Shown here: piece after piece, positions 1 through 30,733 of the stretch | Layout: each line of letters begins with the position of its first letter | Position numbering within the stretch: the stretch's first letter is position 1 | NCBI GenBank assembly: GCA_019058295.1 | Contig: JAHPZI010000008.1 | Span: 68,132-98,864 of the forward strand | Source: Promethearchaeota archaeon | GTDB taxonomy: Archaea > Asgardarchaeota > Lokiarchaeia > Sigyniarchaeales > SOKP01 | DNA: 30,733 nt | Direction of reading: 5' to 3' | Made by a program: the position numbers and the translations under genes | The notes under the pieces: model-generated | Seen by the model: the letters and a program-made list of their open reading frames with translations, nothing else | What the model was told of the DNA's origin: nothing | Databases searched by the model: none

Positions 1-2
1 TG

Positions 3-158
3 TATACTTCAGAAGAACTAAATTTTCCTAAGGTTGTATTAAAAGATTTTGTTGATAAATTTGAAACCCTTTATCATAATATCTTATTAGTATGGGATGG
101 AGCCACAGATATATTTAAACCAGCTGAAATTATGGCAAATGATCTGTTTCTCAAGTAA
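3..158 (+). CDS. 3' end of a gene running in from the left; C-terminus resembles an Asgard longin-like domain
   Basis: Open frame from base 3 to TAA at 156-158: YTSEELNFPKVVLKDFVDKFETLYHNILLVWDGATDIFKPAEIMANDLFLK*. The F..KF...Y...L..W.G....F pattern resembles Asgard longin-like C-termini. A T-run follows the stop. Confidence 0.6.
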   Translation, partial: YTSEELNFPKVVLKDFVDKFETLYHNILLVWDGATDIFKPAEIMANDLFLK

Positions 159-172
159 TTTTTTTATTTTTC
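159..172 (+). terminator. Archaeal oligo-T terminator
   Basis: T-rich run directly after the TAA at 158. Confidence 0.4.
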
Positions 173-247
173 TGGTGGCTATTTTGCTTTATTTTCTTAA
201 ATACTTTATTTTGCGTCGTTAGATTAAGCTATAAATCTTTTAACTAA

Positions 248-1387
248 TCATAAAAATTTATCTAATCCCCTTTTTTGCTTCAAATCCGTACTTCTCTCTA
301 GATAAGGAGTAATAAATTTAATAATTCTAGAATTAAAATTTCTTAATTTAGGCAACTCTCCTCTCTTATAAACATCCAGGATTGATTCTTCTAAATTATT
401 TAGATTTAATCCTGCCCATTTCATTGTACTAGATGATTTTCCTTCTAATGATTCCATATATTCCTTATTTAGTAAAAGTTCTGATATTTTATAATTCCAT
501 TTTCGGTAATCATTAGGTATCCAACGTTTCATTCTAACTTTTAGATTGTATTTTTTACATAGATTCAGCAATTTTTTATTTAATCTCATATAATATTCTT
601 GCCAGCTCTTTATCTTTCCATTATATAAATCTAATAATGGTTGAGTCAGATCCTTATAATTGCTTTTTTTTAACTTTTTAATAAAAAAATCTTTTTGAGA
701 ATCCCTTAATGTCAAACCACTAAATAATACAAATTCAGCACCAGCTTCGCTTGATTTCTGAATCACTTCATCTAAATTCTTATTATTATCACATAAAAAA
801 GGAATAATTGGCATGAAATTTATGCCAACTTGAGCATTGGGAGCTTTGTGTTTAATCTTTTTTAAAGCATCAAGACGTTCCTCTGGAGTTGACGAGAAGG
901 GTTCGAGAAATCTCGCTAATTCTTCATCCATGGTAGTAATAGAGAATCCTATAGCACACCAAGTATTAATGGCAATTTTTTCGAAAAGTTCAATATCTCT
1001 TGTAATTAGATTCGATTTAGTGGAAATACAAACAGGATATTTATATTTGACGAATATTTTCAAGATTTTCATTGTATTTTCAGCTTTTTCCTCAATTTGC
1101 TGATATGCATCATTCACGCCACCCATAGCCACTACATCTGGCAATAGGGTTCTAGCCCTTTTGATTCTCAAATCCAATTTTTTATTAATATCAGTCTTAA
1201 TTATGACTTCATTCTCAAAATCTTGTATTTCTTGTAAATAATAGCGATTACTCCGGGCATCACAATATACACAAGCATGCTCACAGCCAGAATAGGGATT
1301 TATCGTATATCTTGCCCAAAACCAAGAATCAGGAAATTTTAGCTTATTCAATGCCGTCTTGAATTCCCTATTAATATATTTTACCAT
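248..1387 (-). CDS. Radical SAM protein, SplB/Rv2578c-like (COG1533 DNA-repair family)
   Basis: INPYSGCEHACVYCDAR contains the CxxxCxxC motif. GGVNDAYQ, ISTKS.LI.RD, LEP......RL and MPIIPFL.D segments are typical of the family. Confidence 0.85.
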   Translation of the reverse strand: MVKYINREFKTALNKLKFPDSWFWARYTINPYSGCEHACVYCDARSNRYYLQEIQDFENEVIIKTDINKKLDLRIKRARTLLPDVVAMGGVNDAYQQIEEKAENTMKILKIFVKYKYPVCISTKSNLITRDIELFEKIAINTWCAIGFSITTMDEELARFLEPFSSTPEERLDALKKIKHKAPNAQVGINFMPIIPFLCDNNKNLDEVIQKSSEAGAEFVLFSGLTLRDSQKDFFIKKLKKSNYKDLTQPLLDLYNGKIKSWQEYYMRLNKKLLNLCKKYNLKVRMKRWIPNDYRKWNYKISELLLNKEYMESLEGKSSSTMKWAGLNLNNLEESILDVYKRGELPKLRNFNSRIIKFITPYLERSTDLKQKRGLDKFL

Positions 1388-1504
1388 TATCAGCCTAATT
1401 TTTATGAATATAACTGACTTATCTTTAATAATTAATAAATAAACAGAGATAATAAATTTGGATTTATTATAATATTTGGAAAAAAATAAGAATGAATAAA
1501 AAAA

Positions 1505-1576
1505 TGCGCCCTCCGGGAATTGAACCCGGGTCCTCGGGTTGGAAACCCGAGATTCTTACCACTATACTAAGAGCGC
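1505..1576 (-). tRNA. tRNA-Gly (anticodon TCC), no intron, CCA not encoded
   Basis: Minus strand reads GCGCTCTTAGTATAGTGGTAAGAATCTCGGGTTTCCAACCCGAGGACCCGGGTTCAATTCCCGGAGGGCGCA. Acceptor stem GCGCTCT/AGGGCGC, anticodon loop TTTCCAA, T-arm CCGGG-TTCAATT-CCCGG. Confidence 0.97.
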
Positions 1577-1611
1577 AGAATGATTTTTATTAATAACGTA
1601 TAATTTTTTAT

Positions 1612-2286
1612 TTAAATTAAACTATGCGAAATTTCATAGTAAGTAATTATTTTATTTATAACAACCCATGCATCTAATTGATGTTTTGAAATGGAGATTA
1701 AATTATCGGATAAAGATGAGATCTCTTTTGAAAAACTGCCTTTTTGAAAGCCTCCAATAAATGCAATATAATTTTTAGACGAGTTTTTGGGAAACAAGTT
1801 TTCATGGCTCTTAATTAATGATCCCCTATTAGAAAACAATAGTAGTTCTGAATTTTCAATGGTTTTTATTAAGTCATTTAAATTTCCATCTACTTGAGAG
1901 ATTAATTTTTTATCTTTAATAATTATATCTCCCTCTAATAATGTTTTTCCTATTAATCCTTTAAACCGATTATAATTTCTTGCTATTCTAATCTCTGGAT
2001 TTATATCAAAGATTCTATTATGAATTGTATGAATGTATATTTTTAAATTTCCACTCTTATTTAAAGGAGAACCTAGTGCATTGAGCAAACTAATATGGGT
2101 AATATCAGGACGACCTCTTTTATCGCGATTTTTGAGGTTTTTCATGGCAGAATGATGTAAAGCGTTATCTAAAAGTAGAGAATAATATTTTTTAACTTTT
2201 AAATTTCTTTTTACTGAAGGTTTATTGCGAATTTGCTTAGGAATTAATTCAAGTCCACAATCTACTAAAATAATGATCAATGGCAT
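1612..2286 (-). CDS. nep1: 16S rRNA pseudouridine-N1-methyltransferase Nep1/Emg1 (SPOUT)
   Basis: RGRPDITHISLL, SPLNKSG.L..YIHT, RIARNYNRFKGL and IGGFQKGSF motifs. Confidence 0.93.
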   Translation of the reverse strand: MPLIIILVDCGLELIPKQIRNKPSVKRNLKVKKYYSLLLDNALHHSAMKNLKNRDKRGRPDITHISLLNALGSPLNKSGNLKIYIHTIHNRIFDINPEIRIARNYNRFKGLIGKTLLEGDIIIKDKKLISQVDGNLNDLIKTIENSELLLFSNRGSLIKSHENLFPKNSSKNYIAFIGGFQKGSFSKEISSLSDNLISISKHQLDAWVVINKIITYYEISHSLI

Positions 2287-2329
2287 GGTTAATTTATGAT
2301 TTTTCTTATTAGAAATACATATTAGTCAA

Positions 2330-2653
2330 TTATATTTTTGTTTTAATAAAATATCGCGTTGTTTTATTACACTCAAAACAGGTTAAAGAAACATGTGAGC
2401 CCTTTCCTTTTCGAGATTGCATTCTTATCCTGCAATTTAACCCTGGATATAAAAATGATTTACATTTATTACATATGCGTTTTTTCCATTCAAATGGAAT
2501 TTTAATTCTGGCTCGCTGAGCGTAACGGCGAGCTAAATATACATATCTATTACTTAACCTCTTATTTTCATGAAATATTTCGTGAGCTCTTTGAAATAAG
2601 AAATTTATTCTATTTCTTGCGATCTGTTTAATTAAACGTTTAGAATTAGACAT
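2330..2653 (-). CDS. rnp4: RNase P protein component 4 (Rpp21)
   Basis: IARNRI..LF, RYV.LARR, and Zn ligands CNKC...PG...CFEC. Confidence 0.93.
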   Translation of the reverse strand: MSNSKRLIKQIARNRINFLFQRAHEIFHENKRLSNRYVYLARRYAQRARIKIPFEWKKRICNKCKSFLYPGLNCRIRMQSRKGKGSHVSLTCFECNKTTRYFIKTKI

Positions 2654-2677
2654 CTGATATATGTTTAAAATTAAATT

Positions 2678-2950
2678 CTATTGGTTTTTTTCAATTGGAT
2701 ATTTAGAAATGATAAATGTGAATCCACGCAAATCTAATAAATATGATTTAGTGTTTTTAGAAATGTTATGAGCAATTTCTTTCATATTTGATTTTATAGC
2801 AATAGATTTTAGTGCTTTAATTTTAATTATTTTATATCTCTTAAGCAATTTAGAGATATGACTTATGAATTCATTAGTAATTCCATTCTTTCCAAGAGTT
2901 GCATGCGGTTCTGATAAAAGTACTTTTTTAAATTCCTTAGTATAACCCAT
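2678..2950 (-). CDS. YhbY/CRS1 (CRM) RNA-binding protein
   Basis: P...LGKNGIT..FI..I...L.....IKIK.L and C-terminal RG.TFII; adjacent to rnp4 and rps19e as in other archaea. Confidence 0.85.
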   Translation of the reverse strand: MGYTKEFKKVLLSEPHATLGKNGITNEFISHISKLLKRYKIIKIKALKSIAIKSNMKEIAHNISKNTKSYLLDLRGFTFIISKYPIEKNQ

Positions 2951-3043
2951 TTTTTGTTCTTAAAATAAAAAAATTTTTAATTTTCTATTGATTTTACAAA
3001 ATATTATAATAATAAATAAGAAATATGAATTAAAGATATTAGC

Positions 3044-3469
3044 ATGTCGATATATATCATTGAACCAATGAAATTTATTCAAGCTGTCGCTGAAAAACTA
3101 AAAGAATACCCTGAAATCAATGCTCCAAATGGTTCGGAATTTTGGAAGACAGCATTTTATAAGGAATTAGCACCAGTCAATCATCATGCATTTTGGTATG
3201 TCCGATGTGCATCATTATTAAGAAAAATTAATAAATTTGGACCAATCGGAGTAAATCGATTAAGAAAGAAATACGGTGGCAGGAATAAAAGGGGTTCCGG
3301 TTTAAATCATAGTGCTAAAGGAAGTGGAAAAATCATAAGAGTGGCATTACAGCAATTAGAAAATGCTAATTTAATTGTAAAAACAGAAAAAAATGGCAGA
3401 ATTCTTTCTAATGAAGGAAGAAGCTTATTAGAAAGAACAGGATATTCTATTTCAAGAAAAAAAAGCTAA
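3044..3469 (+). CDS. rps19e: 30S ribosomal protein eS19
   Basis: KTAFYKELAP, WYVRCASLLRK, GVNRLRKKYGG and GSGKIIRVALQQLE motifs. Confidence 0.97.
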   Translation: MSIYIIEPMKFIQAVAEKLKEYPEINAPNGSEFWKTAFYKELAPVNHHAFWYVRCASLLRKINKFGPIGVNRLRKKYGGRNKRGSGLNHSAKGSGKIIRVALQQLENANLIVKTEKNGRILSNEGRSLLERTGYSISRKKS

Positions 3470-3484
3470 TTTGCGTGTTTTATT

Positions 3485-3829
3485 TTGAGTGACGAAGAAA
3501 AATTAGAAGAATTAAGAAGGAAGAAATTACAAGAAATACAACAACAAGTCGCTCAGCAACAAATAGCTGAGGCTCAAAAGCAAGATTTTGAAGCTCGTAA
3601 ATATCAGATAATGAGAAAGATACTTTCACAAGAAGGAAGACAACGATTAGAAAACATTCGAATTGTTAAGCCTGAATTTGCCCAAGAAATTGAATTTCAA
3701 TTAATACAACTAGCTCAAGCAGGAAGATTAAGAGGTCCATTATCGGACGCAGCTTTTAAAAAGTTGTTAGAACAACTTTCCGGTAAGAAAAAAGATTTTA
3801 AAATTAAGAAATTTGATCAAACAATCTAA
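3485..3829 (+). CDS. PDCD5/TFAR19-family DNA-binding protein (TTG start)
   Basis: LEELRRKKLQE...ILSQEGRQRLENIRIVKPEFA..IE.QLIQLAQ.G; conserved position after rps19e. Confidence 0.92.
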   Translation: MSDEEKLEELRRKKLQEIQQQVAQQQIAEAQKQDFEARKYQIMRKILSQEGRQRLENIRIVKPEFAQEIEFQLIQLAQAGRLRGPLSDAAFKKLLEQLSGKKKDFKIKKFDQTI

Positions 3830-3849
3830 AGAGAGAGAGAAATTATATT

Positions 3850-4011
3850 ATGGCAAGAAATAAAGATTTACCCTCTAAATTAAGAAGAGCTAAAAAGCTG
3901 AATCAGAGTAAATCCATTCCCAGTTGGGTTACAATGAAGACAGGGGGTAAAATAAGAACCAGCCCCTACACCAGGCGGGAATGGAGAAACACAAAGCTCA
4001 AAAGGGATTAG
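3850..4011 (+). CDS. rpl39e: 50S ribosomal protein eL39 (not in the ORF track)
   Basis: Own translation: MARNKDLPSKLRRAKKLNQSKSIPSWVTMKTGGKIRTSPYTRREWRNTKLKRD*. It has the P.WV..KT and RR.WR..KL signatures and sits just before rpl31e. Confidence 0.95.
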   Translation: MARNKDLPSKLRRAKKLNQSKSIPSWVTMKTGGKIRTSPYTRREWRNTKLKRD

Positions 4012-4055
4012 AAAAACAATTAATTTCATTAATAAACAGAAGAAATTGAAAAAAA

Positions 4056-4526
4056 ATGGCGAAAAAAAAAAGTAAAGAAATTAGTTTAGATGATTTAGAA
4101 CAAGAGTTGGATACCGAAGAGATTCAAGAAGAAGAAATTGAAGAAATTGAAGAAGAAGAAATTGAAGAAATTGAAGAATTTGAAATAGAAGAGATTTCTG
4201 AAGAGCAAGAAATCGAAGAAATATTTGAAGAAGAAATTGAAGAAGAATTAGAAGAAGTTGAAGCCCCCAAAGAAGAGATTATTGATGAAAGACTATATAA
4301 TATACCAATCGCGAAAGCTCGAAGAGGTCCTAGAAAGAAATGGGCAAAGAAATCGATTAGATATTTACGGGACTATTTGGATCGCCATTTTAAACCCGAA
4401 TCTTTAATTATTTCACAAGAAGTAAATGAGAAGATTTGGGAACGGGGCGCTCAAAAACCCCCTCGAAAATTGAAAGTAAGAGCAACAAAGAATATTGATG
4501 GATTAGTTGTTGTATATCTCGCCTGA
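4056..4526 (+). CDS. rpl31e: 50S ribosomal protein eL31 with a long acidic N-terminal extension
   Basis: C-terminal ERLYNIP...RKKWAKKSI...VNEKIWERGAQKPPRKLKVRA is eL31. The first ~75 aa are Glu/Ile low complexity. Confidence 0.93.
   Translation: MAKKKSKEISLDDLEQELDTEEIQEEEIEEIEEEEIEEIEEFEIEEISEEQEIEEIFEEEIEEELEEVEAPKEEIIDERLYNIPIAKARRGPRKKWAKKSIRYLRDYLDRHFKPESLIISQEVNEKIWERGAQKPPRKLKVRATKNIDGLVVVYLA
4128..4175 (+). repeat. Perfect 24-bp tandem duplication (EEEIEEIE x2) inside rpl31e
   Basis: GAAGAAGAAATTGAAGAAATTGAA at 4128-4151 and 4152-4175. Confidence 0.85.
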
Positions 4527-4561
4527 GATTATAACTCTACTACTTTTAAAATATAGTTTCG

Positions 4562-5245
4562 GTGGAAATTAAATCGTTGTCTATTCTTAAAGCTCAAGTT
4601 TTTGGAAATAATTTAATAGGCGTTTATTTAGCAGCAAATAATTCGTATGTTATATATCCTCATCTTCTATTAAAACCAATACTTAAAAAGTTCAAATCAG
4701 TTTTTAACGAACCGTTATTTCCTTTAACTATAAACAATTCTAATCTATTAGGAATATACACTGCGTCAAACAAATACGGAATTATAGTACCGAATATCAT
4801 AAAGGAAGATGAACTTAACTTGCTGAAATCAAATATTGGAGAGTCAACTCAAATCGGAATTCTCAATTCCTTAGATAATGCATTTGGAAACTTAATACTT
4901 TGCAACGATAAGGGTGCAATTATTAGCTCATTTTTAAAAGATTATAGGAAACAAATAGAAGATATTTTAAATGTTGAAATAGAAATTTTTGAATTTGCCG
5001 GTTCATATCTTCCTGGTTCAATATCCATAGCAAATAATAACGGTTGTTTAGTCCACCCTCTTGCTGATGACAATGAAATTGAGAGGATTACATCAATTTT
5101 AAAAGTAGAAACCGATGTAAGCACTATAAATCGAGGTATTCCATATCTAAGTGCGGGTGCGATAGTAAACGATAAAAGTGGAATTTTTGGCCAGGATTCA
5201 ACTGGACCAGAATTAATGAGGCTTACTTCCGTTCTAAAGCTCTAA
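4562..5245 (+). CDS. eif6: Translation initiation/anti-association factor aIF6
   Basis: N.IGVY, GNLILCNDKGA, NNNGCLVHP, TINRG...L.AG..VND.....G...TGPEL motifs. Start could instead be the TTG at 4577. Confidence 0.95.
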   Translation: MEIKSLSILKAQVFGNNLIGVYLAANNSYVIYPHLLLKPILKKFKSVFNEPLFPLTINNSNLLGIYTASNKYGIIVPNIIKEDELNLLKSNIGESTQIGILNSLDNAFGNLILCNDKGAIISSFLKDYRKQIEDILNVEIEIFEFAGSYLPGSISIANNNGCLVHPLADDNEIERITSILKVETDVSTINRGIPYLSAGAIVNDKSGIFGQDSTGPELMRLTSVLKL

Positions 5246-5317
5246 ATAATGTAATTTTCTCTTAAATCTAAAAAAAAGGAAAATTTAATATTTTTTAAAT
5301 GATTTTACAATATAATT

Positions 5318-5548
5318 ATGTCATCTGAGATAAAGATATTTCTAATTATTGGTACCTATAAAAAGAAACAAAAAAAATACCTTTTTAGAAAGGAAATCCG
5401 TGCGCTTAAAGAAAAAGATGCTCTTGAAAAAGCATTATCACAAATAACATCTATAGGTATTTATAGGCGACAAATTAAAATTGAAGAAATAAAGGAAATT
5501 ACAGCAGAAGAAAGTCAAGATCATCTTATACGTGAATTATCTCAATAG
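5318..5548 (+). CDS. rpl20e: 50S ribosomal protein eL20 (LX/L18Ae)
   Basis: F.I.G......F.KEIRALKE.DA.EK..S.I.S....RRQIKIEEI; lies between eif6 and pfdA. Confidence 0.88.
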   Translation: MSSEIKIFLIIGTYKKKQKKYLFRKEIRALKEKDALEKALSQITSIGIYRRQIKIEEIKEITAEESQDHLIRELSQ

Positions 5549-5579
5549 ATTATAGTTAACTCAATCTGAGTGAAAAAAT

Positions 5580-5996
5580 ATGGAAAATCCTGAAGAAAAT
5601 AAACAAGCTTTATTATATCAATTTAAGTACTTAAAAGATCAAAGGGATATGTTCGCTAATCAATTAGAGTTTGTGAATGCATCTCTTAATAACCTTATGA
5701 ACACTAAAGTTACTACAGAAAATTTAAAGAATGTTAAAGAGGGCGAGGAGATTTTAGTCCCAATAGGCGGATTACTTAATATTTATGCAACAATCAAAAA
5801 TCCTAATAAAGTTCAACTTTATATTTCACAAGACGTTTTGATTGAAAAAGATTTAGATAGTTCAATAGAATTTATTGATAAGGTTATTGAACAGCACAAT
5901 GAACAATTACAATTTTTAAGAACCCAGATACAAAATTTGGATTTAAACCTTCAAAATATGTCAATGGCTTTTCAGAGAAGCGGTTTTCAGCCATAA
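5580..5996 (+). CDS. pfdA: Prefoldin alpha subunit
   Basis: Coiled coil, EILVPIGG beta hairpins, coiled coil; conserved position before ftsY. Confidence 0.9.
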   Translation: MENPEENKQALLYQFKYLKDQRDMFANQLEFVNASLNNLMNTKVTTENLKNVKEGEEILVPIGGLLNIYATIKNPNKVQLYISQDVLIEKDLDSSIEFIDKVIEQHNEQLQFLRTQIQNLDLNLQNMSMAFQRSGFQP

Positions 5997-6051
5997 TAAT
6001 TAATTTAATCAAGTTAAATTCAAATATAATTCATTTCATGTGATATAATTA

Positions 6052-6954
6052 ATGCTTGATAAATTAAAAAAAGGTTTCTCTTCTTTTGTCAAAAAAACTT
6101 TAAGTGAAAAAAAAATATCTAATTCAATTACTGATTTAAAGCTACTTCTTTTGAGTAATGATGTTGCAATTGATACCGCAGATGAGATTTGCGACAGAAT
6201 TGTGGAATCATTTAAAGATGAACAAATTGGAAGATTTTCTTCTACAAAGAAAATGCTATTTGAAACTTTAAAAGATATTATTACAGATATTCTAACTCCT
6301 GACGAAGAGATAGATATATTAAATGAAATTAAAAAAAAAAAAATCGAAAAAAACCTTCCTTTTGTTATTGTTTTTTTAGGAGTTAACGGAACGGGAAAAA
6401 CAACAACAATGGCAAAAATCGCCCATTATTTAAAAAAGCAAAATATATCCTCTGTGGCGGCAGCAGCCGATACTTTTAGAGCTGGAGCCATTGAGCAGCT
6501 TTCATATCATATGAATAATGTGGATATTAGAGTAATTAAACACGATTATAAATCGGATCCGGCTTCTGTTGCTTTCGACACCATCGAGCATGCTAAAGCA
6601 AAGGGGATTGATGTTGTTCTTATAGATACTGCAGGGAGGCAGGTTAGTGATAAGAACTTAATGATTGAGCTTGAAAAAATCGTTCGAGTGGCGCAACCAG
6701 ATTTAATCATATTTGTGGGTGATAGCCTTGCTGGGAATGACGCTCTTTTTCAAGCAAAAGAATTTAAAAAGCACGTGGGTATTGATGCTAACATATTAAC
6801 AAAATTAGATGCTGACGCTAAAGGTGGAGCTGCTTTGTCAATCTCTTTTGAGACAAGAAAACCAATTATATTTATGGGTGTGGGACAAGATTATAACGAT
6901 TTAGAAGTATTTAATCGCGATTTTATTATCTCAAATATACTCGATTTAGATTGA
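6052..6954 (+). CDS. ftsY: SRP receptor GTPase FtsY
   Basis: LL.NDVA, GVNGTGKTTT, DTFRAGAIEQL, DTAGR, TKLDADAKGG and GVGQ.Y.DL motifs. Confidence 0.97.
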   Translation: MLDKLKKGFSSFVKKTLSEKKISNSITDLKLLLLSNDVAIDTADEICDRIVESFKDEQIGRFSSTKKMLFETLKDIITDILTPDEEIDILNEIKKKKIEKNLPFVIVFLGVNGTGKTTTMAKIAHYLKKQNISSVAAAADTFRAGAIEQLSYHMNNVDIRVIKHDYKSDPASVAFDTIEHAKAKGIDVVLIDTAGRQVSDKNLMIELEKIVRVAQPDLIIFVGDSLAGNDALFQAKEFKKHVGIDANILTKLDADAKGGAALSISFETRKPIIFMGVGQDYNDLEVFNRDFIISNILDLD

Positions 6955-7018
6955 ATTTTTCCTACAATATTTAATTAAGAGATAAATTTTTTAAAAATAA
7001 TTAATTGGATAGAATAGA

Positions 7019-7261
7019 ATGTCAAATTACCCCAAATATGATAAATACTCTAAGTATCAATCTAAACAGAAGCCAGGAAGGTATCAAAGATTAACCCAAT
7101 TCCTAAAAAATGCAAAGAGAATTATTAAGACCGCCAATAAACCTTCAAGAAAAGAATATTGGTTGATATTTAAAATATGTGGAATTGGTATTGTTGTTTT
7201 AGGGGTAGTATCCTACGTTATTCAGTTAATCTTTTCTGTAGCTCTCCCAATCGGTAAGTAA
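7019..7261 (+). CDS. secE: Protein translocase subunit SecE/Sec61-gamma
   Basis: RIIK.A.KPSRKEY...KICG.GI..LG...Y.I with a single C-terminal TM helix. Confidence 0.93.
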   Translation: MSNYPKYDKYSKYQSKQKPGRYQRLTQFLKNAKRIIKTANKPSRKEYWLIFKICGIGIVVLGVVSYVIQLIFSVALPIGK

Positions 7262-7298
7262 TCTTTTTCTATTTTAAAAAATTATATAAAAGTTTAAT

Positions 7299-8471
7299 TT
7301 AAAAAAAATAAATTGAGATATTTTTTGGAACTCTTAATTTATTTTCCTTAGTTTTACACGCTATAAATTTTATTTTTAAATTAACGCAAATTGAAAGTAA
7401 ACGTTTTGTTAACACTCCATCAATAATTATGTATGTTAGATCCTTATAATCGCGGATTTTTTTAAAAATTTCTCCGACAGACATCTCAAAAAGTTTATTC
7501 ATTTTTTTATTAAATCCTATGCTCTGTCCGGGTTTAATATTATTAATCTCTTCAATTATTAAATCCTCGTTCTTTACTTTAAGTTTTTTCAAGATATTAC
7601 TAAGTGCATTTTCTTTGCTTTCATCCTTAGGCATATCTTTTTTATTTAATTTATTTATAGGCCTTTTATTTTGTAGCGCTTTTATCATTTGCTTTCTCGT
7701 TAGCTCCTCAACCTCATATCCATCTGGGGCTCTTGCAACATAATCTATTTTAGCTATTTGTAATAGTTCGTTTAAGATAATTGTACCTCCTCTATCACCA
7801 TCTAAAAATGCTGTTACAGTTGATTTACTCTTTGTTAAGTCAATGATTGATTTGGGTATTTCTGTTCCTTGAACAGCAACCGTATTTTTAACGTCAATTC
7901 TTAGCAAATTTAAAACATCAGCTCTCCCTTCAACGATTAAAATTTCGGAACTATCATTAATTTCAGGTCCAGCTGGTAGGTTTTCTGGTCCCCAAGAGGT
8001 TATTTCTCCAAGTTTAATGTCTTTCTCAATTTTTTCTTCTATTTCAGAAGGTTCCATAGATTTTGAATCCCATTCTTTTAATAGTTCGGCTGCTCTTTCT
8101 ATGATTTGCTTACGTTTTGTTTCCCGGACGTCTTTAATTTCAATTAATTTTATTTCAGCTTCACAAGGTCCTACGCGAGATACAGTTTCTATGGTCGCAG
8201 CAAGTAGCGCTGTTTCTTTACGGGTAAGACTGGAAGGGATTTTGATGACGCCCTCGGAAATTCCTTCCTTAGATTCATTTTCTACTTCTATCCTTCCTAT
8301 TCGACCAGATTTTTGAAGATCTCTTAAATCTAGGTCTAAGAGGAGTCCTTCTGTCTGGCCAAAAACCGCACCAACGATATCTGATTTCTCAACTACGCCC
8401 TTAATTGTAAATTTTGCATCTATAATATATTTTGTGGTAAAATCAGTCTGACTATTTGTAATCTTAATCAC
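7299..8471 (-). CDS. dnaG: Archaeal DnaG (TOPRIM; exosome-associated primase-like protein)
   Basis: GVVEKSDIVGAVFGQTEGLL, LQKSGRIGRIEV, IVEGRADVLNLL and FLDGDRGG motifs. The exact start (GTG 8471 or a downstream ATT) is uncertain. Confidence 0.95.
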   Translation of the reverse strand: MIKITNSQTDFTTKYIIDAKFTIKGVVEKSDIVGAVFGQTEGLLLDLDLRDLQKSGRIGRIEVENESKEGISEGVIKIPSSLTRKETALLAATIETVSRVGPCEAEIKLIEIKDVRETKRKQIIERAAELLKEWDSKSMEPSEIEEKIEKDIKLGEITSWGPENLPAGPEINDSSEILIVEGRADVLNLLRIDVKNTVAVQGTEIPKSIIDLTKSKSTVTAFLDGDRGGTIILNELLQIAKIDYVARAPDGYEVEELTRKQMIKALQNKRPINKLNKKDMPKDESKENALSNILKKLKVKNEDLIIEEINNIKPGQSIGFNKKMNKLFEMSVGEIFKKIRDYKDLTYIIIDGVLTKRLLSICVNLKIKFIACKTKENKLRVPKNISIYFF

Positions 8472-8536
8472 TCCTATATGATTTTATTTTAAATACATTT
8501 CGTACTTTTTGATTAAAAAATCAGAATTAAAATCTC

Positions 8537-8612
8537 AACTTATAATTTCGAATTATAAATTTAACTTATAATTTCGAATACAAACACCAGCTTATAATTT
8601 GCTATTATAAGC
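8537..8612. promoter_or_regulatory. Three CTTATAATTT boxes at exact 26-bp spacing upstream of dnaG
   Basis: Boxes start at 8539, 8565 and 8591. The first two extend to the 17-mer AACTTATAATTTCGAAT. Copies 1 and 3 form inverted repeats. Confidence 0.5.
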
Positions 8613-8960
8613 ATGGCTATTACGTCTGAATTTAAGTGATAACTGTAATTTATTTATGTGGTTAATAATTCTTGTTTTTTGATAAGTTAAATAATTATAT
8701 TTTATTTTTATGAGTAAAAATTCTGATTTTTTGATATGATTGATAATTTTAATTTATTTGTTTAATGATTTATTGTTATTTTTAAATGTTAATTATTAAT
8801 CAAATTATTAATGATCAAGTATAATTTAATTTGGCATCTAATAAAATTTTTTACAAATAAATATTGGCGATAAATTCAAATTTAAATCTTAATGATTTTT
8901 ATTGAATTCTTATTTTTAATTAATAATCTTTCTCTTTAAAAAAAAAGTTTAATTTATTAA

Positions 8961-9986
8961 ATGATTGAAAGAATAGTTGTCCTAGGTGGGAAAGGCGGTG
9001 TGGGAAAGAGTTCCATAAGTGCAGCAACTGCTGTTGCTTTATCTGATCTCCTTCCAGATAAAAAATTTCTTCTCATCTCTTTCGATATGGCACATAATCT
9101 TAGTGATCTATTTGCATGCGATATTGGTGATAAATTAACTCCATTGACAAAAAATCTTTGGGCTATTGAACCAGATCCAGATGTTTATGCAAGAGAATAT
9201 ACAGATCTTTTCGCAAAAAAAATGCGAAGTTTGTTAAAAAAAATGCCAATTGTAGGTTTAATACCACAAATAAAAACTTTTATAGATACTACTTTTACAG
9301 CGGATTCCATCCCACTAGCCCTTAAAAATGCTATGTTTTTCCAAAAAATCTTAGATGCGGAGGATCTTAATGCTCAGGGTGTACAGTTTGATGTCATTGT
9401 TGCAGATTTTCCCCCAACAGCAAATATGGTAGCTCTTTTCGATATTCCAGAAGATCAAGTTAAAGTGGTTTTAAAGTATTCTTTAAACTTCTATAATTCA
9501 ATAAAAAATGCTCTTAAAGGAGTCTCAAAGATGTTTCAAAAAATGTTTCATCCTTTCGAACAGGAGGGAAAAAGAGTAAGTATCGGAGATGAAATAGTAA
9601 AAATGTTAAATGACCTGGAACAGAGAGGAGAACGTATATCAAATTTAATCCACGACGTAGGATCGCTTAGACTAGTAACAATTGCGGAGAAACCATCATT
9701 CGAGGAGATAAAAAGAGCGAGAGATTTGACTGAAAAATATATTAGTCTTGATGCGGTCCATATTAACATGATAACTCCTAAAGCAAAAAAATGTGACTTT
9801 TGTAATAATATGCGTTCTATACAACTTAATTATGTAGAAGATATAATAAATGAGTTTAATAAAACAAAAATTTGGCAATCGATTAGGCTAAAGGAAGAAC
9901 CGATTGGATTAGAGGGGCTAAGAAATCTTGCACGTGAAATTTATGGAGATGTGGGTGCAAAAGAAGTTTTATATCCTAAACCTTGA
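8961..9986 (+). CDS. Get3/TRC40/ArsA-family ATPase (single domain)
   Basis: Deviant Walker A GGKGGVGKSS, switch I-like SFDMAHNLSD, switch II-like DFPPTAN, C-terminal CDFC and EPIG.EGL. Confidence 0.88.
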   Translation: MIERIVVLGGKGGVGKSSISAATAVALSDLLPDKKFLLISFDMAHNLSDLFACDIGDKLTPLTKNLWAIEPDPDVYAREYTDLFAKKMRSLLKKMPIVGLIPQIKTFIDTTFTADSIPLALKNAMFFQKILDAEDLNAQGVQFDVIVADFPPTANMVALFDIPEDQVKVVLKYSLNFYNSIKNALKGVSKMFQKMFHPFEQEGKRVSIGDEIVKMLNDLEQRGERISNLIHDVGSLRLVTIAEKPSFEEIKRARDLTEKYISLDAVHINMITPKAKKCDFCNNMRSIQLNYVEDIINEFNKTKIWQSIRLKEEPIGLEGLRNLAREIYGDVGAKEVLYPKP

Positions 9987-10018
9987 ATATTTTAGTTTTT
10001 ATTAGAAAAGTAAGAAAA

Positions 10019-10044
10019 AACTTGAATCTTTCCAGATTTAAGTT
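10019..10044. terminator. Hairpin between convergent genes
   Basis: AACTTGAATCT-TTCC-AGATTTAAGTT, an 11-bp stem with one G.U pair on the + strand. Confidence 0.4.
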
Positions 10045-10093
10045 CAATTATGTTAGTTTTATTCATAAGATAAAAATCTAATCCTTTCATTCA

Positions 10094-11044
10094 CTAAAGA
10101 GTAAAGTTTCCATCTTTAAGTATTTCTTGTCCGTCAATTTCAATTGTTACATTTTTCATAACACCATCATGATGAATATTGCTATATACTTCACCTCCAA
10201 TGTTTAGACTTTTGCCAATAGCAATATGAGCAGTACCTATTCTCATTTTATCACCGATAGTCCCTGTAAATTGTTTTAATATATGATTTGTTCCAATTCC
10301 TAATTCAGCAATAACATTTCCATTCTCATCTGCATTTTTTATAATATTTCTAATTTTTTCTGCTTCTTCTTTTCCTTCGATTTTCACCGCTCTCCCCTTT
10401 TCAATTGTGATTTTTACTGGATTGCTAATTTTCCCAACTTTTTCAAAAAATACATCTATTATAGCTATACCTTCCGTTTTATCTTCTATAGGTGCTATAC
10501 AAGCTTCAGCATAATCTGGAACAGCCCCAAATGCGCCAGGAACTACGTGTCTAACTCTTAAAAGAGCTGAAACGCGATCTTTGATTGACATTACAAGATT
10601 AGTTCCTGCATTAGTCGAGATCCTTGCTTCGGAACCATTTGTTAAAATCTCTCCAAGTTTTTCAGTTAATTCAGTAATTTTATAAACATCTTCTTTGGTG
10701 ATATCAGTCCTTATATAAGGAACAGCCGCAACTCTTGCACCTTTTTGAATTGCTGCATTTCTCGCATTTGTTTGTAAAAAATATTGTATTGTAGTAAGAT
10801 TAAGTGTTGCTAAAACCACATCTGACTCACGCATCTTTTTAGCTATCGCCTCGGGAGGTTCACTTAGCAAGACTTCATTATCAACGGTTAAAATATTTGT
10901 ATTTGCTCCTAATAATTCTGCTTGTTCAGCTAAAAGTTTTGCTTTCTTAGAGAATCGTTTAGTTGTAATGATTAACACATTTTCATTTGGTTTTATTCCC
11001 ATGCATGTTTCCACAATTACCTTTGCTCCTTCACTTAAAGTCAT
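10094..11044 (-). CDS. M29-family (AmpS/aminopeptidase T-like) metallopeptidase
   Basis: GTNLVM, P..AE..IAP......G....D, IAELGIGTN, GTAHIAIG and IHHDGV motifs. Confidence 0.85.
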   Translation of the reverse strand: MTLSEGAKVIVETCMGIKPNENVLIITTKRFSKKAKLLAEQAELLGANTNILTVDNEVLLSEPPEAIAKKMRESDVVLATLNLTTIQYFLQTNARNAAIQKGARVAAVPYIRTDITKEDVYKITELTEKLGEILTNGSEARISTNAGTNLVMSIKDRVSALLRVRHVVPGAFGAVPDYAEACIAPIEDKTEGIAIIDVFFEKVGKISNPVKITIEKGRAVKIEGKEEAEKIRNIIKNADENGNVIAELGIGTNHILKQFTGTIGDKMRIGTAHIAIGKSLNIGGEVYSNIHHDGVMKNVTIEIDGQEILKDGNFTL

Positions 11045-11196
11045 TTATTAATCACAAAAATTATAGAATTCAAGAAATAATTATCTCATAGATATTCTTT
11101 ATGATTTAATTAAATTTCTTTATAAATGATAGATTGTTTAGATTATATTTAAATTAACTATGTAGATTTATTCTCATCCTCATTTAAAATCCGATT

Positions 11197-11814
11197 TTAT
11201 AGTTCTTCTTTATACATGTTTATACTTAGTATTAAAAGAAATCCTAAGATTAATATGAACGTTAACCACTCAAAAATTGTCGCATAAGGGTAGTGAATGA
11301 TACGTAATAAGAATATATATGCTATACACAATACAAAAGCAATGATAGCAATTATTGAAATACGTTTCCAATAAGAAGGGTGATTTCTTAAACCGACAAT
11401 GGCGAGTAGTATTACCAATTCAATACATATGAAATTTATTAGGCTCCAAAACTCATGTTCCACAGGAGCCAGATTGGTTGAATAAATTCCAATCATTACC
11501 ATCGAGAAACTATTGAATATTCCAATTATCTGTATAGCTATTATCGATTTTTTTACAGATGGCTGAGATTCATACCATTTTTTTATGCCAAGAATAAATG
11601 GAATTAATGCGATGCTCATTAAAAATAGGGATAAGGGGAATAGAAACCAACCATGGGGATTTTTCGTGGTATGTCCTAAGGAAGAAACCGAGTTTATAAA
11701 AGGCGAATATCCAGGATATAAAAAAGCAGCCGGAATTAAAAGTGAATAATAAAAGATATTCGTTAATATAACAGATATAAGATATAGGGGTAGCTTTTTT
11801 ATTGTTTTACTCAT
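11197..11814 (-). CDS. DUF998-like integral membrane protein
   Basis: About five TM helices with YPGYS.....VS.LG, IGIYS......H and a C-terminal FEW. Confidence 0.75.
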   Translation of the reverse strand: MSKTIKKLPLYLISVILTNIFYYSLLIPAAFLYPGYSPFINSVSSLGHTTKNPHGWFLFPLSLFLMSIALIPFILGIKKWYESQPSVKKSIIAIQIIGIFNSFSMVMIGIYSTNLAPVEHEFWSLINFICIELVILLAIVGLRNHPSYWKRISIIAIIAFVLCIAYIFLLRIIHYPYATIFEWLTFILILGFLLILSINMYKEEL

Positions 11815-11953
11815 ACTAATGTACCAATTGATTTTAGATGCATTCTCTAAATTTTGGATTTTAATAAATTTTTTTTTTATAATTTATGCCTGTGGCTCTT
11901 TACTTTATACTATAATTTAAATATAAAAAAAAGAAAATAGATGATTTTACTAT

Positions 11954-13222
11954 TTAAGTCCCTTCTTCGAATCCATGAATGTAGTTGTATTGTTCTTCTG
12001 TTAAAGTGTCAATCTCGATGCCCATTGATTTTAACTTAAGGAAACCAACCTTATCATCAATATCTTCAGGAACTTCAATAATTCCTGGTTTTAATGAATC
12101 CTTATTTTTAACTATATACTCGGACATTAAAGATTGAAGTGAGAATGACATATCCATAACTTCGCTCGGATGACCTTCGGATAGAACTAAATTTGCTAAC
12201 CGTCCTTTTGCTAATAAATATACTTTTTTTCCATCAGGAAAGATTAATTCCTCTACGTTGCTACGAATAGGTTTAATTTCTTTAGCATATTCATATAGTT
12301 CTTTGGTAGGTATTTCAATATCGAAATGTCCAAGATTCCCAAGAATGACACCGTCCTTGAGTAAATCAAACATCTCTTTAGTTGGTGTTATGACATGTTT
12401 ACACCCTGTAGCAGTAAGGACTATGTCTGCATCTGGAAGAGCTTTGGCAATAGGCATTACTTGATATCCAGCGAACCTTGCTTGGAGTGCTTTTATAGGA
12501 TCTACTTCTGTAACAATAACATTTGCTCCTAATCCTCTCGCTCTAAGTGCCATTCCTGAAGAACAATGTCCATAACCTGCAATCACGACTGTTCTTCCAG
12601 CAAAAAGAACGTGCATACCATAAATAGCGGATACAATACCTTGCCCTGTACCTAATTCATTATCAAATTGATTTTTACAACGCGCATCGTTTACTGGATA
12701 TAAAGGTACTTTTAATACACCTTGCTTCTCCATTGCTCTGAACCTTTTTACACCAGTGGTAGTTTCTTCTTGACAAGCAATTATAGTCCCAGATGAAATA
12801 AGTTCAGGAAATTCTTTATGGGCAGTAACTATCATGTCAGCTCCATCGTCAATTAAAATATTAGGTTTTGCTTTTAGGCATTCTCTAATACACCAATAGA
12901 ATTCTTCATCAGTATTTCCATGCCATGCAAAAACATTAACATCCTCCTTAACTAAGGCTGCAGCAACATCATCTTGGGTAGAGAGAGGGTTGCTCCCACA
13001 TAAATATACTTCAGCACCACCTGCTTTTAATGTTCTTGCTAAATTTGCGGTCTCTTTTGTAATATGTAAACAACCTGCAATTTTTATCCCTTCAAGAGGT
13101 TTTTCTTTCAGAAATCTTTCACGAAGAATTTTTGCAACGACAGGCATTTTATTTTCAGCAATATATATGGCTTCTTTACCTTTTTCTGCTAAATTCTCAT
13201 CGGCTACTTTATAATTTACCAT
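11954..13222 (-). CDS. ahcY: Adenosylhomocysteinase
   Basis: GCLHITKET, SNPLSTQDDVAAAL, DDGAD, EETTTGV, GHFDIEI, GRLANL and GHPSEVMDMSF motifs. AAGGTG Shine-Dalgarno-like sequence upstream. Confidence 0.97.
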   Translation of the reverse strand: MVNYKVADENLAEKGKEAIYIAENKMPVVAKILRERFLKEKPLEGIKIAGCLHITKETANLARTLKAGGAEVYLCGSNPLSTQDDVAAALVKEDVNVFAWHGNTDEEFYWCIRECLKAKPNILIDDGADMIVTAHKEFPELISSGTIIACQEETTTGVKRFRAMEKQGVLKVPLYPVNDARCKNQFDNELGTGQGIVSAIYGMHVLFAGRTVVIAGYGHCSSGMALRARGLGANVIVTEVDPIKALQARFAGYQVMPIAKALPDADIVLTATGCKHVITPTKEMFDLLKDGVILGNLGHFDIEIPTKELYEYAKEIKPIRSNVEELIFPDGKKVYLLAKGRLANLVLSEGHPSEVMDMSFSLQSLMSEYIVKNKDSLKPGIIEVPEDIDDKVGFLKLKSMGIEIDTLTEEQYNYIHGFEEGT

Positions 13223-13366
13223 TTAATTTATACACCTTTTTTTTGTATTCTATTAATTAATTACTAAAAATTAGTTTTAATAAAAATTTAAATATATTTT
13301 TAATCAAAGTGACATTTAATGGACTTAATTTTTATTGAATAATTAATGTAATTAAATGATATTAAA

Positions 13367-14341
13367 TTGAATGATATTAAATCGCAAAAAATTAATCTTA
13401 TTCTCTTAAAACAATTTAATACTAAATCAAAACCGGATATAAAAAAGATTTCCAGCAAGATTAATTTAAGTACGCAGACTATCAAGAATAGATTAAGTCA
13501 ATTAAGAGAGGAAAAAATAATAACTCGAGCTACTATAAATATTAATCCTAATTCTCCATTGAATTTGAAGTATGTTTTTCTTGAAATCAAGACTAACCCA
13601 AAAGAACCTCAACTTGTAAATAATCTAATAAAGATTCCGCAAATAAGAACTTTGGATGGCATTTTTGGGGAGTTTTCCTTGATTGGATTATTTATTTTCA
13701 GAAATTTGGAAGAATATCATCAAGTATTAAGCGTGATAGATGGTATCATGGCACGATCCTATTTTAAAAAATATCAAATAATAGAACCTATAAAGGTATT
13801 TAAGACAAATGGAATCGAATTACAAAACGCACTTATTAATCAGAAGGTAAAATTAGATTACGTTGATTATGATATCCTTTCAATTTTACAAGAAAATTAC
13901 AGCTTAAAATATTTATCCACATACAAGATTAAGGCTATTTTAAATGAGAAATATAAAAGAGATCCAGAAAGAAAAGAGATTTCTCAACCCACAATATATA
14001 ATCATATAAAGAAGCTCGAAAATGAACAAATAATCCTAAATTATACTATTAATTTTTATCCTAAAAAAATTGGTTTCAATGGAAAATATATAGTCCGAAT
14101 AAAACCAAAAGATCCTTCTAGATACAATGATTTAGCTCTAAAGTTAGAAAAAAAGAAAGAGATTACAGATTTGTTCAGGATTGGAGAGCAATATGGTCTA
14201 TTTGCAATTGTTCAAGTGAGTGAAATTGAAGATTATGGTAAATTTATAAGAGAATTATATGACACGGAAGAGATTGAAGATACATTTACTAATTTTATTC
14301 TAGATTCCTTAATTCCTTATACGAATTTTATAATTCATTAG
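13367..14341 (+). CDS. Tandem (two-module) Lrp/AsnC-family transcriptional regulator
   Basis: Two HTH segments (ISSKINLSTQTIKNRLSQL and ISQPTIYNHIKKLENEQII), each followed by a RAM-like domain (GEFSL, GEQYGL). Divergent from ahcY. Confidence 0.85.
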   Translation: MNDIKSQKINLILLKQFNTKSKPDIKKISSKINLSTQTIKNRLSQLREEKIITRATININPNSPLNLKYVFLEIKTNPKEPQLVNNLIKIPQIRTLDGIFGEFSLIGLFIFRNLEEYHQVLSVIDGIMARSYFKKYQIIEPIKVFKTNGIELQNALINQKVKLDYVDYDILSILQENYSLKYLSTYKIKAILNEKYKRDPERKEISQPTIYNHIKKLENEQIILNYTINFYPKKIGFNGKYIVRIKPKDPSRYNDLALKLEKKKEITDLFRIGEQYGLFAIVQVSEIEDYGKFIRELYDTEEIEDTFTNFILDSLIPYTNFIIH

Positions 14342-14387
14342 CTCTAAATCTAATATCTTCAAATAGGAAAAAGTATTTTATATTTCA

Positions 14388-14684
14388 TTGGTTGAAAACA
14401 TTGAAGTGAGTAATATAAAAGAGGATTTAAAAGAAAAAATCAATTTTGAGGCTTATTTTCTTTCACAAGAAGATTTACCTTACGACACTTTATGTTGGAT
14501 GCTTGCTGAAAGACAATTATATCAAAAAAACAACACAAAAGCCCCAAAAGAGTTAATAAAGAACAGAGCGGCAGAAATATTTTTTTCATCAACTCCATAC
14601 GATGTTCTCTGCTGGTTAATAGCAGAACTTAATATTTTAATTAATAAAGGGACTTTTGATGATCGCTCTAAATTTTTCGGGTAA
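14388..14684 (+). CDS. Small hypothetical protein made of two DUF2934-like helical repeats
   Basis: Internal repeat: KINFEAYFLSQEDLPYDTLCWMLAERQL and LIKNRAAEIFFSSTPYDVLCWLIAELNI. Confidence 0.7.
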   Translation: MVENIEVSNIKEDLKEKINFEAYFLSQEDLPYDTLCWMLAERQLYQKNNTKAPKELIKNRAAEIFFSSTPYDVLCWLIAELNILINKGTFDDRSKFFG

Positions 14685-14794
14685 AGATAAAAATATTCAA
14701 AATATTATTAGTCATTAAAAAAGCTATATCTTAATTTTATCTCTTTTTATATTATATTATACGTAAAAAATTCAAATTCAATGGAATATAAACA

Positions 14795-16864
14795 ATGAAA
14801 CCTTTATTCGAGCTTTTAGAAAAAAGAATTGCATTTTCTAGAAGTGGTCGGATTAACATAGGGAAAAAATCGAAGAAATTCATATCAACTCCGAATATTG
14901 TAATTCCAATTAAAAATATTTTAATGAACCAAATAGATTTTATTAAAGAATTTGAAAATCATAATATTTTTTTAATTTCATCAGAATCGTACCTAAAAAA
15001 AGATATTATTCAAGACAAGTTTAGAAATGCGGGATTTGTATATGCTCATCCAGGAACGTTAGAAAAATTTCAAGAAATTCTAAATAAAAAAATGAATCTT
15101 TTTTCAGAAAATAATATAGTCTCAATAATTCCTTTTAATATTCCAACAACGTCTATAAGTAAGGATTTTGCCATAAAAGAAATTGAACATTACCTTAATT
15201 CTGCTAATAGAATATTAATAAATAATCCAAATCTTAACTTCGGTTTGTCGATAAAAATATTTGATTATCATGATTTAACAAATCTTTATAATCCAACAAT
15301 TAAAAATAATGATAATGTTAAAATTTTAGTTTTATCTGATGTTTTTGATAATTCACTCAATTACAGGAACATAATTAAAACAATAGTTCAAATTAAACAA
15401 GATCTTGACAATAATCTCATTTTATTTGCATCAGGAAAAATAATACCTAAATTTTATCCAATGCTAATATATTTAGGAATAGATCTTATCGATAGCTCTT
15501 ATTTATTATATTTATCTTCTGAAAATTTTTACGACACAATAGAACACTTGCTTCCTATATATAAAATTAAATATATACCCTGTTCATGTGTAGTTTGCAG
15601 AGGTTCACTTAAAAATCTTCTAGAAGATAAATATTCATCAGAGAAAACAAGATTACTTTGCCTACATAACCTAATTACAGCAAAAAACTATTTAAACAAA
15701 ATAAAACAATATTTAAATTACGAAGATTTCCGTGCCTTTGTCGAAAAATCCTCATTAGACGATACCACATTAATTTCGATGTTAAAAATATTAGATAAGG
15801 AATGTTTTGAAATACTTCGATATGAAACGCCGATAGTTCAAGAAAATAAAATAATTAAATGCCTAGGGGCATCTTCTTATTATAGACCTGATTTTCAAGA
15901 ATTTAGAGAGAGGGTAGTCAAATATTTTTCTCCAGAACCATCGACTACATTAATTCTAATACTCCCTTGCTCTTCAAAGAAACCATATTCAGAGTCAAAG
16001 TCGCATCGACAATTTTATAAAGTAATAAGAAAATTTCCTGAATTCCCTAATTTTCAAGAAATTATTTTGACTTCTCCGCTAGGAGCAATTCCACGACAAT
16101 TAGAAAACATATATCCCGTTAATTCTTACGATATTTCGGTTACTGGCGATTGGGATAACGAAGAAATAAACATTGCTGCGGAGATGCTCGTTCACATTTT
16201 AAAAAAATATGATAATAATATTCCAATCATCTGTCATCTTGAAGGAGGATATTCCGAGATTGCCAAAAAAGCACAACAAAAGCTACAACATAATTTCTAT
16301 TTTTCTGATATTCACGAAAGACTTACTTCTATTGATTCGCTCAATTCATTGGAAAATTTAATAACAAATTATAAGGATAAATTTTCGCCTAAAAATGAAA
16401 TTCAAAATGGAGATTACTTACTAAAAACATGGATTCGAAAATTTGTAAAAATTTTGGATTATCAGTTTGGATTAGGGTCAGGTATGAGAATTCTTTCAGA
16501 TGGATTAATTCCGAGAAGAAATAAAAAAGGTAATAAGACTCAACTCATTGATCCTAAAACCAAAGAGTTATTAGGTGTTTTTAAACGTACTTCAGGACAA
16601 ATTGCTTTAACAATAAAAGGAGCTAATAGAATGGCACCATTTTCTAGTTCAAATATAATCATATTTAATGATAAAAAAATTCTAGGGAATACATTATTCC
16701 ACCCTGGAATCCTTGAATATAGCAATGATTTAATCCCATCAAATTATGTTTTAATTTTAGACCAAGATAAGCAAAATATCCTAGGTATTGGTCAATTAAT
16801 TGTGGGATCCAAATTTATAAAAAATTCGAAAACTGGGAGGATTGCAAAAATAGTTTCCTTCTAA
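14795..16864 (+). CDS. arcS: Archaeosine synthase subunit alpha (TGT-like, catalytic and PUA domains)
   Basis: LPCSSKKPYSESKSH, ILTSPLGAIPRQLE..YP...YDI.VTGDW, Zn site CSCVVC...HN and a C-terminal PUA-like domain. Confidence 0.92.
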   Translation: MKPLFELLEKRIAFSRSGRINIGKKSKKFISTPNIVIPIKNILMNQIDFIKEFENHNIFLISSESYLKKDIIQDKFRNAGFVYAHPGTLEKFQEILNKKMNLFSENNIVSIIPFNIPTTSISKDFAIKEIEHYLNSANRILINNPNLNFGLSIKIFDYHDLTNLYNPTIKNNDNVKILVLSDVFDNSLNYRNIIKTIVQIKQDLDNNLILFASGKIIPKFYPMLIYLGIDLIDSSYLLYLSSENFYDTIEHLLPIYKIKYIPCSCVVCRGSLKNLLEDKYSSEKTRLLCLHNLITAKNYLNKIKQYLNYEDFRAFVEKSSLDDTTLISMLKILDKECFEILRYETPIVQENKIIKCLGASSYYRPDFQEFRERVVKYFSPEPSTTLILILPCSSKKPYSESKSHRQFYKVIRKFPEFPNFQEIILTSPLGAIPRQLENIYPVNSYDISVTGDWDNEEINIAAEMLVHILKKYDNNIPIICHLEGGYSEIAKKAQQKLQHNFYFSDIHERLTSIDSLNSLENLITNYKDKFSPKNEIQNGDYLLKTWIRKFVKILDYQFGLGSGMRILSDGLIPRRNKKGNKTQLIDPKTKELLGVFKRTSGQIALTIKGANRMAPFSSSNIIIFNDKKILGNTLFHPGILEYSNDLIPSNYVLILDQDKQNILGIGQLIVGSKFIKNSKTGRIAKIVSF

Positions 16865-16984
16865 ATCTCCTAAAAAATAAATTAGTAAAAAAACTTTTAT
16901 TTAAAAATAAATGTTGACATTAAAAGATATCAATTGAACAATAAGATAAAAATAACTTTAAAAAAATATGAAAAAGGCTATTCT

Positions 16985-17191
16985 ATGACTCAAAAGAATC
17001 AGAATGATATAGATGAAGGCGGGATAATAGTTTTAGTTATAATAGCTTCAACTACTTATTTGTTTAGTATAAGTCTATTGATGAATAACAGCACTTTTCT
17101 ATTCGGATTAGTGATAAATTTTATTGCATATTTTATGGTCGCTGCTATTAGTCTCTATAAAAAAAGAAATAAGAAAAATGAAAGTGTCTGA
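16985..17191 (+). CDS. Small two-TM membrane protein
   Basis: In-frame ATG at 16985 of ORF 16934..17191 gives 68 aa with two hydrophobic helices and a basic tail (KKRNKK). Its stop overlaps the start of raSEA. Confidence 0.5.
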   Translation: MTQKNQNDIDEGGIIVLVIIASTTYLFSISLLMNNSTFLFGLVINFIAYFMVAAISLYKKRNKKNESV

Positions 17192-18269
17192 TAAAAAAAC
17201 TGATAACTTAATAGAAAAAATAAAATTTTTCAGAGTACAGACTCTAAAAAACATTAAACCATACTCTAAAGAACAATTAAATAAACCAGTAAGCTTTTGG
17301 ATAAAAAAAGATAGACTTCTAAATGAGATCGGAAAAGAATTTACAATCATTTTAAGAACTCGGGGATGCAATTGGGCTTTAGGTGAAACAGGAGGGTGTT
17401 CAATGTGCGGATATATACAAGATGCAAATATTGAAGATGTTAACGCCAATCAAATTATGAATCAATTTGATTACGCACTCCAAAACAAATTAGACGAGAT
17501 TGAAAATGATGAGTATAATTATGTAATAAAATTATTTAATTCAGGCAGTTTTTTTGACGAGAGTGAGGTTACTCAACAAGTTAGAACTCATATATATGAA
17601 AAAATAGCAGAAATTAAAAAATTAAAAGAAATTGTTGTTGAATCTCGAGTCGAATATATTACTTCTGAGAAGCTTAAAGAAATACGGGATTTCTTAAAAA
17701 ATAAATATATTGAAATTGGAATTGGTCTTGAAACTAGTGATGATTATATAAGAAATAATTACATCAATAAAGGCTTATTATTTGAAGACTTTAAAAAATC
17801 TGTTCAACTTTGTAAGGAATATGGCATTGGAATTAAGGCATATTTATTATTTAAACCACCATTTCTTAACGAAATAGGAGCTATAGACGATTGTGAAAAT
17901 TCAATAAAAACTTTAATTAATTTAAACATAAACACTATCTCAATAAATCCCTTAAATATTCAAAAAGGATCTTTTGTAGAACATTTATGGTATCAGAATA
18001 GGTATAGATCTCCCTGGTTTTATTCGCTTATAAAATGTCTTAAAAAATCAATAACTCAAAAGGATCTTAAAAATATAAGATTAGTATCAGATCCGTCAGG
18101 AGCAGGAACAAAAAGGGGTATTCATAACTGCTTAAAGAGAGAGTGTAATGAAAATATGATGGAAATTCTTAGAAATTTTGTATTAAATCAAGATTTAAAT
18201 TACATAGAAAAGCATTATAATACGTGTAATTGTAGAACGAAATATCAATTACAACGACACTATTGTTAA
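17178..18269 (+). CDS. raSEA: Archaeosine biosynthesis radical SAM enzyme RaSEA
   Basis: TRGCNW...GGCSMCGY, KLFNSGSFFD..E, VESRVEY, GIGLET..D..R...INKG, YLLFKPPFL.E and SDPSGAG..RG.HNC; downstream of arcS. Start moved to ATG 17178 (the track gives 17124). Confidence 0.92.
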   Translation: MKVSDKKTDNLIEKIKFFRVQTLKNIKPYSKEQLNKPVSFWIKKDRLLNEIGKEFTIILRTRGCNWALGETGGCSMCGYIQDANIEDVNANQIMNQFDYALQNKLDEIENDEYNYVIKLFNSGSFFDESEVTQQVRTHIYEKIAEIKKLKEIVVESRVEYITSEKLKEIRDFLKNKYIEIGIGLETSDDYIRNNYINKGLLFEDFKKSVQLCKEYGIGIKAYLLFKPPFLNEIGAIDDCENSIKTLINLNINTISINPLNIQKGSFVEHLWYQNRYRSPWFYSLIKCLKKSITQKDLKNIRLVSDPSGAGTKRGIHNCLKRECNENMMEILRNFVLNQDLNYIEKHYNTCNCRTKYQLQRHYC

Positions 18270-18355
18270 AAATTTCGGGAGAAAAACATTATCTTTAAAT
18301 ATAAACAATATTTTGTTAATTCATTACTTACTCAGCAACTAGGTTTGGTAATACT

Positions 18356-18604
18356 TTGAAAGGTTGGGTTAAACTAAATATATTTTATCTTGGCAAATCC
18401 AAAAAGAATCAAATCTTTAGGAGTACTCGTTGGAATCGGGCTAATGATGAAAAAATTTTTAGAAAAACTGTTTATAACGAAGAATACGAGAAAATTGGAT
18501 ACATTAAAGAAATTTTTGGCCCTTTAAAATTACCTTTTATATCGATTAAAACCATCCCCGGTCAAGAATTTAATCCCAAAAACAATCTTTACGTTAAAGT
18601 GTAG
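18356..18604 (+). CDS. gar1: H/ACA RNP subunit Gar1/Naf1
   Basis: V.......IG.I.EIFGP...P...IK core; directly upstream of tfb, the usual archaeal arrangement. Confidence 0.8.
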   Translation: MKGWVKLNIFYLGKSKKNQIFRSTRWNRANDEKIFRKTVYNEEYEKIGYIKEIFGPLKLPFISIKTIPGQEFNPKNNLYVKV

Positions 18605-18654
18605 TAAAAATATTTCAAAATACTTGAAATAGAATATAAAAAAAGGTGTAAAAC

Positions 18655-19620
18655 ATTTCAAGTTGGAAAGAAGTTAAAACGTTATTTGATGAAAATGACG
18701 ACGGGCTATCTGTAAAAAATTGTTCAGAATGCGGGTGTATCATATCTTACGATGAAAATAGAGGATTGATGGTATGTGAACAATGTGGTTTAATAAAATC
18801 AGAAAGATATATTGATCGAGGTCCAGAATGGCGCGCTTTTGATGCTGACCAAAAAAAGAAAAGAACTCGAACGGGAGCTCCAATGACGTACATGATTCAT
18901 GATAAAGGTTTAAGTACTATGATTGATTGGAAAAATCGTGATATTTATGGAAAAGAAATATCCGCTAGATTAAGAGCACAGATTTATAGAATCCGAAAAT
19001 GGCAGAACCGTATAAGAGTATCTAACGCAAATGAGAGGAATTTAACGTTCGCATTAAGCGAATTAGATCGTATGGCTTCAAATTTAGACCTTCAAAAAAA
19101 TTTGAGAGAATGTTCAGCAAAAATATATAGAGATGCTGTACAAGCACATTTGATTCGTGGAAGATCAATTGAGGGTGTCGCTGCGGCGAGCCTATATGCC
19201 GCTTGTCGAATGTATAAGGTACCTCGAACATTGAATGAAATTGCGGAAGTTGCTCGAGTAAACAAAAAAGAAATTGGCCGGTCATTTCGATTTATTACAA
19301 ATGAATTAAATTTAAATTTAACCCCAACGAAACCATTGGATTTCCTCATTCGATTTATAAGCGAACTTGGCTTATCTCAACAATGCCAAAGAATATCCAA
19401 AAAAATTATAAAAATAGCAGAAATGCGTGGCCTAGCTTCTGGGAGAGGTCCTACAGGAGTTTGTGCAGCCGCAATTTATGCATCATCAATTTTATGTAAG
19501 GAAAGAAGAACTCAAAGAAATATTGCTAAAATATCACAAGTAACAGAAGTTACTATTCGAAATAGATTTAGCGAATTAATTGAAATTTTTGACCTAGGAA
19601 TCCCTTTAAAAAAAAGATAA
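18655..19620 (+). CDS. tfb: Transcription initiation factor B (TFIIB); proposed ATT start at 18655
   Basis: Zn ribbon CSEC...[27 protein letters not shown] and two cyclin repeats (RGRS, SGRGP). The frame is open from 18652, and the track start at 18766 cuts off the first CxxC. Confidence 0.93.
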
Positions 19621-19675
19621 GTACTATCATTTGATACTCGAAAATTCTGAAAATTAATTAAAAAAAAAATTTATA

Positions 19676-21745
19676 TTATTGCTTTTTAAGAATAGCTTTT
19701 CGCTTCATGATTACAATTAAAGAAATTACAGCAATAACAGTAAAAATTATATAGTTGTTTCCAAATGGAATTGCGGCTTCCTCGTCGTCGTCATCATCGT
19801 CGTCATCACCTGGTAAAATCCCTCCCCCGTCATTAGCAGATGTTATGGTAATTGTATAATTCAATCCGCCATTATCTAAACGAGCAATATTGCCCCATGA
19901 ATCATTGGCATAAAATAAGAACATGAGAATATCATTCGCATTTAGAGCAGAAATATCCAAGATAGAAGTCCAGTTCCCATCAGATCCCAGCGTCATTGAA
20001 CGATTAATAAATGCTCCCGTTGAATTTTCACACAAATACACCCAGAATAGATCTGAGCTATCCAAAACTGAACAATTTATCATTAAATTCAAATCAGTGT
20101 CTGAAGGGCTCGTGTTATTAAGATAGTTCTCGTTATTTTCGAAATTAATAATAGGAGGAGTTATGTCTTTAGCAGATGTTATGGTAATTGTATAATTCAA
20201 TCCGCCATTATCTAAACGAGCAATATTGCCCCATGAATCATTGGCATAAAATAAGAACATGAGAATATCATTCGCATTTAGAGCAGAAATATCCAAGATA
20301 GAAGTCCAGTTCCCATCAGATCCCAGCGTCATTGAACGATTAATAAATGCTCCCGTTGAATTTTCACATAAATACACCCAGAATAGATCTGAGGTATCCG
20401 AAACTGAACAATTTATCATTAAATTCAAATCAATGTCTGAAGGGCTCGTGTTATTAAGATAGTTCTCGTTATTTTCGAAATCAATAATAGGAGGAGTTAC
20501 GTCTTTTCCGCTTATATGAAAATTTGCTATAAATATATCTGGTTTATACCCTTTAGCAAATGAATCTGTAGCGCCAGTTATAAAAATATTTTCTGAATTA
20601 ACGACTAATATACCCATCCCCGAATCATCCTCTACACCGCCCCAACTTTGATTCCAAATCTGGATACCATCATCATCAAATTTTATTAAAATTGAATTAT
20701 TATATCCAGTTGAATTCTGTTCAGACCCTACAATGTAAATTGAATCTTCAGAATCAATATCAATTCCCCGACCCATATCTTTTCCATTACTATTATCCCA
20801 CGATTTTTGCGATAATAAATTGCCTTCATTATCATATTTTAATAAAATTATGTCGTAATCGTTGCCAGTTTTGTTGGATCCCGTAATGTAAATATTATCT
20901 TGTGAATCAATTGTAAGTCCAGATCCAGTTTCATAATGTGTTGAACCAAATGGATTATTCCAAGTTACATTCCAAATTAAATTTAAAGTACTATCATATT
21001 TTAACAAGATAATATCTGTGTTTCCAAAATAAGTATCATTTCTTCCAACAACGTAGATATTATTTAAAGAATCAATTGCTATATCTTGACCACCAGTTTC
21101 AAACCCAACACTTTCATATATATCAAATTTCTCCAATTTTCCATTTGTACTATTAATCTTTAGAATTGTGATATTACTATGAATCCCAGGATTGGCCCCA
21201 GTAGCGTAAATGAACCCATTTGAACTATAAGTAATACCATATAAAATAAAAGCTTCGGGATAATAGGTTTCATTCCACTGAACATCTCCAGAACTATTAA
21301 ATTTAATAACATTACCGAAAAAACCTGATACTCCAGCAAGATAAATATTATCAGAAGTATCATTTGTAATATCATAAGCTCCAGCTACATATCCTGCATT
21401 CCACGTTTTATTCCAAAGATAATTTCCATCTGGATCATACTTTACTAAAAATGCATAACAGTTGTAAAAGGAATCTACAGACGTTCCTGCAACATAGATA
21501 TTTCCTTCAGAATCTGTTGCAATCCCATATCCATAATCACCATATTCATTTAACCCTATGTCCCATGTCTCGTTCCATTCCATAGAAATTGCGGTTTTAG
21601 GTGGATTAACATCAATTTTTTTAACAGACTCATTAAATTTTGATTGGTTTTCTGTAATAGATGGAATACTAAATTGTTGTGAAAGAATGCAAAGAAATAA
21701 TATAACTGAAACGAATATAAGAGTTCCTTTTTGTTGGATTTTCAT
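19676..21745 (-). CDS. Secreted, membrane-anchored beta-propeller (SBBP-repeat-like) surface protein with duplicated stalk domain
   Basis: N-terminal signal helix; repeated G..I..DS..NIY..G and L.KYD..G...WN.TW blades; two 112-aa repeats; poly-Asp linker; IPFGN + TM + basic tail. Confidence 0.85.
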   Translation of the reverse strand: MKIQQKGTLIFVSVILFLCILSQQFSIPSITENQSKFNESVKKIDVNPPKTAISMEWNETWDIGLNEYGDYGYGIATDSEGNIYVAGTSVDSFYNCYAFLVKYDPDGNYLWNKTWNAGYVAGAYDITNDTSDNIYLAGVSGFFGNVIKFNSSGDVQWNETYYPEAFILYGITYSSNGFIYATGANPGIHSNITILKINSTNGKLEKFDIYESVGFETGGQDIAIDSLNNIYVVGRNDTYFGNTDIILLKYDSTLNLIWNVTWNNPFGSTHYETGSGLTIDSQDNIYITGSNKTGNDYDIILLKYDNEGNLLSQKSWDNSNGKDMGRGIDIDSEDSIYIVGSEQNSTGYNNSILIKFDDDGIQIWNQSWGGVEDDSGMGILVVNSENIFITGATDSFAKGYKPDIFIANFHISGKDVTPPIIDFENNENYLNNTSPSDIDLNLMINCSVSDTSDLFWVYLCENSTGAFINRSMTLGSDGNWTSILDISALNANDILMFLFYANDSWGNIARLDNGGLNYTITITSAKDITPPIINFENNENYLNNTSPSDTDLNLMINCSVLDSSDLFWVYLCENSTGAFINRSMTLGSDGNWTSILDISALNANDILMFLFYANDSWGNIARLDNGGLNYTITITSANDGGGILPGDDDDDDDDEEAAIPFGNNYIIFTVIAVISLIVIMKRKAILKKQ
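19833..20504. repeat. 336-bp near-perfect tandem duplication (19833-20168 and 20169-20504)
   Basis: Aligned by eye: the first 200 bp are identical and there are about six substitutions in the remaining 136 bp. Confidence 0.95.
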
Positions 21746-21795
21746 TTTTAAATTTTTTATTAAAAAATGTATTAATAATATATAGAATATGGAAT

Positions 21796-21815
21796 AAAGA
21801 TTTATTTAAATCTTT
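21796..21815. promoter_or_regulatory. Perfect inverted repeat overlapping the probable TATA box of the surface-protein gene
   Basis: AAAGATTTA-TT-TAAATCTTT, about 50 bp upstream of the start at 21745. Confidence 0.35.
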
Positions 21816-21943
21816 TCGATGATGAGGTTTTTTAATTTTTACTGAAATTTATAAATATTTATGAAGTTTTAAAGAACTGTTGCAATAATAATGAGGAATA
21901 ATATTTCGAGGGGAAAAAAAAAAGAATGGGAATCAGATTTATA

Positions 21944-23128
21944 TTAATAAATTGCTGATTTCCGATGAAATAAGATAATTCCAATAATAGTTAATATTAT
22001 ACCAAATCCAGCAAGAACCAATATATCGGTACCTAAGGCTTCCCAAGAGGTTTGTCCATTTAACATCATAATTCTCATAGCATGTACGGCATAATAAGTT
22101 GGAATATATTCAGTTAACGGATTATCGATCTGAAAATATACCCCTCCAAGAAATTGAAGTGGTAATATAATGAGCCAAGCAAGTCCTGACGCGGTTCCCT
22201 GTGTCTTTACAAAAGATGCAAGAAGCAATCCAAAACCTAGGGCAGTAAATATAAAAAGCATCGATATTATAAATAAGAGAATAATATTTGCACTTGGATT
22301 AATATATGCTCCAAAAACGACAATTGCTAAGAAAATCATTAATGCTATCTGTATTGCAGCAACTAATGATTGGGATAACATTCCAGAAATAACAATGTCT
22401 CTTCTGGCAACTGGGGTTGTACTAAGTCTTTGCATTGTTTTCGTCTCTTTTTCTTCAGCAAAATGAGCAGATAATTGTGAGATACACACTAAAACACTCC
22501 CAATTATGAAACCAGGAGCAAAGTAATCAAAAGCAGTTAATTCTATAGCGTCAGTGATTTGATCTGTATCGACTTCTACATTTTTAGTTATATTATTAGC
22601 ATATTTAATAATCTGGTCAACGATTTGGGTAACAATTGAACTCATAACACCTTCAGTTACCTCATCTGGCACAGTAGTAATCTCTACTTCTGGTGATGTA
22701 TCAAGATAATAAATTGATTCACTAAAAAGAGAATCAATTTCTATTATGGCGTCTATTTCCTCGACTTGAAGCAATTTATAAGCTTCCTCATAATCGTAAT
22801 CCTCATCTTCGACCAGAGTTATGTAATCCTCTAAATCTTTTGAATCCAAAACATCTATAAATATTATTGAAGCACTTCCATCTGGTGAAGTTTCTGGAAA
22901 AGGAACACCTTCTATATCTTCATTTATTACCACAACTTTATAAGGCTGGCGTGAACTAACTCCTCCAAATGCCAAAGCAAAGATAGACATAAATAATAGA
23001 GGGTAACCAAATATCCATATTAATTGCAACTTATCACGAAACATAGACTTTATGTTTTTAATCGTTAAATACCAAAGTTTCAGTTTGAATAGAGGCTTAG
23101 ACTCAAAATTATCTTTATTTTTTGCCAT
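21944..23128 (-). CDS. ABC-2 type exporter permease
   Basis: N-terminal TM (FRDK...W...YPL), large extracellular loop, PGF, EEKE..T..RL..TP, FLGG.YF and P.YYAV.AMR. Confidence 0.9.
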   Translation of the reverse strand: MAKNKDNFESKPLFKLKLWYLTIKNIKSMFRDKLQLIWIFGYPLLFMSIFALAFGGVSSRQPYKVVVINEDIEGVPFPETSPDGSASIIFIDVLDSKDLEDYITLVEDEDYDYEEAYKLLQVEEIDAIIEIDSLFSESIYYLDTSPEVEITTVPDEVTEGVMSSIVTQIVDQIIKYANNITKNVEVDTDQITDAIELTAFDYFAPGFIIGSVLVCISQLSAHFAEEKETKTMQRLSTTPVARRDIVISGMLSQSLVAAIQIALMIFLAIVVFGAYINPSANIILLFIISMLFIFTALGFGLLLASFVKTQGTASGLAWLIILPLQFLGGVYFQIDNPLTEYIPTYYAVHAMRIMMLNGQTSWEALGTDILVLAGFGIILTIIGIILFHRKSAIY

Positions 23129-24072
23129 TAATTTCTCAACCTCCTTCCTGTTAAATCTAAAAACACATCTTCTAATGTGTTTTTTCTAATTGATATATCT
23201 AACATTTGCACTTGTACCGCATCGATAAGTTCAGAAATTTTTCTAAGACCATCTAATCCATTCAAGATTATCCTTCCCTTTCCAACTTTTTTTACCCATC
23301 TTACAAAAGCAAGTCTTCCAATCCTCGAAACTATATCGTCTCGTTTATTTCTATCTGTCTCTTTAACTTTAAACTCAATTACATCGCCTTCACCTAGACT
23401 ACCTTTAAGTTCTTCTGGAGTACCTTGAGCTATAATTTTGCCATAATCTATAATGACTAATTCATCAGAAAGATCATCAGCTTCTTCCATATTATGAGTA
23501 GTAAGAATAATAGTACTTTTCTTTTTTTGAAAATCTTTAATAAAATCCCATACTACTCTGCGTGATTGAGGATCAAGACCAGCCGATGGTTCATCAAAAA
23601 TAATAATTTCTGGATTATGAATTACAGCCATTAATACATTTACTCGACGTCGCATTCCTCCTGAAAATTTCTTAACCTTATCATTTGCTCTTTCTAAAAG
23701 ATTCATTTTATCAAGAAGATCATCAGTTTTTTCCTTATAATCTGCTTTTCTTAAACCATGCATTTGGGCAATAAGTTGTATATTCTCCTTTGCTGTTAGT
23801 CTTTCATATAATACAATTTCTTGTGGACAAACACCGATGAGTTCCTTAATTTTATTCGCATCTTTTGTAACATCATACCCTAAAATTGAGGCAGAACCGC
23901 TAGTAGGACGCAATATAGTTGATAACATAGAAATCGTTGTTGTCTTCCCGGCTCCATTAGGTCCTAAAAAACCATATAGCGATCCTCTTGGAATTTGTAA
24001 GTCAATGCCATTCACAGCATGTATATTCCCAAAATATTTTTTTAGTTGGTGTGATTCTATTGCTATATCCAT
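23128..24072 (-). CDS. ABC-2 (DrrA/NodI-like) exporter ATP-binding subunit
   Basis: GPNGAGKTT, FSGGMRRR, DEPSAGLDP, TTHNMEEA and LEDVFLDLTG. Its stop overlaps the permease start. Confidence 0.95.
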   Translation of the reverse strand: MDIAIESHQLKKYFGNIHAVNGIDLQIPRGSLYGFLGPNGAGKTTTISMLSTILRPTSGSASILGYDVTKDANKIKELIGVCPQEIVLYERLTAKENIQLIAQMHGLRKADYKEKTDDLLDKMNLLERANDKVKKFSGGMRRRVNVLMAVIHNPEIIIFDEPSAGLDPQSRRVVWDFIKDFQKKKSTIILTTHNMEEADDLSDELVIIDYGKIIAQGTPEELKGSLGEGDVIEFKVKETDRNKRDDIVSRIGRLAFVRWVKKVGKGRIILNGLDGLRKISELIDAVQVQMLDISIRKNTLEDVFLDLTGRRLRN

Positions 24073-24220
24073 TTTATTCGTGGTTCCATAGTTAAATTTT
24101 GTTTCTGATAAAATTAAAATAATTAATTAAGAAACTTATGTGTGAACTTTTAAACTTACCTTATTTATTTATGTTATCTTCATATCATACCATTTAAAGA
24201 CTATTTATTTCCAAACGAAA

Positions 24221-24241
24221 CCTATCAAAAAAAATGATAGG
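24221..24241. promoter_or_regulatory. 7-bp perfect inverted repeat just upstream of the first Roadblock gene
   Basis: CCTATCA-AAAAAAA-TGATAGG, 15 nt before TTG 24257. Confidence 0.35.
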
Positions 24242-24256
24242 ATTTGTTGATTTAAA

Positions 24257-24589
24257 TTGGTATCTATTTTAAGTGAACAAGATGTTAATTATTTTCTAAA
24301 AGAGATAGAAAACAATTTTCCAAATTTCGTAGCTGGGGTCATTACAGATCGAAATGGATTTCCTTTAGCGTCAAAAATTCCTGAAAATTTCCACATTAAC
24401 GAAACAGAACTCGCTTTATCCGCAATATCAGGTGAAAAAGATTTCATAAATGATTCTAGATTAATCAAGGTTAAAAGAAATCTAGATAAAGCAAAAAATA
24501 TTAAATTGCTTTTTCTGCTTAATTCAAAAGGTTATATTAATCATTTTAAAAATCTAAAAAAGATAATTGAAAGGCAAAATTTTTTTTAG
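24257..24589 (+). CDS. Divergent Roadblock/LC7-like small protein
   Basis: N-terminal helix then AGVITDRNGFPLAS, the beta-hairpin D..G..IAS motif of the Roadblock fold. Confidence 0.65.
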   Translation: MVSILSEQDVNYFLKEIENNFPNFVAGVITDRNGFPLASKIPENFHINETELALSAISGEKDFINDSRLIKVKRNLDKAKNIKLLFLLNSKGYINHFKNLKKIIERQNFF

Positions 24590-24787
24590 GAACTGTAATG
24601 AATAAAAACTTAGTAAATCAAAGTTGTTACGGTGAGTGCGAAATAAAACAGAAGACTTAATTTTTTAAATAATAAACATTATTTATTCTTTGTAATAACA
24701 GCTATTGTATAATAGCGCTTTAAAAGTTAAGAGTTTACTTTAAATAAATATATTGAAAGTAATTTAAAACAAGAGATTGAGAATCTT

Positions 24788-25258
24788 TTGAGTTCTTCTC
24801 GAGACGAGCGAATGTTAAAGCAGATATTAACTACAATTATAAATAGTGCAGCAGGATTAAAATATGCCATAATAATTGATGATACAGGATTAACTATTGC
24901 CTCTCAATCTAAATTTACTTTTACCGATGATGATCAAGTTTCAGTTGAAAAAATTGGAGCTATTGGGGGAGCAGTCTTTACTGCTGGAGAAGAACAAGGA
25001 CAAATCCTTGGTTATGGAGATATAAATCTTCAAATTACTGAATATAAAAAAGGGTTGATTTTCTCAATTAAACTTGATGACGGCGTTTTAGTTCTCGCAA
25101 CAGATTTAAATGTACAAGTTGGATTTATTCGCGCTCTTTTGAAGAAATGGGCCCCTCGGATCACAAAAATTTTAAATAAATACTTAGAAAGCAGTGATCA
25201 AAAAGCAATGAAAGAAGAATTAAAAGAGCTTTTTAGTACTGATTCTTTAGGGTTTTAA
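24788..25258 (+). CDS. Roadblock/LC7 (MglB/LAMTOR-like) protein with C-terminal helix
   Basis: L..I......L.YAIIIDDTGLTIAS, IGAIG.AVF..GE...L.YG.I....EY..G and GVL.L.TD.....G.IR..L. Confidence 0.85.
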   Translation: MSSSRDERMLKQILTTIINSAAGLKYAIIIDDTGLTIASQSKFTFTDDDQVSVEKIGAIGGAVFTAGEEQGQILGYGDINLQITEYKKGLIFSIKLDDGVLVLATDLNVQVGFIRALLKKWAPRITKILNKYLESSDQKAMKEELKELFSTDSLGF

Positions 25259-25312
25259 ATTAAAAACTCATTTTAATATGGATATTTTTTAAAATAAATC
25301 TCATAGCGTTTT

Positions 25313-25325
25313 AAATAAATAAAAA
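25313..25325 (-). terminator. U-rich terminator of the H/ACA RNA
   Basis: Minus strand TTTTTATTTATTT begins 13 nt after the last ACA box. Confidence 0.5.
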
Positions 25326-25329
25326 GGTA

Positions 25330-25643
25330 AGGCATTATTGTAGCCTAAAGAGCCGAAACACACTAACACATCTCTCTCATTTAAAGGATATACCGTAAAA
25401 TCGAAAAAGTTCTCTCGTGTTAGGCGTTAATTTCATGCCTTGTTGGGTCATAACCATGTCTGCGACCTGGGTACTGGCTTCAACCTCATTGCTTTGATAT
25501 TTATCGTTGCTTGGTTAAGAGCCCATTTTATTCGCAGCTAATTGCTGATTATTAAACTCGGGATGTTCGCATTTCTTTGCACACATAATCATCGATATTC
25601 ATATGTGCCCTCGAAAACGCAGATACTCCGTCATTATTTTCCC
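25330..25643 (-). ncRNA. Triple-hairpin box H/ACA pseudouridylation guide RNA
   Basis: Three hairpins (25568-25621, 25460-25537, 25343-25425), each with a lower stem, an internal pocket, a K-turn/K-loop carrying AUGA on the 3' side, and an ACA box at its base (25564-66, 25457-59, 25339-41). Stems need G.U pairs that exist only on the minus strand. GC-richer than the flanks, with no long ORF. Confidence 0.85.
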
Positions 25644-25665
25644 AATATAATAATAGAAAAATAAT

Positions 25666-25680
25666 TTTATAAAGATTTTG
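25666..25680 (-). promoter_or_regulatory. BRE/TATA promoter of the H/ACA RNA
   Basis: Minus strand CAAAATC-TTTATAAA, about 23 nt upstream of the GGG at 25643-25641 (predicted start). Confidence 0.6.
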
Positions 25681-27177
25681 TTAATGTTTTCTTCTTAACT
25701 TATCTAAAAATTTATGTTCCGTTTTTCTCCTTATTAAGACGGCATAGATGAGCCCTATGGAAAAAAGTGTACAAATTCCTACTATAATATTAATTTCATA
25801 ATCTGGAAGCCATCCTAGACCTTCTGTATCATAAAATACCTCGCCAGTTTTAGAATCTCTAAAAACCTTACCCCCTGCAGCTCCCTGTTCACTATATGCA
25901 ATGACTATTTCCCAATCTTTTAGTTCATTATCTGGATTGTCTGGATCTACTTGACCATCTTCATATTCGAATTTAAGAGTTATAACAGTTCCATCGAGTT
26001 CTACATCTCCTTTCACTTTTAGATCAGGATTAAGACCTCCGATATTCGTCTCATAATCTTCACCATCAATATCAAAATCATCAATTACTGTCGCAAGATA
26101 TTTATCCGTTGGAGTATATGTTGGTAAACCCTCCATCATTAACATATAAAAGAAATTAAATTTTTCTGGAATTTCCTCATCAATAATTTCCCGTATTGCC
26201 AGTAATGCCTGTGTGCCTTCTTGAATAGGATTCTCTCCAGTTGGATTAAGAGCTGCATCTAAAACTACCGCTGGTAAATTATCCCCTCCTTCGGAAAGTC
26301 TAGGGCGTGGTATCCCTAATTCGTCTTCAAGTGTAGTGGCTATTGTCTTATTAATTTCATTCCAAAGACCAAAATCTTCATTCCTTAAATACGTAAATGA
26401 ATCATTAAAGGCATATATGGAATTTACTACTAAATCACTTCTATAATATAGCTCAGATTCTAAATCTTTTAATTTTTTATATGTATCGTACCAACTATGA
26501 GGGTCTGCCAAGAATGGGCCCCCACCTTTACTATCTGGTTTATCAGGAAAATCTCCTTCAATTCTTCTAGACCATCCTCTTGTTTCCACCATAGTACCGT
26601 CCAATTTTTCACCATATTTATTATTCACATAAGTCTGATCCATTGAATAATTTCGACAAAAATCTGTTGCAATAGAACCGTTTCCAACAACAGCGGACAT
26701 TGGAAGATCTCCTAATTCAAGAACGGAATTAATTACTCCCTCATATAGAAGAACTACTGCACCAAATCCACTTTCATTATCTCCAAGCCCATTTGTAGCG
26801 TCCATTATGTAACCAAAAACACTATTGAAATCTGTAATTTCTTCTATACTCTCAACATCGACATCTACGGTAAGTATATAGTCGGCAAAAAAATCAATTT
26901 CACATTCTTCCCAATCGACAAGTTTTCCCTTACTTTTTGCTCCAACAACGTCAGCATATTTCCCAAAAAAATCGTCTGGGTTATCAGCCCCCACTCCTAA
27001 ATGATCATCCCATTCATCCTCGTCGTATAATATTACTCGTGACTCTCCTTCAAGCTTCAGATCTCTAGTAATTTCAGGTACTCCAAATTTATAACCCCTC
27101 ACAGGTTTTGCCATAGAAAAAAAGCTAATGACAAAAATGAAAATAAAAAATACAAAATATATAATTTTTTTATTCAT
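25681..27177 (-). CDS. Acidic secreted cell-surface protein with C-terminal membrane anchor
   Basis: MNKK + hydrophobic signal peptide; Asp/Glu-rich body; LPDY + TM + RRK tail resembling the Loki-CTERM (IPGY-type) sorting signal. Confidence 0.8.
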   Translation of the reverse strand: MNKKIIYFVFFIFIFVISFFSMAKPVRGYKFGVPEITRDLKLEGESRVILYDEDEWDDHLGVGADNPDDFFGKYADVVGAKSKGKLVDWEECEIDFFADYILTVDVDVESIEEITDFNSVFGYIMDATNGLGDNESGFGAVVLLYEGVINSVLELGDLPMSAVVGNGSIATDFCRNYSMDQTYVNNKYGEKLDGTMVETRGWSRRIEGDFPDKPDSKGGGPFLADPHSWYDTYKKLKDLESELYYRSDLVVNSIYAFNDSFTYLRNEDFGLWNEINKTIATTLEDELGIPRPRLSEGGDNLPAVVLDAALNPTGENPIQEGTQALLAIREIIDEEIPEKFNFFYMLMMEGLPTYTPTDKYLATVIDDFDIDGEDYETNIGGLNPDLKVKGDVELDGTVITLKFEYEDGQVDPDNPDNELKDWEIVIAYSEQGAAGGKVFRDSKTGEVFYDTEGLGWLPDYEINIIVGICTLFSIGLIYAVLIRRKTEHKFLDKLRRKH

Positions 27178-27217
27178 TTTTAATTCATCAAGTATTATTT
27201 TTTTTTTTTAATTTATT

Positions 27218-30200
27218 TTATATTATTCTTTTTGTCCGCCTTTTAATTATTATCCATATAATTGCAATTGCGGCCGCGCTAGGTATCATAACGATTGCAA
27301 AACCAATATAAATATTAACAATAGGAACCTTGTCAGAGAGTATTTCATCAACATCATCCTCATAAGTTTTTACTGATTCAGCTTCTCTTAGAACTGTAAC
27401 TGTAATGTTAGCAGAGCAATAATATCCTGCGGCGTCGTAAGCTCTTATTTCAACATGGTAAATACCAAGTCGAAGTACGTTGGAAGTAATCGTACCGTCA
27501 TTATCAATAGCGAAGAATGCCGTGAAATTAATCCAATAACTACTTATTCCAACAAGATCGTTAGCGTCCACATCGTAATTAAATTCCGCTTTACCTTTCG
27601 ACGCTACGATTCTGACAGTCTGATTAGTCGGTACAACAACCCAGAATGGTTTTGTCCAGTCTAAAATAGTAATTGTAATAATGCTAACATTTTTATTATT
27701 AAAAATGTCAGACGCATTTATCATAAGCCCATATTTAACGTTACATAAAAGAACTGTGTTGTTAGTTATTACACCCTCTGAATCAATGGCAAAATTCGCT
27801 GTATCATTAATCCAATAATCCACATCTCCAGAAAAATCGGATGCATTCACATCATATTTAAACGGAAAGTAATAACCTATTTCCTGGTCTGTCGGCATTT
27901 GATCCCATGTTGGGCTTTCGGTGTCAAAAATGGTAATTGTAATAATGGCACTTGTTCGCATGGCTGAATTGTCATACACACTTATATTAAGACCGTAAAA
28001 ACCTATGGGCAAAGCGGTTTTGTTAGTTATTATACCGTTACCTGAATCAATGGTAAAATTCACCGTGTCATTAATCCAATAGTAGTCAATACCATCGGCA
28101 TCTGAAGCAGATACAGTGTAACTAAAGGAATACCCCAACTCACCTTGCTGATCCCTCGGAACAATTAACCAGACTGGATATTCTGTGTCTACAACCTCAA
28201 TCGTAATATTAGCGGAGGCATTATTGCTCCGCACAAATGGGTTACCATAATCACAAGCTCTCACTTCAAGCCCGTAATAACCTATGGACAAAGCGGTTAT
28301 GTTAATAATCGTACCATTATCTGGATAAATATAGAAGTTCGTCGTGTCATTAATCCAATATTCCATTATACCATTAAGATCGGTAGCATGCACAGTGTAA
28401 GTAAAGTTAGCCCCATACTGAACTTTAACATCTTCTGGCTGTGGATCCCAAGTTGGGGGTACTATATCTAAAAGTTGCCATGTTAATATCATGCTATCCT
28501 CTAAACTGAGTTTCAATCGAGCATATTCTCTTTTGCATTCCCATTCAGTAAAATTACCGAATACTGTTCTCGAAGGAAACGGATCTGTTTTTCCATTTAT
28601 ATTTGCATGATTTCCATAAATTGCCATTTCAGTAAAATTTTCATTATCGTTCCAATACCACGCAACATCTCCATATTTTTCTTGATTAAATAATTCCCAT
28701 GTTTCATTATATGGGACATATGACCAAGCACCTCCGGCACTAGTATGTACATATTCCCAATCACTCAATGGATTACCATCTCCCGCACCAGTACCAGTAC
28801 TATTAGTAATTAAAGAAGTATTATCATAATGACCTGCTATCGGACCTCCTCCGCTTACTAGACCATTAACAGTACCACCACCATCATCATCAGTTCCGTT
28901 AGGATAAATCTTTAATGGCCACGATTTTGCTTCATCTCTACATCGGAGTAAATCTGGAAGCCCAGGATCTCCATTTGGCGCTTGACCAAGTAATATATAT
29001 GCTTCTGGATCATTTCTAACACTGTTAGTAAAATTTTGCCCTGCTATAAATGCATAATGAAGCCCTGCCCTAATTTCCTGATCTGGGTCTCCAGTTGAAT
29101 AATCTGCGGATATCTCAATAGGGTCATCTGACGTCATATTAGCATAAAATTTGGAGGTAGAATGTGATAGCAACCAAATTTCTTCATATCCAAGGATGGC
29201 AGTTCCAAGCACACTACTATAAGTTCCAAGATCTACACCAAACATCGCTACTGTAAATTTGTCAATAATTACTCTACATGGACCATCAATAGCAGCTTCA
29301 TTTGAAGCACCTGAATGATTAACTACTCCTCTTAGAAAAGGTGCATTTTCGGCACTTGTTACATTATCATGATCTCCATCGTCACTAAATGAAATTGTAT
29401 CAATGCCAGTAATATAGTGATGAATATCTCTAATCTGGCCATGGGCTTGACCTCCAACACCAATATGACGATGACTATTATTATAATCATTATCTTGCCC
29501 TGGAAATGGATCTTCTATATTATTTAATTTTTCAAGATCAAGATCCATCTTAAGGTTGTAACCTATCGATGTATTTTGCTCATTGTATTGTAAGCGGTTG
29601 GGAGGGTACCCCCATTCTCCTTCCCTCCAAATATCATTACTATCATCTACATCAAAAATAGTAATTTCACTAAAGCTATATATTATACGCAAATTTAACG
29701 CTATCCATTGTTTCCCTGCTTCTGTATATAAAGGAGTTGGAGCAGAACCAGGTAAATTTACTGTTACATTAGATCCAAGGTCGTTATTATTCATATCTTT
29801 TGTGTATTCATAATTTTCGCCAAAAACTTTCAAATTATTTTTATCCCATGAAACAAAATCTTCTCCTCCCGGAGTGAAAAAATTAGTCGTTGGATCTTGA
29901 ACTGTCGAGCTTGAATTATAATATAAATACATCCAACTTTTCCCGCCATCAACAGGATCAAATAATTCAATTTCATATCGCTCTGAACATTTAGTAAGAT
30001 TCCAATTTGCAATATTTACTTTTTTTCCGTTCTGAGCATAAAAAACCAATTCATCATCATAATCTACCCTACGTTCGAGCTGATCCCATATTCCACCTGG
30101 AGCCTCTCTCGGGTCTAGTATTGGAGTAGGTGTTGGTCTTCCAGGATCAGAAGAGGTATCATTATCCTCATAATCGACGGGAATAGACTTATTGGCCCAG

Positions 30201-30733
30201 TTCTCTGCTAATCTAGTTGCCCAAATACCTTTTTCACATTCGTATTTTGTTGGTTCTTTGTAAGGGGCAGTTTCATTAGCATCTATATCCTTGCCTGCAT
30301 AGCGATGCTCTGCTATATATTGACCCCAATTAGTTAGGTCTATATACAAATAATTAGGAGATCCTAGTATAAACTCAGCCTGAGTACCTAGATTATATGT
30401 AAAACCTCTGAAATAGCCCTTTTCGTCTAACTGGAAAGGAACAAATTCCCATTTGTTGTCCATAGAATAGTAACCTATTCTAAAGTCATCGATAGAAAGA
30501 TTATTTAGTTCTGTCCATAATTCCGTGGCAGTTTCATTACTTAGAACTAAAGGATAATTAACCCGAGTCAAGTTTGGATCCCCCGCAGCGGCGATTAAAG
30601 GTTTTTTAAGGGGATATTCTTTTTGTTTAACACTAATTTCTGTGGAATCAAGATTAACATCTGGATTCGGATTATTTAACGTTAAAAATAGGATTGGAAG
30701 AAGAAATATACTAAGAATAAAGAGAATTATTGT
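27218..30733 (-). CDS. Large surface glycoprotein with four cadherin/Ig-like repeats (5' partial)
   Basis: The frame stays open from 30571 to the window edge (TIILFILSIFLLPILFLTLNNP..., a signal-like helix), so the start lies outside. Four D...P.W...P.D...Y.V.A.D...YWIN.T..F.ID..G.I repeats (~27390-28468), many N-x-S/T sequons, C-terminal TM + KRR. Confidence 0.85.
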   Translation of the reverse strand, partial: TIILFILSIFLLPILFLTLNNPNPDVNLDSTEISVKQKEYPLKKPLIAAAGDPNLTRVNYPLVLSNETATELWTELNNLSIDDFRIGYYSMDNKWEFVPFQLDEKGYFRGFTYNLGTQAEFILGSPNYLYIDLTNWGQYIAEHRYAGKDIDANETAPYKEPTKYECEKGIWATRLAENWANKSIPVDYEDNDTSSDPGRPTPTPILDPREAPGGIWDQLERRVDYDDELVFYAQNGKKVNIANWNLTKCSERYEIELFDPVDGGKSWMYLYYNSSSTVQDPTTNFFTPGGEDFVSWDKNNLKVFGENYEYTKDMNNNDLGSNVTVNLPGSAPTPLYTEAGKQWIALNLRIIYSFSEITIFDVDDSNDIWREGEWGYPPNRLQYNEQNTSIGYNLKMDLDLEKLNNIEDPFPGQDNDYNNSHRHIGVGGQAHGQIRDIHHYITGIDTISFSDDGDHDNVTSAENAPFLRGVVNHSGASNEAAIDGPCRVIIDKFTVAMFGVDLGTYSSVLGTAILGYEEIWLLSHSTSKFYANMTSDDPIEISADYSTGDPDQEIRAGLHYAFIAGQNFTNSVRNDPEAYILLGQAPNGDPGLPDLLRCRDEAKSWPLKIYPNGTDDDGGGTVNGLVSGGGPIAGHYDNTSLITNSTGTGAGDGNPLSDWEYVHTSAGGAWSYVPYNETWELFNQEKYGDVAWYWNDNENFTEMAIYGNHANINGKTDPFPSRTVFGNFTEWECKREYARLKLSLEDSMILTWQLLDIVPPTWDPQPEDVKVQYGANFTYTVHATDLNGIMEYWINDTTNFYIYPDNGTIINITALSIGYYGLEVRACDYGNPFVRSNNASANITIEVVDTEYPVWLIVPRDQQGELGYSFSYTVSASDADGIDYYWINDTVNFTIDSGNGIITNKTALPIGFYGLNISVYDNSAMRTSAIITITIFDTESPTWDQMPTDQEIGYYFPFKYDVNASDFSGDVDYWINDTANFAIDSEGVITNNTVLLCNVKYGLMINASDIFNNKNVSIITITILDWTKPFWVVVPTNQTVRIVASKGKAEFNYDVDANDLVGISSYWINFTAFFAIDNDGTITSNVLRLGIYHVEIRAYDAAGYYCSANITVTVLREAESVKTYEDDVDEILSDKVPIVNIYIGFAIVMIPSAAAIAIIWIIIKRRTKRII

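Follow-up and report, generated by a model that had tools for sequence, protein, structure and literature searches.

Predicted AUU initiation behind a Shine-Dalgarno element in the conserved TFB gene of a family of Promethearchaeota

The window considered in the current analysis is a stretch of 30,733 nucleotides that forms part of contig C8 in a MAG of 3.2 Mb from an Asgard archaeon of the Lokiarchaeia type (Promethearchaeota), which is 79% complete and has a G+C content of about 30%. It encodes, on the plus strand, a TFB with a zinc ribbon and two cyclin repeats. The Zn_Ribbon_TF family of Pfam (PF08271) has been assigned to residues 24-63, counted from 18652, with a score of 38.2 bits against a cut-off of 29 bits, and the two TFIIB cyclin repeats (PF00382) have been assigned with 150 bits in two stretches. 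The gene situated upstream is gar1-like, with a Pfam Gar1 score of 27.9 bits, which is just under the cut-off of 29.3 bits. The start of this gene, TTG at 18356, is itself uncertain. The features identified around the 5' end of the TFB gene are given below.

18356 to 18604, plus strand: gar1 (H/ACA RNP protein), the upstream gene, which ends 50 nt before the ATT
18638 to 18644, plus strand: A-run directly 5' of the Shine-Dalgarno (SD) element; conserved A in the orthologous regions
18644 to 18648, plus strand: SD element AGGTG, complementary to CACCU of the 16S 3' end of relatives
18646 to 18651, plus strand: in-frame GTG-TAA "start-stop", overlapping the SD and the spacer
18649 to 18654, plus strand: SD-to-start spacer of 6 nt, with low conservation at -5 to -2
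18655 to 18657, plus strand: proposed AUU initiation codon, in the position homologous to the sister-family ATG and never with G as third base
18655 to 19620, plus strand: TFB coding sequence as proposed, 321 codons plus stop, with zinc ribbon and two cyclin repeats
18658 to 18672, plus strand: conserved N-terminal codons SSWKE, with a coding-type substitution pattern
18721 to 18840, plus strand: zinc ribbon (B-ribbon, PF08271) with the knuckles CSEC (18721-32) and CEQC (18775-86)
18766 to 18771, plus strand: first canonical in-frame starts, TTG and ATG, chosen by gene callers; product without the first zinc knuckle

The TFB frame is closed by an in-frame TAA at 18649-51, which is followed by AAC and by the ATT at 18655. 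From this ATT the frame reads ATT TCA AGT TGG AAA GAA and continues to TGT TCA GAA TGC, the codons of CSEC. No ATG, GTG or TTG is present in the TFB frame of the window between the TAA and the TTG at 18766 and ATG at 18769, both of which fall between the two zinc knuckles. AAGGTG is found at 18643-48, at a spacing of 6 nt to the ATT. A previous sequence-only reading of this DNA had reported that CSEC lies upstream of the TTG and ATG, that no canonical start intervenes between the TAA and CSEC and that the ATT follows AAGGTG by 6 nt, and these observations are confirmed in the window. The GTG of AAGGTG (18646-48), which that reading missed, is itself in the TFB frame and has the TAA directly next to it. 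Zinc ribbons of TFB/TFIIB use both knuckles. With the Pfam assignment covering residues 24-63, a protein initiated at 18766 would be left without the first knuckle.

The same reading had compared the SD-like sequence with that of ahcY. The motif does recur there, as AAAAAGGTGTA before the ATG at 13222 on the minus strand, but the spacer does not correspond, being 10 nt at ahcY and 6 nt at TFB. At ahcY (window 13223-13243, minus strand) AAAAAAAAAGGTGTA precedes a normal ATG, with an A-run and a GGTGT motif as at TFB. AAGGTG occurs 10 times in the window against 8.95 expected and is no commoner than chance, so the weight of the argument rests on the comparative evidence.

Nine TFB-like matches have been identified in the genome, the eight other copies being 32-44% identical to the one linked to gar1. 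Orthologues of the gar1-linked TFB share 74-98% identity across the family, and in 81 of 85 relatives the gene is preceded on its own strand by a Gar1-like ORF, the commonest gap to tfb being 50 nt. The family-wide conservation and the linkage to gar1 fit a role of this copy as the principal TFB.

The comparison covers 40 related genomes and 80 public contigs, from which 85 distinct regions of 170 nt, anchored on the I-S-S-W motif, have been obtained. All of the 85 relatives are Promethearchaeota of one family, representing at least 13 genera; a further region (L075) was mis-anchored and set aside, which reduced 86 regions to 85. An alignment of tfb 5' regions from relatives, in search of a conserved ATT, ATC or ATA, had been suggested in the sequence-only reading, and the outcome agrees with it. 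In the 86 regions, L075 included, the codon is ATT in 74, ATC in 9, ATA in 3 and ATG in none (collectively ATH, or AUH in the RNA), the first two bases being invariant. A search with the motif in which the first residue was left free returned Ile in all the matches and Met in none.

Upstream of the ATH codon, A is found at positions -16 to -11 in 68-87% of the 85 unique regions, and GGTG at -10 to -7 is 92-96% conserved. The spacer between GGTG and ATH is poorly conserved, with the lowest stretch at -5 to -2. It is 6 nt long in most of the relatives and 5, 7 or 8 nt long in six loci (L027, L031, L050, L051, L101 and L113), and L049 has GGGAG in place of GGTG. Downstream of ATH the codon variants are TCA/TCG/TCC/TCT, AGT/AGC and AAA/AAG, and of the six codons that run from ATT to GAA, four are least conserved at the third position. 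Since the variation falls mainly at third positions, the codons following the ATT are likely to be translated in the TFB frame. This frame is open from ATH to the zinc ribbon in all 85 relatives, and the changes in its length are of whole codons.

A few of the relatives depart from this arrangement. In L046 an ATG has been gained one codon upstream of the ATH. In L024/L107 (G011 and SHMW-type relatives) the AGT TGG AAA GAA region is shifted by one base and reads TTG GAA AGA; the ISSW motif is lost and TFB starts at a canonical TTG situated 7 nt after GGTG. On the sequence, this TTG start appears to be a natural escape from the ATT start.

These data bear on the reading taken by gene callers, in which the true start is TTG 18766 or ATG 18769 and the protein (MMVCEQC or MVCEQC) functions with the first zinc knuckle missing. 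The two codons are the earliest canonical starts of the open frame, and the databases hold models of 283 aa of this kind (P0003, P0004). The first CxxC and the ISSW motif are nevertheless in frame with coding-type substitutions in the 85 relatives, the Pfam zinc ribbon needs residues 24-63, no SD precedes 18766, and many of the relatives have no start codon there at all, the residue being L, I, Y or F. A truncated TFB is hence very improbable.

Even less credence can be given to an artefact or a recoding event, whether an ATG-to-ATT or indel error, a pseudogene, or a shift of frame by ribosomes that start at 18688, where an ATG lies out of frame. The MAG is incomplete, and an out-of-frame ATG AAA ATG does begin at 18688, in a frame that ends with TAA at 18712. 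Against this, two independent MAGs from other samples, with 98% identity, have an identical 5' region (L009/L010, the same records as L039/L038), and the 85 relatives share the architecture. None of them has an interruption between the ATT and the zinc ribbon, the length changes being of whole codons only, and the conservation upstream of 18688 is that of the TFB frame. Sequencing error, pseudogene and frameshift from 18688 have been rejected on these comparative grounds.

The GTG within the SD has been considered as a start codon in its own right. In one form of this proposal the mRNA is leaderless or nearly so, beginning at GGUG, and initiation takes place at GUG 18646. Where GUG is followed by UAA the ribosome would terminate and re-initiate at the AUU 6 nt further on, and where the frame is open the product would be M-x-x-ISSW. 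The GTG is in frame with ATH in about 90% of the relatives though the spacer is variable, and no SD is found upstream of it. The gap between gar1 and tfb is about 50 nt, with TTTTCAAA or TTTTAAA-like motifs about 35-40 nt before ATH; with so short a gap and such motifs, transcription could conceivably begin near the A-run or GGTG.

The distribution of the GTG among the relatives argues against such a start. It could not start the protein in 47 of the 85 (about 55%), where it is separated from ATH by TAA, TAG or TGA, lies in another frame or has been replaced. Five genomes (L027, L050, L051, L101 and L113) have it in another frame, their spacers being 5 or 7 nt long; in L031 GGTG lies 8 nt before ATC and the usual codon position has no GTG, and in L049 GAG replaces it. 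About 24 of the loci without an upstream canonical start also lack one from ATH to the first CxxC. In the remaining 38 of 85 the GTG frame is open down to the ATH codon, so that the start-stop arrangement is not conserved, and a GUG start giving M-x-x-I-S-S-W could operate in these open-frame relatives. A TFB tree computed from the remainder of the protein requires at least 17 switches between the stop and open states, of which at least 8 are forced by well-supported branches, and some of the switches separate proteins that differ by less than 0.01 substitutions per site. An essential gene could not lose its start so often, which argues that the GTG is not the required start. The two codons after the GTG appear, from this pattern, to behave as a non-coding spacer. 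In other AUH genes of the genome GGTGA or GGAGG is situated at 6-9 nt irrespective of the frame, and re-initiation at the AUU would still be AUU initiation. Initiation based on the GUG is considered improbable. Readthrough of the TAA from the GTG has also been rejected, since the stop codon at this position may be TAA, TAG or TGA, depending on the relative, and some of the GTGs lie in another frame.

Minimal "start-stop" ORFs, in which a start codon is followed directly by a stop, are known from bacterial initiation profiling and from plant NIP5;1. The TFB gene resembles them in having GTG TAA in frame directly upstream of the presumed real start. It differs in that the arrangement alternates with open spacers at least 17 times and in that the GTG belongs to the SD, no separate recruitment signal having been seen for it.

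Searches of the 79%-complete MAG for 16S rRNA, initiator tRNA and aIF1 (PF01253) did not find them, and the 16S end and the tRNA motif were read from relatives. The 16S 3' end is GGAUCACCUCCU in one genome of the same family and in one of the same order, and AGGUG is therefore expected to pair with CACCU. Upstream of 1,254 unambiguous ATG starts of the source genome the frequency of G, otherwise about 8%, reaches about 25% at -14 to -8. AGGTG ends 5-11 nt before ATG genome-wide, with a mode of 7-8 nt, and the spacer of 6 nt at TFB is inside this range, on its short side. A count of ATG at fixed distances after SD-like words over the whole genome gave no signal, as codon periodicity swamped the count, and analyses of ORF heads were used in its place.

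The anticodon stem-loop motif of the initiator tRNA, GGGCTCATAACCC with the anticodon CAU, is present as a motif match in genomes of the same genus and the same family. An initiator-like tRNA with another anticodon has been rejected: the matches to GGGCT-NNN-AACCC other than CAT are ordinary tRNAs or coding sequence. One such candidate, GGGCTGATAACCC, lies inside a long ORF at 25681-27177 of the window, in a sequence context that is not tRNA-like. A tight array of at least 10 tRNA genes, a few bases apart and low in G+C (44-61%), is encoded at G000:C22:30700-31700. Among its members are tRNA-Ile(UAU) and tRNA-Ile(GAU), as well as an atypical tRNA-Met(CAU) whose anticodon stem is weak. This layout is unusual for an archaeal chromosome, and the array may belong to a mobile element or a virus.

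TFB orthologues in other families of the same order have ATG behind GAGGT or AGGTG. In the alignment ATG GTT AGT AAA GAA GTA (MVSKEV) of these families stands against ATT TCA AGT TGG AAA GAA GTT (ISSWKEV), and one sister-family orthologue reads AGGTGTAA ATA ATG. The simplest history suggested by this comparison would be a change from ATG to ATT at the base of the family, with the SD retained.

The occurrence of such starts in the genome as a whole has been assessed at the heads of all open frames of at least 158 codons, on those positions that are followed by no canonical start within 16 codons. A position was counted as SD-led when one of five SD words was present 4-10 nt upstream. The results are given below for each codon.

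ATT: 18 of 149 with SD (12.1%)
ATA: 14 of 140 (10.0%)
ATC: 4 of 34 (11.8%)
ATG: 128 of 1130 (11.3%)
TTG: 27 of 286 (9.4%)
GTG: 10 of 145 (6.9%)
All other codons: 53 of 1684 (3.1%)

ATH taken together is SD-led in 36 of 323 positions (about 11%) against 53 of 1684 for the other codons (Fisher's test, p = 1.5e-8), and at a control distance of 16-22 nt the ATH share is down to about 2%. About 30 ORFs of at least 158 codons (loci L134-L153 are among this genome-wide set) have an SD followed by ATT, ATA or ATC 4-10 nt on and lack a canonical start nearby, and standard gene calls would truncate all of them. Twenty such ORFs have been compared with Pfam, and in at least 10 the domain begins upstream of the first canonical start. 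The domains comprise a rubredoxin-like domain, the zinc ribbon of a second TFB paralogue, POR, flavodoxin, TruD, a Ras-family GTPase, a phosphodiesterase, MM-CoA mutase, YdjM and SIR2. The GTPase would lose its P-loop if the canonical start were used. The rubredoxin-like domain is part of a rubrerythrin, and the POR match is a subunit. Initiation at ATT, ATA and ATC behind an SD appears on these counts to be a genome-wide habit and not a peculiarity of TFB.

The second TFB paralogue (G000:C8:140-1090, locus L139/L002) is situated outside the window and has no ATG, GTG or TTG before its zinc ribbon. It reads TAG GAG TAT GGT GAT ATT ATA ATT ACG and, further on, TGT CCC GAG TGT, and its next canonical start is about 55 codons downstream. 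The ATH start of this paralogue is found only here and in one congener (G001), other relatives having ATG behind GAGGT. TruD has ATT only in the five closest genomes and ATA at another codon in one further genome of the same genus, while most of its other relatives have ATG; in MM-CoA mutase ATT is confined to the source genome. These distributions suggest that the ATH starts of all three genes are recent. The gar1-linked TFB would be distinguished from them only by an old and stable ATH, present across the whole family in at least 13 genera with no ATG.

An invariant isoleucine codon would equally fit a conserved internal isoleucine. With the first zinc knuckle out of reach of any canonical start and the SD-AUU layout conserved, initiation at AUU is well supported. 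We place at about 0.8 the probability that translation of TFB starts at AUU 18655, directed by AGGUG. This is the start put forward in the sequence-only reading, and it gains support from the 85 orthologous loci, from the ATG of the sister families and from the genome-wide association of ATH with the SD.

In the mechanism proposed here the 3' end of the 16S rRNA would pair with AGGUG (18644-48) and thereby place the AUU, 6 nt further on, in the P site. The ordinary initiator tRNA (anticodon CAU) would read the AUU with a mismatch at the third position, and the product would be (M)SSWKEVK..., with the four-cysteine zinc ribbon intact. The ancestral ATG, kept in the sister families, would have become ATT at the base of the family and remained ATH ever since, and TFB would represent one old and stable case among the AUU, AUA and AUC starts found behind an SD throughout the genome. 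That the ribosome starts at the AUU, that Met is inserted and that this start is weaker than AUG are points which we infer from sequence comparison.

The sequence-only reading had further suggested that start-codon fidelity may influence the level of TFB. In such a scheme the AUU is kept weak so that the TFB level follows the stringency of start-codon selection, that is the activity of aIF1, in the manner of infC and IF3. The complete lack of ATG in 85 relatives of at least 13 genera, despite several changes of the third base to C or A, is in keeping with it, as are the recent ATH starts of TruD, MM-CoA mutase and the second TFB paralogue, whose relatives have ATG. G is rare at third positions in this AT-rich genome, however, and third-base changes are few, which makes the lack of ATG only weak evidence. 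AUH starts in many unrelated genes require no logic specific to TFB, and TFB is not a translation factor, so that no obvious feedback loop presents itself.

A hairpin of 9 bp, which pairs the AUU in the window's own clade, could also favour such a throttle. It is formed by ACUUGAAAU (18622-30) with AUUUCAAGU (18655-63), with the AUU and the next two codons paired and the SD in the loop, and the segment 18605-18735 folds at -20.8 kcal/mol (z = -2.46). Among the relatives, only the closest (L009, L010) share the hairpin. No common pairs around the start emerged from 42 sequences with RNAalifold, and Rfam returned only a chance-level snoRNA match (E = 0.92); the throttle thus lacks a conserved RNA structure. 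The same spacer further contains ATTTCAAAA, which is nearly a direct repeat of the start region.

A TFB-specific throttle of the infC type is not supported by these results, AUH starts being general in the genome, and a TFB level that follows aIF1 activity is regarded as unlikely. Slightly more doubtful still is the wider proposal that the AUU is actively kept non-AUG across the family as a throttle, with the amount of TFB reporting the stringency set by aIF1 or by the supply of initiator tRNA. If it held, global transcription would be coupled to the state of the translation-initiation machinery in a lineage with relaxed stringency. A further trap for ribosomes may be provided by the in-frame GUG-UAA that is frequently present within the SD.

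AUU starts of the infC and pcnB type stand behind an SD and are conserved among orthologues. The TFB start shares these features, having a near-cognate AUU behind an SD and an AUU (AUH) that is conserved among orthologues, and for this codon, too, decoding by the normal initiator tRNA and sensitivity to a fidelity factor would be expected. Both infC, which encodes IF3, and pcnB are AUU-initiated bacterial genes of E. coli (PMC4705826). Unlike infC, TFB is encoded in an archaeon in which the fidelity factor is aIF1 and not IF3, and it is a transcription factor and not a fidelity factor, so that the feedback loop of infC has no direct counterpart. What is a rarity of two genes in E. coli is frequent here, with about 30 long ORFs led by an SD, where the same filter gives 128 SD-led positions for ATG. 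In Sulfolobus extracts aIF1 discriminates in vitro against non-canonical starts, according to the work of Hasenohrl et al. as cited in PMC8211752.

In our literature searches for AUU or ATT starts in archaea or Asgard the only report found is a remark on the tubulin AtubA, for which a "rare ATT start codon" behind an RBS has been inferred in a MAG of the Kariarchaeaceae, of the Heimdall group of Asgard (PMC13394414). As with AtubA, an Asgard gene is truncated by annotation, and an ATT behind a plausible RBS restores a conserved structural element at the N-terminus. The case of AtubA concerns a single gene in a single MAG and is based on completeness of the fold, whereas that of TFB is based on 85 genomes, the ATG of sister families and genome-wide statistics. 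A review of archaeal initiation lists AUG, GUG and UUG only (PMC7531240). AUU starts, absent from that review, are textbook rarities in bacteria.

Annotations of this gene differ among the databases. Translation table 11 of NCBI admits ATT, ATC and ATA as alternative initiators. NCBI records of orthologues begin with MSSW (P0002, P0010 and P0028), and P0002 is encoded on the 12,563-nt contig of L040, where the DNA has ATT. The same ATT is translated there as M, which represents an annotation choice made by homology and not a biology that has been described or tested. ENA, JGI and Prodigal-type models are truncated (MVCEQCG, 283 aa; P0003, P0004) or start at the GTG. Prodigal-type calls in this way halve the zinc ribbon or pick the GTG of the SD, and the truncated N-termini are carried over into the Asgard proteomes on which phylogenies, structure predictions and inventories of eukaryote-like proteins are based.

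If the AUU is the start, an Asgard archaeon, closely related to eukaryotes, would depend on it for an essential basal transcription factor, and the same dependence would extend through its whole family. This would point to a relaxed discrimination of the third position at initiation in a lineage with eukaryote-like initiation factors. The SD followed by 6 nt and AUU would offer a clean and conserved reporter for testing such discrimination.

Downstream of TFB the window encodes on the minus strand (19676-21745) a predicted surface protein of 689 aa. It has two almost identical segments of about 110 residues (DITPPII.FENNENYLNNTSPSD...ITITSA), which on the opposite strand appear as two near-identical ORFs of 67 aa (19923-20126 and 20259-20462).

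Follow-up and report, generated by a model that had tools for sequence, protein, structure and literature searches.

An RNA gene conserved across Asgard archaea is probably a three-hairpin box H/ACA guide with predicted targets in 23S rRNA

The 30,733-nt stretch of DNA analysed here (the window) carries on its minus strand a non-coding RNA gene of ~315 nt, spanning about 25643-25329, that contains three hairpins and is conserved across the Asgard archaea, phylum-wide. Judging from its motifs and pairing geometry, this RNA is very probably a box H/ACA guide sRNA with three hairpins, one that corresponds in Asgard archaea to the euryarchaeal Pab40/Pf7/Afu4. An earlier note, made from the letters of the window alone, had proposed an H/ACA guide in an Asgard archaeon, and both parts of that proposal are supported: the guide reading through the K-turns and K-loops, the A-N-A boxes, the covarying stems and, in hairpin 1, the 14-nt ruler and 23S complementarity; the host through the relatives of neighbouring proteins, which are named Promethearchaeota or Lokiarchaeota.

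Results

Gene, flanking signals and conservation

The RNA gene is single-copy in the host genome. A TATA-like box, TTTATAA (minus strand, 25673-25667), lies 26-27 nt upstream of the GGG (25643-25641) that is presumed to be the 5' end, in keeping with the TATA box that the earlier note had put at 25666-73, and it may serve as the promoter. A TTTWWWA A/T-rich block occurs at the same position in 29/29 homologues and also in L070, a GC-richer relative. On the 3' side of the last stem lies a T-rich tract (minus strand, 25311-25328, with the T-tract itself at 25325-25321), so that the U-tract described earlier is indeed present; it is a putative archaeal terminator, and many homologues have comparable T-runs downstream of the RNA.

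Homologues that are 69-97% identical over ~300 nt are found in some 32/36 family genomes, where they occupy AT-rich intergenic DNA. Searching with a covariance model built on hairpin 3 reaches further: it matches 113/126 family genomes as well as genomes from other families of the class and from other classes of the phylum. The flanks fetched for the distant matches contain hairpin 1 and/or hairpin 2 elements upstream in nearly all cases, with identical loop sequences, and these distant homologues keep the layout of lower stem, internal loop and upper stem. The exceptions are one lineage that has hairpins 1 and 3 only, L098, whose fetched stretch shows no recognisable hairpin 1, and L096, which lacks clear upstream hairpins.

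Covariation defines the structure and the strand

In each hairpin a lower stem leads through an internal loop to an upper stem that bears a UGA/GA K-turn or K-loop, an A-N-A box completes the element, and the sequence features that the earlier note had listed for all three were located at its coordinates on the minus strand. Folded as a single sequence, the RNA is unremarkable (z = -1.36 for the minus strand and -0.04 for the plus strand), and the structural case therefore rests on covariation in 29 homologues. Of the two structural checks suggested with the original reading, folding of the reverse complement is thus uninformative alone, and the comparison of homologues carries the structure: across 62 pairs in the 29 family members, 94.8% of cells are paired as against 31-42% with slid partners, compensatory double changes occur at 36/62 pairs, and 0/500 shuffles match any measure. 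The stems covary and the loop strands are near-invariant. The same alignment holds 117 G.U cells and 15 A.C cells, an excess that fixes the minus strand as the RNA strand. The UGA/GA letters are invariant or nearly so in four K-turn-type motifs, and in the A-N-A boxes of all three hairpins both A residues are invariant, with only the middle letter varying.

Hairpins 1 and 2 are enclosed by an outer stem whose 5' strand, UGGG (minus strand, 25641-25644), forms the 5' end region and pairs with CCCA (minus strand, 25447-25444). This stem is supported by covariation, with 94.7% of cells paired and compensatory change at 2 pairs in the 29 homologues. Just inside it lies the fourth K-turn-type motif, which is C/D-like and would provide a fourth putative L7Ae site. 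Its bulged strand is the leader AAAU-AAU-GA-C-GGA (minus strand, 25627-25639) and its non-bulged strand is UCC-C-GA-GUUU (minus strand, 25554-25563), which abuts the ACA of hairpin 1; the UGA of the leader is invariant (29/29), the GA of the opposite strand is kept in 27/29, and both the C-stem and the NC-stem covary. A C-like AAUGAYGGA and a D-like YNGA thus flank hairpin 1 and make up one K-turn. A box C/D sRNA was considered and rejected, as this K-turn encloses an H/ACA hairpin and no C'/D' boxes or methylation-guide segments are evident.

Three traits of the RNA are unusual: the C/D-like fourth K-turn itself, the spacers that precede the 3' guide in both hairpin 2 and hairpin 3, and the further (closing) helix into which each ANA box runs. 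The upper stem (H2) has 6-7 pairs in hairpin 1, and 6-7 plus one bulge in hairpins 2 and 3, a count that varies with inclusion of the closing G.U or A-U pair.

Presence in RNA libraries, gene neighbours and protein partners

The locus is present in RNA libraries, which suggests an expressed, stable RNA. Contigs from four metatranscriptome studies all fall within 25396-25632, with none on the flanking ORFs, and three are exact matches of 163-176 nt. The earlier note had looked to RNA-seq for a minus-strand transcript of ~310 nt; the contigs agree with it in being confined to the RNA locus, and they show no strand, ends or level, with DNA carry-over conceivable.

In almost every family genome, a Roadblock/LC7-like gene lies next to the RNA in convergent orientation. 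A 498-aa gene lies upstream. Such an arrangement raises the possibility of a cis-acting element, such as a 3' UTR of the 498-aa gene or, for the Roadblock/LC7-like gene, a long structured 3' UTR or an antisense element. The constancy of the Roadblock-like neighbour speaks for this, as does the absence of strand from the RNA contigs, but the 498-aa gene adjoins the RNA in the three closest genomes only, the contigs stop short of both ORFs, and the TATA-like box stands upstream at a fixed distance. Moreover, the G.U excess and all of the motifs place the RNA on the minus strand, opposite the Roadblock gene. We consider a cis-acting element very improbable.

An H/ACA guide RNA would work together with L7Ae, Nop10, Gar1 and Cbf5. 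Nop10 and L7Ae are encoded in the host genome, and a Gar1-like ORF lies inside the window. Cbf5 was not found in the host genome, whose assembly is 79% complete, and is encoded in 25/25 relatives searched.

Hairpin 1 is predicted to target helix 89

Hairpin 1 (minus strand, 25564-25621) consists of the lower stem UGCGUU/AAUGCG, a 5' guide UUCGAGG (25615-25609), the upper stem GCACAUA/UAUGUGU, which carries the K-loop (25601-25588), a 3' guide GCAA (25580-25577) and the box ACA (25566-25564). The K-loop contains U.U, G.A and A.G pairs. Upper stem and ACA are separated by 14 nt in 28/29 homologues, and the box reads ACA in 28 and AUA in one, so that the stems, canonical K-loop and 14-nt spacing first read from the window are all present.

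No rRNA was found in the host genome assembly, and rRNAs of relatives were therefore used for target scans, with the guide of each lineage set against the LSU of the same lineage. The hairpin 1 target in 23S rRNA, UUGC[UU]CCUCGA(UG), ranks first in 6/6 lineages with canonical UN geometry, the pocket forming 4 + 6-7 bp that flank the UN dinucleotide. The predicted target is U2496 (E. coli numbering), which lies on the 3' side of helix 89 next to the peptidyl-transferase loop. Beyond LSU rRNA, a genome-wide target scan of the AT-rich host genome gave the same match counts as shuffled guides, and tRNAs, RNase P RNA and SRP RNA, scanned as targets, gave no convincing site.

Hairpin 2 is predicted to target the peptidyl-transferase centre

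Hairpin 2 with its closing stem AUAAUC/GGUUAU spans 25450-25552 on the minus strand and is supported by covariation. Its lower stem, CUGCGA/UCGCAG, is followed immediately by ACA, as had been claimed, and the apex, earlier called K-turn-like, proves to be a canonical K-turn (AA at 25512-25511 and AAUGA at 25490-25486), with a GC/GC C-stem, a 3-nt bulge AAU, and G.A and A.A pairs. The 5' guide is AUAAAAUGGGCU (25531-25520). A spacer, CCAGU, precedes the 3' guide ACCCAG (25472-25467), which leads to the ACA at 25459-25457. Among the 29 homologues, the box is ACA in 20 and AUA in 8, with one sequence carrying a gap or A mid-box.

The spacer itself ranges from 3 to 7 nt, and hairpin 2 fits the 14-15 nt ANA ruler only when this spacer after H2 is ignored. 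The distance from the conserved ACCC to the ANA box is 13 nt in 28/29 homologues, and the same distance is seen in most other families read (f5, f7, f9, f12, f15 and f27), as judged by eye. The target (GC)UGGGU[UU]AGACCGU, which is the U2585 site, is the top-ranking one in four lineages (f1, f7 and the two f12 genera), and the extended 5' guide of f12 pairs with f12-specific rRNA letters. The predicted target of hairpin 2 is thus U2585/U2586 (E. coli) in the peptidyl-transferase centre.

The first target scans, in which the 3' guide was forced to abut the upper stem, had instead returned the A loop for hairpin 2. The A loop was demoted as the main target, since the ACCC-to-ANA ruler and a ruler-based scan favour U2585/6; the apparent A-loop covariation in f12 is explicable by the ACCC element and is hence confounded. 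A second register on the A loop, at U2554/2555, is possible in Lokiarchaeia. Hairpin 2 accordingly presents competing registers, U2585/6 and the A loop.

Hairpin 3 and the loop of helix 69

Hairpin 3 with its closing stem AAGGCAU/AUGCCUU occupies 25329-25441 on the minus strand. Its lower stem, GCCUAA(CAC)/(GUG)..UUAGGC, is as first described, with the GCCUAA/UUAGGC pairing ending one nucleotide before the ACA (25341-25339). The 5' loop strand is GAGAGAA (25416-25410), and the 3' loop strand is UGUUA-GUG (25368-25361). In hairpin 3, 86.9% of cells are paired as against 40-53% with slid partners, 0/500 shuffles reach this on 4/5 measures, and the closing stem covaries between families. The box is ACA in 28 of the 29 homologues and AAA in the other. 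The K-turn claimed for this hairpin holds in that GA faces UGA; the reading is weaker at the bulge, which is non-canonical. As paired, the apical stem has one bulged U, and a 3-nt bulge requires opening two A-U pairs.

The ACA had also been placed 14 nt below the apex, which the host genome does not bear out: there the 3' strand from upper stem to ACA is 27 nt long, whereas in other genera it is 17 nt (14 from UAGU). The longer strand of the host subclade is due to a subclade-specific insertion of 10-11 nt (minus strand, 25360-25349). Counted on the ANA ruler, the distance is 14-15 nt in 24/29 homologues and 24 nt in the host subclade, 10 nt off the ruler, and the loop is invariant even there.

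We tentatively predict that hairpin 3 targets the loop of helix 69, at U1915/U1917 (E. coli). Pairings of GUUA with UAAC and of GAGAG with CUCUC flank that loop; the pairing is short, 4 + 5 bp with 3-5 target nucleotides unpaired, and its score lies under the median obtained with shuffled guides. One compensatory change is seen at guide position 321, where Lokiarchaeia have G facing C1920 of the rRNA and one f12 genus has C facing G1920; one f12 genome has a C:U mismatch where covariation was expected. Other registers, including UAAC[UC]UCUU and ACUA[UAAC]UCUCUU, were tried, and none was statistically distinguished. The 5' loop ACGAGAGAAC resembles the sarcin-ricin loop sequence, a likeness that was set aside, as no structural or pairing rationale for it was found.

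Searches for a known RNA class

The earlier note had named an Infernal/Rfam search as a check, and this did not bring out an H/ACA family: neither with gathering thresholds nor in E-value mode (E up to 10) did an H/ACA or any other credible family match the locus, where the only hits, SNORD36, mir-427 and a viral pseudoknot, were at chance level. RNase P RNA and SRP RNA were rejected as identities, both being located elsewhere in the host genome with no match at the locus. An undescribed class of structured RNA that shares only its K-turns with H/ACA RNAs would account for the lack of an Rfam match, and the ~315-nt size and compact multi-stem architecture are atypical. We give this explanation hardly any credence, because the three A-N-A boxes lie at fixed distances from conserved loop strands, these strands show rRNA complementarity with H/ACA geometry, at rank 1 in independent lineages, and the target set is that of known H/ACA sRNAs.

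Discussion

Comparison with characterised guides

The closest counterpart is a box H/ACA sRNA with three motifs that occurs in Thermococcales and Archaeoglobus and is known as Pab40, Pf7, Pho40 or Afu4 (Muller et al. 2008, PMC2377435). According to that paper, Pab40 motif 1 guides P. abyssi 23S position 2588, the predicted target of motif 2 of Afu4/Pf7 is Pab 2678 with Pab 2647 as an earlier proposal, and motif 3 of the three-motif sRNA guides Pab 2016; modification at 2588 and in vitro guiding at 2016 were shown experimentally in P. abyssi. By our own domain V offset of 92, which the papers do not state, Pab 2588, 2678 and 2647 would correspond to E. coli 2496, 2586 and 2555, and Pab 2016 would lie in the helix 69 loop in E. 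coli terms. With the numbering so converted, the targets predicted for the Asgard RNA are those of the described sRNAs, order included (helix 89, a domain V site, the helix 69 loop), and both kinds of RNA carry three H/ACA motifs, every one of them with an ANA box and a K-turn or K-loop. The two alternatives for motif 2, Pab 2678 and 2647, parallel the two registers of hairpin 2 (U2585/6 and the A loop). The Asgard targets were derived before Table 1 of PMC2377435 was read, and then agreed with it.

This likeness is one of targets and motif layout as described in that source, not of sequence; a sequence search with an approximate Pyrococcus guide fragment returned unrelated bacterial matches only. 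PMC2377435 gives the archaeal rule as 14-15 nt between ANA and target uridine, and 5-6 bp for the Pyrococcus upper stem H2 between pocket and K-turn, compared with 6-7 bp in the Asgard RNA. The text of that paper makes no mention of a C/D-like K-turn enclosing motif 1, of closing stems beyond the ANA boxes, of 3-7-nt spacers before the 3' guides of motifs 2 and 3, or of 6-7 bp upper stems, all of which are found in the Asgard RNA. An ANA box that runs on into a closing helix is a trait of the Asgard RNA not described for characterised H/ACA RNPs. An H/ACA hairpin and a C/D-type K-turn motif do share one transcript in the Pab21-type sRNA as that text describes it (PMC2377435), a combination that the Asgard RNA also shows.

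The two-stem-loop box H/ACA sRNA of Haloferax volcanii (Grosjean 2008; Blaby 2011; Majumder 2016, PMC5029457) offers a second comparison. Its 5' stem-loop guides 23S 2605, the U residues at 2604 and 2612 being unmodified, and the two helix 69 sites are both served by the 3' stem-loop; experiments showed pseudouridines at 1940, 1942 and 2605 (PMC5029457). We infer from alignment that H. volcanii 2605 is E. coli 2586, with 2604 and 2612 being U2585 and U2593, and the equivalence rests on that alignment, as PMC5029457 itself equates 2605 with E. coli 2572. The 5'-to-3' target order would then be that of Asgard hairpins 2 and 3, a likeness that again concerns described targets and not sequence, and one Haloferax pocket acting on two uridines close together is in line with our model of hairpin 3, in which 3-5 nucleotides are unpaired. 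The Haloferax sRNA has two hairpins and no helix 89 motif, whereas the Asgard RNA has three.

Eukaryotes modify the same rRNA positions with H/ACA guides, but through separate snoRNAs. Eukaryotic H/ACA guides have two hairpins, bind Nhp2 and lack K-turns. In yeast, we take snR46 (25S 2865) and snR191 (2258/2260) to be the guides for the same rRNA sites. Of these, snR191 is named in PMC5029457.

Proposed mechanism

What we infer for protein binding, catalysis and the modified positions is the following. In each hairpin, the K-turn or K-loop would be bound by L7Ae, and the lower stem with its ANA box by one Cbf5-Nop10-Gar1 set. The two strands of the internal loop would base-pair with the 23S rRNA segments that flank a uridine, and Cbf5 would then convert this uridine to pseudouridine. 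The C/D-like K-turn may clamp hairpin 1, the extra closing stems would place each ANA box within an internal loop, and in hairpins 2 and 3 unpaired spacers would separate the 3' guide from the upper stem.

It is also conceivable, if unlikely, that this L7Ae/Cbf5-type RNP RNA acts mainly as a chaperone or scaffold of ribosome assembly, holding helix 69, helix 89 and the peptidyl-transferase loop by base pairing while some or all of its pockets are catalytically silent. The non-canonical spacers before the 3' guides, the closing stems over the ANA boxes and the fourth K-turn would fit such a role, as would the fact that the large subunit's functional core contains all three predicted sites; hairpin 3 contributes its statistically weak complementarity and its invariant loop that is nevertheless off the ruler in the host genome. 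Hairpin 1, however, is fully canonical, with its 14-nt ruler, UN dinucleotide and 4 + 6-7 bp, the strict 13-nt ACCC-to-ANA distance of hairpin 2 is what a catalytic ruler leads one to expect, and modification or guiding at orthologous sites was shown experimentally in P. abyssi (PMC2377435) and H. volcanii (PMC5029457). We therefore favour a catalytic guide.

More speculatively, and with considerable doubt, the RNA could be seen as the core of a compact multi-Cbf5 particle, an ancestral snoRNP of the functional centre that engages several sites at assembly time and whose hairpin 2 switches or shares targets. Four L7Ae sites, closing stems that lock the ANA boxes and an outer stem that ties hairpins 1 and 2 together would make one particle, which during large-subunit assembly would contact the peptidyl-transferase loop together with helices 69 and 89, and with the A loop as well in some lineages. 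If this composite reading is true, the separate eukaryotic snoRNAs for these sites would later have split from the ancestral snoRNP, and hairpin 2 would switch or share its targets between lineages.

Significance

The earlier note knew of few H/ACA RNAs described in Asgard archaea, and no description of Asgard H/ACA guide RNAs was found in the searchable literature; as targets and order match those of Pab40/Pf7/Afu4 and the Haloferax sRNA, the novelty is smaller than hoped. What emerges is a phylum-wide RNA family, which Rfam does not detect, with a defined structure and predicted rRNA targets. The fourth K-turn, the ANA boxes within internal loops, the spacers and the apparently lineage-dependent target of hairpin 2 could refine the rules by which H/ACA RNAs position their substrates. 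Through the family, a guide known from Euryarchaeota is connected with those archaea that stand nearest to eukaryotes. Two or three of the positions targeted, which presumably belong to the best-conserved pseudouridine sites, have separate snoRNAs in eukaryotes, and the Asgard RNA would therefore help to anchor reconstructions of snoRNA diversification.

Comparative support for a proposed triple-hairpin box H/ACA RNA

Hairpins, K-turn letters, ANA boxes, covariation and rRNA complementarity together support the proposal, made in the earlier note, of a predicted triple-hairpin box H/ACA guide in an Asgard archaeon. The three hairpins, numbered here 5' to 3' in the RNA, are present on the minus strand between about 25643 and 25329, where that note had placed them. 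Folding, which it had proposed as a check, reproduces all three from the single sequence, but the fold is not significant alone (z = -1.36). We curated a structure by hand (62 pairs, 14 helices) and counted it on an alignment of 29 homologues from the family of the source genome. Paired cells amount to 94.8%, versus 31-42% with slid partners; both sides change in 36 of the 62 pairs, and none of 500 shuffles reached any of five measures. A separate alignment of hairpin 3 gives the same picture for that hairpin and its closing stem. Because G.U cells outnumber A.C cells by 117 to 15, the minus strand is the folded strand.

The comparative data also reveal elements beyond the three hairpins first described. 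Hairpins 1 and 2 sit together inside an outer stem, UGGG/CCCA, and every hairpin has a closing stem beyond its ANA box. Between families, the hairpin 3 closing stem covaries (examples are GGCAUAGA/UCUAUGCC, CUGGC/GCCAG and GAGCGCC/GGCGCUC), and in three genomes its two strands are deleted together. A C/D-like K-turn with covarying flanking stems is built from the 5' leader (AAAU-AAU-GA-Y-GGA) together with the linker that follows hairpin 1 (UCC-N-GA-GUUU).

The earlier note had called for a search of relatives, and these keep the ANA boxes, K-turn letters and covarying stems. UGA and GA letters are invariant or nearly so in the hairpin 1 K-loop, the canonical K-turn of hairpin 2, the GA/UGA motif of hairpin 3 and the leader K-turn. 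All three boxes read A-N-A, with both A residues invariant and the middle letter alone varying, which is how PMC2377435 defines the archaeal ANA box. Across the phylum, near-invariant loop strands are found in hairpin 1 (CGAGG and GCA(A)), hairpin 2 (A(Y)GGGCU and ACCC) and hairpin 3 (GAGAG and GUUAGUG). Such covarying stems with near-invariant loop strands are the pattern to be expected of guides constrained by rRNA.

PMC2377435 gives an ANA-to-target-U distance of 14-15 nt and an upper stem of 5-6 bp, with a UNN trinucleotide tolerated and the 3' guide role dominant. GCA-to-ANA in hairpin 1 is 14 nt in 28 of 29 sequences, in agreement with the spacing first noted. The spacer after the upper stem of hairpin 2 varies from 3 to 7 nt; ACCC-to-ANA is exactly 13 nt in 28/29 and, by eye, in most other families read (f5, f7, f9, f12, f15 and f27). 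UAGU-to-ANA in hairpin 3 is 14-15 nt in 24 of the 29. The 14-nt spacing claimed for this hairpin fails in the window itself, where the distance is 24 nt because a 10-11-nt insertion (25349-25360, minus strand), confined to the window's subclade (5/29 sequences), lies in the 3' strand.

Distribution

The RNA locus is single-copy in its own genome. BLAST finds 69-97% identity over ~300 nt in about 32 of 36 same-family genomes and no matches elsewhere. The hairpin 3 covariance model, R1, matches the RNA in 113/126 family genomes; beyond the family it gives weaker matches in four more families of this class and seven families of the phylum's other classes. We fetched the flanks of 15 distant R1 matches and of one weak second match in a family genome (G068). 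Elements of hairpin 1 and/or 2, with the same loop sequences, lie upstream of nearly all 15; the f31 lineage has hairpins 1 and 3 only, hairpin 1 is not recognisable in the stretch fetched from one f12 genome (L098), and upstream hairpins are not evident in another stretch (L096). The second match in G068 (L075; G068:C17:42369-42472, minus strand; E = 2e-10) is a solitary, degenerate hairpin-3-like copy ~500 nt from the main RNA.

Locus, expression and candidate protein partners

No ORF of at least 60 aa overlaps the RNA stretch, the only frame being one of 40 aa (25542-25664, plus strand). Rfam gave no match at the locus at gathering scores and none credible at E values up to 10, so the better match to another RNA class that the earlier note had allowed for did not emerge. 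The window's sole Rfam match at gathering score is a tRNA gene (1505-1576, minus strand); RNase P RNA and SRP RNA are located elsewhere in the genome. Upstream lies a 498-aa ORF (25681-27177, minus strand), which adjoins the RNA only in the closest genomes. A Roadblock/LC7-like ORF of 156 aa with weak Pfam matches (24788-25258, plus strand) converges on the RNA, an arrangement conserved in nearly every family genome. Inside the 3' end of this ORF, a C/D pattern weakly resembling SNORD36 (25189-25248, plus strand; E = 1.2) is probably due to chance. The host is an Asgard archaeon, as the neighbouring protein's relatives carry the names Promethearchaeota or Lokiarchaeota.

The TATA box and U-tract first described are both present, as a TATA-like box 26-27 nt upstream of GGG and a T-tract after the last stem. 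The RNA sequence occurs in six metatranscriptome runs from five studies. Contigs from four of these studies fall only within 25396-25632; some match exactly over 163-176 nt, one of these at depth 38, and none lies on either flanking ORF. Neither strand nor ends can be read from the contigs. The source genome encodes Nop10 and L7Ae. A Gar1-like ORF (~18458-18595, plus strand), ~7 kb from the RNA gene, scores 27.7 bits, just below the Pfam cut-off of 29.3. Cbf5 was found in 25/25 relatives searched and was not found in the 79%-complete assembly of the source genome.

Predicted 23S rRNA targets

As no rRNA was found in the window's genome, we used the 23S rRNAs of RNA-carrying relatives, scanning each lineage's own guide against its own LSU. 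The hairpin 1 site, UUGC[UU]CCUCGA(UG), ranks first in 6/6 lineages with canonical geometry and no skipped nucleotides. Aligned without gaps to the E. coli sequence, this predicted target corresponds to U2496 (E. coli numbering), on the 3' side of helix 89.

With the ruler-defined guide of hairpin 2, (GC)UGGGU[UU]AGACCGU, corresponding to U2585/U2586, is the top-ranked site in f1, f7 and both f12 genera, and exceeds the shuffles' 95th percentile in 3/4 lineages; in f12 the 5' guide is longer and matches rRNA letters specific to f12. There is also a second register in Lokiarchaeia, in which CAG and AAUGGGC complement the A loop, GCUG[UUC]GCCCAUU, and one f2 genome has a hairpin 2 that lacks the ACCC element and fits the A loop with a 15-nt ruler. 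Because of these two observations, the target of hairpin 2 may be dual or lineage-dependent.

In hairpin 3, pairing is possible between GUUA (or UAGU) and UAAC (or ACUA) and between GAGAG and CUCUC, the rRNA segments flanking the helix 69 loop; U1915 and/or U1917 would be left unpaired. This pairing is short and does not rise above shuffles. In favour of the pairing, a G at guide position 321 faces C1920 in Lokiarchaeia and a C faces G1920 in one f12 genus; another shows a mismatch. One family has an extra G, which falls where the loop is unpaired.

The usually invariant A loop of 23S rRNA reads UGCUC in f12 (L103-L105; C at E. coli 2554) and UGUAC in f7 (L084; A at 2555); f12 also has an altered helix 92 stem. 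One 23S rRNA (L106, genome G251) has an apparent insertion of several hundred nucleotides, likely an intron, directly after the helix 69 3' strand; the H/ACA RNA of that genome has hairpins 1 and 3 only.

Relation to known archaeal guides

The targets of hairpins 1-3 were predicted before comparison with Table 1 and the discussion of PMC2377435. There, Pab40/Pf7/Pho40/Afu4 is a three-motif H/ACA sRNA in which motif 1 guides P. abyssi 23S position 2588, motif 2 (Afu4/Pf7) was first proposed to guide 2647 and later predicted to guide 2678, and motif 3 guides 2016, within the loop of helix 69. If P. abyssi and E. coli numbering are offset by 92, all eight domain V sites of that paper lie in the helices named there; by this conversion we infer that 2588 corresponds to E. 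coli 2496, 2647/2678 to 2555/2586 and 2016 to the helix 69 loop. Compared by described targets, the euryarchaeal and Asgard RNAs would share these sites, arranged in one common 5'-to-3' order. H. volcanii has a two-stem-loop sRNA whose 5' stem-loop guides 2605 and whose 3' stem-loop guides both sites in helix 69, and U2604 and U2612 are unmodified (PMC5029457); by our conversion these two residues would fit E. coli 2585 and 2593, although that paper gives E. coli 2572 for position 2605. The RNA is best filed as the Asgard version of a pan-archaeal guide that serves the large subunit's functional centre, with predicted pseudouridine sites.

Follow-up and report, generated by a model that had tools for sequence, protein, structure and literature searches.

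Does the genome of an Asgard archaeon encode a guide RNA for a ribosomal modification that is also present in eukaryotes? The question arises from a stretch of 30,733 nt of Promethearchaeota archaeon DNA (GTDB lineage Archaea; Asgardarchaeota; Lokiarchaeia; Sigyniarchaeales; SOKP01; assembly GCA_019058295.1, contig JAHPZI010000008.1, positions 68,132 to 98,864 of the forward strand), which in its full length is referred to here as the window and whose coordinates are used throughout. In an initial annotation, a hairpin in this window had been read as an Asgard guide whose pocket would direct pseudouridylation to the 23S rRNA position equivalent to E. coli 2496, the site homologous to Psi2865 of yeast. 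Our comparative analysis of this hairpin, termed hairpin 1, and of its predicted target indicates that it is probably a genuine, phylum-conserved H/ACA guide and that its predicted site is the 2496-equivalent uridine.

Architecture and conservation of hairpin 1

Hairpin 1 occupies positions 25621 to 25564 on the minus strand and has the build of a box H/ACA hairpin, in which a lower stem, a pocket, an upper stem and a K-loop are followed by an ACA box. It belongs to a longer RNA with the following features:

25330–25643, minus strand: unannotated three-hairpin sRNA, of which hairpin 1 is the first; conserved end to end in 16 of the 18 family genomes sampled for the whole-sRNA comparison
25615–25621, minus strand: lower stem (H1), 5′ strand UGCGUUU; 7 bp with 25574–25568, including two G·U
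25609–25614, minus strand: pocket, 5′ guide strand UCGAGG; six Watson–Crick pairs with 23S C2498–A2503 (CCUCGA)
25602–25608, minus strand: upper stem (H2), 5′ strand GCACAUA; pairs with 25587–25581
25588–25601, minus strand: K-loop with U·U, tandem G·A/A·G (25600–25599 with 25590–25589) and an 8-nt loop
25581–25587, minus strand: upper stem (H2), 3′ strand UAUGUGU; pairs counted in the 17 aligned orthologues
25575–25580, minus strand: pocket, 3′ guide strand GCAAAG; GCAA pairs with 23S U2492–C2495
25568–25574, minus strand: lower stem (H1), 3′ strand AAAUGCG; pairs counted in the same 17 orthologues
25564–25566, minus strand: ACA box, 14 nt below the top of the pocket

Archaeal H/ACA motifs have been described by a lower stem of at least 7 bp, loop strands of 5–11 nt, an upper stem of at least 5 bp and an ANA box at a spacing of 14–15 nt (PMC2377435). 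The corresponding values of hairpin 1 all lie within these ranges, with 7 bp in H1, loop strands of 6 and 6 nt, 7 bp in H2 and the ACA at 14 nt. Its upper stem consists of six Watson–Crick pairs with a closing G·U and a U·U under the G·A pairs, and is counted as 6 to 8 bp depending on the convention; the rule derived from Pyrococcus is an H2 of 5–6 bp, and a 7-bp H2 was inactive there (PMC2377435). Within the alignment of 17 orthologues, which comprises the copy from the window and those of 16 relatives of the same family, the UGA and AUGA of the K-loop are invariant and a U·U or U·G pair lies beneath the tandem G·A/A·G, and we infer from these features that the K-loop is the binding site for L7Ae. 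The distance between the GA and the first guide base is 8 nt, which we take to be the same as in the crystallised Pf9 RNA. The spacing between pocket and ACA is 14 nt in 16 of the 17 orthologues and 15 nt in the remaining one, and one orthologue has AUA in place of ACA.

The assignment of the pocket depends on the register of the upper stem, and pairs were counted in the orthologues for both possible registers. In the K-loop register, the only one in which the borders of the pocket given above are valid, the upper stem runs from G25608·U25581 to A25602–U25587 and is continued by U25601·U25588 and the tandem G·A/A·G. This stem is 97.5% paired across the 17 sequences and three of its pairs have changed on both sides. 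Together with the lower stem, where six of seven pairs have done so, this gives 9 of 14 stem pairs with changes on both sides, and none of 500 shuffles attained the observed values. The minimum-free-energy fold of the single sequence, as computed by RNAfold, is shifted by 2 and forms an upper stem from G25608–C25579 onward; were it the correct one, the pocket would have been misread, its 3′ strand would be AAAG and another target would be specified. We regard such a misreading as highly improbable. The shifted stem is paired to a lower degree (88.2%) and contains one compensatory pair against three, with G20–C56 broken in five sequences. Furthermore, it shortens the spacing between pocket and ACA to 12 nt, less than the 14–15 nt of the rule (PMC2377435), abolishes the K-loop and absorbs the GC of the 3′ pocket strand into the upper stem. 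The RNAfold register was thus rejected on covariation. The pocket strands as originally read on the minus strand, UCGAGG at 25614–25609 and GCAAA at 25580–25576, were correct in letters and position, and they specify the target UUUGC-U-N-CCUCGA.

A covariance model built from hairpin 1 detected one copy per genome in 112 of the 126 genomes of the family that were searched, and three further families of the class yielded weaker matches. Among all of these, CGAGG and GCA of the pocket never vary while the stems around them are rewritten. To cover the phylum we used a descriptor which fixes the pocket letters (TCGAGG and GCAA), two GA dinucleotides, the spacings and the ACA and which does not demand any pairing in the stems. 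It matched 110 of 400 genomes, compared to two matches for the reversed pattern that served as control. In the families f13, f16, f19, f20, f6 and f7, the matches have stem sequences that are unrelated and yet complementary: 7–8 of 8 positions of the upper stem are paired, a lower stem of 5–9 bp abuts the ACA, and the 14-nt spacing to the ACA is kept. Two of the matches inspected (L178 and L194) lack stems and probably arose by chance. Almost all named public records with the family-level hairpin pattern are metagenome-assembled genomes (MAGs) of Promethearchaeota or Promethearchaeia, in agreement with the original designation of the hairpin as an Asgard guide. The family-specific pattern also occurs on two contigs labelled as Rhodobacteraceae and Pyrinomonadaceae MAGs (L120 and L162), for which mis-binning of Asgard contigs or a chance match is the probable explanation. 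A comparison with Rfam returned no family for the sRNA, either at the gathering threshold or at E-values up to 10, and the literature that we searched contained no paper on Asgard H/ACA guides.

The predicted target uridine at the base of helix 89

The host assembly is 79% complete and contains a partial 23S rRNA gene. A genome-wide search with RF02540 missed this gene; it was retrieved by a word search followed by cmscan, which aligned 1187 nt at the start of contig C11 (G000:C11:1-1187) to model positions 2019–2987 of RF02540 with 856 bits. Signature words of 16S rRNA were not found in this genome. The 23S fragment reads GGCUUGCUUCCUCGAUGUCGG, with the target stretch CUUGC-U-U-CCUCGA, and the 23S rRNAs of nine relatives are identical to it at this stretch. 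GCAA of the guide pairs with UUGC and UCGAGG with CCUCGA, while the two Us between them remain unpaired, giving 4+6 Watson–Crick pairs. Five plus six pairs had been predicted; the six pairs of the 5′ strand hold, whereas the first pair of the 3′ strand fails, as A25576 faces C2491 in an A·C mismatch. Among all sites scanned in complete 23S and 16S rRNA, this one is the unique best with its 10 Watson–Crick pairs and the sole site with at least nine contiguous pairs; shuffled pockets attained 10 bp in 10 of 500 trials. The only exact occurrence of UUUGCUNCCUCGA in the genome (contig C20) is not rRNA and lies antisense to a 419-aa ORF, and we treated it as a chance match.

In other Asgard families the 23S rRNA reads CUUGCUACCUCGA or CUUGCUUCCUCGA, and therefore the unpaired N varies and the paired flanks do not. 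The 23S rRNA of the other families with descriptor matches reads CUUGCU(A/U)CCUCGA. The sequence UUGCUACCUCGA, which the initial annotation had given as archaeal, is present in other Asgard families and absent from the family studied here. On the side of the guide, position 5 of the 3′ pocket strand is a G in other genera and forms a fifth pair with the 23S rRNA. Some genera carry GCAU, so that their 3′ guide forms only three pairs, while others form five. Covariation between guide and target was not seen at this position, and the genera with a GCAU guide still have CUUGC in their 23S rRNA. According to the rules established for Pyrococcus, the interaction of the 3′ guide weighs most (PMC2377435); here it comprises four pairs followed by the A·C mismatch.

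The position of the target uridine follows from a gap-free alignment of the Asgard and E. coli 23S rRNAs from 2444 to 2510, which identifies it as E. coli 2496, a C in bacteria. In the annotated E. coli 23S rRNA, CCUCGAUGUCGG begins at 2498. The textbook modification sites Cm2498, m2A2503 and Psi2504 of E. coli agree with the numbering used. The E. coli record on which this numbering is based is about 30 nt short; since the gap is located downstream of 2510, the numbering of 2496 is unaffected. Hence the 23S rRNA of the host itself has a U at the 2496-equivalent position and not the bacterial C, whose presence had been named as evidence against the prediction. At the base of helix 89, the pairing partner of the target U2496 is A2455.

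We derived the equivalences to the yeast and Pyrococcus abyssi sites from spacing and numbering arithmetic. In yeast 25S rRNA, Psi2865 is guided by snR46 and has been described as a helix 89 pair with Psi2826, which corresponds to Psi2457 of E. coli. As 2826+39 equals 2865 and 2457+39 equals 2496 (an offset of 369), Psi2865 is homologous to E. coli 2496, which bears out the homology originally proposed for the target. In P. abyssi, Psi2549, Psi2588 and Psi2603 have been mapped and described as conserved in eukaryotic large-subunit rRNA (Muller et al. 2008). Their spacing of 39 and 15 nt is the same as that of Psi2826, Psi2865 and Psi2880 in yeast, and therefore Psi2588 of P. abyssi also corresponds to E. 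coli 2496. The guide for Psi2588 is motif 1 of Pab40 (Pf7, Afu-4), an RNA with three motifs, as demonstrated by CMCT-RT and in vitro reconstitution, and its equivalent in Thermococcus kodakarensis, Psi2592, needs Cbf5, Nop10 and Gar1 in vivo. Guidance to this site was thus already known from experiments in Pyrococcus and Thermococcus, and the modification shared with eukaryotes, which the initial annotation had put forward for an Asgard guide, is real but neither new nor specific to Asgard archaea.

The three-hairpin RNA and its putative protein partners

Hairpin 1 resembles motif 1 of Pab40, Pho40, Pf7 and Afu-4 in being an archaeal H/ACA motif with a K-turn or K-loop and the first of three hairpins (PMC2377435). 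Judged from the published descriptions of these RNAs, the uridine predicted for hairpin 1 is the one that they guide in 23S rRNA. While Pab40-type sRNAs are found in Thermococcales and Archaeoglobus, hairpin 1 belongs to a mesophilic, AT-rich Asgard lineage and has a 3′ guide of 4 bp. Accordingly, the site, the type of guide and its place in a three-hairpin RNA are all already established in Euryarchaeota, to which hairpin 1 adds a predicted Asgard case.

The comparison extends to the other two hairpins. In most genera of the family (for example L019), hairpin 3 (25339–25425, minus strand) has the 3′ guide UAGU 14 nt from the ACA and the 5′ guide GAGAG. Together the two strands give, for example in G004, a unique match of 4+5 pairs, all of them Watson–Crick, at U1917 of helix 69 with UNN unpaired, and a match to U1917 is also a property of motif 3 of Pab40. 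Unlike Pab40, the subclade of the genome studied here, which comprises this genome and four close relatives, has a 10-nt insertion in the 3′ pocket strand of hairpin 3 that moves UAGU to about 24 nt from the ACA and disrupts the geometry of this match. For this version of hairpin 3, the canonical scan gave no target in helix 89. Hairpin 2 (25460–25537, minus strand) contains a conserved 3′ pocket ACCCAG which is complementary to 23S CUGGGU (E. coli 2579–2584), located 5′ of U2585/U2586, the site that has been proposed for motif 2 of Pf7 and Afu-4. No convincing target of hairpin 2 was found in the canonical scan; a matching 5′ strand was not found and the spacing to the ACA is borderline.

About 40 nt separate the sRNA from the stop codon of a 498-aa ORF that precedes it on the same strand (25681–27177). 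The conserved UUGGGAAAA start region is preceded, at about 25 nt, by a TATA-like TTTATAAAA (25665–25673, minus strand), and downstream of the last ACA there is a T-rich run, CCUUUUUAUUUAUUU (25309–25323, minus strand); these two elements would fit an archaeal transcription unit that is independent of the ORF. Contigs identical to the sRNA are present in metatranscriptome runs of three studies, and those of a fourth study show three differences. These contigs from RNA libraries are confined to 25396–25632 and none covers the flanking ORFs, although they indicate presence and not strand, ends or absence. As RNA libraries can contain DNA, the contigs are to be read as the presence of the sRNA in such libraries. 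In several relatives of the same genus (G001, G004, G008 and G009), the sRNA is flanked on the 5′ side by AUGAUGA, which resembles a box C, and on the 3′ side by CUGA, which resembles a box D, and its terminal bases are complementary; this suggests a terminal C/D-type K-turn like the one described for Pab21. Both terminal boxes are degenerate in the genome studied here, where they read AUGACGG and CUUA (~25625–25640 and ~25325–25340).

With regard to the proteins of an H/ACA particle, Nop10 and L7Ae are encoded in the host genome. A search for Cbf5 in the same assembly, which is incomplete as stated above, did not find it; Cbf5 is present in all five near-complete relatives examined. Moreover, the window itself contains an 82-aa Gar1-like ORF (18356–18604, plus strand), which scored 27.7 bits against Pfam Gar1 at a cut-off of 29.3 and is likely the gene of an H/ACA RNP subunit. 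Some 7 kb separate this ORF from the guide RNA, and a TFB gene follows it directly downstream.

Proposed function and evolutionary implications

From the observed architecture, conservation and covariation of hairpin 1, its complementarity to the target and the homology of the target position, we infer protein binding, catalysis and the presence of pseudouridine as follows. L7Ae would bind the K-loop, and Cbf5, Nop10 and Gar1 would assemble on the lower stem and the ACA box. The nascent 23S rRNA would then pair with the pocket, UUGC (2492–2495) with GCAA and CCUCGA (2498–2503) with UCGAGG. The two residues between these segments, U2496 and U2497, would stay unpaired at the pocket top, at the 14-nt distance from the ACA. 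Cbf5 would isomerise U2496, and in the mature rRNA this residue would form the closing pair A2455–U2496 at the base of helix 89, adjoining the peptidyl-transferase loop.

Two other explanations would keep the hairpin and change its role. The more substantial one accepts a genuine H/ACA hairpin and holds that U2496 is not its substrate in vivo or not the sole one, the true substrate being a tRNA, 16S rRNA or another site, or that the RNA acts as a folding chaperone of helix 89 without catalysis. The short 3′ guide, which forms 3–5 bp depending on the genus, leaves some room for this explanation, and archaeal H/ACA motifs have been reported to serve 2–8 sites with mismatches and bulges. In addition, published predictions were frequently corrected by experiment (PMC2377435). 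However, no other site in 23S or 16S rRNA attains nine contiguous pairs, the next best having seven with three G·U, none of the seven matches to the core motif in the genome falls in a tRNA, and the pocket strands and the 23S site are jointly conserved across the phylum, so that we consider a different or additional role unlikely. Far less probable still is that there is no guide RNA at all, and that the locus either belongs to the upstream 498-aa gene, as its structured 3′ UTR or its terminator, or is a hairpin formed by chance, its complementarity to rRNA being coincidental. Its start some 40 nt downstream of that ORF on the same strand and the lack of an Rfam match would fit such an origin, whereas covarying stems around invariant loop strands, a 14-nt ACA ruler that is kept across families without a common stem sequence, and the excess of 110 over 2 descriptor matches would not. 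The identification of hairpin 1 as an H/ACA guide with U2496 as its predicted site therefore remains the reading that we favour.

How hairpin 1 relates to the eukaryotic guide is a separate matter. The position predicted for hairpin 1 is also that of yeast snR46 and adjoins the peptidyl-transferase centre at the base of helix 89, and the two RNAs follow a common guide logic, with a pocket of two strands and the 3′ ACA as a ruler. The yeast target at the snR46 site is presumably UUUGAU-U-C-UUCGA, unlike the Asgard sequence, and the guide strands of snR46 presumably differ accordingly. Since the 10 guide bases are dictated by the target itself, they are no measure of orthology between snR46 and hairpin 1. 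In contrast to hairpin 1, eukaryotic RNAs of the snR46 type have two hairpins with an H box and an ACA box, lack a K-turn, and have Nhp2 in place of L7Ae (PMC7991803). It is conceivable, if unlikely, that the three-hairpin sRNA, with hairpin 1 directed to U2496, hairpin 3 to helix 69 and hairpin 2 perhaps to U2585/U2586, is a single ancient gene which Euryarchaeota and Asgard archaea received by vertical inheritance, and that snR46 and its orthologues descended from its first hairpin. If true, this would be among the very few snoRNA–target pairs that can be traced through eukaryogenesis.

Overall, our analysis adds an unannotated, phylum-conserved guide RNA to Asgard genomes and predicts that the base of helix 89 carries a pseudouridine in Asgard ribosomes. 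The eukaryotic modification is not thereby traced to Asgard archaea in particular. A guided site common to Thermococcales, Archaeoglobus, several Asgard classes and eukaryotes would support the published view that some pseudouridines of the large subunit predate the split between archaea and eukaryotes.
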